From: Antedon mediterranea
Lineage: Eukaryota; Animalia; Echinodermata
DNA length: 64,000 nt
Direction of reading: 5' to 3'
Assembly (NCBI RefSeq): GCF_964355755.1
Contig: NC_092680.1
Span: 8,804,001 to 8,868,000, forward strand
The position numbers were made by a program, and so were the translations under genes. Each line of letters begins with the position of its first letter. Position 1 is the first letter of the stretch. This document shows, piece by piece, positions 1 through 64,000 of the stretch. The notes beneath the pieces are model-generated. The model saw only the letters and a list, made by a program, of their open reading frames with translations. It made no database searches and was not told where the DNA came from.

Positions 1-755
1 TAAATGGTGACTTGTATAAAGTAAAAGACATACCGATTATCAAAATGTTTAATACACAGTACAAACTTGTTGGTACCATTATAAAAACACTTGATAATGA
101 TCAACAATTACACACAGTATAATTCATTTCGATGAAACACAATTTATAAGAATAAAATAAATCATGACATACAGTAATTGCAATTTTCAAAATTTGATGA
201 ACTATTTTATTTCAAAACAAACTGTAGTGTGGCCAAACAAGTTAAACATTATAAAGAGGTGTTTAGTAGGCTTACTGAGAACCAATTTCATGGTATAAAT
301 TGGGGAATGGGCTCTTATTATACTATACCCAATATCTGGATATGCCTACTGTAAATTTAAAGGAGAGAAAACCTAATAAGATGGTTATATTGTAATGCCA
401 AAAAAGACCTTGCTGTAGCAATGGCAGACAGATTAGGTTCCGTTATGTAAGTAAGATTATATTGTAAGGTATTGTTACTGTGGTTTTTTAACGAATTGAG
501 TTGTGAAAGTGACTGACAATAGTATAGTGACCTACTAAATAGTTACTCAAAGTCAGGATACTGTGCAATACAATCACTATCTTTTAAAACTTGAACCTTT
601 GTTCAAATCACACCACCATCTTTCCTGCTGCCTCACACATGCTCATTCATTTCTAGTTAATTGTACCAGTACAAGCCACACATTTTTTTGAAACAGTATT
701 ATTCTACACAAATTCATATTAGTATTAGTGTGCAGTAAACTTGTTATAGTGTATA

Positions 756-836
756 ATGGAGAATATTATTAATAGTGAAAATGATTTGAGACAACGGCAC
801 ACAGGTCATGCCAAAGGTGAATCATCAGAAGATTCT
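756..836 (+). CDS. ADIPOR: Adiponectin receptor (PAQR family), coding exon 1 of 6
   Basis: ATG at 756, reads MENIINSENDLRQRHTGHAKGESSEDS, donor GTAAGT at 837. Phase 0 matches exon 2. Candidate upstream acceptor TTTCTAG ends at 656. The paralogous copy at 3037 begins with the same MENIIN. Confidence 0.8.
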
Positions 837-2209
837 GTAAGTATCTTACAGTAAATAGCTTTCCAGTATTTTTTATCATAAAAGTAACTTTATACAACAT
901 CTTGCATGTTATTAAGGAGCTTTATATTTAATACGATAACCTAGGAGCTAAGTCATGTTTGGTTGTTTCTATGTCCAAACAACAACGGTACATTTATGCA
1001 TACTGTAGGTCCTCATTGCTTATTTATAGCTTCTCCCTATTTAATGTTATATAAATTCTTTATTTCTGTTTTATTTCTGGTTTAATTTAGCTTTTTTGTT
1101 ATTTTATTTTTATTTCCATTGAGATCCAGCATTGTTATTTTTTTTCAGTAATTTGATTTAATACTATATTACATAGCCAAAGTAAGCCTACTGTAGGCCA
1201 AGCTTAAGAGGTAAACCTATTGTAGTATTTCACCAACTTTTAGTATTACCTTTAATACCCACCTTATACTTCGAAAATTCTATAATGAACAAAACTATCC
1301 TACTACGGTAACTGTTACAATAAACTGAAACCATTTTTGACTATTATAATGTGATTTCCTTGTATAAATATTGTGTATTTACTTTTTTAATTTTAATAAT
1401 ACACAATATCCTGAATTACTGTAAATGTAAACAAAGCGGATTTGACTCTGTTTTACTTCTGGAATCTATGGTTTACTTATTGTGTAACTAGTTGCAATAT
1501 CTTACAGTACACATGGACAGGCTAAATGATCACCAGTTATTTCCATTTGAAAATGTCTGTTCTGTGACATCATCATTTTAACCTACTGTATGTTTTTGTT
1601 CAAACAATATGGAAATATCTTATCTTATTAGGTTGTAATTCAATAGAAAAAAATGTCAAAGTCAAGCAAAGTCAAAGTCAAAACTGTTTTCTACAGTAAA
1701 CAAAATAGGATATTTCTTCACTTTATTATTACTATTAATGTTATGAAGCTATATTCACACAAGCCACGATTCATCATTAATTGCAGCTACACTGTATATA
1801 GCCAGTTTATGTTTGTTCTGTACTATACAGTAGTTTAATTTTAAGGTTGAAATATATTTTGATATAACTTTAATTTCTGGTACATACAGAGTGTTATACT
1901 TCCACCCAACCATAATCAAATAATTTTGTAGTCAATCAATTATTTTTTCACTGCAGATAAAAATTGCACAGTAAACAACCGGGTATTTTAAATTAAGCTG
2001 CCAAAAAATGGAATTGTAGGTTATTACAATGTGTAGTTGTGTGCTCCCACCAGAAACAGACCCTAACATGTCAACACTACAATATGTCTTTATATGAATC
2101 AGTCTTATCTTAGAGTCACAGTAGACCTTCAAGTACAGTATGAATTACTGTAAGGTAACTAACTATGAATATGAAATTGAGCATGATCTCACAATTGTCT
2201 TTTTTACAG

Positions 2210-2684
2210 TGTGATGATTACAACTCAGATATTGATCAAAATGAAGAATGCGACGTAGACATGATCACGTTTCCCCGACAAGCTGTCAAAGCTGGACGGG
2301 AGGCAGCAAAACGAGCAGCAGAGGCTGCAGGACGTGCTAAGGAGCGTGCATCCGAAGCAGCTGGACGTGTATCGGAATGTGCACACGAGGCTGCTGAACG
2401 TGTATCGGAGCGCGCTCACGAGGTGGCCGAACGAGCTGGTCGTATGAAGGATAAGGCGGCTGAAGCTGCAGCCAGCACGGCAGAGAATGCTAAACGTTAT
2501 GGTCGCAAGGTGAAGGAGGCTTTTGTATGGAAGGTCACACATTTCAACTTATTACCTTCATGGCTAAAAGATAATGAATTTCTTCATGATTATCATCGAC
2601 CACAACTACCATCATTTAAAGTCTGTTTTAAATCAATGTTCAGAATACACACAGAAACCGGAAATATATGGACACATCTTCTTG
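2210..2684 (+). CDS. ADIPOR: Adiponectin receptor coding exon 2 (acidic stretch, 11-mer repeats, conserved pre-TM1 region)
   Basis: Acceptor TTTTTTACAG ends 2209. Encodes WKVTHFNLLPSWLKDNEFLHDYHRPQLPSFKVCFKSMFRIHTETGNIWTHLLG, the hallmark ADIPOR1/2 motif. Donor GTAAGT at 2685, phase 1. Confidence 0.95.
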
Positions 2685-3036
2685 GTAAGTATATGATAGT
2701 TTACACCACAAGGCAAATCCTTCACGATTGCATTGTGGTATGTTTTTGCCAAAATTTCTACATTACGTAATCTCAAAGTTAGGATACTGTACTGTATCTT
2801 GTTTTGTACAAAGAATGTATGCAATCACTATCTATTGCTAGTGCTCAATATAAAAGATAAAAATGAACCTTTGTCCAAATCAATCCGATAGCAAATCACA
2901 CCACCAGCTAGCCTACTCACATGCTCATTCATTTCTAGCTGAGTGTACAAGCCACACATTTTTTTGTACAGTTTTTATTCTACAAAAGTTCATATACTTT
3001 TGAGGGACTGTAAACTGGTTAATTTAGTGTATTATA

Positions 3037-3313
3037 ATGGAGAATATTATTAATAATAAAAATGATATGCAACAACGGCACAGAGGTCATGCCGAACATC
3101 CTGCTGAAGCTGCAGCCAGCACGGCAACAAATGCTAAACGGTATGGTCACAATATATGGAAGGTCACACATTACAATTTACTACCTTCATGGCTAAGAGA
3201 TAATGAATTTCTTCATGATTATCATCGACCACAGCTACCATCATTTAAAGTTTGTTTTAAATCAATACTCAGAATACACTCAGAAACTGGAAATATATGG
3301 ACACATCTTCTTG
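3037..3313 (+). CDS. ADIPOR: Duplicated, fused exon1+exon2 copy: candidate alternative first coding exon of the adiponectin receptor
   Basis: Open frame MENIINNKNDMQQRHRGHA-EHP-AEAAASTATNAKRYGHNIWKVTH...TGNIWTHLLG. Intact GTAAGT donor at 3314 in phase 1, compatible with the exon at 5311. Flanks 2865-3036 and 3314-3379 resemble 593-755 and 2685-2763. Confidence 0.65.
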
Positions 3314-5310
3314 GTAAGTATACACGACAAAGCAAATCCTTCACTATTGTATTGGAATGTTTTGCCCCAAATGCTACATACTACAGTTTTCTTAGAAAAT
3401 ACTTTTCATAAAGGAAGCATTTACAGAGCAGCCTGATTATCTTGACAAGCTCATAAACAAGGAAAAGGAAATGCAGATGGCAATTTGTACAATCATGATA
3501 AGATCATGCTTCCTTTCCTTAGAAAAAACATTCAACATAGTCTATTTCCTGCCTGCTTACCTGGATAAACCAACAATATAGCTTCTCTCTCCGAAGAGAG
3601 GGATACAATTACGAAAAGGAAAATCCGTATATAAAATAGCACCCCTATCGGATAATGCACGCATTAAGTGTTCACCTTTTATATTCTGTACAATACATTT
3701 TTCTATTTTAGAAATACATTACTTTGTTAAGCTAAATATTAATAACTGCTATTTAATAATTAATAGAACTGTGTACAACTAAAAACAAACTTCCACTACT
3801 GCAGGAGTAGTAACAATTAGCAGGTACAATATTATTTCCAACACAACAACATTAGAATTAACAGGGACCATCATGTACAACCATCATATAAATAAAATAA
3901 CAACCAGAAAAATCCCAACTTGATATTGACATTTTCTAAGCAAACATTTAATAAGCAGTTTGTAACTCAAGTACCTGTACAATATTGAATATTAATTCTA
4001 AAAATAGTAATGTATAGTCTGGCTAAGTAGGTATAATAATAAAACCTGTTTATTACTGCATTACATATACTGTATATGGCGAAGACTCAATTACTTAGCC
4101 AACAGTATAGGTATAATGGATCATCCTGACGCAATAACCAATCATTATCCACATGTCATTTGAAACATTTATTGTTGTAGGTTTAGTACTGAATACTGAA
4201 CAATCAATGTTTGCATTTCTGTATGTTTAACAGCAGTTTTCTTCAGTAGAGATTTTTCCACACAGAAATTGCTATAAAGCATTATTCCTGCCATAGTGTA
4301 GTCATTACCTGTACACGTAAAAGAGACCCCAGCTAAAGGTGCAAAATAAAAGGCTTATATTATTATATTAATTACATACAGATTAAAAGGTGTTAAGAAT
4401 AATTTTTGATTGGATATTCCAATAGCTTGGTTTTATTTAAATCCATCACTGTATAAGGAGACCTCTTTACCACAATGTGATTAGGTCCAAACATGGATAA
4501 TGTACTCCATGGTCCAAAGTCTCTGCAAATGGTTGTCATACTTTCAATATTGTGTACAATCATTATATTGGTAGGAACTGAAGATAAAAAGTTGAATAAA
4601 AGCTGCTTAATAATTGTTTCTTTTCTTTTTTGCTTAATTGATACTTTATCTAAATGTATTTTAACTTCATTTTTACACTCACTGTACCTGCATAGTACTT
4701 GTTTGTATTGAAGTTTTACTGACCACCACCCTGTAATGAGCTCTATACTGATACATTTAATCTATGAACAACAATAATGTACCAGTATTTATAGCAATAA
4801 TAATAGCCTAGCTCATAATAGCAATAACAGTAAGACCATTTCCTGGACTAAATGCAATAATTGAATTTTAAATACCCCAATGGACTGCCCATAACAGCTG
4901 CTTCTTTCAGTATATATCATGCACAATGGTTTATTGAATTTAATTAATCAATTTCGTAATTTAACATTGCATAATTAATTGTTACTGTGATCAATATGGG
5001 TTGAGATATTAATTTCAGTCAAGGTTAGATATATATTTAGTACTTGGTCAGTTAACCATTTACTATGCATAACCATACACACGTGTTTAAATACAATTGA
5101 TATACTATCTAATGCTTGTTATAGTTATTGTTGAGAGCATGTGGATCTTAAACTGTTTAATGTATTTTTTAACCAAAAGGTACAATATTGTATTATGTGT
5201 GTATGTACATAGATTACCGTAGAACAATGGAATCATAGTGACATTTGCATGTCTGACATCCCCTGCAAGTTGGCTTGCATACTGTATAATCCATGCCTTT
5301 ATCATTACAG

Positions 5311-5494
5311 GTTGTTTAGCTTTCTTTTCACTTATGATCTACTATCTGGTGACATCAATTTTAGCAGACATCAAATGGCAGGAGATTACTGTGTATGTAG
5401 CATTCTTTATTAGTGCCATCGTTTGTATGGGATTCTCTTGGATTTTCCACACATGTTACTGCCACTCACTAGAAGCTGCCAAGTTATTTAGCAA
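5311..5494 (+). CDS. ADIPOR: Adiponectin receptor coding exon 3 (TM1-TM2)
   Basis: Acceptor ATTACAG ends 5310. Reads GCLAFFSLMIYYLV...CMGFSWIFHTCYCHSLEAAKLFSK, containing the SxxxH zinc motif. Donor GTAAGT at 5495, phase 2. Confidence 0.95.
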
Positions 5495-6887
5495 GTAAGT
5501 AAATGCTCAAGTCTTCCTCATTGCTATTGTTGTTCTTTGCTAGGTATATTTGTCATCACATTATTATTATTACAGTATTAAGAGTATTATTAATAATAAT
5601 ACTTGCCCAAGACAAATTTATCTTGGTTTTTCCTTTTGATTTTACTTTTTGGGACTTTGCCACTTTCAAAACTTAAGAAATGTATTACCATTTTTTAAGA
5701 CACTGCTTTAGATTTCCAGTCTGTTTTATTCTCATAAAATATTTGTAAATTAAAAGAAATGTTTTTTTTTTATTGTTATTTTGTTTTGAAAGAAATAAAT
5801 GTTAACTTGAATTGAATGTGACCATCGTCAACTCAACATTCATCCTTATAATTGTCCGAAACATCTGTAAATCATATCATATCATGAAGGCATAGCCAAA
5901 CAAGAGAGGCATTAAATAATTGGGGGGAAAATATATCAGACTTACTATAAAGGATTTGGATGATTTGGAAAAAAAAAAATCTCCGGCAGGAATCAGCATT
6001 TATTATAATACACCATGAATACCAGCGCAGGTGCTTTCCAGACATGGAAAAGATAGAAAAGAAAAGAAATGCATTTTTTCACCATTCGTTAAATTAAAAA
6101 ACCAAAGCCTCCTTTAGTAGAGCCTACAGTAAATAAAGTATTTATACATACAGTGTCTGGATGTTTTTTCCATATGAAAAATAATCGAGAGAAATTGCAC
6201 CTTCACAAGTACCAAAGATATTAGAAATATGCAATTATCAATATAATCGGGAGGTCTGACTTTCAATAAAACAACGTTTTTACCTTTGATAATTCAAAGC
6301 TCTCATTAGCATTTTAAATTCTACTCTTTATTTGTGAACTTCTACTTTCTTTACTCTGTTGTGGATTTATGTAATCCTACTAGGATGCAACTAATCCCTG
6401 GCTTGTTGTTCAAGCCATGCTTCTATCATTATAGTCCTTGATAGTTATCATAACAAGGCTTTTTTTTCGTAATTAAGACATAAGCTTTTAATACTAGGGC
6501 TGTTAAATCTCTCCTGCAGAGAACATAATCAAATATGTATTAGTCTATCAAATCATATCCATCTACTGTACGCAAGAAACAATGTGGAAATCCCTATTAA
6601 AAAAGGGATTGTAGAAACATCCTGATCACGTCTGTTCTGTTGAGATAAATAACTAGTTAAATTGTACATCATGACGCTCAGCAGAAAATAATTCACAAAT
6701 AATTGTTAAAACACCAAATCAGACATATTAATGCTATATACCTGGTATTGGTGATTTTTTAAACTGCAAAATACAAAAATTATCATTAGGTAACATAATG
6801 TAAAAATATGTTGGCTGAACTGAGGACACACTGATGAATTACTGCCTTATTTTTGTCCTAATTTAACATTAATTTTTATTTTAACAG

Positions 6888-7075
6888 ACTGGATTACTCA
6901 GGAATAACAGTACTCATCGTTGGATCATTTATACCATGGCTGTATTTTGGATTTTACTGTGATAATCTGAAGCGCTGCCTTTACATTGGTTTGATAGTCA
7001 TTTTAGGTCTTATCTCTGCTGTTGTTGCCTTGAGAGATAAATTTAGCACTCCTGCTTATAGGCCTATACGAGCTG
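6888..7075 (+). CDS. ADIPOR: Adiponectin receptor coding exon 4 (TM3-TM4); absent from the ORF track
   Basis: Acceptor TTTTAACAG ends 6887. Manual translation gives (K)LDYSGITVLIVGSFIPWLYFGFYCDNLKRCLYIGLIVILGLISAVVALRDKFSTPAYRPIRA. Donor GTAAGT at 7076, phase 1. Confidence 0.95.
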
Positions 7076-7085
7076 GTAAGTAAAT

Positions 7086-7192
7086 ACCCTTTCACATCGC
7101 CTAGCAAAACTTTGGAGTTTACACACCGGGGCCCACAGCATACAAAATACTGGTGTTGATGCCCCAGTTTGTGTAAACGCAGAGTGAAAAGG
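7086..7192. mobile_element. Small degenerate MITE-like inverted repeat in ADIPOR intron 4
   Basis: CCCTTTCACA...GTTTACACACCGGGGC pairs imperfectly with GCCCCAGTTTGTGTAAAC...GTGAAAAGG. Confidence 0.4.
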
Positions 7193-8148
7193 ATGATACA
7201 GGCATTGATTGCTTACATTCATTCAGTCAGTCAGTCAGTCAAACAAACAAAAAACACCTTACATACTCCCACATACCACATCTACTTTTGAAACTGTTAT
7301 TCAAAAATAGAAAATTGCGTTACTGCTAGTACTACTTCAATCATCTTAAAATGGAATTAAAATAGTAAGTGAAACTACAGTACTACTGAATTAATAATTG
7401 TGGTGCTTAATGCTTGCCTGCCATGGTTTCTAATCAATAATGTCTTGTGACTTATTCAGTTAAGATCGGTTTCTTCTGCATAGTGACGAATAAACCATTT
7501 ATCTCAAAATAGATTTAAAATATAATGTTTATATTGACTGCAGTTCTGCTTAATTTTTGCTCTAAATAACCGTTTAAATCAGTGGGTGGTCGTTGACAGA
7601 AATCATTAGCATTAATACCCAAAATACAGTTGATTCAAACGTTACTGCAGTGTAGTTGACTCAACTGATGTCAGTGGCTGTCAATAAAATAACCGTTATT
7701 TTGCGTTGGAGCTAAAAGTTGCACAGCAATAACCGGTTAAATGGCGTTCTAACCCTAAATAGATTGGGTGTTTTTAAGCGTTATTTTCAGGCTGCCATTT
7801 AACCGATTGCTGAAAATTTGTCCTGTTTCTGCTGCCAAGAAATTGGGGTTAGTTTATTCACACAGTTAATAACTGGTTATTTTTTCGAATCAGAAATATG
7901 ACCTTAGAAACATTTGTGCTCAAAGAAAATTAAGACTTTGCTATTCAAATTGTCAGCACTAAATATTGCATACTACTACAAATCTAAATTAATGAACAGA
8001 TTGTAAGTTGATTATGGCTTCACACTCAACAAGTACACACTTTAATCAGCTTCAAATTACACATCCATAATAATCATGTACGTAATCAATTGTACATTTA
8101 TGTAAATTTATGCACATACATAATGTTGTGTATTGTTGTTCTCCACAG

Positions 8149-8342
8149 CCGTATTCATAACGCTTGGTTTAAGCGCCATAATACCAGCTATTCATTTTGT
8201 CATTCTGAATGGCTTCACCTTAGCCTTACAGGCCGGATCACTGCAATGGATGGTCTTAATGGGTTCGCTATACATTGGTGGCGCTGTTTTATATGCAGCT
8301 AGGATTCCAGAAAGACTATTTCCTGGAAAATGTGATATATGG
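8149..8342 (+). CDS. ADIPOR: Adiponectin receptor coding exon 5 (TM5-TM6)
   Basis: Acceptor CTCCACAG ends 8148. Reads AVFITLGLSAIIPAIHF...LYAARIPERLFPGKCDIW. Donor GTCAGT at 8343, phase 0. Confidence 0.95.
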
Positions 8343-8654
8343 GTCAGTTTTTTTAAATTTATAATTGTGAAAGAGTGCACCCTTGCAAAACCCACTGTGC
8401 TTATCACAGTTGGACTGTTTTTGCTGAAGTGCCCTTTCAAACAAGATATCAGCAGCAGAAGTGATGGTAAATAGGTTCCTACCTAACCTAGCTCATGATG
8501 ATTTTGGTCCCTATTGTGAAAAAAAGATACGTCCCATAAAAATCCTGGCTATAGGCTTGTCATACAGCCAAAATTCAAAGGCTGGTTTTATATATATTAT
8601 TTTTAAATTTACAGACTAATGTATATTTTTTGTTTGTCATTGTTTTCTTTACAG

Positions 8655-8825
8655 TTCCAAAGTCATCAGATATTTCATATAATGGTAATAGCAGCAGCGT
8701 TTGTACATTATCATGGACTCAACCTCATGGCAAAGTATCGCGAACGAGTGGGTGAATGTGATGCTGGCCTACAAGTAGACACTGAAACAATATTTATGAC
8801 AACGTTGACACAAACTGTAATGTAA
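8655..8825 (+). CDS. ADIPOR: Adiponectin receptor last coding exon (TM7, HxxxH zinc motif, stop)
   Basis: Acceptor TTTCTTTACAG ends 8654. Reads FQSHQIFHIMVIAAAFVHYHG...QTVM then TAA. The six exons sum to 1293 nt, i.e. 430 aa plus stop. Confidence 0.93.
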   Translation, partial: FQSHQIFHIMVIAAAFVHYHGLNLMAKYRERVGECDAGLQVDTETIFMTTLTQTVM

Positions 8826-10125
8826 AATGAATCTTCTCAAATCAATCTCACAACTCAGGCAATCATTACAGGAATGTATAGTATTACGTTCAACTTTATT
8901 TATCCATGGAAGAAGCCCAGATGGTTATTCTTTCCTGGAGCCTTGTACATATAGAAATGAAGAGTATTACACTATTTACAAGTTTGATAATATAAATGTC
9001 TACAAAAATGGTGCCATTTTTCAACATTACTTGGGTTTTACTATCAATCTTGGAGATAATATGGAATAACCAAAACGGTTACCATGAAAGTTTGCATTTA
9101 TAACAAGTTGGACTGATGTATAATCAGGTACTTCTTTCAAGTGAAAAACATTTATTATTAGCAGCTTTCATACAATTGGCTGCCTTTGACATTTGCCAGA
9201 TGCAAAACTAAATTCAAGTGATAAATCGCAGTACAGTGCACCTTTTTTCTCACAAACTTGCTCAAGAAAAAATTTTGAACTGTTGGTGCTGGTAGGGTAA
9301 ACTGAAGCGTGGAAATATTGCACCCATTTGAGTGACTAAAGGGGTCTAAATTGAAATTATTAAGTGCATTTTGTGGAAATTTGAAGAGTATTACATCACA
9401 TGATACAGCATCATAAACTACAAACATAAGAATATTACAAACTTCACATGCTACTAAAATATCAACTATTTTTAGTGTTGTTGTAGCTTGTGCGACAAAA
9501 TTTGAAAATTGTCTACATTATGATGTTTTAGAATATTTTGTAATAAAAATGGACTAACCTTGTTTGGTATGGTATTTTTAATAAAAATTAAATGAGATAA
9601 TAATTTAAGCATAGTGACATAATATATAAGATATATAAAATATATTGAACTTTATCAAAATTGAAAAGGCATAGGCATAGTGTCTAATTTCTCTTGTTTT
9701 AATATGCCTACCGGTACCAGAAAACAAAGCCTAATGAAAGCTCAGGTACAGGCATGAATTTTAAATATAATATCTGGTTAATTGTACATAAAACAATTAT
9801 TGGTAACAGAAATCAAGACGAAAAAACATGAATTTCCCTTAATAATATGGTCAAATACAACATACGACTTTTTTTCAGTAGTTAGGTAGTTAACCTAATG
9901 TAATAAGATGTCTGGTGACTCCCTAGAAGCTATAGCAAGAAAATAAAAATATAAAGTTGAATAAAAATACCAGAAATGTAATATTCAAGTTATACTGTAT
10001 TACCTATATTTAGTCATTTAGTCAAACTATAGATCGATAATTATTGGAATGTATGATCAATAGAAATTTTTTGCCCGCACCTAGCCTTTAAGTTCAAGAA
10101 TCTTATACAAAGGACAAGATTAGTA

Positions 10126-10227
10126 AGTTCTGTCTACACTATCAAACTTTATGTGACAAAACAAATGTGATTTGCCCATATATGTACACAATGGTGTCAT
10201 ATCCCTGCCATATTTGATAGTGTAGAC
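10126..10227. mobile_element. Short TIR element (GTCTACACTATCAAA family), second copy at 28356
   Basis: Ends GTCTACACTATCAAA and TTTGATAGTGTAGAC. The 5' part is nearly the same as 28356-28420. Confidence 0.65.
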
Positions 10228-10614
10228 TTCGTTTAGCTTATGATATGGCACATCCCTCCTAATCTTTATTTTCCACTGCCAAACAAATTTGGAAAAATCT
10301 ATTATATTTATATGCCTTCAATTATAACATTGTATACATCAAAGAGCTGCATAGACAGAGTAGAAAATCAAAATATTTTGGTTTAAGTATATTATATATT
10401 TAGATATATGTATATATTTAAAAACAAATTTGCATTTAATATGTCATCATTGCACAAATTATAGCTTTTATTAGGTAATTTGTTATGTTATTATGTTATA
10501 TTATTAAGGACTTGAATACAATTTAATTTTTGTTTTTTGTAAACTTTAACTGTACAATTCTTTGTTTTGCAGTACGTACACATGTGTTCCCAAAAGGAAA
10601 TAAATAGAGATATT

Positions 10615-10934
10615 AGGGATTTTTTGCACAAGCATGTTAACTTTAAAGGACGACGTCAACATTATACTATTTGCACAACATAGTTTAGCAATCGGTTGCG
10701 TTAGCATAATTGTTCATTTTGATTTTGCTTTAAGTGTAGAACACACACATCGCGCACACAGCATACGCTGCTCTCATAAAACAAATCATGGAAGACCTGG
10801 GGTCTAGAGGCAAGGCCTCGCTAGGAATTTTCAAACTTGCATTGATTGGATGTCAGATAAACAGCATATTGAGATGTGAAACTGTTGTTTGGCTTAATTA
10901 AAAACATAACTTTATGTTCGTGCGAAAACTCTCT
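10615..10934. mobile_element. Old MITE with degenerate TIRs
   Basis: AGGGATTTTTTGCACAAGCAT versus the reverse complement of ATGTTCGTGCGAAAACTCTCT. Confidence 0.45.
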
Positions 10935-11613
10935 AAACTACTGCACTTTTCCTTTGGAACATACCACATACCACCTTATTCTTCAAAGTTGGGACAGTTT
11001 AACTGTTCTCAAAACTCGTCTTTGTGAATCTTATTGTTTTCAATCGCTGTGAGACCTAGGTAAAAAAAGAGTGCTACATATTCAGATTATTATAACCAAA
11101 ACATTAAAACATTCTCGACAATTATTTTCTTTTGAAAACACATGGTGTACTGCTTACTTTACAAGTTTTTATTCGACATGCAAACCTTTAAATAATATTG
11201 TACAATTCTTTTCCTTATTTCTATAATTTGTAAATGTTGTTTAAAGAATGAATTTAACTGAAAAGAAAATTAATTGCTTTCAATGTACTGGCTGACATGA
11301 AGACAGCAAAACTGACACATGGAACAGGTACAAATAAAGCACACAACTGATGTTGAGGATATCCAACCATCAAATACTGTACTAATTTTGTAATAAAACG
11401 TGCTATAATTATTAGGTTGTTATCGTCCTGCAAGGTTTGTAGCCACGACAATAGGTTTAAAGGGAACTATTAGTCAATTGTAAAAAATATTAGAAAAATT
11501 ATTAAATTATCTATTAAAAGGATAAACTTTAAACAAATTTGACTAGCTGTTTATTATTTGTAATAACCATCTTTTTGTTAATCTACTGATTGAATTATTT
11601 ATTCTTCCTTTAA

Positions 11614-11936
11614 AGACTATTTTTTTTTTACCTAATTTAAGGTCACACACTACATTTTATGTAAAAATTAATACCATATTGCGATCATTTTTTTCGTCTC
11701 AGTTAAAAATTTGAAAATTAAGTTAATTCTAATAATTTTAGCGACCCACTATAAATCCCAACACGAGTGAACTTTCGACGCAAGCTATTTAGGTAGTGCA
11801 CTGTTTTTCTCTTTTTATCATAATTAACCTTAGAACGTACATTTAAGACAAGAAATGACCTGGTTTAATGTGTTTAAAGTTATATAGGCCTATGCATTAT
11901 TTTTACAAAACGTCAACAATTGCATGTCTAGTGTCT
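11614..11936 (+). mobile_element. Internally deleted older copy of the Kolobok-like MITE at 22117
   Basis: Aligns by eye to 22150-22285 and 22585-22740 (CTATAAATCCCAA; TAGGTAGTGCA...ACGTACATTTAAGACAAG.AATGACCTGGTTTAATG...ACAAAACGTCA...GTGTCT). Confidence 0.65.
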
Positions 11937-12355
11937 TAAAATTAGTACTACAGTACTATACTTAAAATGGCACAGTACAGGAGAACAGAATAATAATAGT
12001 AGTATGCTACCCAACAAATGAAATGTCCCCAATATGGCTACTCAAATGAGTGTTGAACCCAAAAATGACAATGAAAAAATGTGTTTACTGTTATTTATTT
12101 ATTTAATCACACCCAGCAATTCTGGCTTATGAGTTAATGTACCATATGCTAATATATTGTAACGAAAATCCGTTCTCGGGTTCGTTCCCTTTTGGGGGGA
12201 GGGGTCTGCGGTACCACGGTACACTCGAATGAAACAAACAAATCAATTACAATTTCTGGAGTGACCTCCTTTATTCTTCTTTGATTCAAAATTATTGGTA
12301 ACAACCAATTAAAATAATTAATTAGATTAGTTCTGCTATTACGCCGGACTTGAAA

Positions 12356-12700
12356 CAACAGCGTAACCACCAGTAATGACGTAACCTCTAATAGTAGCGT
12401 AACCACCAACAACAGCGTAACCTCAAACATCACGTAACCACCAACAGGGGTGTAACCTCCACAGCAACGTAACCACCAACAATGGCGTAACCTTCACAGC
12501 AACGTAACCACACACAATGGTGTAACCTCCAACAATGGTGTAACCTCCACAGCAACATAACCACCAACAATGGCGTAACCTCCACAGCAACGTAACCACC
12601 AACAATGGTGTAACCTCCACAGCAACGTAACCACCAACAATGGCGTAACCACGTACCGGCTAACAGGGTAACCACCAGTAGTCTTAACCACTGGCTACCA
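12356..12700. repeat. Minisatellite, 35-bp unit made of 17/18-bp GTAACC subunits
   Basis: Unit GCGTAACCTCCACAGCAACGTAACCACCAACAATG; TAACCTCC recurs at 12541, 12576, 12611. Confidence 0.9.
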
Positions 12701-12827
12701 CCAGCAAAGCAGTATCACAACCACAGGGTGTACCACGGGCTAACTGTATCTCAAGCAGTAACGCAACCAGTAGTAGTAGTAGTAGTATAGGTGCAACCTC
12801 CGGCTCAGCTATGTCTCAAATAGTGAT

Positions 12828-13554
12828 GTTATGCGCGATTTGAACGATTTGCGCAATTTAAAATTGCGCAAAGAATTCTTGCGCAATATTAAATTGCGCA
12901 ATTTCAAATTGCGCAAGAAAATCCTTGCGCAATTTCAAATTGCGCTGCACAATTTTTAAATTGCGCAAGATAGTTCTTGCGCAATATGACACCTTTGCGC
13001 AATTTGAAAACGAACTGTTTGTTATTTTTATTATTGTACTCATTTGTTGTTGAGAATGGTACCGAAAGGTCGATCTTTTTTGTCATTAAATTTAATTTTT
13101 AAGTTAAATAGTAAACGTCTAATAATTCGTAATAATTATTGTTTCTAAAAAAAATCCAATCGTTATAAGTCTTATTAATCGTCATTAGTACTGATATTTG
13201 AATTGAAATTATTATATTACTATTGGTATTTATTTATGCCTTCTCCTCATATTATGTGAGAATATGGTATTTTATAGAACCATTGGGAATTCGAGATTTT
13301 TTTTATTCGGAAAAAAAAATCTTCAATTTTGAATCATTCTTAGAAATTACTAAAAAAATATGGGTGTGCATGATTTCACAATCTGTCGAAAAACCTTGCG
13401 CAATTTGCAGATTACTTGCGCAATTTAATACGTTGCTTGCGCAATTTGAAACACATGTTTCAATTCAAATTGCGCAAGGAATTTTTTGCGCAATTTAAAA
13501 TTGCGCAAGAAAATCCTTGCGCAATTTCAAATTGCGCAAATCGCGCATAACACC
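12828..13554 (+). mobile_element. Non-autonomous TIR element rich in TTGCGCAA palindromes, copy 1 (AT-rich core variant)
   Basis: Ends GTTATGCGCGATTTG...CAAATCGCGCATAACACC, flanked by GAT on both sides (12825-27, 13555-57). Arms are shared with the copies at 14334 and 37371. It interrupts a local TAGGTGCAACCTCCGGCTCA tandem repeat. Confidence 0.9.
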
Positions 13555-13772
13555 GATACAACCAGTACAGTAGGTGCAACCTCCGGCTCACTATGTCTCC
13601 AACAGTAGCACAAGTGGTAGGCTAACTTACTTACTGTGTCTTAACTCTCCTTTTACTATTCAACTCCAATTTTCTCTTTCTTTTCTCTAATCTTCTCTAC
13701 ACTTTGTTTTCCAATTGCTCTAATGTCCCTACTTATTTTACACGTCTTCTCCCTGCTTCTCCGCTTTTCCAG

Positions 13773-13961
13773 CTCCAATCTCTCCCTTCTTTTTAACGCA
13801 GCTCGAGGTAACCCTCCATTGCCTTCCTTCTCCAATCCCTCTCTGCTTTTTAACGCAGCTCGAGGTAACCCTCCATTGCCTTCCTTCTCCAATCCCTCTC
13901 TCCTTTTTAACGCAGCTCGAGGTAACCCTCCATTGCCTTCCTTCTCCAATCCCTCTCTGCT
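13773..13961. repeat. 57-bp tandem repeat, about 3.3 copies
   Basis: CTCCAATC recurs at 13773, 13830, 13887, 13944. Confidence 0.9.
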
Positions 13962-14333
13962 CTTTTTCTCACGTCCGTTCTCTGCTACTCTTCCTGCCTA
14001 ACTTTCTGGTCTGGATTGGTTTTAATGCAGTGTTTTTTTTTTATTTGAGCCATAACATTTTCCATAAAGACTATTAAGAAGGGTGCTTTTCTGTGCTTTC
14101 TTTTATAGCCTGGTGTTGCTACAAAATTGTCTACACCCACCCTCTACTACTACTAGCCTATCATATGATACTATTACTAGTGAGTATTTACTCTTAATAA
14201 CATTTGATTGCAGTTTTTTATGTAAGTCACGGTATTAGAATAGTAATTATTTATGATTAAACTCTGTAAAACATCACACTGGCCAAAGCTTCTGTTTGCC
14301 TAACAATATATAAGGCCTGGCTGTAATATAAAT

Positions 14334-15135
14334 GTTATGCGCGATTTGAACGATTTGCGCAATTTGAAATTGCGCAAAAAAATCCTTGCGCAATTTTAAA
14401 TTGCGCAAGAATTATTTGCGCAATTTCAAATTGCGCAAGGATTTTTTTGCGCAATTTCAAATTGCGCAATCAACTTGCGCAATTTCAAATTGCGCAAGAA
14501 AATCTTTGCGCAATTTTAAATTGCGCTGCACAATTTGTAAATTGCGCAAGATAGTTCTTGCGCAATATGACACCTTTGCGCAATTTGAAAACGAACTGTA
14601 AATTTTCCCATACATGGCTATAGGCTAGGCCTAGGCAGAGGAGTTTAAAATTTAGTATTTTATTATATAAATAAGACCATTTCAATGAAGATAATGTTTA
14701 ATACTCACTTTTTAAGTTTTTAATATTAGTTTAAGCTAGGCCATGTAACCTAGTCAGTATCAGTAGTCCAGACCCTAGCTAGGCTAGAGTAGTATAGCCG
14801 GCCGCCCGCGCCGCGCCCGCCTGGTGGAACACCACCGCTTCGTTTTCCTTCGTCGGTTCTTCGACGGTATGCTAACTTATAACAATATTTGCACTACTAA
14901 AATAAGGAAATGCGATATTTATCTTTAAATTTGAATCATTCTTAGAAATTACTATAAAAATATGGGTGTACATGATTTCACAATCTGTCGAAAAACCTTG
15001 CGCAATTTGCAGATTACTTGCGCAATTTAATACGTTGCTTGCGCAATTTGAAACACATGTTTCAATTCAAATTGCGCAAGGATTTTTTTTGCGCAATTTC
15101 AAATTGCGCAAATCGTTCAAATCGCGCATAACATC
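14334..15135 (+). mobile_element. TTGCGCAA-rich TIR element, copy 2
   Basis: GTTATGCGCGATTTGAACGATTTGCGCAATTT...AAATCGTTCAAATCGCGCATAACATC, flanked by AAT/AAT. About 20 TTGCGCAA octamers counted by eye. Confidence 0.92.
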
Positions 15136-15159
15136 AATAATAAAGTAAGTTGTACAGTA

Positions 15160-15870
15160 TTCAGTTGCTATAACCACTGTTCAATGGGCGCGGCCATCTT
15201 TAAAACTTTGTTGTCTTTAAAAATAGTTTATTTAGTGCTACCGATTTATTTTAATAATAATTTATTTCTGTAATGAAAGATATACAATATATCACCGTTA
15301 TAGAAAAATGAACTTTGAAATCCGAAATAAAATTTTTATTTAATCTATAATATCGTTCAAAATCAACATTACAAAATTGTTCGTTACTTGCATGACATAT
15401 ATTTGACCTCTGAAGTAAAAATAAACAAAACGTAAACATAACATTGTTTCGGAGGAAATTCCTAGATTAAAGACTTAATGCAACATTTGAGGTTACTTCA
15501 TATAGACTTAGTATGTTTATCTTCTCTATTGAATAATGAACCATTCATTAATAAATATTCTAGACTAGGCCTAGGTTAGCTAGGCCTATAATAGGCCGTA
15601 TATGATACCTACCTAGCCTACTCTGTCTGTGAGGCTAGGCCTAAAAGCCTAGCTAAAGCTAGCTAGACAAGTACCTAGTCTAGGGCCAGGCCTAGCTAGA
15701 ATAGCGCTATAATACAATCTTTTGTAGTAGGCCTAGATAGACTCTAGCTATACTTAGGAGTATAAGAGAGGCCTACTTAACAAAATGTGTAGGCCTAGCT
15801 AGCTAGTAGAATAGTAGTTAGAGAGAAGAGAGGCTAGGCTAGGCCTAGCTAGGTAGGTAGGCCTAGCATG
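15160..15870 (+). promoter_or_regulatory. Candidate promoter / non-coding first exon region of the SKI-domain gene
   Basis: YY1-like GCGGCCATCTT near 15190, RFX-like GTTGCTATAACC near 15164, then a TAGGCCTAGC-rich tract at 15563-15870. The ATG at 17068 is preceded by an in-frame TAA and acceptor-like sites (17000, 17038), implying an upstream non-coding exon. Inference only. Confidence 0.3.
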
Positions 15871-15923
15871 TCATTAGTTAGGGCTGCTGGTGCCTGCCTA
15901 TTACAATATGTTATCATAGTTAT

Positions 15924-16830
15924 GCCGTGGCTAAAGATACGGTACCGTATCCTAACTTCTGTTTGCTAAAGGTACGGTAAAATTGTATTATGTCATAATC
16001 AACTAATGGGGTGTGACGTCATCGTATAAACATGGCCTCCATGGTATAAATAAGGACTTTTGTTCATATCGCGTCTGTAGAGAATGCCGATCGGCGGCAC
16101 CAGGATTCATGGATGTGTTTGCTGATTCTGTGACTCAGCTCCAGGGCTAGACCTAGCAATGTTGAATTCAGAAGTCTAATAACGGGCGATGTCGATGCTG
16201 TAGTGTATTAATAAAGCAAGTTCATGTGGTTGGTGGACGTTACATAAAGCTTTTAAAACATACATGCACTCAATCTCAACTATTATTTCAACATACAGTA
16301 GTAGTAGTGTTATAATCCGATATGTTGATAGCCAAATTGTTGGAAATTGTGTTGTGTCTAGTTCATTCGTCCATAGTTACTATATATGAGAGTTTTATTT
16401 TTATATTCCAAATGGCCTATTTAAATATTTTTTATTTTAACTTTGTTTTACAGATGGTGACCAAAACAAAGCAAATGCGGAAAATAAAGGGGCCCTCAAA
16501 TACTATGATTTACACAGCATAGTACGTAGTAGGCCTTTTGAAACGGTTTTCTGTATTCTAGAATTAAAATCAACATGTTTTGGCTTTTCAATAATAACAG
16601 ACGTAGGCTACATTTAGTTTTTGTCACACACGAAGGCGATAATAGCGATAAATAAAGCATAAAGAAAATGTTGAGCGGTTGATCACTGTTTTTGCGATAT
16701 GAAAACAAATCCTTACATGATGATGTCACACATACACCACATCCCAACTGGCTGATTATGACGTAATGCAATTTTACCGTACCTTTAGCAAACAGAAGTT
16801 AGGATACGGTACCGTATCTTTAGCCACAGC
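15924..16830. mobile_element. MITE with long near-perfect TIRs
   Basis: GCCGTGGCTAAAGATACGGTACCGTATCCTAACTTCTGTTTGCTAAAGGTACGGTAAAATTG is repeated inverted at about 16769-16830. No clear TSD. Confidence 0.85.
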
Positions 16831-17067
16831 GATTTAGTTAAGCAGGCCCTAGGCCATGACATGAGCCTGGTGGGTGGGAGGCATACGCAGAATTACTACA
16901 CACTAGATAGATCCATCTTAATGCCATATTATTTCCAAAGTTCCATCAAGATTATTAGGGTTAAGGGCTAGCCTAAATCTGCATTATTTTTTTTTTCCAG
17001 TAATTTACAGACTTTTTGTTGTATTTGTTTTACTACAGTTTTGCAGTTTATGGCAGTGCAGTAACTA

Positions 17068-18223
17068 ATGATGCAATCTCCGACAATTTCAAGAGAAGCC
17101 TTGTTTGATGCTGATCTTGAACAAGCTCTATCACTTCTTGACAGAGAACAAGCCAAACTAAGCACACCATTCAGACACAGTAGTGCAAGAAAAAGCACCT
17201 CTTACTCCAAACTGGTTGAATCACCATGTATTTACAAGTCTCATAGTATGGATAGTGGCCTAAGCAGCATAAGTCTTTCTAGCAGGATGTCTAGTGCCCA
17301 AGAGACATCGTCACATCTTAGCTTTAATGTGCAGATTCCTGTAAAACATACTTCTGCAGCAGGTTCACAGACAGGAACATACTACCCCAAATATCAAGTG
17401 TATAAAGAATCAAAATGTATCTCTTGTAAAGACTGTAGTATTTTCTTCTCGCCATCAGCATTCCTTAAGCACTGCCATGACCATAAGCTTGGAACCAGAA
17501 TAGAATGTAATGCCATCAATATTGAACTAGCTACTGATAATCCTGGAGTGCAGCAGCAGAAACTATGGGATGAGTTTCAGATTCAAATTAATGGTATGGG
17601 AGTACAATCCCATGGAGAAAGAGACAGAATTCTCACATCAAACATACCTTTTAAAAACTCTGTAAAGACCATTCCAGATAATCGCTTTAGCTGGAGAGAA
17701 AATGGCAGTGGTGATAGCTTGAATGGAAGTATTCACAGTGATGTCTTAGCTTCTAAACGGTTACTGCAAAGCACACAAAACCTTATACAAGGATCTGCAG
17801 AAAAGGCTAAGAGAAGGTTTAACTCTCGTAAGGACATTATGACATCTGTGTCAGATCTTAGCAATGGGATGTTAGATATTGATGGTGCTAAACAACCAGT
17901 TATCAAGATGTATTCAACCAGCAGTGGACAGCCTCCTTCGGCTAGGAAATCACTACAGAAGTATCTGAGTAATGAAAAAGACTACAAACTTGGAATTTTA
18001 AAACTTTCTGATTCTTCTTTACCTTCTGATAATAAATTGTTGGATAACACTAGAGATACAAGGCATTTTGATTTAAGAAGTAGTACTAATAGAACAGACA
18101 GCTTAGTTACCAGTAATACTATACAACATGAGGGACTACTGGATTATACAGCAGAAGAATGTAGTTTTATTGATAACCATATTGAAAAACATATTGATAA
18201 CCATAAACAAAATGATAAAGAAG
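17068..18223 (+). CDS. c-SKI SMAD4-binding (SAND-like) domain protein, coding exon 1 of 4
   Basis: 392-codon ORF. IPVKH...GTYYPKY...KCISCKDCSIFFSPSAFLKHCH...QKLWDEF matches the SKI/SnoN/SKOR CI-x-C-x2-C-x11-H-x-H motif. In-frame TAA two codons upstream of the ATG. Donor GTATTG at 18224, phase 1. Confidence 0.85.
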
Positions 18224-18335
18224 GTATTGTACTGTATAGAAAATGAATTTGGTTTTAATGTATAAACCAATTGACGTTCACTCTCTATTTGACCGAAAGA
18301 TTTATATAAATTTATTATATCTTACGTTTTGACAG

Positions 18336-18416
18336 ATCCAGTAAAAATACTTCAAAATGCACAAGAACTACTTCAACTAGCTTCAGAAAAAATACAAAAA
18401 CAGCAAAGTCAATCAG
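18336..18416 (+). CDS. SKI-domain gene coding exon 2 (helical)
   Basis: Acceptor TTTTGACAG; reads DPVKILQNAQELLQLASEKIQKQQSQS; donor GTGAG; 81 nt, phase 1-1. Confidence 0.85.
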
Positions 18417-18441
18417 GTGAGGAAATATTTTGGAAATATAA

Positions 18442-19316
18442 GGCATGGCATCACAAAATCGGTGTAGTGTCGGAAATATAATTTTTTAGATTTTATATAT
18501 TCATAATCTATATTTAATAAGCTTTAAAATGAACCGTTGTTGATTAAAATTGGTTTATTATATGAAGAGATATTAATGAAAACATACAAGTCACTTTGTA
18601 GCTCAGGAAATCTTTATTTTGAGAAAATCAACAATGAAATAGCAACGCCGATTAGCTGGGCCTGGCCTAGCCCGCCGATCAACGCAACAACGCTCTTTGT
18701 CAAAACTCGCTATTTTTTCTCAATAACGACAAACTAGTCGAAAATATATCACTGTGTGGTACATAATACTATATTTTTTGTTATTTTAAAAAATTATATG
18801 GATAAAAATTACGATTAAATTCCTAAATATTCATGAAATGTTGAAATGTTCATTCGAGAAACTACGGTGGAAGCCATGCTGTTTCATCGTAAACAAAAGC
18901 GTCAGCCAATCAGAGAGCAATATTTATCTCTATATCCAATCACAGTCAAGGATTCACAAATTGTTGTTAGAAATTTTTGCAACCTAACACCTTAATAAAA
19001 CCAATTTCCATTAGCTAGATTTTAAAAAATCACTTAGGTACCAAACATGACGTGATTCGGGTTTGTTTACAAAAGCGCCGTAAAGAAAGTTGATTTTTTA
19101 TTGAACAAAAATACAATTTCCAATTGATTTTCAATGGAAAAAAATACACATACTTGTGATATTTTTTCATGAACAAGAGTTTGATATGTTAAAGATAACT
19201 GTTTATAGTATGGTTTTTTATTGAAAATTAGGTTATGCCGTTTTTCACATTCTGACAAGGCTTAATATCTCAAAAGTTTAGGTTGTGAGTCTGCGCCGCT
19301 TTTGTGATGCCAGGCC
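18442..19316. mobile_element. Kolobok-like non-autonomous DNA transposon in an intron
   Basis: TIR GGCATGGCATCACAAAA / TTTTGTGATGCCAGGCC. Degenerate TTAA-like flanks (ATAA / TCAT). Two internal CCAATCA boxes. Confidence 0.65.
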
Positions 19317-19499
19317 TCATATTGAATAATATTTAGTTGGTTACTACCCTCGCTAAGGATATACTGTAGTTGTGTGATTTTTACAGTTTTATTTTAGCCT
19401 AACAGGACAAATGTAAAACAGATGTTAAATTTATATCTGATATGTTTCTATCCTGTACAAATATGTTTTTAAATTAAAATGTTTATTTTCTTTTTTCAG

Positions 19500-19577
19500 T
19501 TATAAACTGGGAGGAAAGATATGAAGATGAAAAAAAACTTAGAAGAAAGGTAGAGCAGAAACTAAATGCAGTTCAAG
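19500..19577 (+). CDS. SKI-domain gene coding exon 3 (coiled coil)
   Basis: Acceptor TTTTTTCAG; reads VINWEERYEDEKKLRRKVEQKLNAVQ; donor GTAATG; 78 nt, phase 1-1. Confidence 0.85.
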
Positions 19578-19623
19578 GTAATGTTGAACCAATGAAGATA
19601 TCAATATTTCACTGTATACCCAA

Positions 19624-19830
19624 ATAATAATAATATCGAATATAAAACGCTCTTTACCAGAGTCTCACAGCGCAAAATGAAAAGAATAGCTATTGAAATA
19701 GGTGAATTTTCAGGAGCGATTTGAATTGAAAAGGGGATGGAATGGAACGAAGAAGTTGGTTCCAGATCTCTGGTGCCTGAGCAAAGAAGCCCTTAGGCAC
19801 GGATTTAAGGTTCACGAAACGAAATGAGTT
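19624..19830 (-). mobile_element. 3' end fragment of an L2/CR1-type LINE
   Basis: Minus strand gives FAQAPEIWNQL...FKSLLKIHLF, typical of the L2 ORF2 C-terminus, then a short 3' UTR and a (TTA)n-like tail. Confidence 0.6.
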
Positions 19831-19846
19831 GATGCATATAATTGTG

Positions 19847-20430
19847 TCAATAATGTCTGTATTGCGTCAACTAGTATGATCAACCAAGCTACTACCAAGA
19901 CGAACCACAAAATATATCTGAATTTATTTTATTCTATTAAAAGAATTATTTATAAATATACAATATAATCAATGATCTATGATAGTTTTTTAGATAAATA
20001 AAACATAAAGAGGAACATATCATATTTTGTAGGCCTATCATTCGCACTTTATACTCGTACGCTGGCACAGTGGAGAAGGCTTGGCACTCGACGCAGCTCT
20101 CCTGTCGTAGGCCTACTTTGTATGGTGGCTGGACATTTAACATTTTTGGTGTCTATATAGCCCTAAAATTTAGGTTTTATTGTTGGAAATGCTATTAGAA
20201 GTCTATATATATCATATTTCGTCACAATAATTGGCAGGGCTTGGTATTTCTTAGTAGGTCTTGGTTGGTCATACTAGTTGATGTAATACAGACATTATTG
20301 ACGTCGATTTTTAAACATTTTTGGTGTCTATATCGTGCTAAAATTGAGGTTTTATTGTTGGAAATGCTATTAGAACTATATCATACTCCGTTAAATTAAC
20401 ACTTTAAATTGGCAGGTCTTGGTATTTAGG
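19847..20430. repeat. Local inverted repeat (about 19847-19890 vs 20260-20302) overlapping a direct duplication (about 20137-20250 vs 20312-20428)
   Basis: TCAATAATGTCTGTATTGCGTCAACTAGTATGATCAACCAAG recurs inverted. AACATTTTTGGTGTCTATAT...GGTTTTATTGTTGGAAATGCTATTAGAA occurs twice. Confidence 0.7.
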
Positions 20431-20724
20431 AGGACCTGTTTACATTATGACACTGAAAAACTAGCATGAGGAAATGATCCATGTAACATTAACAACTGTT
20501 TACATTTTGTGAATAGGTTATTAATACAATCAAATTGATCTTTAATTTGTTACCATTTTAGTTTTTTAAGGCCCTAGAGTGCATTTATTTTTAACACTAT
20601 TTATCCTGGGCCTACAAGTAAAAAAATAATATAAAGGTTCATTGTTTCCATATCCAGTGAATTAATGCACTTTGTTTTCTTTAGACAGTATAGACTGCAT
20701 TTACTGAATATTTCCAGCATTAGT

Positions 20725-21207
20725 AGGGAGGTTTCGCAACCTTACGAATACGATAACGAAAACGGATACGTCACACATTTGTGAAACTTTTGAGCTGATC
20801 CCCATTTCATATTCGTAAAGCGTATTCGTGTTGACGAATATCACCAATCATATTCGTAACTACAAAACGAGTATAGTTTTTGATCTATTTTGCACATTTT
20901 GCATTTGAATCAGGAATGATTCATGATTATAATATAATTATAGATTTATTGAAAGTAATTTACTAAAATGCCAGGTCAATTTTGATAGCAATTTTTAAAG
21001 TCCTCACTCGCTTTGATGTTACGCTAGGCCTAGGCAGCCAAACACCAAGCAACACATACCTGCGCTTCTCTCAAATTTATCGCAGTCATATTTTGGACGG
21101 CGGCCTCAATATTTCGTTGCCACGCGAAACAGATTTTTACTGGCTTACGAAAACGAATACGTGTGCGTGACGTATCCGTTTTCGTTATCGTATTGCGAAA
21201 CCTCCCT
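20725..21207. mobile_element. ISL2EU/Harbinger-like MITE in an intron
   Basis: TIR AGGGAGGTTTCGCAA...TACGATAACGAAAACGGATACGTCAC with its inverse ending TTGCGAAACCTCCCT. Flanks AGT / ATT. Confidence 0.8.
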
Positions 21208-21299
21208 ATTACCCCTGGATCTCTCACAACATCCTAATCTAATCCAAAAATTATTAACAATCTTTATTTCAACCAGACAAATGTTTCAATTGTTTTCAG

Positions 21300-21373
21300 A
21301 TCAATTACATCTAGAACAGCAGAGGCGACAAGAATTAGAAATTGAACTAAGGGCATTAAAGTTGCAATTGTAA
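21300..21373 (+). CDS. SKI-domain gene last coding exon (coiled coil, stop)
   Basis: Acceptor TGTTTTCAG; reads DQLHLEQQRRQELEIELRALKLQL then TAA. The four exons total 1389 nt, i.e. 462 aa plus stop. AATAAA near 21563. Confidence 0.85.
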
Positions 21374-21471
21374 AGAGAACCAACCAAATGGGTAATCAGG
21401 TGAATGTTAATGTATGTATACTGTAGAAAAAGAAATTGTTTTTTTTAAACTGGTAATGAGATCGATGTATT

Positions 21472-22987
21472 TTACAAGACAGCACTCCTGACAGGCCTTG
21501 AGCTTGTACCTCCTACTTCATGCTTGCTTACCATACCACTATCTTGACCATAGTGACGTGTAAATAAAATATTTACCCACTGACGAATTCTCTCATTTAA
21601 TACCTCTAAAGTATTATTTTCTCCATCGTACGCAATAACAATTGTTAGTATCTTTATGTTACATCCTCTGCTTAGAGGCCGTCTTTCATTTGTTATCAAA
21701 TCACAATACTACTTTTATGGTTGAAATTAATAATATAGGAAAATGTCTTAATAGACAAAATACTGTATTAGGTTTGGATGCTCTTCAGACTTTTCTTAAA
21801 TATCTCCTGAAGTTCTTGCCGTTTCCTTACACATTTTACAATTTGTTTGTATTGCCATCTTGCCATTCTACAGTACTTCCAATGTTTATTTGACAAGAGT
21901 GCTCTTTTTTACCAAATTGATCTCAAGTATTCAACGCTAGAATCTTCAGATACAACAAAGCACTGTACTATGTTATTATATTTTTTAATGCTTAACTCGT
22001 AGTCATTGTGCCATAATGAGTCCGTCCACAACGATATCTATTTTTATGTATTTTCCCAAATGTGCTTACAATTTTTAAAATTATCTAGTTTTCTAGTGTA
22101 CATTTCATAATATTAAAGACACCATCCCTACGTTTTTTAGATCTATTTTAAGATCACAAACTATATTTAATGTAAAAATAATACTATATGGTCATATTTC
22201 GATAACTTTTTTCGTCTTTAAATGGTTAAAAATGTGAAAAATAAGTCGATTTTAATAATTATAGCGGCCCGCTATAAATCCCAAAATGCATTGCGCGCAG
22301 ATTGATTTTTTTTCTTCTGTAATTCACCCACTTTTCGATCAATCGTGAGGCCAAAACAAATGGAAGACTCCTAACTTTTCAGCGAAAATACCGGGTTTTC
22401 CCCAATTTTTATCAACGGAGTCTGGCAAAAATAGAAAGACAATTAATGCAGCAACTATACAACGTCAGGCTAGGTATATAGCTAGCGTACGATGTTCGTA
22501 CGTTACCAATGTTTACCAGCTAGGCCTACAAAACTAAGCCTAGCTAGGCTAGGCCTAAAGACCGTCCACGAGAGGTCAGTCGCCGCGAGCTACTTAGGTA
22601 GTGCATTGTTTCTCACTTTTTATCATAATTTACCATAAAACGTACATTTAAGACAAGGAATGACCTGGTTTAATGTTTTTAAAGTAATATATAATATGTA
22701 TTATTTTTACAAAACGTCACAAATTGTAGGGAAGGTGTCTTTAAATAAGTTTCTGATAAATGTAATAGAATGTATTTTTTAATATTGTAATTTAATATAA
22801 AACTGTATACCAATACATCATCGTTATACATACCGCATTCTAACATTTTGTACCATTTATTCCATTCGTGGAGCGAGTGTGTCTCAAGTGGGACAGTGTC
22901 ATTAAATACATTTCTTGCATCATCCTGACCATATTTTTTCAGGACAAATATATCAAAATGTCTTAATGGTCTGGGCAGCATCATCAT
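21472..22987 (-). pseudogene. Possible decayed coding relic of unknown origin, split by a Kolobok MITE
   Basis: Minus-strand 102-aa ORF at 22679-22987, a mostly open frame at about 21770-22108 with three stops, and a 75-aa ORF at 21472-21699. No family recognised. Confidence 0.25.
22117..22740 (+). mobile_element. Kolobok-type MITE with TTAA TSD
   Basis: TTAA|AGACACCATCCCTAC ... GTAGGGAAGGTGTCT|TTAA; TIR matches 14 of 15. Confidence 0.88.
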
Positions 22988-24584
22988 TACATAAGTAAAT
23001 GAACTGATAATACCTGTATTCCATACAAATTTATTAAGTAGCGCCCTCTATTATTAATTAAAACATAATGCTGTAAAACTACATTTTTGGAAAACCTAAT
23101 TTAATATTCACTTTTTGTTTTTGGTGATATCCTTATTTTAGGAGATAGTCTAGGCATATTTAAATTTAACAGAATAACAATTACTGTATTATGCCTATAT
23201 ATTAACCAAACCAAGCAGAATACTAATATTAAACACAAATTTTCATAATTTATTTATATAATAATTTGTGTTTTTTTTTATTAACTTAATTGTACAGTAT
23301 AAATGAGTTATACTACATTTCTCATATTTTTAGATTAAATTGTACATGAAGATAGCGACCAATGTTAAGAGGAGATATACTAATCTATGCTTCTTGGTAC
23401 ATGAATACATGAATAGTAGTGCATTTTTGATAAAAAATACATGCATGCTAACATCATGTTTACTATTGTTTGGATATATATTTAGTTGTTCGTTTTACAC
23501 AAATTTGTTTAATGGATTACACCGTCTGCTACCAGACATAGTATTACCAGGTTATGGTGCCCGTAGAGAGTAGTGTCATTATAACATTGAAGTATCTATC
23601 AATAACATATGACACATATATAAATTATTTTGCAGTTAGTATAAAATGTATGATGTATTTTAAAAATAATTTAGTAATCATATTAACATTTTTACAATTA
23701 TTGAATTTACTCATATTTTTTAATTTACCTGCTGAATTTGCTTAAAAACGAACTATATTTTTATTTTGATAAATTATAATTTATAAACTATTATTTTCAT
23801 TATTTGCAATAAAAAGTAGCAAAAATCTTTGTAACTACTGTAGTAGTTTTGTATCATTTATCAGACTCGATCATTTATTATAGAGAATATTTAGCATGGC
23901 AATAAGTTCAATATATATTCTCAATGTTATTTTAAAAGAATCAAATTTAAAGCACAAATTATTGATAAATTTATCTCATGAATATGTAATGAGCTTTTAG
24001 GATATTACTATTTCCTCACCAATTATTGATTGATGGCTTGGTTATTGTGCCGTAATATCGGAAATGTCACTAATAGCGTTTCCTCAAGTTAGATGAATGC
24101 ACGATCGTCGCGTACATTAACCACATTTCTGCAGTAATTGCCCTGTTTTTTTTTCTACCGCAATCAAGCATGGTCTAGTACTAGATGTATTGCAGATGAA
24201 AGGATTGTTGTTTGTCAGAATTCATTGTTAATGAATGCGTGGGTTGTATTGATGGTATCTTTAATATTAAAATATTGGCAATATTATGATGTTTACTCTG
24301 TAAATTAACATGGGTGTTACGTGAAGCAACAGCAGCGAAATACCAGTTTATAATGCATTTCATCATTATGATACTGTATTTTAAATGTTTTGTTTCAAAT
24401 AACATCACTAAATAAAGATTCATACAACAATTGTAAGAAGACAATAGGATTGACAGATTTATTGCATTTAAATGTTATTTTGTAACAGATGTTCTCACTT
24501 ACACATTCATATTACATTGCAGTAGATTGGATAAAAAACTTAATACTAATTAAAAATAAAAATAACATGAAAAATATCAATCGT

Positions 24585-24960
24585 TGTATCATCATCATTT
24601 TCCTGATGATTATCTAATCATCATGATCATGATCATCATCATCATCACATTGTGTCCTCATCTTTCATTTACATGATCATCCTCACTGCAATATTATTAT
24701 TAAATATTACATTTTCATCATTATCGCTATCTTTCATTATCATTATTATCCTATTTACTGTATGTGATAATTAGTCATTGTATGATCATCATTGTCATTA
24801 TCTTATCACACTATCAATGTTGAATCATTGTGATCATTAGTCATTGTCTGATCATCATCATCATTATTATCATTATCTTATCAGACTATCAATTTTAAAT
24901 CGTGATCATTCATTGTTTGATCATCTTATCACGCTATCAATTTTGAATCATTGTGATTAT
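24585..24960. repeat. (ATC)n-derived low-complexity, degenerate tandem region
   Basis: Runs of ATCATC and recurring TTATCA..CTATCAAT.TT.AATC..GTGATCATT units. Confidence 0.6.
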
Positions 24961-25407
24961 TAGAAAAATTAGAAAAAAGAATTGCTGCACGTGTGTTATG
25001 ATGTTCGGCTGTTACAAGGGAGTTTCCATTCTATCTCGTTCTAAACACTTCAGGGAATTTGAAGATGCCCCAATGAATAGCGTGGGTATCAGTCCTATGG
25101 TTTAGGAGGAAATATAATGACCTTGGGAGTAGAGCTAGTATAATACAGATATTTCATTTTATCTATCACTCTTTAAACAGAGAGATTAATCCATCATGTT
25201 TTTTTGTACTGTAATCATAGAAAAATGTAAAAGAATAAATCTATCTTCTATCATTTGGAATTTTTTCATATCCGTTTTGGTTAAATTCATTATTTGTGAT
25301 ATGCTATCTAGTTATTTATAACTAAGTAAAATGTCCTTGTTATTACTGAACAACTCATTATTATTATAAGTTAATTCTGTTCGAGGATCCACTCATGTGT
25401 GACTGAT

Positions 25408-27167
25408 TGTTTCTCTTGGGAGACTTGCTTCCGATTTACTAATGGATGGTCGTCCACTCTTATCGAATGCGAGTATACCGGATCTGTTTGTCTGATGATA
25501 TTGTTTGCTAGAAAATTATGTAATGTAAGACTTCCTAATTGAAGGCTGTCGTCTAGGCAACCCGATCGTTGTTATGCAATAGTATTATGGATATTTTTAA
25601 TGACATGAAGAAGACTTAAATAATTAATCTGAAAATCAGACTATTAATAATTAACACAGCTGTTTGTTTTGTATAATATGGTTTGTGTTATGTTTATACT
25701 ACAATACAGTGTCTATAATGCAGACCGGTTACAATCTTACATTTGTAACTATTACATAACTATATAATTAGTACATAAACATCTCAGCGTTGAACAACTG
25801 AAATTATGTGATTAGAAATAGGTTATTGTAACTAGAACGTAAGTTTTGAATACATTCAGTAGTGATTCAAATGTTTGTTACATTGCTTGGACACGCCGGC
25901 GCAAATCATGGGGTGCAGGAGAGGAGATATGTGATAGAGGCCTCGAGGGTCCACTCATAAAATGTTTATAATACAGCAACTTTGCATTGTCAGAAACCCC
26001 ATGTTTGTTCCGCATATCTGCAAAAAAGTTGCTTAGCGTCTCGTCATTCACATGAAGTTGTACAGGCAACATTTTCATGACGATTTCAATTGCGCAACGT
26101 TAATTACGCGCGATTTTATGAATTTCATGTATTTAACATACAGTAAGTCAAAAACGAAATAAAATTTTAAATTGAAACTTAGCAAAAGTGTAATTTATAT
26201 CATGCGCTAGCTAAATGGCAAGTTCCACAGAAAGGTACGCATGCACGCGCATTTCAAAATTAGAAATGCGAAAAATAAATTTCTAATCAGTTTTCTACAC
26301 GTTTCATGTCATTTTAAGCATGTAAACATTTAGAAAAATATTTTTTTCATGTGAATTATGTTTTTCCAGCCCTTTCTAGTGACTTGGGTCACTTATTTTC
26401 ATCATTACAGTAAATTTCAATATGTTATAGCTCCTCAGAATGAAAAGTGATACCCATGATTAAAACATTTTATGGAAGCTGTACACATTTGAATTCACAT
26501 CCACATTTTGTGACTTCATATGGCCAGTTATTATTATTATAAAAGTTGTATTTTTGTCTTTTGCGTCATAGTTCATCATATATAAACAAGCGCGCATCTA
26601 TATTCTACATATCCAAATTCCCTCAATATGTTGCTGCTCAGATAATTCCCTTCCAAAATTGCTATGTGTTTAATTTTGATGACGTCATCATGTTAAAAAT
26701 TGGAATAAAGGTGGGTCCTGTTATTTTCACCTATGCTGAACTGTACGTAGTATGTATACGGTATATAGTGTATACTGTATATAGTGTATACGGTATATAG
26801 TGTATACTGTATATAGTGTATACGGTATATAGTGTATACTGTATATAGTGTATACGGTATATAGTGTATACTGTATATAGTGTATACGGTATATAGTGTA
26901 TACTGTATAGTGTATACGGTATATAGTGTATACTGTATATAGTGTATACTGTATATAGTGTATACGGTATATAGTGTATACTGTATATACTTAGACACAA
27001 AATAAAAGAGCACAACTAACAACATTTAATTTTCTTCAGGGAAGTCTTACATTACATAATTTTCTAGCAAACAATATCATCAGACAAACAGATCCGGTAT
27101 ACTCGCATTCGATAAGAGTGGACGACCATCCATTAGTAAATCGGAAGCAAGTCTCCCAAGAGAAACA
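25408..27167. repeat. Perfect 128-bp inverted repeat pair (25408-25535 / 27040-27167) enclosing 1.5 kb
   Basis: Base-by-base comparison by eye showed no mismatch. No TSD visible. Confidence 0.9.
26754..26989. repeat. 16-bp minisatellite alternating TATACGGTATATAGTG / TATACTGTATATAGTG
   Basis: Directly visible, with a 32-bp dimer periodicity. Confidence 0.95.
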
Positions 27168-27174
27168 CAATATT

Positions 27175-27497
27175 GTGAGTGAGTGAGTGGCCGAGCGGTT
27201 AAGACAGTGGAACCGTAATCACGTAGCCATAACATCGGCAGGGGTTCGAGGCTCACTCACTCCATGGTTCTGGTGGTAGAACGAGTCTTCTCGGATAAGG
27301 ACTATAAACCGTAGGTCCAGTGTACACAACTTGCTCGTGTGCACTTTAAAGAACCTAGTACATCTTTCGAGACGAGTAGGGGGTTACCCCGGTGTATTAG
27401 TACATCACAGCCACTGATCACCAACTGGGCCCTCTGGGAGATCAGTCTTTGACTGAAGAGGTCACCCAGTATAAAGATAAAACAAACAAACAAACAA
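27175..27497 (+). mobile_element. tRNA-derived SINE with a Deu/Nin-like central domain
   Basis: A box TGGCCGAGCGGTTAAG, B box GGTTCGAGGC, core TAAACCGTAGGTCC...TAAAGAACC...GAGTAGGGGGTTACCCCGGTGT, (CAAA)n tail, TSD ACAATATT (27167-74 / 27498-505). Confidence 0.85.
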
Positions 27498-28355
27498 ACA
27501 ATATTATGACGTGCATGTGGCATTTGTGACGAGTTAAAATCTAGTTTTGTTTATTTTTGCTTCCTAAGTTCCCATAATTTGCTTCTTTTATTCAAAATAG
27601 AAGAATTTAAAATTTTTATTCTCAAACTTATAAAAACATTGTATTTCTATAAATTCTAATAATTTATGACACATCAACTTGACCTGCACCAAATCTAAAT
27701 GTTAGATAGTTTTCAGGTAAGAAACATCTCATTATAATACAGCACCAGTAGCTAATGGTAGTGTACTGCATAATCATACACAGCATTCTGAAACTATAGA
27801 GCGCCCTCTGATATTTCAAATAGAACTAATAGAACTAACACGTTAAGGAGAATAATCCATCCGAAATATACAAATTATAGAAGAACGCTAACAAGGAAAT
27901 TGCTTTTAAGATTTACAAGCATTCACATCAAGTGATCAGCGAATGGTCTCAATCTTGTTGAACTCGCAATATTAAGTAACTTTTAGGCTATTAATAACAT
28001 AAATGATATATGGGAAGATTTTTATTAATGTACTTTTTATGACGTTATGATCTGTGCTGTGCAAATCCATGTGATATTACTACCGCAAACAGACTAATAA
28101 ATTCATGTGTCTGTAAGTGTAATGCTAAAAAGACATGAACTTCTGAACCGTTTAGGAAAATAAATGTCGGTTTCAACTAATGTGAGTTTGGACATGGTTG
28201 TAATCTTCTGTACGTTCATAAAAGGTGAAAAAATGGAGAAATACAGAACGCTTCATATTAACACTGGCATCTGGCAACTTACAGTATAATACGGAAAATA
28301 AAATATGCTGTATTATAAAACGCCTACCCGAGTGTATCTTACTACAGTATCGTTA

Positions 28356-28534
28356 AGCTCTGTCTACACTATCAAACTTTATGTGACAACAAAATGTGAT
28401 GTGCCCAAATATGGACATGCCACTACCATATTTGGGTATATCATTACCATATTTGGGTATATCATTACCATATTTGGGTATATCATTACCATATTTGGGT
28501 ATATCATTACCATATTTGGGTATATCATTACCAT
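28356..28534 (+). mobile_element. GTCTACACTATCAAA-family element with an internal 21-bp tandem expansion
   Basis: Same 5' end as 10126; ATATCATTACCATATTTGGGT repeated about 5 times. Confidence 0.75.
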
Positions 28535-30654
28535 TTTTGTATCGCATGCCGTTCAGTATTGGAAAAAGTACCTTTTAATGGTTTCTATTGCATATTGTTT
28601 ATAAAAGCAATATTTGTAATACATTTACAACAAAACAAAAGTTTATCCTTTTTAGCAATGATAGCTCCTAGATGTAAATTATGCTAGGTGGAGTTGGACG
28701 GAGACACCCATCCTCACAAAAACAATTTAATTTGTATAGTTATGTGTTTATATTTTTGCTTTGCTTTTATTATACATGAGAAGAATGAACAAATATTATT
28801 CTGCAAAAATATTATTAGATATATAATTAGAACATTTACCCTGATGATTGACAAAGCTCATATTACGTAGCATGGAACACTGTGCAAATAATGACTCGTG
28901 AACAAGTCCATGTCACTGTACGGCGCATACAGACTCAACTACTAAGGCATGAAATTGAGCCTGAAGCAAAGTATGGTATATCACTTGATATATAAAGTCA
29001 TTAAATGAAACGCTGACATTAATAATTAAAATAACATTTTTCATACAGTGGGTAGTGAAAATTGTTTAGTTCAGTCTATAGATAGTCTAAAGAAACTCAT
29101 TCTGTCAAGATATAGGAGACTGCCTTCTCTCTCACACCAAGTTCTGTGACTGAATATTTGAAATGGCACAAGTCAAATTAACACCAAAAAATAGTCAGTC
29201 TCAAACTATAACATTGGGAAAGTCTGTTACCTGTTGAATGGACCATGAAAGTCCTGCATGTCATACAGTACTATGTTACCTGTGCACATGTGCAATTGAT
29301 TAAATAAAAACTGCAACCAAATATTTTTTTAAAGGATAAAATCAGTTTTAATTTTGAGTGGAGTTATCAATATTAATTGTTAATATTAATAACAACAACA
29401 TTTAAAATTACTGAAAACTAGTAAATAATATTTTGGTAATTAATATACTGTAGAGGTTTAACAACTGGGTCAAAAGAAGTACAGAATAATAAAAAGTAAA
29501 ACGCTTTAAGAAAACATCTACAAACAAAGGATAAACCCCAGCTGCCAAAATTGGATAAATATTTTATTTCAAAAGCTTTATTACAACAGAAATAATCAAT
29601 AACAACCCTGATTAAATTAAATTGAAACTTGAACATTATTTAAGATAAATGGATTGGTAACTAAATACTACCAATATTGACAACAAATATACTGAGTATA
29701 AATAAAGATTCGATTTAAGGCAATTGTGCACATAAATGAGATGATGAATGGTAACTAAATAGCTGTAAGTTATAACAGAAAAAAAGCAAAGCTGTGTTCA
29801 TAACACTGTGTTCACACACACCATAGATAGTTATGCTTAGAACAAAGTTAAGTTCATGAATCATATCTGAACCATATTGTACATCACTAAAGAAAGGTAT
29901 ATATTCACAAGCTATATGCAGTACCTTGCCACAGTAATGATGATTTTTGCGTGTGAACGCAGAACAAGCTAAACGCAATATAACTAACTAACTAACTAAC
30001 CAATAGACCATAACTTAATTCTGATAGATAAAAGAGAAAGTAAGCAAGCTTTAGAATATACAAAGTAATTTAGTTTACTACATCATAATTCAACAAAGGC
30101 CAGTTTTCATTATCATCATCATCATCATCATCATCGTCATAGTTTGAATTTACCAATTAGAACAAAGACACAAAGACCAGGTTCTCTTGTCAACAGTCAC
30201 ATCAATTGTCTTCTCATACTTTAATTTATGACCCAAAGGAACGATATCATTCAACCAACTTTCTCAAGCTTTATTCTCTTTGTTGGTACGTCGAGTTTCT
30301 ACCAAAACTAGAATTCATTTCTTAATCGAGTCGTGTTTAAGATCAACTCCACCATTGTTCCCTCATCGTATATATTTAAATAAAATGATCGATATGAGAT
30401 TATGTATATTGAACTATTGCGCTATTGTATTATCAAAATACATTTCTGTATTTCTATTATGAACAATTATTATTAGACTATTAAATAAATATATTTGAAA
30501 ATTGTATTTTTTAATATTTTATCTTATCAAGCATAATAATTTCACTTTAGTGAATTCTGTTTTTTTAATATTTATTTTTAGAAAAGTAGTTTAATAGAAC
30601 ATAATTGATAATAAAACACAATAATAATGGTAATCTTGTATTATTAATATACAA

Positions 30655-31085
30655 TTTGTAAGTTTTATTTCTTTTTATGCCAGAGGGAAAACATATAACA
30701 TTTTTTTCCAAACAAATCACATAAATTAATTTCATTATAATAAAAAAAAAATGTATTTAAATTTCAAAAAGCCTTTTCAATGCCTACTAGTACTATGTAC
30801 ATGATTTCCATAATGTAATAAAAGTACTAAATATTATTTAAAATACAATTTTAATTTTCTTTTATGCCAGGAGGGACATAACATTTTTCCATACATATTA
30901 TTATATCACATAAATTAATTTTATGATAATAAAAAAAATTAATTTAAAAAAGTCTTTTCAATGCCTACTATGTACATAATAATTTTCCATAATGTAATAA
31001 AAGTACTTAATATTATTTAAAATACAATTTTAATTTTCTTTATGCCAGGAGGGACATAAAAAATGTTACCATACATATTATTATT
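30655..31085. repeat. Degenerate ~180-bp tandem duplication, about 2.4 copies
   Basis: TTTATGCCAG recurs near 30675, 30862, 31040; CTTTTCAATGCCTACTA occurs twice. Confidence 0.75.
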
Positions 31086-31608
31086 TATTATGCTAAAAAT
31101 AAATTTAAATCCATAAATTTGAAGTGATATAAAAGTGATCTATTTAAAGCATAAAGATGAGAGTACAATTCGTTTTTGTCACATAGTTTTATATACTTCA
31201 TTCATGATTATGCACATAATTTATTTAGCAGCAACATTCACAACATTTGTAAAAAAAAATTATAGAAAATCCAATTAATTTGTTTTATTTAATTTGCATT
31301 ATATTGCTAATTGTTCACGTTTACATACAAATATAGCAACATGTTCTTGTCTAATTTCTTATTCATGTTCTTGGTTAACATAGAAAAATAATAAATATTT
31401 TAAAGACGGCTTACTTCTGCCTGGACAAGCACAATCTCCATGGAAACCATAGTATTAATGTTTTATTTTCTTGATTCAAAACTGCCGTTGGACTGCACGT
31501 TGAGTAGGCCAGATCAATGTATTAAATAGACTGCTTCAAAAGCTCATAATAAATGAGTGCGATGAATACTTTCAAAGTATACATAGAATTAAATATTAAT
31601 AAAATATG

Positions 31609-31810
31609 ATTACAAAATGTAGAGGACCATACACAACTTGCTGCTGATTTGTTGACCATTACAAAATGCAGAGGACCATACACAACTTGCTGCTGATTTG
31701 TTGACCATTACAAAATGTAGAGGACCATACACAACTTGCTGCTGATTTGTTGACCATTACAAAATGTAGAGGACCATACACAACTTGCTGCTGATTTGTT
31801 GACCATTACA
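31609..31810. repeat. 49-bp tandem repeat, 4 nearly identical copies
   Basis: Unit ATTACAAAATGTAGAGGACCATACACAACTTGCTGCTGATTTGTTGACC, period 49. Confidence 0.95.
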
Positions 31811-31942
31811 TTTTGAATCGTAGGCATTTTGATGGTATGGCCTAGATGGTGTGAATTAGGTTCACATATTGCATAAGCTGGACTTGTCCGAGAAGACTTT
31901 GATCCTCTGAACCTAGGAGCGTGGCAGTCGCAAGGCAACTGT

Positions 31943-32210
31943 TACAGTTATATTTGAAATAATATTAATAAATTATGAAAATATTAATAAATTGAAAAAA
32001 AAATGTCCTATTTGAGAAATATTTAAAACACCATGGTATATTTTTTTTTAATATTAAAAAAAAACATTTTTTTTTACAATAACAGTTATATTTGAAACAA
32101 GATTAATTAATTATGAAAATATTAATAAATTTTTTTTTAAAATGTCCTATTTGAGGGATATTAAAAACACCATGGTATATTTTTTTTAAATATTAAAAAT
32201 ACCATTTTTC
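31943..32210. repeat. ~140-bp tandem duplication
   Basis: ACAGTTATATTTGAAA...AATGTCCTATTTGAG...AAAACACCATGGTATATTTTTTT occurs twice. Confidence 0.75.
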
Positions 32211-35200
32211 CATAAAATAAACTATAATCAGTAGCTAATCAAAATAAAAAACAATAGTAATAATAAAACAATACAGTACTATTTATTGAGGAGTATCTTC
32301 TGTAATTGAACTTTAGCATATGGCTCTTCCAGACAAAAAGAAACTTTTTCTTTGTCCTTTTATCGACAAAGCAACCAAACGCAGCGGTATAGTTTTCAAC
32401 ACCATTTAACAAATGATTTTTTAGAGTTCTTTGTTCTATTTCAGCTTTTAATTTGGAAGATCCAACTATAAACAGATAGCAAAAGAGTGAATAATTAATA
32501 CATTTTTTATAAATATTTATTTTTCATATTTGACTGCCAGTATCAATCGGATATTTATAAACAATTTTTTGTGTGTGTTTTGATGCCTTTTAATTGTAAA
32601 TCATAATCTTAATAATGTTTATATTGTGATAAGAAATATGAAATTTCACTAAATTATACTAAATTTGGTTGAACAAACAGTATTTATTTATATAATAATA
32701 AATATTTATTCAGATTAACCAATAGAGTAATAGGTACAAAAGTAACAAAATATTTTCAAAAACAGTAACACAATACAACTTTGATTCTTATTAATATTTA
32801 ATATAACTAATTCATCTTAGAAATTTTTACTATTATATTTTGTTATGATCTTTTTTAATGAATTATTGTTTTATTGATTGATTATTTTTCATAATAGCCT
32901 TTTTTTAAATAATATACATTTTAGTATAAATTTAAATTATTTATTTTGGTGGTTCATTCTTTGATAGAAAGACAAAAAAGAATTCAATTGTAGAACAATG
33001 CATTTAATTTTTGTTTCAAAAAAGGCTTTAGTGCTTTCTCTAGGAATAGTAGAAATCATTCATCATTAATCATCATTGTTAAAATTAATTAATAATAGAT
33101 TTCCAAGAAATACATCAACGTAACTATACAAATGTAATTGCAGGCCTACTAAAAATGTAAATTACATAATAGAAAAATGATATTACACAAAGGGGTTAAA
33201 CTTTGTAGCACTCTTTATGCAGCCTAGTTCAGTGACAATAGCCGCAGCATTGACAAGTCCAACAGCCATAGTTACATATATGATGGTAAGTCTTCTTGAA
33301 TAAGGACTTCAGTTCGAGTATACACTGATTGCGTATCAGTGCATCTTTCGGAGGAAATAAAATCGTTTAAGAGATGAAAGTTGTATGCAACTAGTCTACA
33401 ACGCCTTAGTGGGTAAAACACAAGACTTTATATTGAACAATAACATTTTTCTTTCTGAAAAGCACACAGATAAATTTTATATCATCATCTGTGCGGTAGG
33501 CCTATGTTGAAATATAAATGTCACTGACCTAATATATTAATATTTTGCGAAGGCCAATTGTACAATTAGCCTGGATTTAGTAAAAGTACATACATGTTAA
33601 AATACTGACAGTAAAATATGGCTATTTGTAGAAAACCATTAAAAATTACACTTGATAGAAGAGAGAGTTTTAAACAAAGGTATTAAACAATAGGATTTAA
33701 GTGTTAACAGCTGCATGGGCCTAGTCTTAAGTAAGTTTGTAAACAAAATATAATCAGCTGATGGAAAAATTGTACCAGAAATCCTCTTAGGATTAATTTT
33801 TACAAAATATATGAATATGATAATTACTGAAAAAGTTCCAATCCTATGGGTGAATTATGGTAATGATTTTATAAATGAATACAATAATTTATGTCAAGTT
33901 TTTGCAGATGTGTTTACGCTGCTACAAAATGACATAATGAAATTGTTAATTATTTTATTCACAATATACCAAATTGTGTTAAAATATTCTGCATAAATTT
34001 GGTTCTACTACTTTGCCCCTTTTATTAAAAACATTGTATTTTCCAGATACTGATGCAATAAGTATTTCAATAGCACGGTACCCTCCATGTTTTGGTGTTT
34101 AACACAATTATAGCACCCTCTATGGTTTGGCAAAACTTTTATAAAGTCTTCTGATATTTGATTTTTCCAAGTTTGGACCTCTAGTCTAAGGTGATAACAC
34201 ATAATAGGATATTAATAAAATACTAAAGTTATAGTTGACAGGTAGAATTTTTTTTTCATAAAATTCTAAGAAAAATAATATAAATAAATCCTTTAAATAG
34301 GAAAATATGGTAATATAACATGCTATTTGTAATTAAAATCAAGATGCAAGGGTACGTAGATGATAATTATTTAATAAACTTAGACTAGTACACATGTCTC
34401 AATGTCAATGACACTAAGATGTATTTAATCCAAATTTAATGAATTTGATTAACCCAATTAAACCATTTGGTTGAACTACACAAGTGTGAAAAGCCTTGAG
34501 GTGATGGGGCTTTGTAGTAAACAACTAGATCCATCTGTGGCAGTGAACCTACCAGAACCAAATTACTACTGTGTCACCCTCTATAGGTTAAAGTAGCTTA
34601 CGTTGCTCTGTGAATCACTGTATCTTGTGATTTTGTTGTTCACACAGAACCATATGGCCATAACAGAATTACTAGCCTCTTGTGATAAACAAATGTCGAC
34701 AGTAAATACTTTTAAATCATTATTAGCCTCGTTCACATGTATGACGGACAGCATAACGGAGGGGGAAAAAGTCCCTGGTTTAGCACTCTTAAGTAAGGGG
34801 GCCGCCAACATTGGGTAGCAACGCAAGGACTGTGACGTAGACGCAACGAAAGTGAGTTCATCAATGACAAGCCAATGTTTGAATAATCCATCGCTTTTGA
34901 TTGGTCAAATCCCTGTATGATTCGTTGTTGTGTTTCATCTCTAGTGGAAACCAAGCATTAAGCTCCTGAGTTTAGTCATTGAGCATTTCACGCCACTGCT
35001 GACCAATCGTAAGCGGTGAGACACTATGAGCCGATCGGGTTGTGAACAAGATTGGGGTTAGATCTTTAAGATCAATTTTACACAAACTTTGTGAAACTTT
35101 CAGTTTCAGCTTCCATATTTAAGATTTTCAATGTTTAATTATAACTGTTAAAAAATCAGCCAAAACTTATTAACTGATGGTCACATACGTGGTGTGAATT

Positions 35201-37370
35201 CATTCTCGATTGACACGTGCATGCAAATTATATTCCTATATTGTCTTGAAGTTTTTTGTTTTTTAATAAATAGAGAGAGGGGAAGAGAGAGAGAGAAACA
35301 CATGCACTAATACAGATACAGATACAGATTCATTTATTGTCCAAAATAATAATGGAAATTACAGTGCTCATAAACCTTGGCTTGCCTAAAATAAATATAA
35401 ATATAACGGGGACTATCTAACAAATGAGAAGCAAACATTATACTACCAGGGTAGCAACCCAAAAAAACCCCAAAAGATGTCAGTAGCAGTCAGAAAAACA
35501 GACATACAGTATACCATTATTATTCATAACTAAAATCATACGATATTTAACATGTGAAAAACAGCTGTGTTTGCGCAGTATAAAGTAGAAATTTGTCTGC
35601 GCTAAGGTTAATGTTCTATGAAAATAGCAAGGATCACAGTTGTACTCCAGATTGCAACAGAGCAAATAAATGGGATAAGAAAATGTGGAGAAAGTGAAGT
35701 CAATTCAATTTTTCAATAACTTATATAGGCAGATTCTATAATACAGTGTCACATGTGGCACTAGTTAAGTTGATCATTTGTTAAAAATTCATGTTTTTTT
35801 GTCATGATTTCTGTTAGTGTTACGCATTTTTAATTTATGTATATTTAAACAGATATTCATGACTATAGCTGAGATTTAACAGACTAAATGTTTTTTTTTT
35901 AATATTCTGATTCAAATACAATTGGACTTTGATTATATAAATAATGAAATGATCATGTTATCTTTAGTAACATTATAAAACAATGTAAACTTTAGCCTGA
36001 ACCATCGTGGTGGATATGGTCTGATCATCAGGCACTTTTCTCCAATAAAGCCCCATCCTCTCCATTTTACACTAATATGCCACTAATATTGTATGTGGGC
36101 CTAGAGGTTTTTAAAAATACATTCATTTCTATTCTCAAGTTTAATCATTCAAAATTTAATTTGAATTGATATAAAGTTTGAAAAATATAAATTTTATAAT
36201 CCTGATTACTCATGAAACTACAGTACATTCACAACCCGCAACTTTCTCCACAACAAACAAACAATCATGAAGTCATTCACACTAAACCAACCAATCATGT
36301 TCAAGAATTCTTGTGATTAATAATCATAATAATTAATTATTCAAGCACTCATTCCGATGCAATCAATTCTAATTCATTAACGTTAAAATTAGAAACATAT
36401 TCATCCTTAATCAATCAGCAGATGGTGCAATGTTTTGTTGCTATGGCAATAAATATTAATAATTCCGGGTTAAAATTGATATTAATATCCTTGAGATGCA
36501 ATATGTTATTGAAAAGAATAGCAAGGTGATTGAAAAATATGACAACAGCAATGCTTTGTCAATAATATTGACATAATAGCAGGTATAGTATTATAAATCC
36601 ATCTTATGAGTGTCCACTACAATTTTGTACGAAACAAACAACTCCTACACACCCCCACTTTTTGCCCTTTTTACTTCAAACATGACGCATTAGTTTTTAT
36701 GTAAGCTTGATACTACCTTGAATCAGTCTGAAAGTGGGTGAATATTAATGAGAAATGCTCTTCATATAGTAATTGTTATCTTGTTAATAAAATTTAGTAG
36801 AGTTAATTAAAAACATATCAGAGTATCCACGAATCTTTCAAACATCTATCATCTATATTATAAATCTGGGAGATGTTGTTTGCATCATATCATAGCAACC
36901 AGAAGCTTTGGAATCAACTGAACAAATCATCAAACACACCCACATACACAAACTTATATGACCCTCATTAGTTATTATACAATAACAAATTATTGGCTAG
37001 AACTATGTCTACAATATTTCCAAAATTTGATTGTTTGAGAGAAAATTTATTTACTTACTAATAATTTTAAAATAGATAACTTGGAAAAAATGAATCAAAT
37101 CATTTATCGTTTGTAAACATACAGTTCACTATTAAATGTATGTTAATTTGTGTAAAAGCACAATATAAACAATTACAACTATACTTCTGTAGATAAACCA
37201 AATTCACTGCACACAATACAGGAGAAAGAACCCAAATACTTGCTAAACTTCCCCATCATTTGCGGGTCATAAAGAGAAGCAATTATTTAGAAGAAATGTA
37301 TTCACTTGAGATTTGTCCTTTAAACAAAACTAATATTTGTCTTCCTTGTTTCAAGTGTTGTTTATGTATA

Positions 37371-38149
37371 GATGTTATGCGCGATTTGAACGATTTGCGC
37401 AATTTGAAATTGCGCAAAAAAAATCCTTGCGCAATTTGAATTGAAACATGTGTTTCAAATTGCGCAAGCAACGTATTAAATTGCGCAAGTAATCTGAAAA
37501 TTGCGCAAGGTTTTTCGACAGATTGTGAAATCATGCACACCCATATTTTTATAGTAATTTCTAAGAATGATTCAAAATTAAAGATAAATATCGCATTTCC
37601 TTATTTTAGTAGTGCAAATATTGTTATAAGTTAGCATACCGTCGAAGAACCGACGAAGGAAAACGAAGCGGTGGTGTTCCACCAGGCGGGCGCGGCGCGG
37701 GCGGCCGGCTATACTAGGCCTACTCTAGCCTAGCTAGGGTCTGGACTACTGATAGTGATACTGACTAGGTTACAAAGTGAGTATTAAACATTATCTTCAT
37801 TGAAATGGTCTTATTTATATAATAAAATACTAAATTTTAAACTCCTCTGCCTAGGCCTAGCCTAGCCATGTATGGGAAAATTTACAGTTCGTTTTCAAAT
37901 TGCGCAAAGGTGTCATATTGCGCAAGAACTATCTTGCGCAATTTACAAATTGTGCAGCGCAATTTAAAATTGCGCAAAGATTTTCTTGCGCAATTTGAAA
38001 TTGCGCAAGTTGATTGCGCAATTTGAAATTGCGCAAAAAAATCCTTGCGCAATTTTAAATTGCGCAAGAATTCTTTGCGCAATTTCAAATTGCGCAAGGA
38101 TTTTTTTGCGCAATTTCAAATTGCGCAAATCGTTCAAATCGCGCATAAC
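37371..38149 (-). mobile_element. TTGCGCAA-rich TIR element, copy 3 (inverse of copy 2, same GC-rich core)
   Basis: ATA|GATGTTATGCGCG...CGCGCATAAC|ATA. The core GGCGGGCGCGGCGCGGGCGGCCGGC is the reverse complement of 14797-14821. Confidence 0.92.
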
Positions 38150-38562
38150 ATAGACAATAAATGTTTCTATTATCACTCACCTTTTTATTATGGTTTTTTT
38201 TTTCTATTTTTTTATAATGAATAAAAAAATATGTTGGTTTCATGTCCGGGATTTAAAGTTTTTGCCACGAGGGTAGGTATTGGACAAAAATTGTGATTAA
38301 TTTAGAAAGAAATGGAGCTGGAAAGACGATTCCATCATCATATTGTATGTGTAAAGTATGACCCTTCAGATGGTTGTAAAGTTGTTGGTGCATTGGGCTA
38401 TTCATTTGTTAATGATAACTAAATCGAAAATAATGCATAGCATATATGCACTTATTTGGTACCAAAATATAAATCAGACTAATTTAAGAATATTAAAGTA
38501 ACTGTAAATTGTTTAATCCAAACATTTCCACATACAGTATCCAACTATTCAAATGACCCAAT

Positions 38563-39417
38563 AGAGAGAAATGGCGAACCGACGTCTAAAATCCGAGTGG
38601 GTATAAAATCATAACAAACCGTTGAGGGCGGCACATTTCCTATGTTTATACACGTGAATCATGGCGTCGTCTAACCAATGTTGTTGCTGTATCGCTCATA
38701 ATTCTTTTTCTATTTGTGTATTTAGTCATCCATCATTCACAATCATATTCCTAAAAATATCTCATATCTATCTGTAGGTCTACACTAGACTAGGCCTATA
38801 GTATTATAGTAGAATGGTCTTATCAAGTATTCATTACTGGCGGTAGCCCCCCCGGCAGGAAGCATCACTAGCCACATAACAAAATGGCAGTTGTCAAGCT
38901 GAAACTAAATGCTAGGCCTACGTCTACTAGAGATGCTCTATTTAGTCTTACTACCTAGCTAGGAGAGGCCTAGCAGCACCCTAGCTAAAGTAGTAGTAGT
39001 ACAGTATGCAATAAAGAATTTCCAATATTATTATTATTATTATAATAACCGATAATCCGTGCTAGGCTCGCTCGAGTAGGCCTGCTCGAGTATGCCTACT
39101 CGAGGTCAACACAGCATCAGCGAAACTATCTAGGGCCTAGAGCTGGGTACAGTATATAACAAAAACGCGTCTTAATTCAATCCAAATTGAAATAAAATAT
39201 GTTAAGATTTGCCCATATAACATTAAAATTGTTAAGGGTGTTGCAAAAAAAAAAGATACTGCTATTATGTGTGTTTTAAACGTTCTTTTCTAACTACCTT
39301 TTTAACTCAACCCATCGGAATTTCCCATACAAAAACATGTGGCGAAATGGTTTGTTTACAATCTATACCCACTCGGTGAAATTTGAGTGACGTCATCGCG
39401 GTTCACCATTTCTCTCT
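38563..39417. mobile_element. ISL2EU/Harbinger-like MITE with AT TSD
   Basis: AT|AGAGAGAAATGGCGAACCG...CCGAGTGGGTATA and the inverse TATACCCACTCGG...CGGTTCACCATTTCTCTCT|AT. Confidence 0.8.
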
Positions 39418-42400
39418 ATTGTAGTATTCAAATGCCAGTTCAGATTTCAGCCATTCAGAAATCTTCCACCAATGAACACAAACCAAAAGATTACACAATA
39501 GAATGCAATTACAACATTCAAGCTTCACATTTAAACTTCATCTATTTTGTTGTTGTAACTCTATATTAGTACTGCCTGGTTTAACCCGCCATAATCATAT
39601 TTCATCAGCCAAATCAATAAATTATTTCCTTTCATTTAATTAAAAAGCTTTGTACTACAGCTTATCAAAAGGAAACAAACATGTTTTTCTACCTTCTCCT
39701 TAGTTCACACTGCATTTCACTTCATTCCAATTATACACGTTCTGAAGTTATAGTAAAAACAATCTGTGAAGTACGTCCACATAACGATAACCTAACACGT
39801 CCCAAGTAACAAGATCAAATCTAGTTATTATATGTTACATTGAAGTAGAAGAATCATGATTGTTACCAAAACGATATTTTAAATTTACCAAATGCACTTC
39901 TTCTACAATTTGACCTATATTTTGAGAATTTAACTTCATTTGCTAATGAAATAAGTGAGAAGCTCATTGCATACCTACAGGCAAAATAAATTAAATGTGT
40001 TATCACATATTTAATAGGATTGTCATGCTCTATAATTTGAAAACAACGGGTAAGATAGGGAAATCTGCGAGAATGAGAAAAAGCTTCAAACACGGAATAT
40101 ATTAATCGATATGCAGACATGCCGCCGTTAGACTATTGATGCTTTGATGATACAAAAAAAATGTAATGTAAATAGTAACACAAGTCATTTTCCTATTATT
40201 AGACAATAAACAAAGTAAATATTACAGTTAATAATTTACTTGACATATGCTGAATTCAAAAGAGAAAACATCTCATGACTTAAGAGGAAAATTCTTGGTA
40301 TAAAATTATAATTGTTATTAACAACTTTAAATCCGGAGAACTTGTTCTAATGGTTTTCAATTAATTAAAACTATTTTTAGTTATGATCTTAAACAAGATT
40401 ACTTCAGTTAACACACAATATGTGCAGTCCATTTGTACTGGTTGGTGGTCTGGCCAGCCAAAGGTGCATGGAATTAATTGGCCGACAAATTGTCAACGTC
40501 AGTGGCTTGTTTATAAAAAAATAATTGGTTTTTGCATAATTCGGCATAAACATACTGTACTTATAGAATGTTTTTATGATTTCATTTAAATTTCTTTCAA
40601 AAGTAAAAATACAACATTTCATATCAGATAATGTTTTCTACCTCAAAAAGACTTTTTAAATAAATATAAAAACAGTATAAATAATTCAAGTATTATATAT
40701 ATTTTCTTTTTTTTAAATACTGTAGTTGTATTTTACATTTTTTTTCCTGAAAATGAATTAACTTTATGTTTAAGGTATGGTTGCAAACATTTCTATGCTG
40801 CCTAATTGTAATGTATATTTGTGGACCAACTGATTATAAGTACAGTAGTTACATATTGCCATTGGCATTGTTGAAACAGCACACTCTGCAAACATGCACA
40901 TTTGGTAAACACTAAGAAAAAATGATTTTAATCAGAATTACTAGGGACTTCTTAATAAGAACTTGTTTACGATCCTTACATGATGTTGACAAAAACAACT
41001 TGTTTACAAAGATGGCTTGTTTACTGTACAGTTGAGTAAATTTAAGCATGTGCAGGATTGTTTTTGCTTTTTTATCTACCACTCTATTTCACCTGCCGTT
41101 CAATACACAAATACTACTGTATGACACACACTTTTATCTCATACAATATTGTTGGTTTTGGCAAGCAGATTGTTATGACCAAGGGAGCTGAACTCCAGTT
41201 TAATTGATCGTACAGTCACCTACTGAGAAATCAATGTTGAGACATTTCTTTCTGGTAAATTTATCATAGGGTACTGTCCTATAGATTTAGCATTTGTTGA
41301 TAAACTATAACTCAGCTACACATAGGCAAATGGAGAAAAGATCTAAAACTGTCTGTGTCTAAAGGGGAATAGGAAAAAGGTCAGTGTGCGATCAAAAAGG
41401 ACAAAAAATGTTACCAATTTGTCATCTGGAAATGGACTCATTGTACTAGACATTTTAAAACGATGACAAATTACAAAACCATTGCATATAGATTTATTAC
41501 GACTAAGATTCTTAATGTGAAATATCAAATTATAGGTGCAAATGTTTGTTTGCAGTCTTCAGTTTTGACTTTCAAAAATGTATTTTATTCCAATATACTA
41601 CAGTATTATGTAATTTAACACTATTCTAACACATAATATTAGTAGCCAGAACTGGAAGAAAACAGAGGTATCTGTAGAAAAAAAACTCCAATCATTTGTT
41701 AGAAAATAAAACATTAAATATGAGAATGTGAGAAACTCCCTTTCATTATCACTACATGCATCCATTTTTAAGCATATCTAAATTCCAAAACATGTGATCA
41801 AGTTACAGTTGAAATATTCATATTCCAGAATTATTTATCATGTTTAATTGCATGAGAACATTTTCCTTGTTTTGTTACTCACCGGAAGCAGGCCTTTCAC
41901 CATGTGGGTCGTTGATTTGTCCATTCGTTAATTTAATGGCAAGTTATAAGTTTGTGTAGCTTGTATGTTTTTTAAAAGTTATTTCCATTTCTGTCATTCG
42001 TAATTCAGTCAAATATCCATAGACAACTCTGTTTATGTATTTGCTGTTGGATGGTGTGAAAATCTTTTTAAAAAGTTTAAAAAAACAAATGATTTCACTA
42101 CTTAGCACACTAAAGATTGATAGTAGGGAGGGATTCACTGCCTCGGTCCTATTTCAATTTCAAGCCGGACCTTTTCAGAACTGGTGGTGCTCATGTCTTA
42201 TAGAAAACTTCTTTCAAAGAAAAACCAATAGAAAGCAAAAGTACATTTGTGCATAAGTATTGATAACTTATAAGAAACAATCCAGTAGTAGTTTGCATTA
42301 AAAAGGGTTGCAGCAAAGACATCCACATTCCATTTTCTTAGTAAATCGTTACTTCTCCAACCTATAGCAATATAAGCTGGTTTATGCTCATAGCAGGTGT

Positions 42401-43077
42401 TGGTTGGCATGAGCATAGTGATGTGCTCATTTTAAAATTTATATGACAATTTTTTTGGCCATTCAATCTTATCTTAGCCAATAGGAAAATTCATCTTTTT
42501 TCAACTATATATAGTACTTGCATACGCTTCTTTCCTCGAGTTTTGCAAAAACCCTCTGTAACAATCCTCGCTTATACCTGGTATGGTTGGTACCGATAAT
42601 TTAAAATGTATTGGTATTATTATGGTATCTTTTATAATATTTACTTTAAACTTACTTATTAGACAGCATTCTTCTGTATACCAGTAGTTCCAATTCAACT
42701 TCTTTTTTTTTTGTTAGAAGTCTCTCAAATGAACATGATATTTTGATATATCTGGAAATTTAAACATAAATTTATATGGAATTCATGAAAACAGTCTATA
42801 GATTTAGGCAATAATGATTATTAATGTTATTTTCCACTTTTTTGTATATAATTATACAGTACAGTGTAATTTATTCTCATTAAAATAAAATTAGAAATAT
42901 AAATTGTATATACAGTATATATATATATATATATACACATCAGGCAATGAACATTAATTCTAAACCGCCCGGTGATATACTGAAATTAATTAATTAATTT
43001 GAAACGATAAAGATGAGGAAATCTGTGAGAAATATATATTATATATTTCCAGATATTTACAGTAAAGCTATAGTATT

Positions 43078-46000
43078 ATGAATTGGATAGTGTACATACA
43101 GTACATATGAATTGCATAGTGTACATACAGTACATATGAATTACATAGTGTACATACAGTACATATGAATTACATAGTGTACATACAGTACATATGAATT
43201 ACATAGTGTACATACAGTACATATGAATTACATAGTGTACATACAGTACATATGAATTGCATAGTGTACATACAGTACATATGAATTGCATAGTGTACAT
43301 ACAGTACATATGAATTACATAGTGTACATACAGTACATATGAATTACATAGTGTACATACAGTACATATGAATTACATAGTGTACATACAGTACATATGA
43401 ATTACATAGTGTACATACAGTGCATATGAATTACATAGTGTACATACAGTACATATGAATTACATAGTGTACATACAGTACATATGAATTACATAGTGTA
43501 CATACAGTACATATGAATTGCATAGTGTACATACAGTACATATGAATTGCATAGTGTACATACAGTACATATGAATTACATAGTGTACATACAGTACATA
43601 TGAATTACATAGTGTACATACAGTACATATGAATTACATAGTGTACATACAGTACATATGAATTACATAGTGTACATACAGTACATGAATTGCATAGTGT
43701 ACATACAGTACATGAATTGCATAGTGTACATACAGTACATATGAATTACATAGTGTACATACAGTACATGAATTGCATAGTGTACATACAGTACATATGA
43801 ATTACATAGTGTACATACAGTACATGAATTACATAGTGTACATACAGTACATATGAATTGCATAGTGTACATACAGTACATATGAATTACATAGTGTACA
43901 TACAGTACATATGAATTACATAGTGTACATACAGTACATATGAATTGCATAGTGTACATACAGTACATATGAAATGCATAGTGTACATACAGTACATATG
44001 AATTACATAGTGTACATACAGTACATATGAATTACATAGTGTACATACAGTACATATGAATTGCATAGTGTACATACAGTACATATGAATTACATAGTGT
44101 ACATACAGTACATATAAATTACATAGTGTACATACAGTACATATGAATTACATAGTGTACATACAGTACATATGAATTACATAGTGTACATACAGTACAT
44201 GAATTGCATAGTGTACATACAGTACATATGAATTACATAGTGTACATACAGTACATATGAATTACATAGTGTACATACAGTACATGAATTGCATAGTGTA
44301 CATACAGTACATATGAATTACATAGTGTACATACAGTACATGAATTGCATAGTGTACATACAGTACATATGAATTACATAGTGTACATACAGTACATATG
44401 AATTGCATAGTGTACATACAGTACATATGAATTACATAGTGTACATACAGTACATATGAATTACATAGTGTACATACAGTACATGAATTGCATAGTGTAC
44501 ATACAGTACATATGAATTACATAGTGTACATACAGTACATATGAATTACATAGTGTACATACAGTACATGAATTGCATAGTGTACATACAGTACATATGA
44601 ATTACATAGTGTACATACAGTACATATGAATTACATAGTGTACATACAGTACATGAATTGCATAGTGTACATACAGTACATATGAATTACATAGTGTACA
44701 TACAGTACATATGAATTGCATAGTGTACATACAGTACATATGAATTACATAGTGTACATACAGTACATATGAATTACATAGTGTACATACAGTACATGAA
44801 TTGCATAGTGTACATACAGTACATATGAATTACATAGTGTACATACAGTACATATGAATTACATAGTGTACATACAGTACATGAATTGCATAGTGTACAT
44901 ACAGTACATATGAATTACATAGTGTACATACAGTACATATGAATTACATAGTGTACATACAGTACATGAATTGCATAGTGTACATACAGTACATATGAAT
45001 TACATAGTGTACATACAGTACATATGAATTGCATAGTGTACATACAGTACATATGAATTACATAGTGTACATACAGTACATATGAATTACATAGTGTACA
45101 TACAGTACATATGAATTGCATAGTGTACATACAGTACATATGAATTGCATAGTGTACATACAGTACATATGAATTACATAGTGTACAGTACATATGAATT
45201 GCATAGTGTACATACAGTACATATGAATTGCATAGTGTACATACAGTACATATGAATTGCATAGTGTACATACAGTACATATGAATTACATAGTGTACAT
45301 ACAGTACATATGAATTGCATAGTGTACATACAGTACATATGAATTGCATAGTGTACATACAGTACATATGAAATGCATAGTGTACATACAGTACATATGA
45401 ATTGCATAGTGTACATACAGTACATATGAATTACATATGTGTACATACAGTACATATGAATTGTATAGTGTACATACAGTACATATGAATTGCATAGTGT
45501 ACATACAGTACATATGAATTGCATAGTGTACATACAGTACATATGAATTACATATGTGTACATACAGTACATATGAATTGCATATGTGTACATACAGTAC
45601 ATATGAATTGCATAGTGTACATACAGTACATATGAATTGCATAGTGTACATACAGTACATATGAAATGCATAGTGTACATACAGTACATATGAAATGCAT
45701 AGTGTACATACAGTACATATGAATTACATAGTGTACATACAGTACATATGAATTACATAGTGTACATACAGTACATATGAATTGCATAGTGTACATACAG
45801 TACATATGAATTGCATAGTGTACATACAGTACATATGAATTACATAGTGTACATACAGTACATATGAATTACATAGTGTACATACAGTACATATGAATTG
45901 CATAGTGTACATACAGTACATATGAATTGCATAGTGTACATACAGTACATATGAATTGCATAGTGTACATACAGTACATATGAATTGCATAGTGTACATA

Positions 46001-46211
46001 CAGTACATATGAATTGCATAGTGTACATACAGTACATATGAATTACATAGTGTACATACAGTACATATGAATTGCATAGTGTACATACAGTACATATGAA
46101 TTACATAGTGTACATACAGTACATATGAATTGCATAGTGTACATACAGTACATATGAATTGCATAGTGTACATACAGTACATATGAATTGCATAGTGTAC
46201 ATACAGTACAT
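43078..46211. repeat. 3.1-kb minisatellite, 29-bp unit ATGAATT(A/G)CATAGTGTACATACAGTACAT, a little over 100 copies
   Basis: Directly visible, with 27-bp and other minor variants interspersed. Confidence 0.98.
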
Positions 46212-48804
46212 ACTTAAATATACATTTTGTATTCTAAATACCTTTGTTTAAAATTCAGTTTTATCAGAATGTATAAAACACAATTTTCATTAAAAATTTA
46301 GTTTTTTTAATGAAATTTGTATGAAATAGGTAATAGATATGTAATGTTATCTTATTAGGTTGAAAACAATGCCAGAATTTAGTATCCCAATAGAGAACAA
46401 TAAATGAGAACACAACATTGTTATTATTACATATTTTAATTCAGTGAGATATTATATGATATTCAGCTTTAAAAAAAAGAACATACGCCAAGCTTAGATA
46501 ACATTCATATGTAAATCAACCTGATTATGTTTTGTTGGATTCTGAAGCTTTAATTATTATCAATATGAACCACCCACGCAAAGTGCTAAAAAAAACTATT
46601 AAATCCAGACATACACTACTCAAAAACAATGGGTAACCTGATTCGTAGGTTTACTACATTGACAACAAATGCTGCAATAGAGTATACAGTTAATAGAATA
46701 AATAAAAGGATGATTAAAAGAAAATAAACGGTAGCTGTTAATTAACTGCAGTTTTATTGAGGAGTAGAGGCGAATCTAAAGAATAAAATACAAAAAATAA
46801 AAAATCTTTAACCTTTTGTTAATCATGAAGTCTTTGATTTGGTATGATTATCTGATCGTTACCTAAAAAAAAAGTTTGAATTTTAATTTCAATTGAAGAA
46901 TCGAAAGCTTGGTTCCCACTAGGAAAATGATCTTATATCAATTCTCCGTCCCCTCTATTAACAAAGTTGAATCATTACTGATTCGCAACATAGTTGTAAA
47001 AACATACAGTAGTAATCCATTATCAATCCCACTATATTTTTGTGCGAGTAATGTTGCAATGGATTGAAAGTTTGCAGCCACAAAATTCAATATTTTAATA
47101 GCTTAAACTGTTTTAAAGTTTAAAATTATTATTTTAAGTTACTGCTTTTCCCATCCTTCTATTGTTATTATTATTCGTTATTTATAAAGATGCTTTTCCA
47201 AAGAAAGACCAAAGCTCTGGACACAGTAATTCCATAGGTTGCTCGCTTGATTAATAGTGGGTAGTAACCTACACAATTGTGCTTCAAGAAAATATTGATG
47301 AGAAAACATACAGGAATAGACTTTAAACAAATACATATTTTATAAAAAAAATAATCAGAAATGTTTAACTGTAAAATAATCATCTAATATGGGAATTTAC
47401 AGAAAAAATCACCTTGTCAATTCATCCTGAATTTAAGATCAATAAATATATTCGACCTTTGAGGTGATTATAGCCTGCAAGCTAGATTAATTACTTCCTC
47501 TTTTATGATTGGTTACCATCTTTCAATGACCGCATTAGACAGCTTCATCTAAATTGAATTCATAGTTCAACAAGGTGCTTGAACTATTGAAAAAATGATT
47601 AAAATGCATCTGCAGTCCTGTGTAACATTTTAATAATGATATGAGATTTTCTGTTTAGCAAGAGTTGTAGTACAATGTTTGGTGTTAGTATGATAAAACA
47701 AATCAATAATCCTAAAATACCGTAAAATATAGAAGTTTCTACGGTTGAGGAAAATGAAGAGATTAAGGAATACAGATGATGATACTTACACACATCCAGC
47801 GTTGTGTGATGAAAATTATCAATATTAAATGCCAGTGGAATTTCATGAATAGTGCATACTGCCACCTAATATAGGAATTACTGTAATGTCTTTTCAGTCC
47901 AAACAGGAAGTAAAGTCATACAGTATTCATCTTCAGGATATTTTCATCGTTCTATGGTTTTACCTGTACTCATTCCAATATACACCATAAATGACTATAA
48001 TACACCAATACTAGGCTCAAAGAAAGTGCAGTGAGTTTTAGTCCTCATGGCACATATTGGGGAATGGCCCGGAATGTCTCTCCTACTTTGAGATGGTCCC
48101 TCTCTTTCAATGGCAAACTAGTAACATTTGTAAAGCAGCAACTGTATAAAGTAAAACCATGAATTGTTTTTACTTATTGAATGTCTGATGCCCTCTGCAC
48201 CCAACATTCAAAACAAATTGGCACCCTTGCTTCATATCAAAATATATGTTTAGCAGGCGTGGTCATCAGCTTTTGCAGTGGTATTGGAACATAAGAGATG
48301 ATCGTGTGATTAAATGCCCTGTAAATCGAAACAAACCTTTGAAGAGTTACAAATGATAAGATAAGATAGAGTAATGACCCTGCAATCATTTACCCCAATT
48401 ATCTATCACATTTGTAAATAAAAATATAGCAATAACACAAAGTACAAAGTAAAATTTCACCACATGACAAATAAATTAATCATAATGTGTGAGCAAAGTA
48501 GATTACAGTATTATTGTTTGAAGATAATCCTGTAGAAAACTTTACACCTCAGATATGCAAGGCGTTTGGCTAACTTTGTGCTCAACGAATAATCTGTTAA
48601 GTAATATATCTATTTGATAGGTAAATATAAATGCAATCTTGTTTGTGAAATACTTAACGTTTAAAATACTCTGTTAACTAAATACTCAACGGAAAAATTA
48701 TCTCAACATGAAAGTTCTAAACCGAAAACACAGACAAATTATCATACAAAACAGTAGGCCTACCTACAATACAGGGTTGCTGCATTCACATCAACTGGGC
48801 CCTA

Positions 48805-49001
48805 TTTCTGCAGCCAAGAAAATACCGTATTTAATACGGTATTTTTTGAATACCGTATTTATACCGTATTTTTTTGGCAGCAGAAACTGCGCTCATAAAA
48901 AAAAAGTATTTTGTATACCGTATTTTCCCCACAAAATTTGTGTATAAAATACGGTATTTACAAATTTATACCATATTTTTTGTACCCTTTTCTGCTGCCA
49001 A
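48805..49001. repeat. Degenerate ATACCGTATT / AATACGGTAT patterned element
   Basis: Repeated direct and inverted ATACCGTATT between TTCTGCAGCCA and TTCTGCTGCCA. A similar layout with AATAACCGTT occurs at about 7540-7885. Confidence 0.5.
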
Positions 49002-51244
49002 TAATAATAATTTCTGTCGCTGTCAGATGTTTTACACTACATGTATAGATATATTCAGCGAAAATGTGGAGTGAAGACGTTACGGTTACTGTATACATCT
49101 GTGTGGGGAGGGAGGGGGAGGGGTATGTCCGGCCAACTAAAAGGTAATAAAAGGGACAACCACATTTATCACTCGTGGAGGGAACGAATTACTTGTCCCC
49201 ATTACAATGTTTTCTGTGCTCTCACAACATCTCTATCACTAGAGCTAGGCTGTTGAAATCAGTTACCTATCTTATACCTATAATAAACTATATAACTTTG
49301 ATTTATCCCCGATACAACTCCGATAGAGGTAAGAGATGTACATCCAAGGTAAATTTAACTCCATTACATGATGTTAGACAAGTGATAGACACTTCCCATT
49401 GGATTTATAGGGGTACATCAGATTTTTATTTGGTGTATTATTTTGCATTTGAACAGTCCATCTGACTGTATTTATCTCCGGTAGAGAAAACAGCATTCAT
49501 AGCATAAAAATAAAATGGGAATCGAGACTACAACCAGACATAATTATTTTGATAACTTTACAGGAACTACTGGAGACAACTACAATAGAAAGCTAAACAC
49601 TTCATTTTTAGAACTCAATTATTAACATTTGGGAGTTTCCCTAATAATTCACAAATAAATTGTAAGTTAGTTTCGGTTGTGAATGAGAAGAGATGATAAA
49701 AGGGCTTTTTTAATGTTTATTATCTAATATTAAATAGATTTAACACTAAAAATAACACAAACATTTATTGGCTGCCAGCATTTCCATACTGCTTTGTAAC
49801 AATATCTCTTCTTTTCTTATACAGTTGCATAAAATTCTTTGATAATAGTGTTCTTTGTCTCGTTATTCCAACCACTAATAGGCTTTTTTTTAAATACAGT
49901 ATTGTATGTTTACAATCATTCTACTTCAACTAAGTTGGAAAAACCAAAATTGTAATGAAGCAAATGAATTTATCAAACAGAAAGTACAAATTGGGTACAG
50001 CATTGTTGGGTAAAGTTAGTTTAGTATTGATAGCACAGTGGGCTAAATACAGCAACGCAAACAAGTTAACAAATTATTCTTTTCATAAATGTACACCTCT
50101 CTTCGAAAAGAAAGACCATTTATGGTATTCAAGTAACATAGGCACGAAATAGACTTACTGTATCAAATTTGCAGGGAAAAAAAATCATCTTAGTTTGTCA
50201 AGGATTTTTCATAATCCCACAAGCAAATATTTGTATTTATTTTTGTTCTTAAATCTATGAGAAATAAACACCATTCCATAACATAAAAAGAGCTTTTTCA
50301 ATGCTTACTTAAGCACTTTTTAACTGTTTTAACTTAAACAGCCCATTTATTTACTTTGTACTTTAATGTACGATTAATTGTATATAATTATGAGTTTGTA
50401 TAATAAAACGAATAGTTTGACTTGTATATGAGTCAGTGAAAATATTGTTCTTTTGGGCATGGCACTATAGTATTACCATATTTAAATTTGTTCTATTTTT
50501 AGATTATATAATAACTGTACAATATATAACTAATAAAGCCACTTATTGAATAGTAATTGATACTAAAATCAATACAATATAAAATCACCATATGAATGAT
50601 TTCTCAGTAACTAATACCCCTGAGAGCCAATATTGGGTACGGGTATTGTTACATTGTAAAGATATTATATATATTATAGAATAAACCACATCATTGTACA
50701 GTAAAACTACAGTACATATAAAAAATGGAATTATTATTTTATTATGATATTCTAATTAAATGGAAGAAAAATCATACTTTATTACTTATTCATTCCAAAA
50801 ACAAAATACACTAACCAACAATGGTGTCGGCAGTTTATAAGTGCCACTTCCTCTAGAAAGCATGGGCTACTGTCGGTTTATCCAGGTAAACTAGGCACGA
50901 AATAGACTGCAATATGTTTGTACATTAATCAGACACAAGGTGATAATGGTATTTGCTATAAAAACTACCTTTTACATTAGCGAGAATAACAAAACAAAAT
51001 CAAAGAAATTAAACTTTTTAGGTTTAACAGTAGAATACTGCATTCAACAAAAAGTCTGCCAAAATACATCAAGATAGTCTGTTCTATAAATAACTTTATG
51101 GTAAGTTTGTAATGGTTTCCCACCAAAATGAATTAACTGTACAACATATATAATAATAATACAACATAATGTTGTTTTCGCTGCTGCTTGTGCAAATAAG
51201 GAAATCACAACAACGCCGGTTTAGTCTTCAAGTAGGATTAGTTA

Positions 51245-51314
51245 GGGATTCCCCCTATGACTCATCTTTCTTAGAAGCTATTCCTTACAATAGGTTTCTT
51301 GAATCACAGGAAGT
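51245..51314. promoter_or_regulatory. Candidate enhancer: NF-kB + AP-1 + STAT + ETS cluster
   Basis: GGGATTCCCC 51245-54, ATGACTCAT 51257-65, TTCTTAGAA 51268-76, ACAGGAAGT 51306-14. Confidence 0.4.
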
Positions 51315-54300
51315 TTTTAAAACTTGAGATTTGATTTTGATTGGTTGTGGTTTGCTGCATGAAAGCAGCATATCCGTAAAGTATGGCCAAGTTAGTGGAC
51401 TAACAATACAGTGCAGTACTATATTCTGTCTTGGTAGCTACAAACTTGATCATATAATGCATTATTGTGCTCTATACATTTATATTATACATAGCCTATA
51501 TGTGTGAAATGGCATCACATGATCGACTGTGCTGCGCCAAGGATAAAATTTGTTACTATGCCCTGGCATATGACATCAACAGACTACACTGGGCCTGCGC
51601 TTACTTATATTTTTAAAAAAAACGAATGTGCCCATATATGAAAAAAATTGTGAAAGAATATAATAGAAGCTATAATTTCTCTGACTAGTGTTGGTATGAT
51701 TACCAATGTACACTGTTGTTGTTTTTCAATAATTTTAAGTTTAAATAGGTACAGTGTATTCATTACAAGAACCCTTGTAAAATGATCAGGTAAACCACCA
51801 TTTTATATTGTACTTACTAATCAAAGTTCTTCAGACAAAAAATATTTATTTAAACAAGTTTACAATTGAAAACTATTGTATATTCAAAAACCAGGTAACC
51901 ATAGAAGGTATATTACAAAATGAACAACAGTTCTATTCATACATCTCTATGTACTTTAATGAAACTTAATAAGAAAATATTTAGAATAAATCCAAGGAAA
52001 AAGAAACCATTGTATGATCTTCGTTCTGGTTGGTAAGCTAAACAATACTTATTTACAAATGATGCATGTCATCAGGGCTGGAATGCTAGTTATTGTTCTA
52101 TCAAGGCCCAAGGTAATCAAACTTTACTAAACATTGACCCGAATATCCCCCTCTAACGCTAACAAACTTTTATTTTAATTTTGCGCATCAAAACATCCTG
52201 GTTTGAAGGCTAAAGTTGTTCAGTGCTTGATACGGGATAAAACGGGATATATAACAAGTTCTATCACTATACTAATTTTAGATTCTTCAAAATATGTTTT
52301 ACATTCTTGATAACCATTGAGGTGTTTACCTCTATGATTAAACTAGTCTGGTTTGATAAAAAAATTCATACAGTATAAATAAGATAAATAATAATGATAA
52401 TAAAAATGTAATGAAATTATTAAAATTTTTAACAACCATATTATTACATCAACAAAAAACAATTGGAAAGTTATAACGAAATTTAATATTGGAGTTATGA
52501 AATTACTTGAAATGTTCGCCAGTTTTATGGAGTCTTGAGTGCAATACACCCCTTATCTGTGACAATGCAATCCCATCATGACTAAAGCATACATGTGACT
52601 GTGTTATCTTTTTATATAGCTCAACGTGATAGCACTTCATAAATACAAAGTCATTGGGAAAGTCAAGTATATGAAACTTTTAAAGTACAATGACCCTTGC
52701 ATTTTCAAAAGTAAATTTCTTGAATTAGTTATTATTCAACATTTTTATGATATTCAATGAATTTGAGGCGATAACTTTTTAAGAATACAATAAAAAAGGC
52801 AAATAATCACTTTTTTTGTTGTCTTGTGTGAGTTCATCTCACGTTTATTTAAATTCTCATTGGTGAATATATTAGATACATAAAAGTACATTTGTGAAAA
52901 TTAAAAGTAAGTGTTTAAAGTAGTTAAAATACAGGTATATTTACATAATAAGATGCTTGAATTCAGTATTAACCATATTTGTTTTCATTTAAAATTTTAT
53001 ACGATGTTAATTAAAATGTAAAAATGAAAAATGGCGGTAAAATACATGATTAAAATTTTCTTGTTAAACTATCTTATTTGTGATCTTATTTGTGTTCGAG
53101 TAGAGAGGCTATAAACTCAGGGGAGAAAAATGTAGTATCCTCCCTTTTCACCAAGATAAAAAGGATGAAATGAAAAAAGAGGAATGCAAACGTTTGAAAG
53201 TTAGACATTTAGAATGATAGCATGCAAGGATAATCACTTAACAAAACCTTAACTTTAGAAATAAAAAAGTGTGTATAAATAAATACCGACAACATTTTGG
53301 GGAAAAAAACCTTTTTTTTTATGTTGTTTCAGTAAACAAAACCACTATCAATATACTTTTCATGGCCAATGACCAAAACAATTGACAATACAAAATATAA
53401 AATGCACAAAATGAAGTCAACTGTATACAAGTACAATAGTATACACAATATATGAAGTCATTTCAAATTATGATTACACTAGTTTTTATTTCTTTTCATT
53501 TTACTGCCATTTTACCTACACCTATAGAATGATGGTGCATGTTGTTTTATTTGTTTAGTGTTTAGTGCAGACTTTGAATTTGATCAATACAAAATAATGT
53601 ATGTTTTTTATAGGTTGAATGGAAAGAATATTTGTATGAGTTAAATGGAAAGAACATTTGTATATGAGTTGAATGGAAAGTCTATGTTCAAACCCTAATG
53701 CCTCTAATTTGAATAGTAAAACAAGATATCTAGATCATATACGATTATATATTGTATAGGTTTTGACCTAATCAACCACCATATATTTATTCATTTTAAC
53801 AAATAACAAAATCCGCCAAATTGTCTACAATCTTACCTTCTCATTTATATGTTCATATACCATTAAATCATAAAATACTTTGACAAGAAATAGATTAACT
53901 TTTTGAAAACGCAATTCAGCCAATCGTATTTAAAAGTAAATATTGAATCTAGAATCATTAAGGTTTAGTATTTACCAATTACATTCATATATTTCAAGTA
54001 CATAGTAATTCTGCAACCGAAAGTTTACACTGCCTTTTCAGTATTTAACCAAAAATCTATTGACAAATGATTTTATCTGAGCAGTTAACTAATGCAAAAG
54101 GATAATAAAAAAATTTATTATTGATAACAACGTAGACTTAGAGGAAACATATTCATTGAAATCTTCAAACAAATGGCTATAAATCGTGAGGAATGTGTTT
54201 CAAAGCAAAGAATAGGAAGCATTGACGCTTGTGATTTCGCATACCACAGCATTATTCCCACAATTCAATGCAAATTTTTAGCAATATTGTCTTTTTTGGT

Positions 54301-54857
54301 TATTGCATAATAACAACTCTATAAATAAACCGTTTCTGTACGATTGCTTATCAAGTTGAAACAGGGAAGAAAAACAAGCAAAAAAGGAAATATAAAGGTA
54401 AAATAAATATATAACAAAGGTAAATATAAAACAGTGAAAAAATAATGAATTCAAATTCACTCAATACCTAACTTGAAATCACGAACAATGGTAAATTTGT
54501 TGCTTCATATGAAGTTGAAATATGTACAAATAAATAACCATAAAAGGTAATTTAAAAGTTAAATATAGAAAAATAAACAAGGAATTATTTAACATGAAAT
54601 CACGAAAAAAGGCAGATACCATTAAGGAAATGAATGTGAAGCCATGTTTTAACACCACAACCACGTCAGGTCAAGTTCAATATTGAATCGAAACGTGGCA
54701 GGCCTTTGACAAGATCGCCTAAAATTTATAAATTTAAACTTACGATACTTAGTATTGTATATTCAGGAATAGCCGCTCCATAATTTCCTTGCTTTTCTTC
54801 CTTATATCTACAGTATATTTTGTTATGAAAGCGATCATGCTGGAAATTACCTCACGG

Positions 54858-55629
54858 CCCCTATTCAGTAGACACCCCTATTCAGTAGACACCCCTATTC
54901 AGTAGACACCCCTATTCAGTAGACACCCCTATTCAGTAGACACCCCTATTCAGTAGACACCCCTATTCAGTAGACACCCCTATTCAGTACACACCCCTAT
55001 TCAGTACACACCCCTATTCAGTACACACCCCTATTCAGTACACACCCCTATTCAGTACACACCCCTATTCAGTACACACCCCTATTCAGTACACACCCCT
55101 ATTCAGTACACACCCCTATTCAGTACACACCCCTATTCAGTACACACCCCTATTCAGTACACACCCCTATTCAGTACACACCCCTATTCAGTAGACACCC
55201 CTATTCAGTACACACCCCTATTCAGTAGACACCCCTATTCAGTAGACACCCCTATTCAGTAGACACCCCTATTCAGTAGACACCCCTATTCAGTAGACAC
55301 CCCTATTCAGTAGACACCCCTATTCAGTAGACACCCCTATTCAGTAGACACCCCTATTCAGTACACACCCCTATTCAGTACACACCCCTATTCAGTAGAC
55401 ACCCCTATTCAGTAGACACCCATATTCAGTAGACACCCATATTCAGTAGACACCCATATTCAGTAGACACCCCTATTCAGTACACACCCCTATTCAGTAC
55501 ACACCCCTATTCAGTACACACCCCTATTCAGTACACACCCCTATTCAGTAGACACCCCTATTCAGTAGACACACCTATTCAGTACACACCCCTATTCAGT
55601 AGACACCCCTATTCAGTACACACCCCTAT
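54858..55629. repeat. 17-bp minisatellite CCCCTATTCAGTA(G/C)ACA, about 45 copies
   Basis: Period 17 (54858, 54875, ...); G and C variants are arranged in blocks. Confidence 0.98.
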
Positions 55630-58600
55630 ATAATATTGTATTTTTTAAATGCTTTTGTATGTATTTCAATTTAATTCTTGATTGAAAATTGTTACATAGT
55701 GGTCTTGGAAATTGTTCTGTGGTCCCAAAATGTCAATCTAGTTTGTATTGAAATTATTCACTAAACATCAAGCATTATTTTGATTTGAAAAACAAAGAAT
55801 CAATAATGTCTTTAAAGTGAAGCTTACAGTTTTATTCAGAATGATGTTGCTTTGAACTGCAGACTAAATGTCAACATCACTTTCTTCCAATGACTATTAA
55901 TCAATTACCATTTTACTAGAAGCATTAAATGCTCACTTTTAATTAGGAATAACATTCTGAGGTTGCTATTTGAACTGTTCTCATGGGTCCTATAAATAGT
56001 GTAGAGAATGAATGTAATAATAAGACACAACCATTTATAATGAAATAGTCACAAATTTGACAAAAGTAATTAATTTTGTGAAAGTAATATAATAAGTAAT
56101 ACATGTATTAATAGTAGCAATTTTAATAAAATCAAATATAAAATAACAAGTTGACGATGGATATTTTATCTTTATGTTTCACAATTATATAACTGATTAT
56201 TAAAACAATTTCTTGAATTTTTACTCTTGAACAAAATCATGTTCACACTGTAGGATATATGAAATGAGGAAGGTAAGAGACAAAGATGTCAATTATGGTG
56301 ATAATGATGATATGATGATGATAATAATGATTATGATGATAATGATATATAAATAGATGCTAAACCATGATAAATGTTGTCCAATAGATGAGGATGATAA
56401 AGACATGACAAAATTATAATGATAATATGATAAAAAAGAGACGATCCTACAAATATCTAGGAAGAGGATGCAACTGGTGTCTATGGAGTCACAAGATTTT
56501 TTCCATTAACCAATGTCGCATTCATCCACTCAATAGATATAAAAACCATGATAAAGCTCTATTCTCACTTTTCCGTTTCATATAATGGAAGACACTAGCG
56601 TTGTTTTGTTAAACAATGGAAAATGGTATACATAAATTGTGGTGCTTTCTTCTAATGTGAATGCAGCTTAAATGATAAGGATGATGAAAACATGCAAAAA
56701 CCATGATGATAACGAAAATAAAGATGATGATAATCATCACCATCAGTATTGATAAGGACTTTTCCATCAACCTAATTTCACACCCACCCATCACCCAATT
56801 CCAATCTTTCGAACAGCACTGAATTGTTTGGGTAGTAATATCTAAAAATAGCATCGATCAGAGAGAATCCCAAAAGGATGTAAACACGCCACCTGATCCC
56901 GCTTATTACTATCATAACACGTCTGATGATGAGTAAACAAATACTGTTTGCAGGCAACGCATTGTCATCCTCATTACACGATAACTTTCCCAGTATGTTT
57001 CCTACGTATCACATCAATCGGAACAAATCCTCTTCTTGTCTGTATTGGGTCACTTCAGGTCACTACATGCTCTGAATGCTGGTGAGCAATTACACATTTC
57101 ATGCTTCAATGAACAAGCTAAACATGTTGCAGATTGTTAGATATGGTTATTAATTGTTAGCTATGCTGGATAATTACACAAGTTTTTATTCTGTTGTCCC
57201 TTTATGCTGTTCTATCTCTGTAAGCAATTTAATTGACAAAAAATACTAAAACGCTTATTAATTTCTAGATATTTTATATTTGCATGATTAATGTTGTCTG
57301 TTTGTTATGTTTGTGAGTTATGCTCAGACAAAATTAGAGCTTTATTTTTAGCTCCCGTATTTTCCCAGACACAGTTCATTATTCTGCCTCTTATTGGACC
57401 ATTTTAATTAATATTTTTTTTTAGTTTGTTTTTCTTTAGAATCTTTTTATACACTTAATTATGTCTGTGATCCACTCTTAAAATCTGTGTGATACTGAAA
57501 ATGTCATCACATAAAGGAATAAATAAAAGTAATAATAATAAATTATATTATTATCATCTTTAAAAGCAATATTCATCATCTTTTAATAATTAATTTATTT
57601 AATTTTTGTGAATGTTTTCAACCTTGTGATCTACATTATTTAAGTGGTTTAGATGTTAGGATTAAAAACCTACATACATTAAATTTTATTTGCATGAGTT
57701 AGATACAAATACATCCAGTACCATGAAAGATGTAATGATATTTTTTTATAAATTTCTACATTAAAATAAAATTCTTACTAGACTTATTTTGTTAAATATG
57801 AAAAAAAATGAGTGTATATTGGTATTCACAATGAGTACATTGATAGATTATTCAGCCAACATTAATGTATGTTCACAGACCATTTGATGTCGTTTCAGAA
57901 GATTCCGAAAGGCCATCATTCTACAAGTTTTTGCGATTGCTTTGCGCGCATATCATTATGATTTGTAACGTCTGTATGTTTGATTTGTAGTACATTGCAA
58001 CATCCCGAATTACAAAAATATATTTTTTACATTGAAATGTGATATAATCACATGGTCCTGTGACAATATATCACTGCTAAGTGTGGTTTGAAATTAAAAA
58101 CACAATAGTTTTCAAAAGCAATAAATTAAAACAAATATAAAACAATTTAAGGCCATGTTAAAAACAAAAATATAGGCGAATACACCATGTTTTGTAATCT
58201 TCAACAGAAAATGTTGAATGACTTGAACATGTGAAATTCTATTTTAAGCAATAATTATTTGCATCAGTAAACTAACATTCAAAATATTCCTTTTTTATCT
58301 TTAGTATATCAATTAATTATTATTAAATTATTTAATACAAATCTTGCTAATAAACTTCACTTGTACATTTGCATTCAAATCATAAAATGAGCAGACTTTT
58401 ATGTTAATTCAAGAAAATGATTGAACAAGAATCAAAGCTTCAAAATTAATAATACGTTATTAGGATACATCATCCAGTAACCAATTCTACTGTTTTGAAG
58501 TCCTTGATAGAATAAACACACAGTTTCCTAGGGTATAAGACAATGGATTACAATTACTGTGTGTAATATCCCTCGTATGAATCATAAATGTAGTTTAGCT

Positions 58601-61511
58601 AAAAAAAACAAAACAGAAAAGGACCTATAACTTGGTTAAACCTTATGATTTGGATTACACACTGCTATGTTTAATTGCCAACAACATCATTATTCATTTC
58701 CTTGAATAACCTCATTATAATATGAATATTGTACTAATTTATCTATAAATATTCCCTAACAGTATGCCCACTGTTGCTATGTTATTTGATCATTAATCAG
58801 CCTACTGTCGGAAGGAAGGCAGTTCACTAGGGGAAGGAAAACCTTCAATCCAATGGGAGAAACCCAGATAGAAAAACCAGAGAGTGGAGCAGTTGGATCG
58901 ACTATCTGGCACCCTTATGGCACCTCTTGCAACCAATATGTTGACTCCAAATGGACCCTGTTGGTTCAGCCGAGAAGGTATCCAAATTCTTTTGCCCAGA
59001 TACCTTTGCTGCCACTTACTGCTTCGGTGTGCCATTGTCTCTTGAGGCAGATGGAGGCCTACTAATAATGTGCCAATATCAATGTGATAGAAGAAGATAG
59101 AAAAGGTGGGCATACAACTGACGCACTGAACTTAAAACAATATAATGGTATGTAAATGTAAACATTTCCTATTCATTTCGGAAACATTTTAATATAAACA
59201 TAACTTCCAAGAAACAATCAATTTGTAAATTCCAATTATCTGAATAAAAAGGTGGGTGTACAACAATCATTTCCATGGAAAAAACATAATAACATTAATA
59301 ACAGCAAACTACTTGATGTCAAAGATTTGAATTTGCAGTTAGTAATCTGAAAGATTCACAATAATTTCAACAATGGCCATAGGAAAAACCAAGAGGGGAG
59401 GGGGCCATATTAGTTTAGTACAGCACTTACAATTAGGGGAGAGGGGAAGGGGGACATATTAACAAATTCTTGATTTGTCACTAATTGTAATAACATTATT
59501 TTCTTAAGTATACAAGTAGGCATTACATTTTCATAATTTGAGCTTTTTTAATCATAAATTCTGTTACGTTTTGTTGCTACCTCGACTGAGACACACTTCT
59601 GTGCATACGATGTTTATTTTTTGTATTGTATATTTTGCATCATCATTATTTTCTAAATGCATTGTTTTTAATCTGAATAAAATAGAACAATGATAGGTCT
59701 TGTGATGGAAAGCACACTTTCCCTTCATTCAGGAAATGTTTGGATAATTTCTGTTCGTTGGTTAAAGTTTCATACCCGTGGTGGCTGATCATGTGGTTTT
59801 GTAATGATCCTCCAGGTCCAAACATATGACTGAAGATTAAATACGAATATCTAAAAATAGTAATACTTTATTTTTCAATTATAAATTTCTCAATGATGAT
59901 GCCTTGGTATGAAATCTTAAGAATGTACAAGCCCCCTCGTAATCTATAACTATGAAGAGTGGTAACCAGTTTGTGATTGGTTGAAATTAATCACCATCAT
60001 CATATGCCTGTTCCTACATGTATCAACCAATTAATAATTTTAATTTTAGACAGCTAATCAATCACCACTTATTTCAAAACTTTATGTGTTATAATGGGTA
60101 ATAAATCATATGCCGATAAAATAGATTTTATTTTTCAAGGATAAGTTAATTGGATTCGTTTTGTACTGTTAGATCTATTAAATTAAATGTAATTTATTGA
60201 ATGATATATTTCTATTTCAGGTTTTTAATCGTATTTCTTTCATTGTTATTATATTCATCCATGATTCTGTTTAATTTGATGTGAATAAAGCATTTCTTTA
60301 CAAAACAAAAACCAAGAAAACTAATTTGTCACAAGTCACATTCTCCCACAGTCCCACTGAACACGAAGATCAATTGCCACACGGATCATAGAAATTGAAT
60401 AAAAGCATATAGTTGGAGATATAAATACTTTTTAGTATTTCAAGCTTTACTATAATTAATTTGTAAAACTAAAAATAGAAATTCACTATTCAATGCAATT
60501 GAAAGTATACACATGGATCAATTATGTTGATAATAATTGGAAAAGTACAAGAAAATCAATTGATAGGCTGTTATTATAATGTTCAATAAAGGTTTAGTAT
60601 TTGAAGTCACGTACTGGCATACCAGTTCGCTTTACTGTGTACTGTTCATGATTGAGCAATCACAGTGTCACAAATTCAATTCTGCTAGACGTCTTTGCGG
60701 CAGCTTGTGTTGGTGTGATCTGCAGCATGAATGGTTACAGCTACAGTACATTTGTGACAGATTATGATTTGGTGTTTCTGAAAAAAGAACACTTATAAAC
60801 ATGATCTAACTCAATACATGGCACAGCCATCATAGAGCTATGCAATCACTTGATTAGGTGATTTACCAAATGTCTAGGTCACCGGGAAACCTTGATAAAA
60901 ATAATACAACACCCAATAATCCTTGCATGCATTAAATAGGACAGCAAGTCCAACGTCCTGTTCATCTAATCAAAAGTTCCTAAACAAGATATAGTATATT
61001 GCTATACTAACTAGTTATGATTATGGAAATAGGATTTCACTATACCAAATATACTGTACCAACAATTAGATTTAAAAAAAAAATAGATTATTAATTAAGG
61101 CTATAAAACTACTACATATAATACAGAAATATGGCATCGGTGCATACATGATTTGGTTGGCACGTACAACCACTTATGCATACTCAGTTAGACTAAAGTC
61201 ATTGTTAAAAATTATATCTGATGCCATGGCATCAATAGGGATATTGACATTGAATGTTGATATCAACAATTCCTAGGTGTCAAAATCCGAACTGGTATGT
61301 GTGATGAAATACTATTGGCTAATTCCGATATTGATGAGTTATTATTTTGAAACCGTGGGAACGGGTAATTACTCATGACAACAAAATGTATCTTTTCTTT
61401 ACATGAAAAAACAAAATTGTTATCATTATCAATTGGGGTTAACAAATAGAAGTGTTTGTTTATGTTTGAAAAAAAAAGATTTAAAAAAACATTTATGACA
61501 AAGTTTCAATC

Positions 61512-61760
61512 AATCAGCCAATCACATTATAAGAGTATAACTAAATAGTAATTGTCTATCATAGTAGGCTATAGGATTAAAAATAACAATTCAAAGCTTT
61601 TTAAAATGCATTCAACCAATCAGAGGCAAGTACAGCTGAGTAGTTATTGTAGACCATGTAGGCTATGGGATAACATTCAACCAATCACAGTCAAGTATAG
61701 CTAAATAGTTAGATTGTACCACAGTAGTTATGGGATTAAAAATAACAAATAAAAGCTTTT
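61512..61760. repeat. Degenerate tandem repeat with a CCAATCA box per unit, 3 units
   Basis: CCAATCA...AGTA.A.CT.A.TAGT..TTGT...CAT.GTAGGCTAT.GGAT repeated. Confidence 0.6.
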
Positions 61761-63121
61761 AATAGTCATCCTTTTAAATACAGTTACAATGATGGATAAA
61801 CAGGATATACACTCATGGGTACGATTGTTCAAATGTATTGACAATCACAACGAGAGTTTATGATCTACAGTGGAACATGTCCCCATCTGTAACAATAGAT
61901 AAACCATGTTAGAAAGAAACTATAAATCGGGAATACCACCTGATAGAAAACAAGCAAATCATGCGAAGCATTCAACACAATGAGGGGAAAATAAAGATAA
62001 ACCATTAGCTTTTCTATGTTCAGAATTTTCACATTCTATTTAAGGTTTTAGCATACATCTATTAAACTGCTACTAAACTACTGGCTGACAGACAGCGAAT
62101 TGATGCGAACTCTCACAACAGACCGTGGTTGTGTTGTAGTTTACTGTCTAGTTCTTATACAAAGTTTATTGTTTAGACAAATTTTAAAAAAAAACAAGGT
62201 GGAGAATTTAATGATTTATATCCTTGTGATAACAATTTAATATTTTCGGGCAATAAATAGTATAATACATTCAGAAAAGACTATTTTTATCAACATTAAT
62301 ACCACAAATGGTGTTGTTTGCTAAAGGTTAGGGGATAATGTCAAATCAAACGCCTTCTTTTTCACAGAACTTCTTTTCAAATAATAATATCATTGTGTTA
62401 GTCAGAAAACATCATATTCAGCAATATTCAAACCACAAAAGGTGAATTAGTTATGTTTAAGGGATGAAATGAATATGAATGAGCCTCATTGTGCACGCCT
62501 TCTTTTTCTCAGAAAGTCTGTTCAGATATATAGTCAATGACGTTATTCTCGTTGTGTTTGGATAAAGTTATTTGTTAAGCATACTGTCTATGCTATTCTA
62601 CATTCAGTAGCAACAAATAATATACAACATAAATACTGCATCATTACTAAGAATATAATCAATTTGATACAAATATTGTAGATCAACAACTATCGTCACA
62701 AATTAAATAGCCTCTTCACAAAACGCAAGTTACTAGAAACAATAGGCCTGCTGTATAAAGCACTAAAATTATCCTGTCTGGAATTTCTTGAAAAAAAAAA
62801 ATCCTCATAATTAAACTGTCATGTTCAATTTGAGAGTGCATCTAAAAACAAGAGAGAAATACATATTACATTAGACTATACCACTCCAGAGTTCTTTTGA
62901 CACAGAAAGCAATTTTGCCTGAAGAAGCAAAACTATTTCTGTTAACCACTTTACAATAGTGGTAGAATTGCAGTAATTTTACTGTTTCCTGTGTGTGAAA
63001 GAGGTGGTATTTGTCGACCAAATGTTCTAACTTTGACCTTTGTTTTTTCTATACTATTCAGACATTGTAGAGTGTTTCCCTCTCTCACAGATCATGCTTA
63101 TTAAATACCACAACAGTAAAT

Positions 63122-63933
63122 TATGGAACGCCGTTTACGCAACATGTTGATGATATGAATTTTATGACGCGATATGTGAATGAAATGCATCGATATGAAT
63201 TGAATGGCGCGATATATGAATGAAATGTTTTGAATTGAATGCTTTGAATTGAATGTTATGAATGAAATGTTTTGAATGAAATGTTTTGAATGAAATGTTT
63301 TGAATTGAATGTTTTGAATAAAATGTTTTGAATGAAATGTTTTGAACGAAATGTTTTGAATGAAATGTTTTGAATGAAATGTTTTGAATGAAATGTTTGA
63401 ATTGAATTGAAAAGTCAAACTATTGGCGGCGTATGTCATTCCCGCTCGCGATTTTGTTTTAACCTCTTAGGCCTAAGCCTGGGTACCCTCATCTCCTTTC
63501 CACGCTGTCATCAATATGGATCCTTTACAGAGAATCCTAACAGACCTGAAACATTGGAATACATATTTCCGAACCCCGGTCTGTTAGGATTCTCTGTAAA
63601 GGCAGCGTGGAAAGGAGATGAGGGTACCCACGCTTAGGCCTAAGAGGTTGAGAAAAAAATCGCGAGCGAGAATGACATACGCCACCAATAGTTTGACTTT
63701 TCAATTCAATTCAAACATTTCATTCAAAACATTTCATTCAAAACATTTCATTCAAAACATTTCATTCAAAACATTTCATTCAAAACATTTCATTCAAAAC
63801 ATTCAATTCAAAGCATTCAATTCAAAACATTTCATTCATATATCGCGCCATTCAATTCAAATCGATGCATTTCATTCACATATCGCGTCATAAAATTCAT
63901 ATCATTGAAATGTTGCGTAAACGGCGTTCCATA
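63122..63933. mobile_element. IS3EU-like foldback MITE, nearly entirely palindromic, 6-bp TSD
   Basis: GTAAAT|TATGGAACGCCGTTTACGCAACAT ... ATGTTGCGTAAACGGCGTTCCATA|GTAAAT. TAY...RTA ends with a 6-bp TSD are characteristic of IS3EU. Arms contain (GAATGAAATGTTTT)n. Confidence 0.85.
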
Positions 63934-64000
63934 GTAAATAGCAATACTAGGAAAAAGAGGTGGTTTGACAAAATAACAATTGTTACCACAGTGGACCGCA

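What the first reader, a model, noticed from the sequence alone, without database searches (positions are those of the whole stretch)
2865..3379. Intragenic duplication built a fused in-frame alternative first exon for the adiponectin receptor, lacking the repeat domain
Seen: 2865-3379 is a diverged copy of 593-2763. It keeps the upstream acceptor (CTCATTCATTTCTAG ending 656 vs 2938), the ATG and the exon-2 GTAAGT donor. Intronic flanks are present, so this is a DNA-level duplication, not a retrocopy. Three deletions all preserve frame: exon-1 CATGCC joins exon-2 GCCGAAC (2426) over a GCC microhomology, removing intron 1 and most of the repeats, followed by 21-nt and 15-nt deletions. In the conserved V/IWKVTH...THLLG block I count 5 synonymous and 6 conservative changes (V/I, F/Y, K/R, M/I, F/L, T/S) and no stops. 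Inference: one locus may make a 430-aa repeat-bearing and a 337-aa repeat-less receptor by alternative acceptor choice.
Basis: partly seen in the sequence, partly recalled or inferred. Interest (0 to 1): 0.78.

Follow-up and report, generated by a model that had tools for sequence, protein, structure and literature searches.

The report
Duplicated, shortened adiponectin-receptor first exon
A feather star's adiponectin-receptor gene carries a tandem copy of its own front end, collapsed by in-frame deletions into one open exon that shows signs of past protein-level selection and would give a receptor without its long amphipathic helix, but the one RNA set available splices around it, so it is likely a minor isoform or a relic.

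Summary
The duplication is real: about 546-2765 (copy A) is followed head to tail by about 2772-3379 (copy B), and four public runs hold it. B fuses the proximal first coding exon to the end of exon 2 in frame, keeps ATG and donor, and would give 337 aa instead of 430. The gene is the AdipoR of Antedon mediterranea; named proteins are 529 and 430 aa only, from two first exons shared with Anneissia. Selection on B is mixed: pairwise dN/dS 0.52 fits a neutral B, yet its six core changes are more conservative than chance (P about 0.001-0.002) and it has no frameshift where 2-4.5 were expected. In the only RNA run, contigs join 836>2210 and 2684>5311, skipping B; no 3313>5311 joint is listed. 'Alternative acceptor choice' is unsupported: an RNA contig runs unspliced through 656/657 and the coding distal exon would meet stops. 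Best reading (0.42): a third, restricted first exon under relaxed selection; relic 0.33. Known kind of event, unannotated instance, expression unproven.

The parts
546..2765 (+). Copy A of the duplicated unit: proximal first exon region, intron, exon 2, start of next intron
   Evidence: alignments
756..836 (+). Coding part of the proximal first exon (start of the 430-aa isoform); donor after 836
   Evidence: RNA joint 836>2210 in X1; P0001 begins here
2210..2684 (+). Exon 2, shared by the 529- and 430-aa isoforms; encodes the 11-mer helix and start of the PAQR core
   Evidence: X1 contig 2210-2686 and joint to 5310/5311; tblastn of P0063
2321..2433 (+). 33-nt tandem repeats within the 84-residue amphipathic helix (residues 50-133 of P0001), most of it lost in copy B
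2772..3379 (+). Copy B: tandem duplicate with internal deletions
   Evidence: DNA contigs
2772..3036 (+). Copied upstream region (candidate start region or acceptor; AG at 2938 and 2971; 46-codon upstream ORF from 2863)
   Evidence: function not shown
3037..3313 (+). Open fused coding exon (92 codons + 1 base), ATG to GTAAGT donor
3091..3105 (+). Fusion zone joining the first-exon part to the end of exon 2; one or two deletion events
3148..3156 (+). Site of the 15-nt in-frame deletion
   Evidence: alignment
5311..5494 (+). Common exon 3
6888..7075 (+). Common exon 4
8149..8342 (+). Common exon 5
8655..8825 (+). Last coding exon with stop

Best explanation
Copy B is a tandem duplicate of the gene's proximal first exon plus exon 2, fused in frame by deletion, and likely serves as a third, low-level or tissue-restricted first exon that would splice 3313>5311 to give a 337-aa receptor lacking most of the 11-mer amphipathic helix. 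Shown: duplication, open frame, intact ATG and donor, two other first exons in use. Inferred: transcription starts in or near the copied upstream region; the protein was under relaxed purifying selection; loss of the helix and acidic stretch would change regulation or localisation while the seven-helix core stays the same.
For: Six core changes are far more conservative than random single-base missense changes (BLOSUM P 0.0008-0.0013, Grantham P about 0.002 under four mutation models; still P 0.005-0.009 without the change at the deletion edge). All six are on the B branch, since A equals Anneissia at each; none hits the 15 invariant columns of 53; 4 of 6 new residues occur in homologs (P 0.048). 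No frameshift in 264 aligned coding bases, whereas 9 of 13 flank indels shift frame: 2.25-4.5 expected, P 0.1-0.01. Flank divergence 0.155 (41 of 264) against about 1% or less between alleles (3 of 477, 6 of 2391) makes B old enough to have decayed. The gene already uses two first exons in two crinoids, and an X1 contig runs unspliced through 656/657, as expected of a first exon.
Against: In RNA run X1 a contig joins exon 2 straight to exon 3 across B, and only 2 joints are listed, neither from 3313. No 337-aa protein in the cluster (2 of 2 members are 529 and 430 aa) or among 13 of 31 and 6 of 6 candidates scored. Pairwise dN/dS 0.52 overall (14.5 N, 7.5 S; bootstrap 0.22-1.44) and 0.31 in the core (0.07-1.49) cannot be told from a neutral B beside a frozen A (14.5 seen, 17.0 expected, P 0.28; core 6 seen, 10.2 expected, P 0.11). 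F>L hits a column with F in 59 of 62 homologs and L in 0 of 62. No promoter was shown; if the start lies upstream of 546 it was not copied, and a 46-codon upstream ORF from 2863 would precede the ATG.
Confidence: 0.42

Rival explanations
1. Relic: B was translated for part of its history (perhaps as an intact two-exon duplicate before the large deletion) and is now silent or nearly so, spliced out with the intron.
For: Explains both the conservative changes and the joint across B with no B joint or protein. F>L at a near-invariant column. A single final deletion is in frame one time in three.
Against: Two or three deletions all keep frame, and ATG, donor and frame are intact in the window; silence rests on one run kept as contigs, which drop rare variants.
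Confidence: 0.33
2. One reading: a non-coding upstream exon chooses between acceptors at 656 and 2938 (or 2971), giving 430 or 337 aa.
For: Both AGs have pyrimidine tracts like the gene's real acceptors (0.71). Two accessions encode the same 529-aa protein in both crinoids, so untranslated variants exist and could include an upstream exon.
Against: X1 contig crosses 656/657 unbroken; none of the 6 of 7 loose ends shown lies at 657 or 2939. The 21-nt identical run is chance-level. The known distal exon is coding and would meet stops.
Confidence: 0.12
3. Never-functional pseudo-exon: B has drifted neutrally since duplication and stayed open by luck, perhaps helped by gene conversion from A.
For: Substitution counts fit neutrality; no stop has probability 0.41-0.63; 32-36-nt identical tracts could be conversion tracts.
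Against: Conservative bias P about 0.001 and absence of frameshifts; conversion would not make the remaining changes conservative.
Confidence: 0.1
4. Poison exon: B is sometimes included after exon 2 through the AG at 2938 or 2971 and triggers nonsense-mediated decay.
For: B has exon size, candidate acceptors and a consensus donor; phase-1 entry at 2939 stops after 21 codons.
Against: No such joint listed; does not explain protein-level conservation in the ATG frame.
Confidence: 0.03

Closest known systems
Tandem variable first exons spliced to common exons (UGT1A, clustered protocadherins; PMC3325998, PMC1885805, start of abstracts in search listing)
   Same: Tandem duplicate of a first-exon unit placed upstream of shared downstream exons, giving a different N-terminus on one C-terminal core.
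   Different: One extra copy, not an array; the unit held two exons and an intron and was collapsed into one exon by genomic deletion; own promoter and splicing not shown.
AdipoR / PAQR class with regulatory N-terminal region (C. elegans PAQR-1/2; PMC7428288, passages read)
   Same: Core matches human AdipoR1/2 chains (E 1.6e-20) and Pfam HlyIII. The paper argues that the divergent N-terminus is regulatory and lists truncations as an untested experiment.
   Different: The crinoid N-terminus has an 84-99-residue 11-mer amphipathic helix (36 residues in two sea-cucumber-type proteins); B would be a natural truncation retaining the membrane-proximal region.
Pseudo-exons left by intragenic duplication (general knowledge, recalled)
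   Same: Intronic copy of exons skipped by the main transcript.
   Different: B has no stop or frameshift and its changes are biased to conservative ones.

Membership tests
AdipoR/PAQR (host gene) | HlyIII/PAQR transmembrane domain | tested here: met
   PF03006 above cut-off in exons 3 and 5; P0001 carries PF03006
AdipoR/PAQR (host gene) | Conserved pre-TM1 motif HxETxNIWTH kept in copy B | tested here: met
   B keeps all 15 invariant columns of alignment A1; T>S is seen in 6 of 62 homologs
AdipoR/PAQR (host gene) | F(X)3F(X)3F segment (recalled as a transport motif of human AdipoR1; only the title of Juhl 2012 seen) | tested here: not met
   Third F is L in B; F in 59 of 62 homologs, L in none
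Variable first exon | Tandem duplicate upstream of common exons with in-frame donor | tested here: met
Variable first exon | Spliced to the common exons in RNA | tested here: inconclusive
   No 3313>5311 joint in the one RNA run; contigs drop rare variants
Variable first exon | Own promoter / start site | not testable with these tools
   Contigs cannot show starts; an initiator-like hexamer at 643/2925 is common (24 in 9 kb)
Variable first exon | Purifying selection on the product | tested here: inconclusive
   Rate fits neutral B; kind of change and indel frame favour selection
Alternative acceptor pair | Upstream exon spliced to 657 or 2939 | tested here: inconclusive
   Contig unbroken through 657, no such joint or shown loose end in one run
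Retrocopy | Precise intron loss, no intronic flanks | tested here: not met
   Junction is not at 836/2210 and intronic flanks are copied

The most novel reading that the evidence does not exclude
A feather star has evolved, by duplication and exon-fusing deletion, a natural AdipoR isoform with its own start site that drops an 84-residue 11-mer amphipathic helix acting as a membrane-packing sensor, so one gene makes both a lipid-sensing and a sensor-less, differently regulated receptor.
Probability: 0.2. Interest if true: 0.65.

Novelty: new variant of a known kind. Interest (0 to 1): 0.38.

Why it matters
If expressed, it is a recent, fully readable case of a new first exon built by duplication plus fusion, and a natural version of the N-terminal truncation that PAQR workers list as an open experiment (PMC7428288, passages). 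It would also point at the crinoid 11-mer helix as a candidate regulatory element. If silent, it is an ordinary intronic relic whose main lesson is that dN/dS near 0.5 between an exon and its copy is what a neutral copy gives.

Tried and rejected
No whole genome is held and no eukaryote genome collection is offered, so orthologous copies in relatives were not examined. The run search listed no holder on record as RNA; X1 was judged RNA from its GT..AG joints at exon edges. Cover of B in X1: bins over 2832-3503 read 0, 2.15, 1.82, 1.56; arithmetic fits two short contigs of depth about 2.6 and 3.5, one reading through the 3313 donor, like intron contigs at 3.3-6.85; contig depth cannot rank parts of a gene, so this is not counted as evidence. 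Assembly artefact and retrocopy rejected. Single-sequence fold of P0001 was poor (mean pLDDT 48.9); only the long helix 50-139 was moderately confident in part. Weak Pfam matches of the repeats to apolipoprotein-like families were all below cut-off. Earlier findings: nothing by place or words. Literature: 'adiponectin receptor' + 'crinoid' gave 0 papers; searches gave no direct precedent in the listings seen; Tanabe 2015 was not held. Supplements were not consulted, and most subscription papers are outside the library.

Full report
Observation. Blastn of 2780-3500 against the window finds one other copy, in two pieces: 604-815 (78%) and 2459-2763 (83%). Wider alignment shows homology from about 546 in A and 2772 in B, so B begins within a few bases of where A ends: a head-to-tail tandem duplication. 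B keeps the ATG (3037) and the GTAAGT donor (after 3313). Splicing it to the four downstream exons gives an open 337-aa model; the A route gives 430 aa (that script set the first junction one base off, the RNA joint 836>2210 gives the residue seen in P0001). The fusion joins GCC at 810-812 to exon 2 at a codon start. The nine bases after it fit more than one source in A, so there are two or three deletions, net in frame. Three DNA runs (one sample by the tool's coding) hold contigs over 2756-3227 and from 3293 into unique DNA; an X1 contig with differences at 2695-2755 spans about 2663-2790, across the A/B junction (inferred table 3). The feature is real.

The gene. Exon 2 matches P0001 at 100%, named adiponectin receptor-like isoform X2 of Antedon mediterranea, 430 aa. 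Its cluster has 2 members, 430 and 529 aa; the Anneissia japonica cluster likewise has 441 and 533 aa. The long forms differ only before exon 2, and that exon is not in the window. In X1 a loose end of at least 255 letters enters at 2210 and matches the end of that exon when translated. So the locus already has a distal and a proximal first coding exon in two crinoids; B would be a third. Searches with the B frame returned no B-type protein: 13 hits of 31 candidates at 162-2000 aa, 6 of 6 at 50-161 aa.

RNA. One run, X1, is RNA by its GT..AG joints. Over 480-5490 it lists two joints: 836>2210 (depth 10.5) and 2683/4>5310/1 (depth 39.4, placed by the tool on copy A, 27 letters on the short side). 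The second crosses B as intron. The exon-2 contig is unbroken across the 36-nt stretch identical in A and B, where DNA contigs stop at 2598. No 3313 joint is listed. Contigs drop rare variants and this is one sample, so B is not in the dominant transcript there, and no more can be said. A contig laid on 546-836 crosses 656/657 without a joint, and none of the 6 of 7 loose ends shown lies at 657 or 2939.

Acceptor or start site. The identical 21-nt run around the proposed acceptor is what 15% divergence gives (P 0.32). A phase-0 coding exon spliced to 657 or 2939 stops after 21 or 24 codons, so only a non-coding upstream exon could work that way. That is not excluded, since two accessions encode the same long protein. 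With the unspliced contig, a separate start is likelier, but no promoter was shown: the initiator-like hexamer (consensus recalled) occurs 24 times in 9 kb.

Selection. Over 88 aligned codons there are 14.5 non-synonymous and 7.5 synonymous differences, dN/dS 0.52 (0.22-1.44); core 0.31 (0.07-1.49); flanks differ at 41 of 264 sites. With A frozen and B neutral one expects about 0.5, and the counts fit (P 0.28 overall, 0.11 core). All six core changes fall on B: A differs from Anneissia at 2 of 53 positions, B at 8. So B evolves fast. But the kind of change is not random: BLOSUM sum 10 and mean Grantham 28 against about 75 expected, P 0.001-0.002 under four mutation models; in the 62 homologs counted (alignment of 65 rows less B, A's exon and P0001) four of six new residues occur and no invariant column is hit. 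Nine of 13 flank indels shift frame, predicting 2.25-4.5 frameshifts in B's coding part against none (P 0.1-0.01; the indel list is my reading). Absence of stops alone is weak (0.41-0.63). Against function, F>L hits a column that is F in 59 of 62 and L in none; I recall this F as the third of a transport motif in human AdipoR1, but saw only that paper's title. Net: B was probably translated under relaxed purifying selection for much of its life; the data cannot date the large deletion or say whether selection continues.

What the product would be. Residues 50-133 of the 430-aa form are an amphipathic helix with peak periodicity 99 degrees and 41% identity at lag 11 (0 of 5000 shuffles reached the moment); a poor single-sequence model also draws one long helix there. 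Anneissia has 99 such residues, P0069 (sea cucumber) and P0003 have 36. B keeps residues 1-19, about 111-127 and 133 onward, and its core aligns with human AdipoR1/2 chains from the start of their conserved region. PMC7428288 (passages) argues that divergent PAQR N-termini are regulatory and names truncations as a future test. That the crinoid helix senses membranes is inference from its pattern only.

Comparison and verdict. It works like the variable first exons of UGT1A and protocadherin clusters (abstract starts in listing), but the two defining features, own promoter and splicing to common exons, are untested or inconclusive, so I do not file it as a member. The twist is the collapse of two exons and an intron into one exon. 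No paper on crinoid adiponectin receptors was found. Odds: restricted third first exon 0.42, relic 0.33, acceptor choice 0.12, never functional 0.10, poison exon 0.03. Interest 0.38.

Noticed in passing
window 546-552: Run X1 shows a 29-letter near-palindrome inserted with a 7-base repeat of 546-552, exactly at the left edge of the duplicated unit (tables 5c and 8); may be an allele with a transposon-like footprint or a library artefact.
   Followed up: partly
window 2762-2771: A perfect 10-base palindrome sits at the junction between copy A and copy B.
   Followed up: no
upstream of window position 1, joining at 2210: Distal coding first exon of the 529-aa isoform lies outside the window; seen as a loose end in X1.
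   Followed up: yes
window 2276-2527: Crinoid AdipoR has an expanded 11-mer amphipathic helix (84 and 99 residues versus 36 in two sea-cucumber-type proteins); P0006 has a different repeat in the same place.
   Followed up: partly
window 2756-3227: The X4 contig differs by 2 substitutions (2865, 3005) and 8 gap letters whose places were not listed; they could fall in B's coding part.
   Followed up: no
window 2863-3003 and 2958-2971: Copy B has gained a 46-codon upstream ORF and an acceptor-like pyrimidine tract plus ACAG at 2971.
   Followed up: partly
window 808-1415, 3544-3847, 5368-5975, 7496-8103: High-depth bins in all DNA runs, likely interspersed repeats in the introns.
   Followed up: no
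window 12353-12652, 12849-12987, 13467-13539, 13773-13967, 14353-14547: Tandem arrays downstream of the gene: 35/88-nt, 15/31-nt palindrome-rich and 57-nt units.
   Followed up: no
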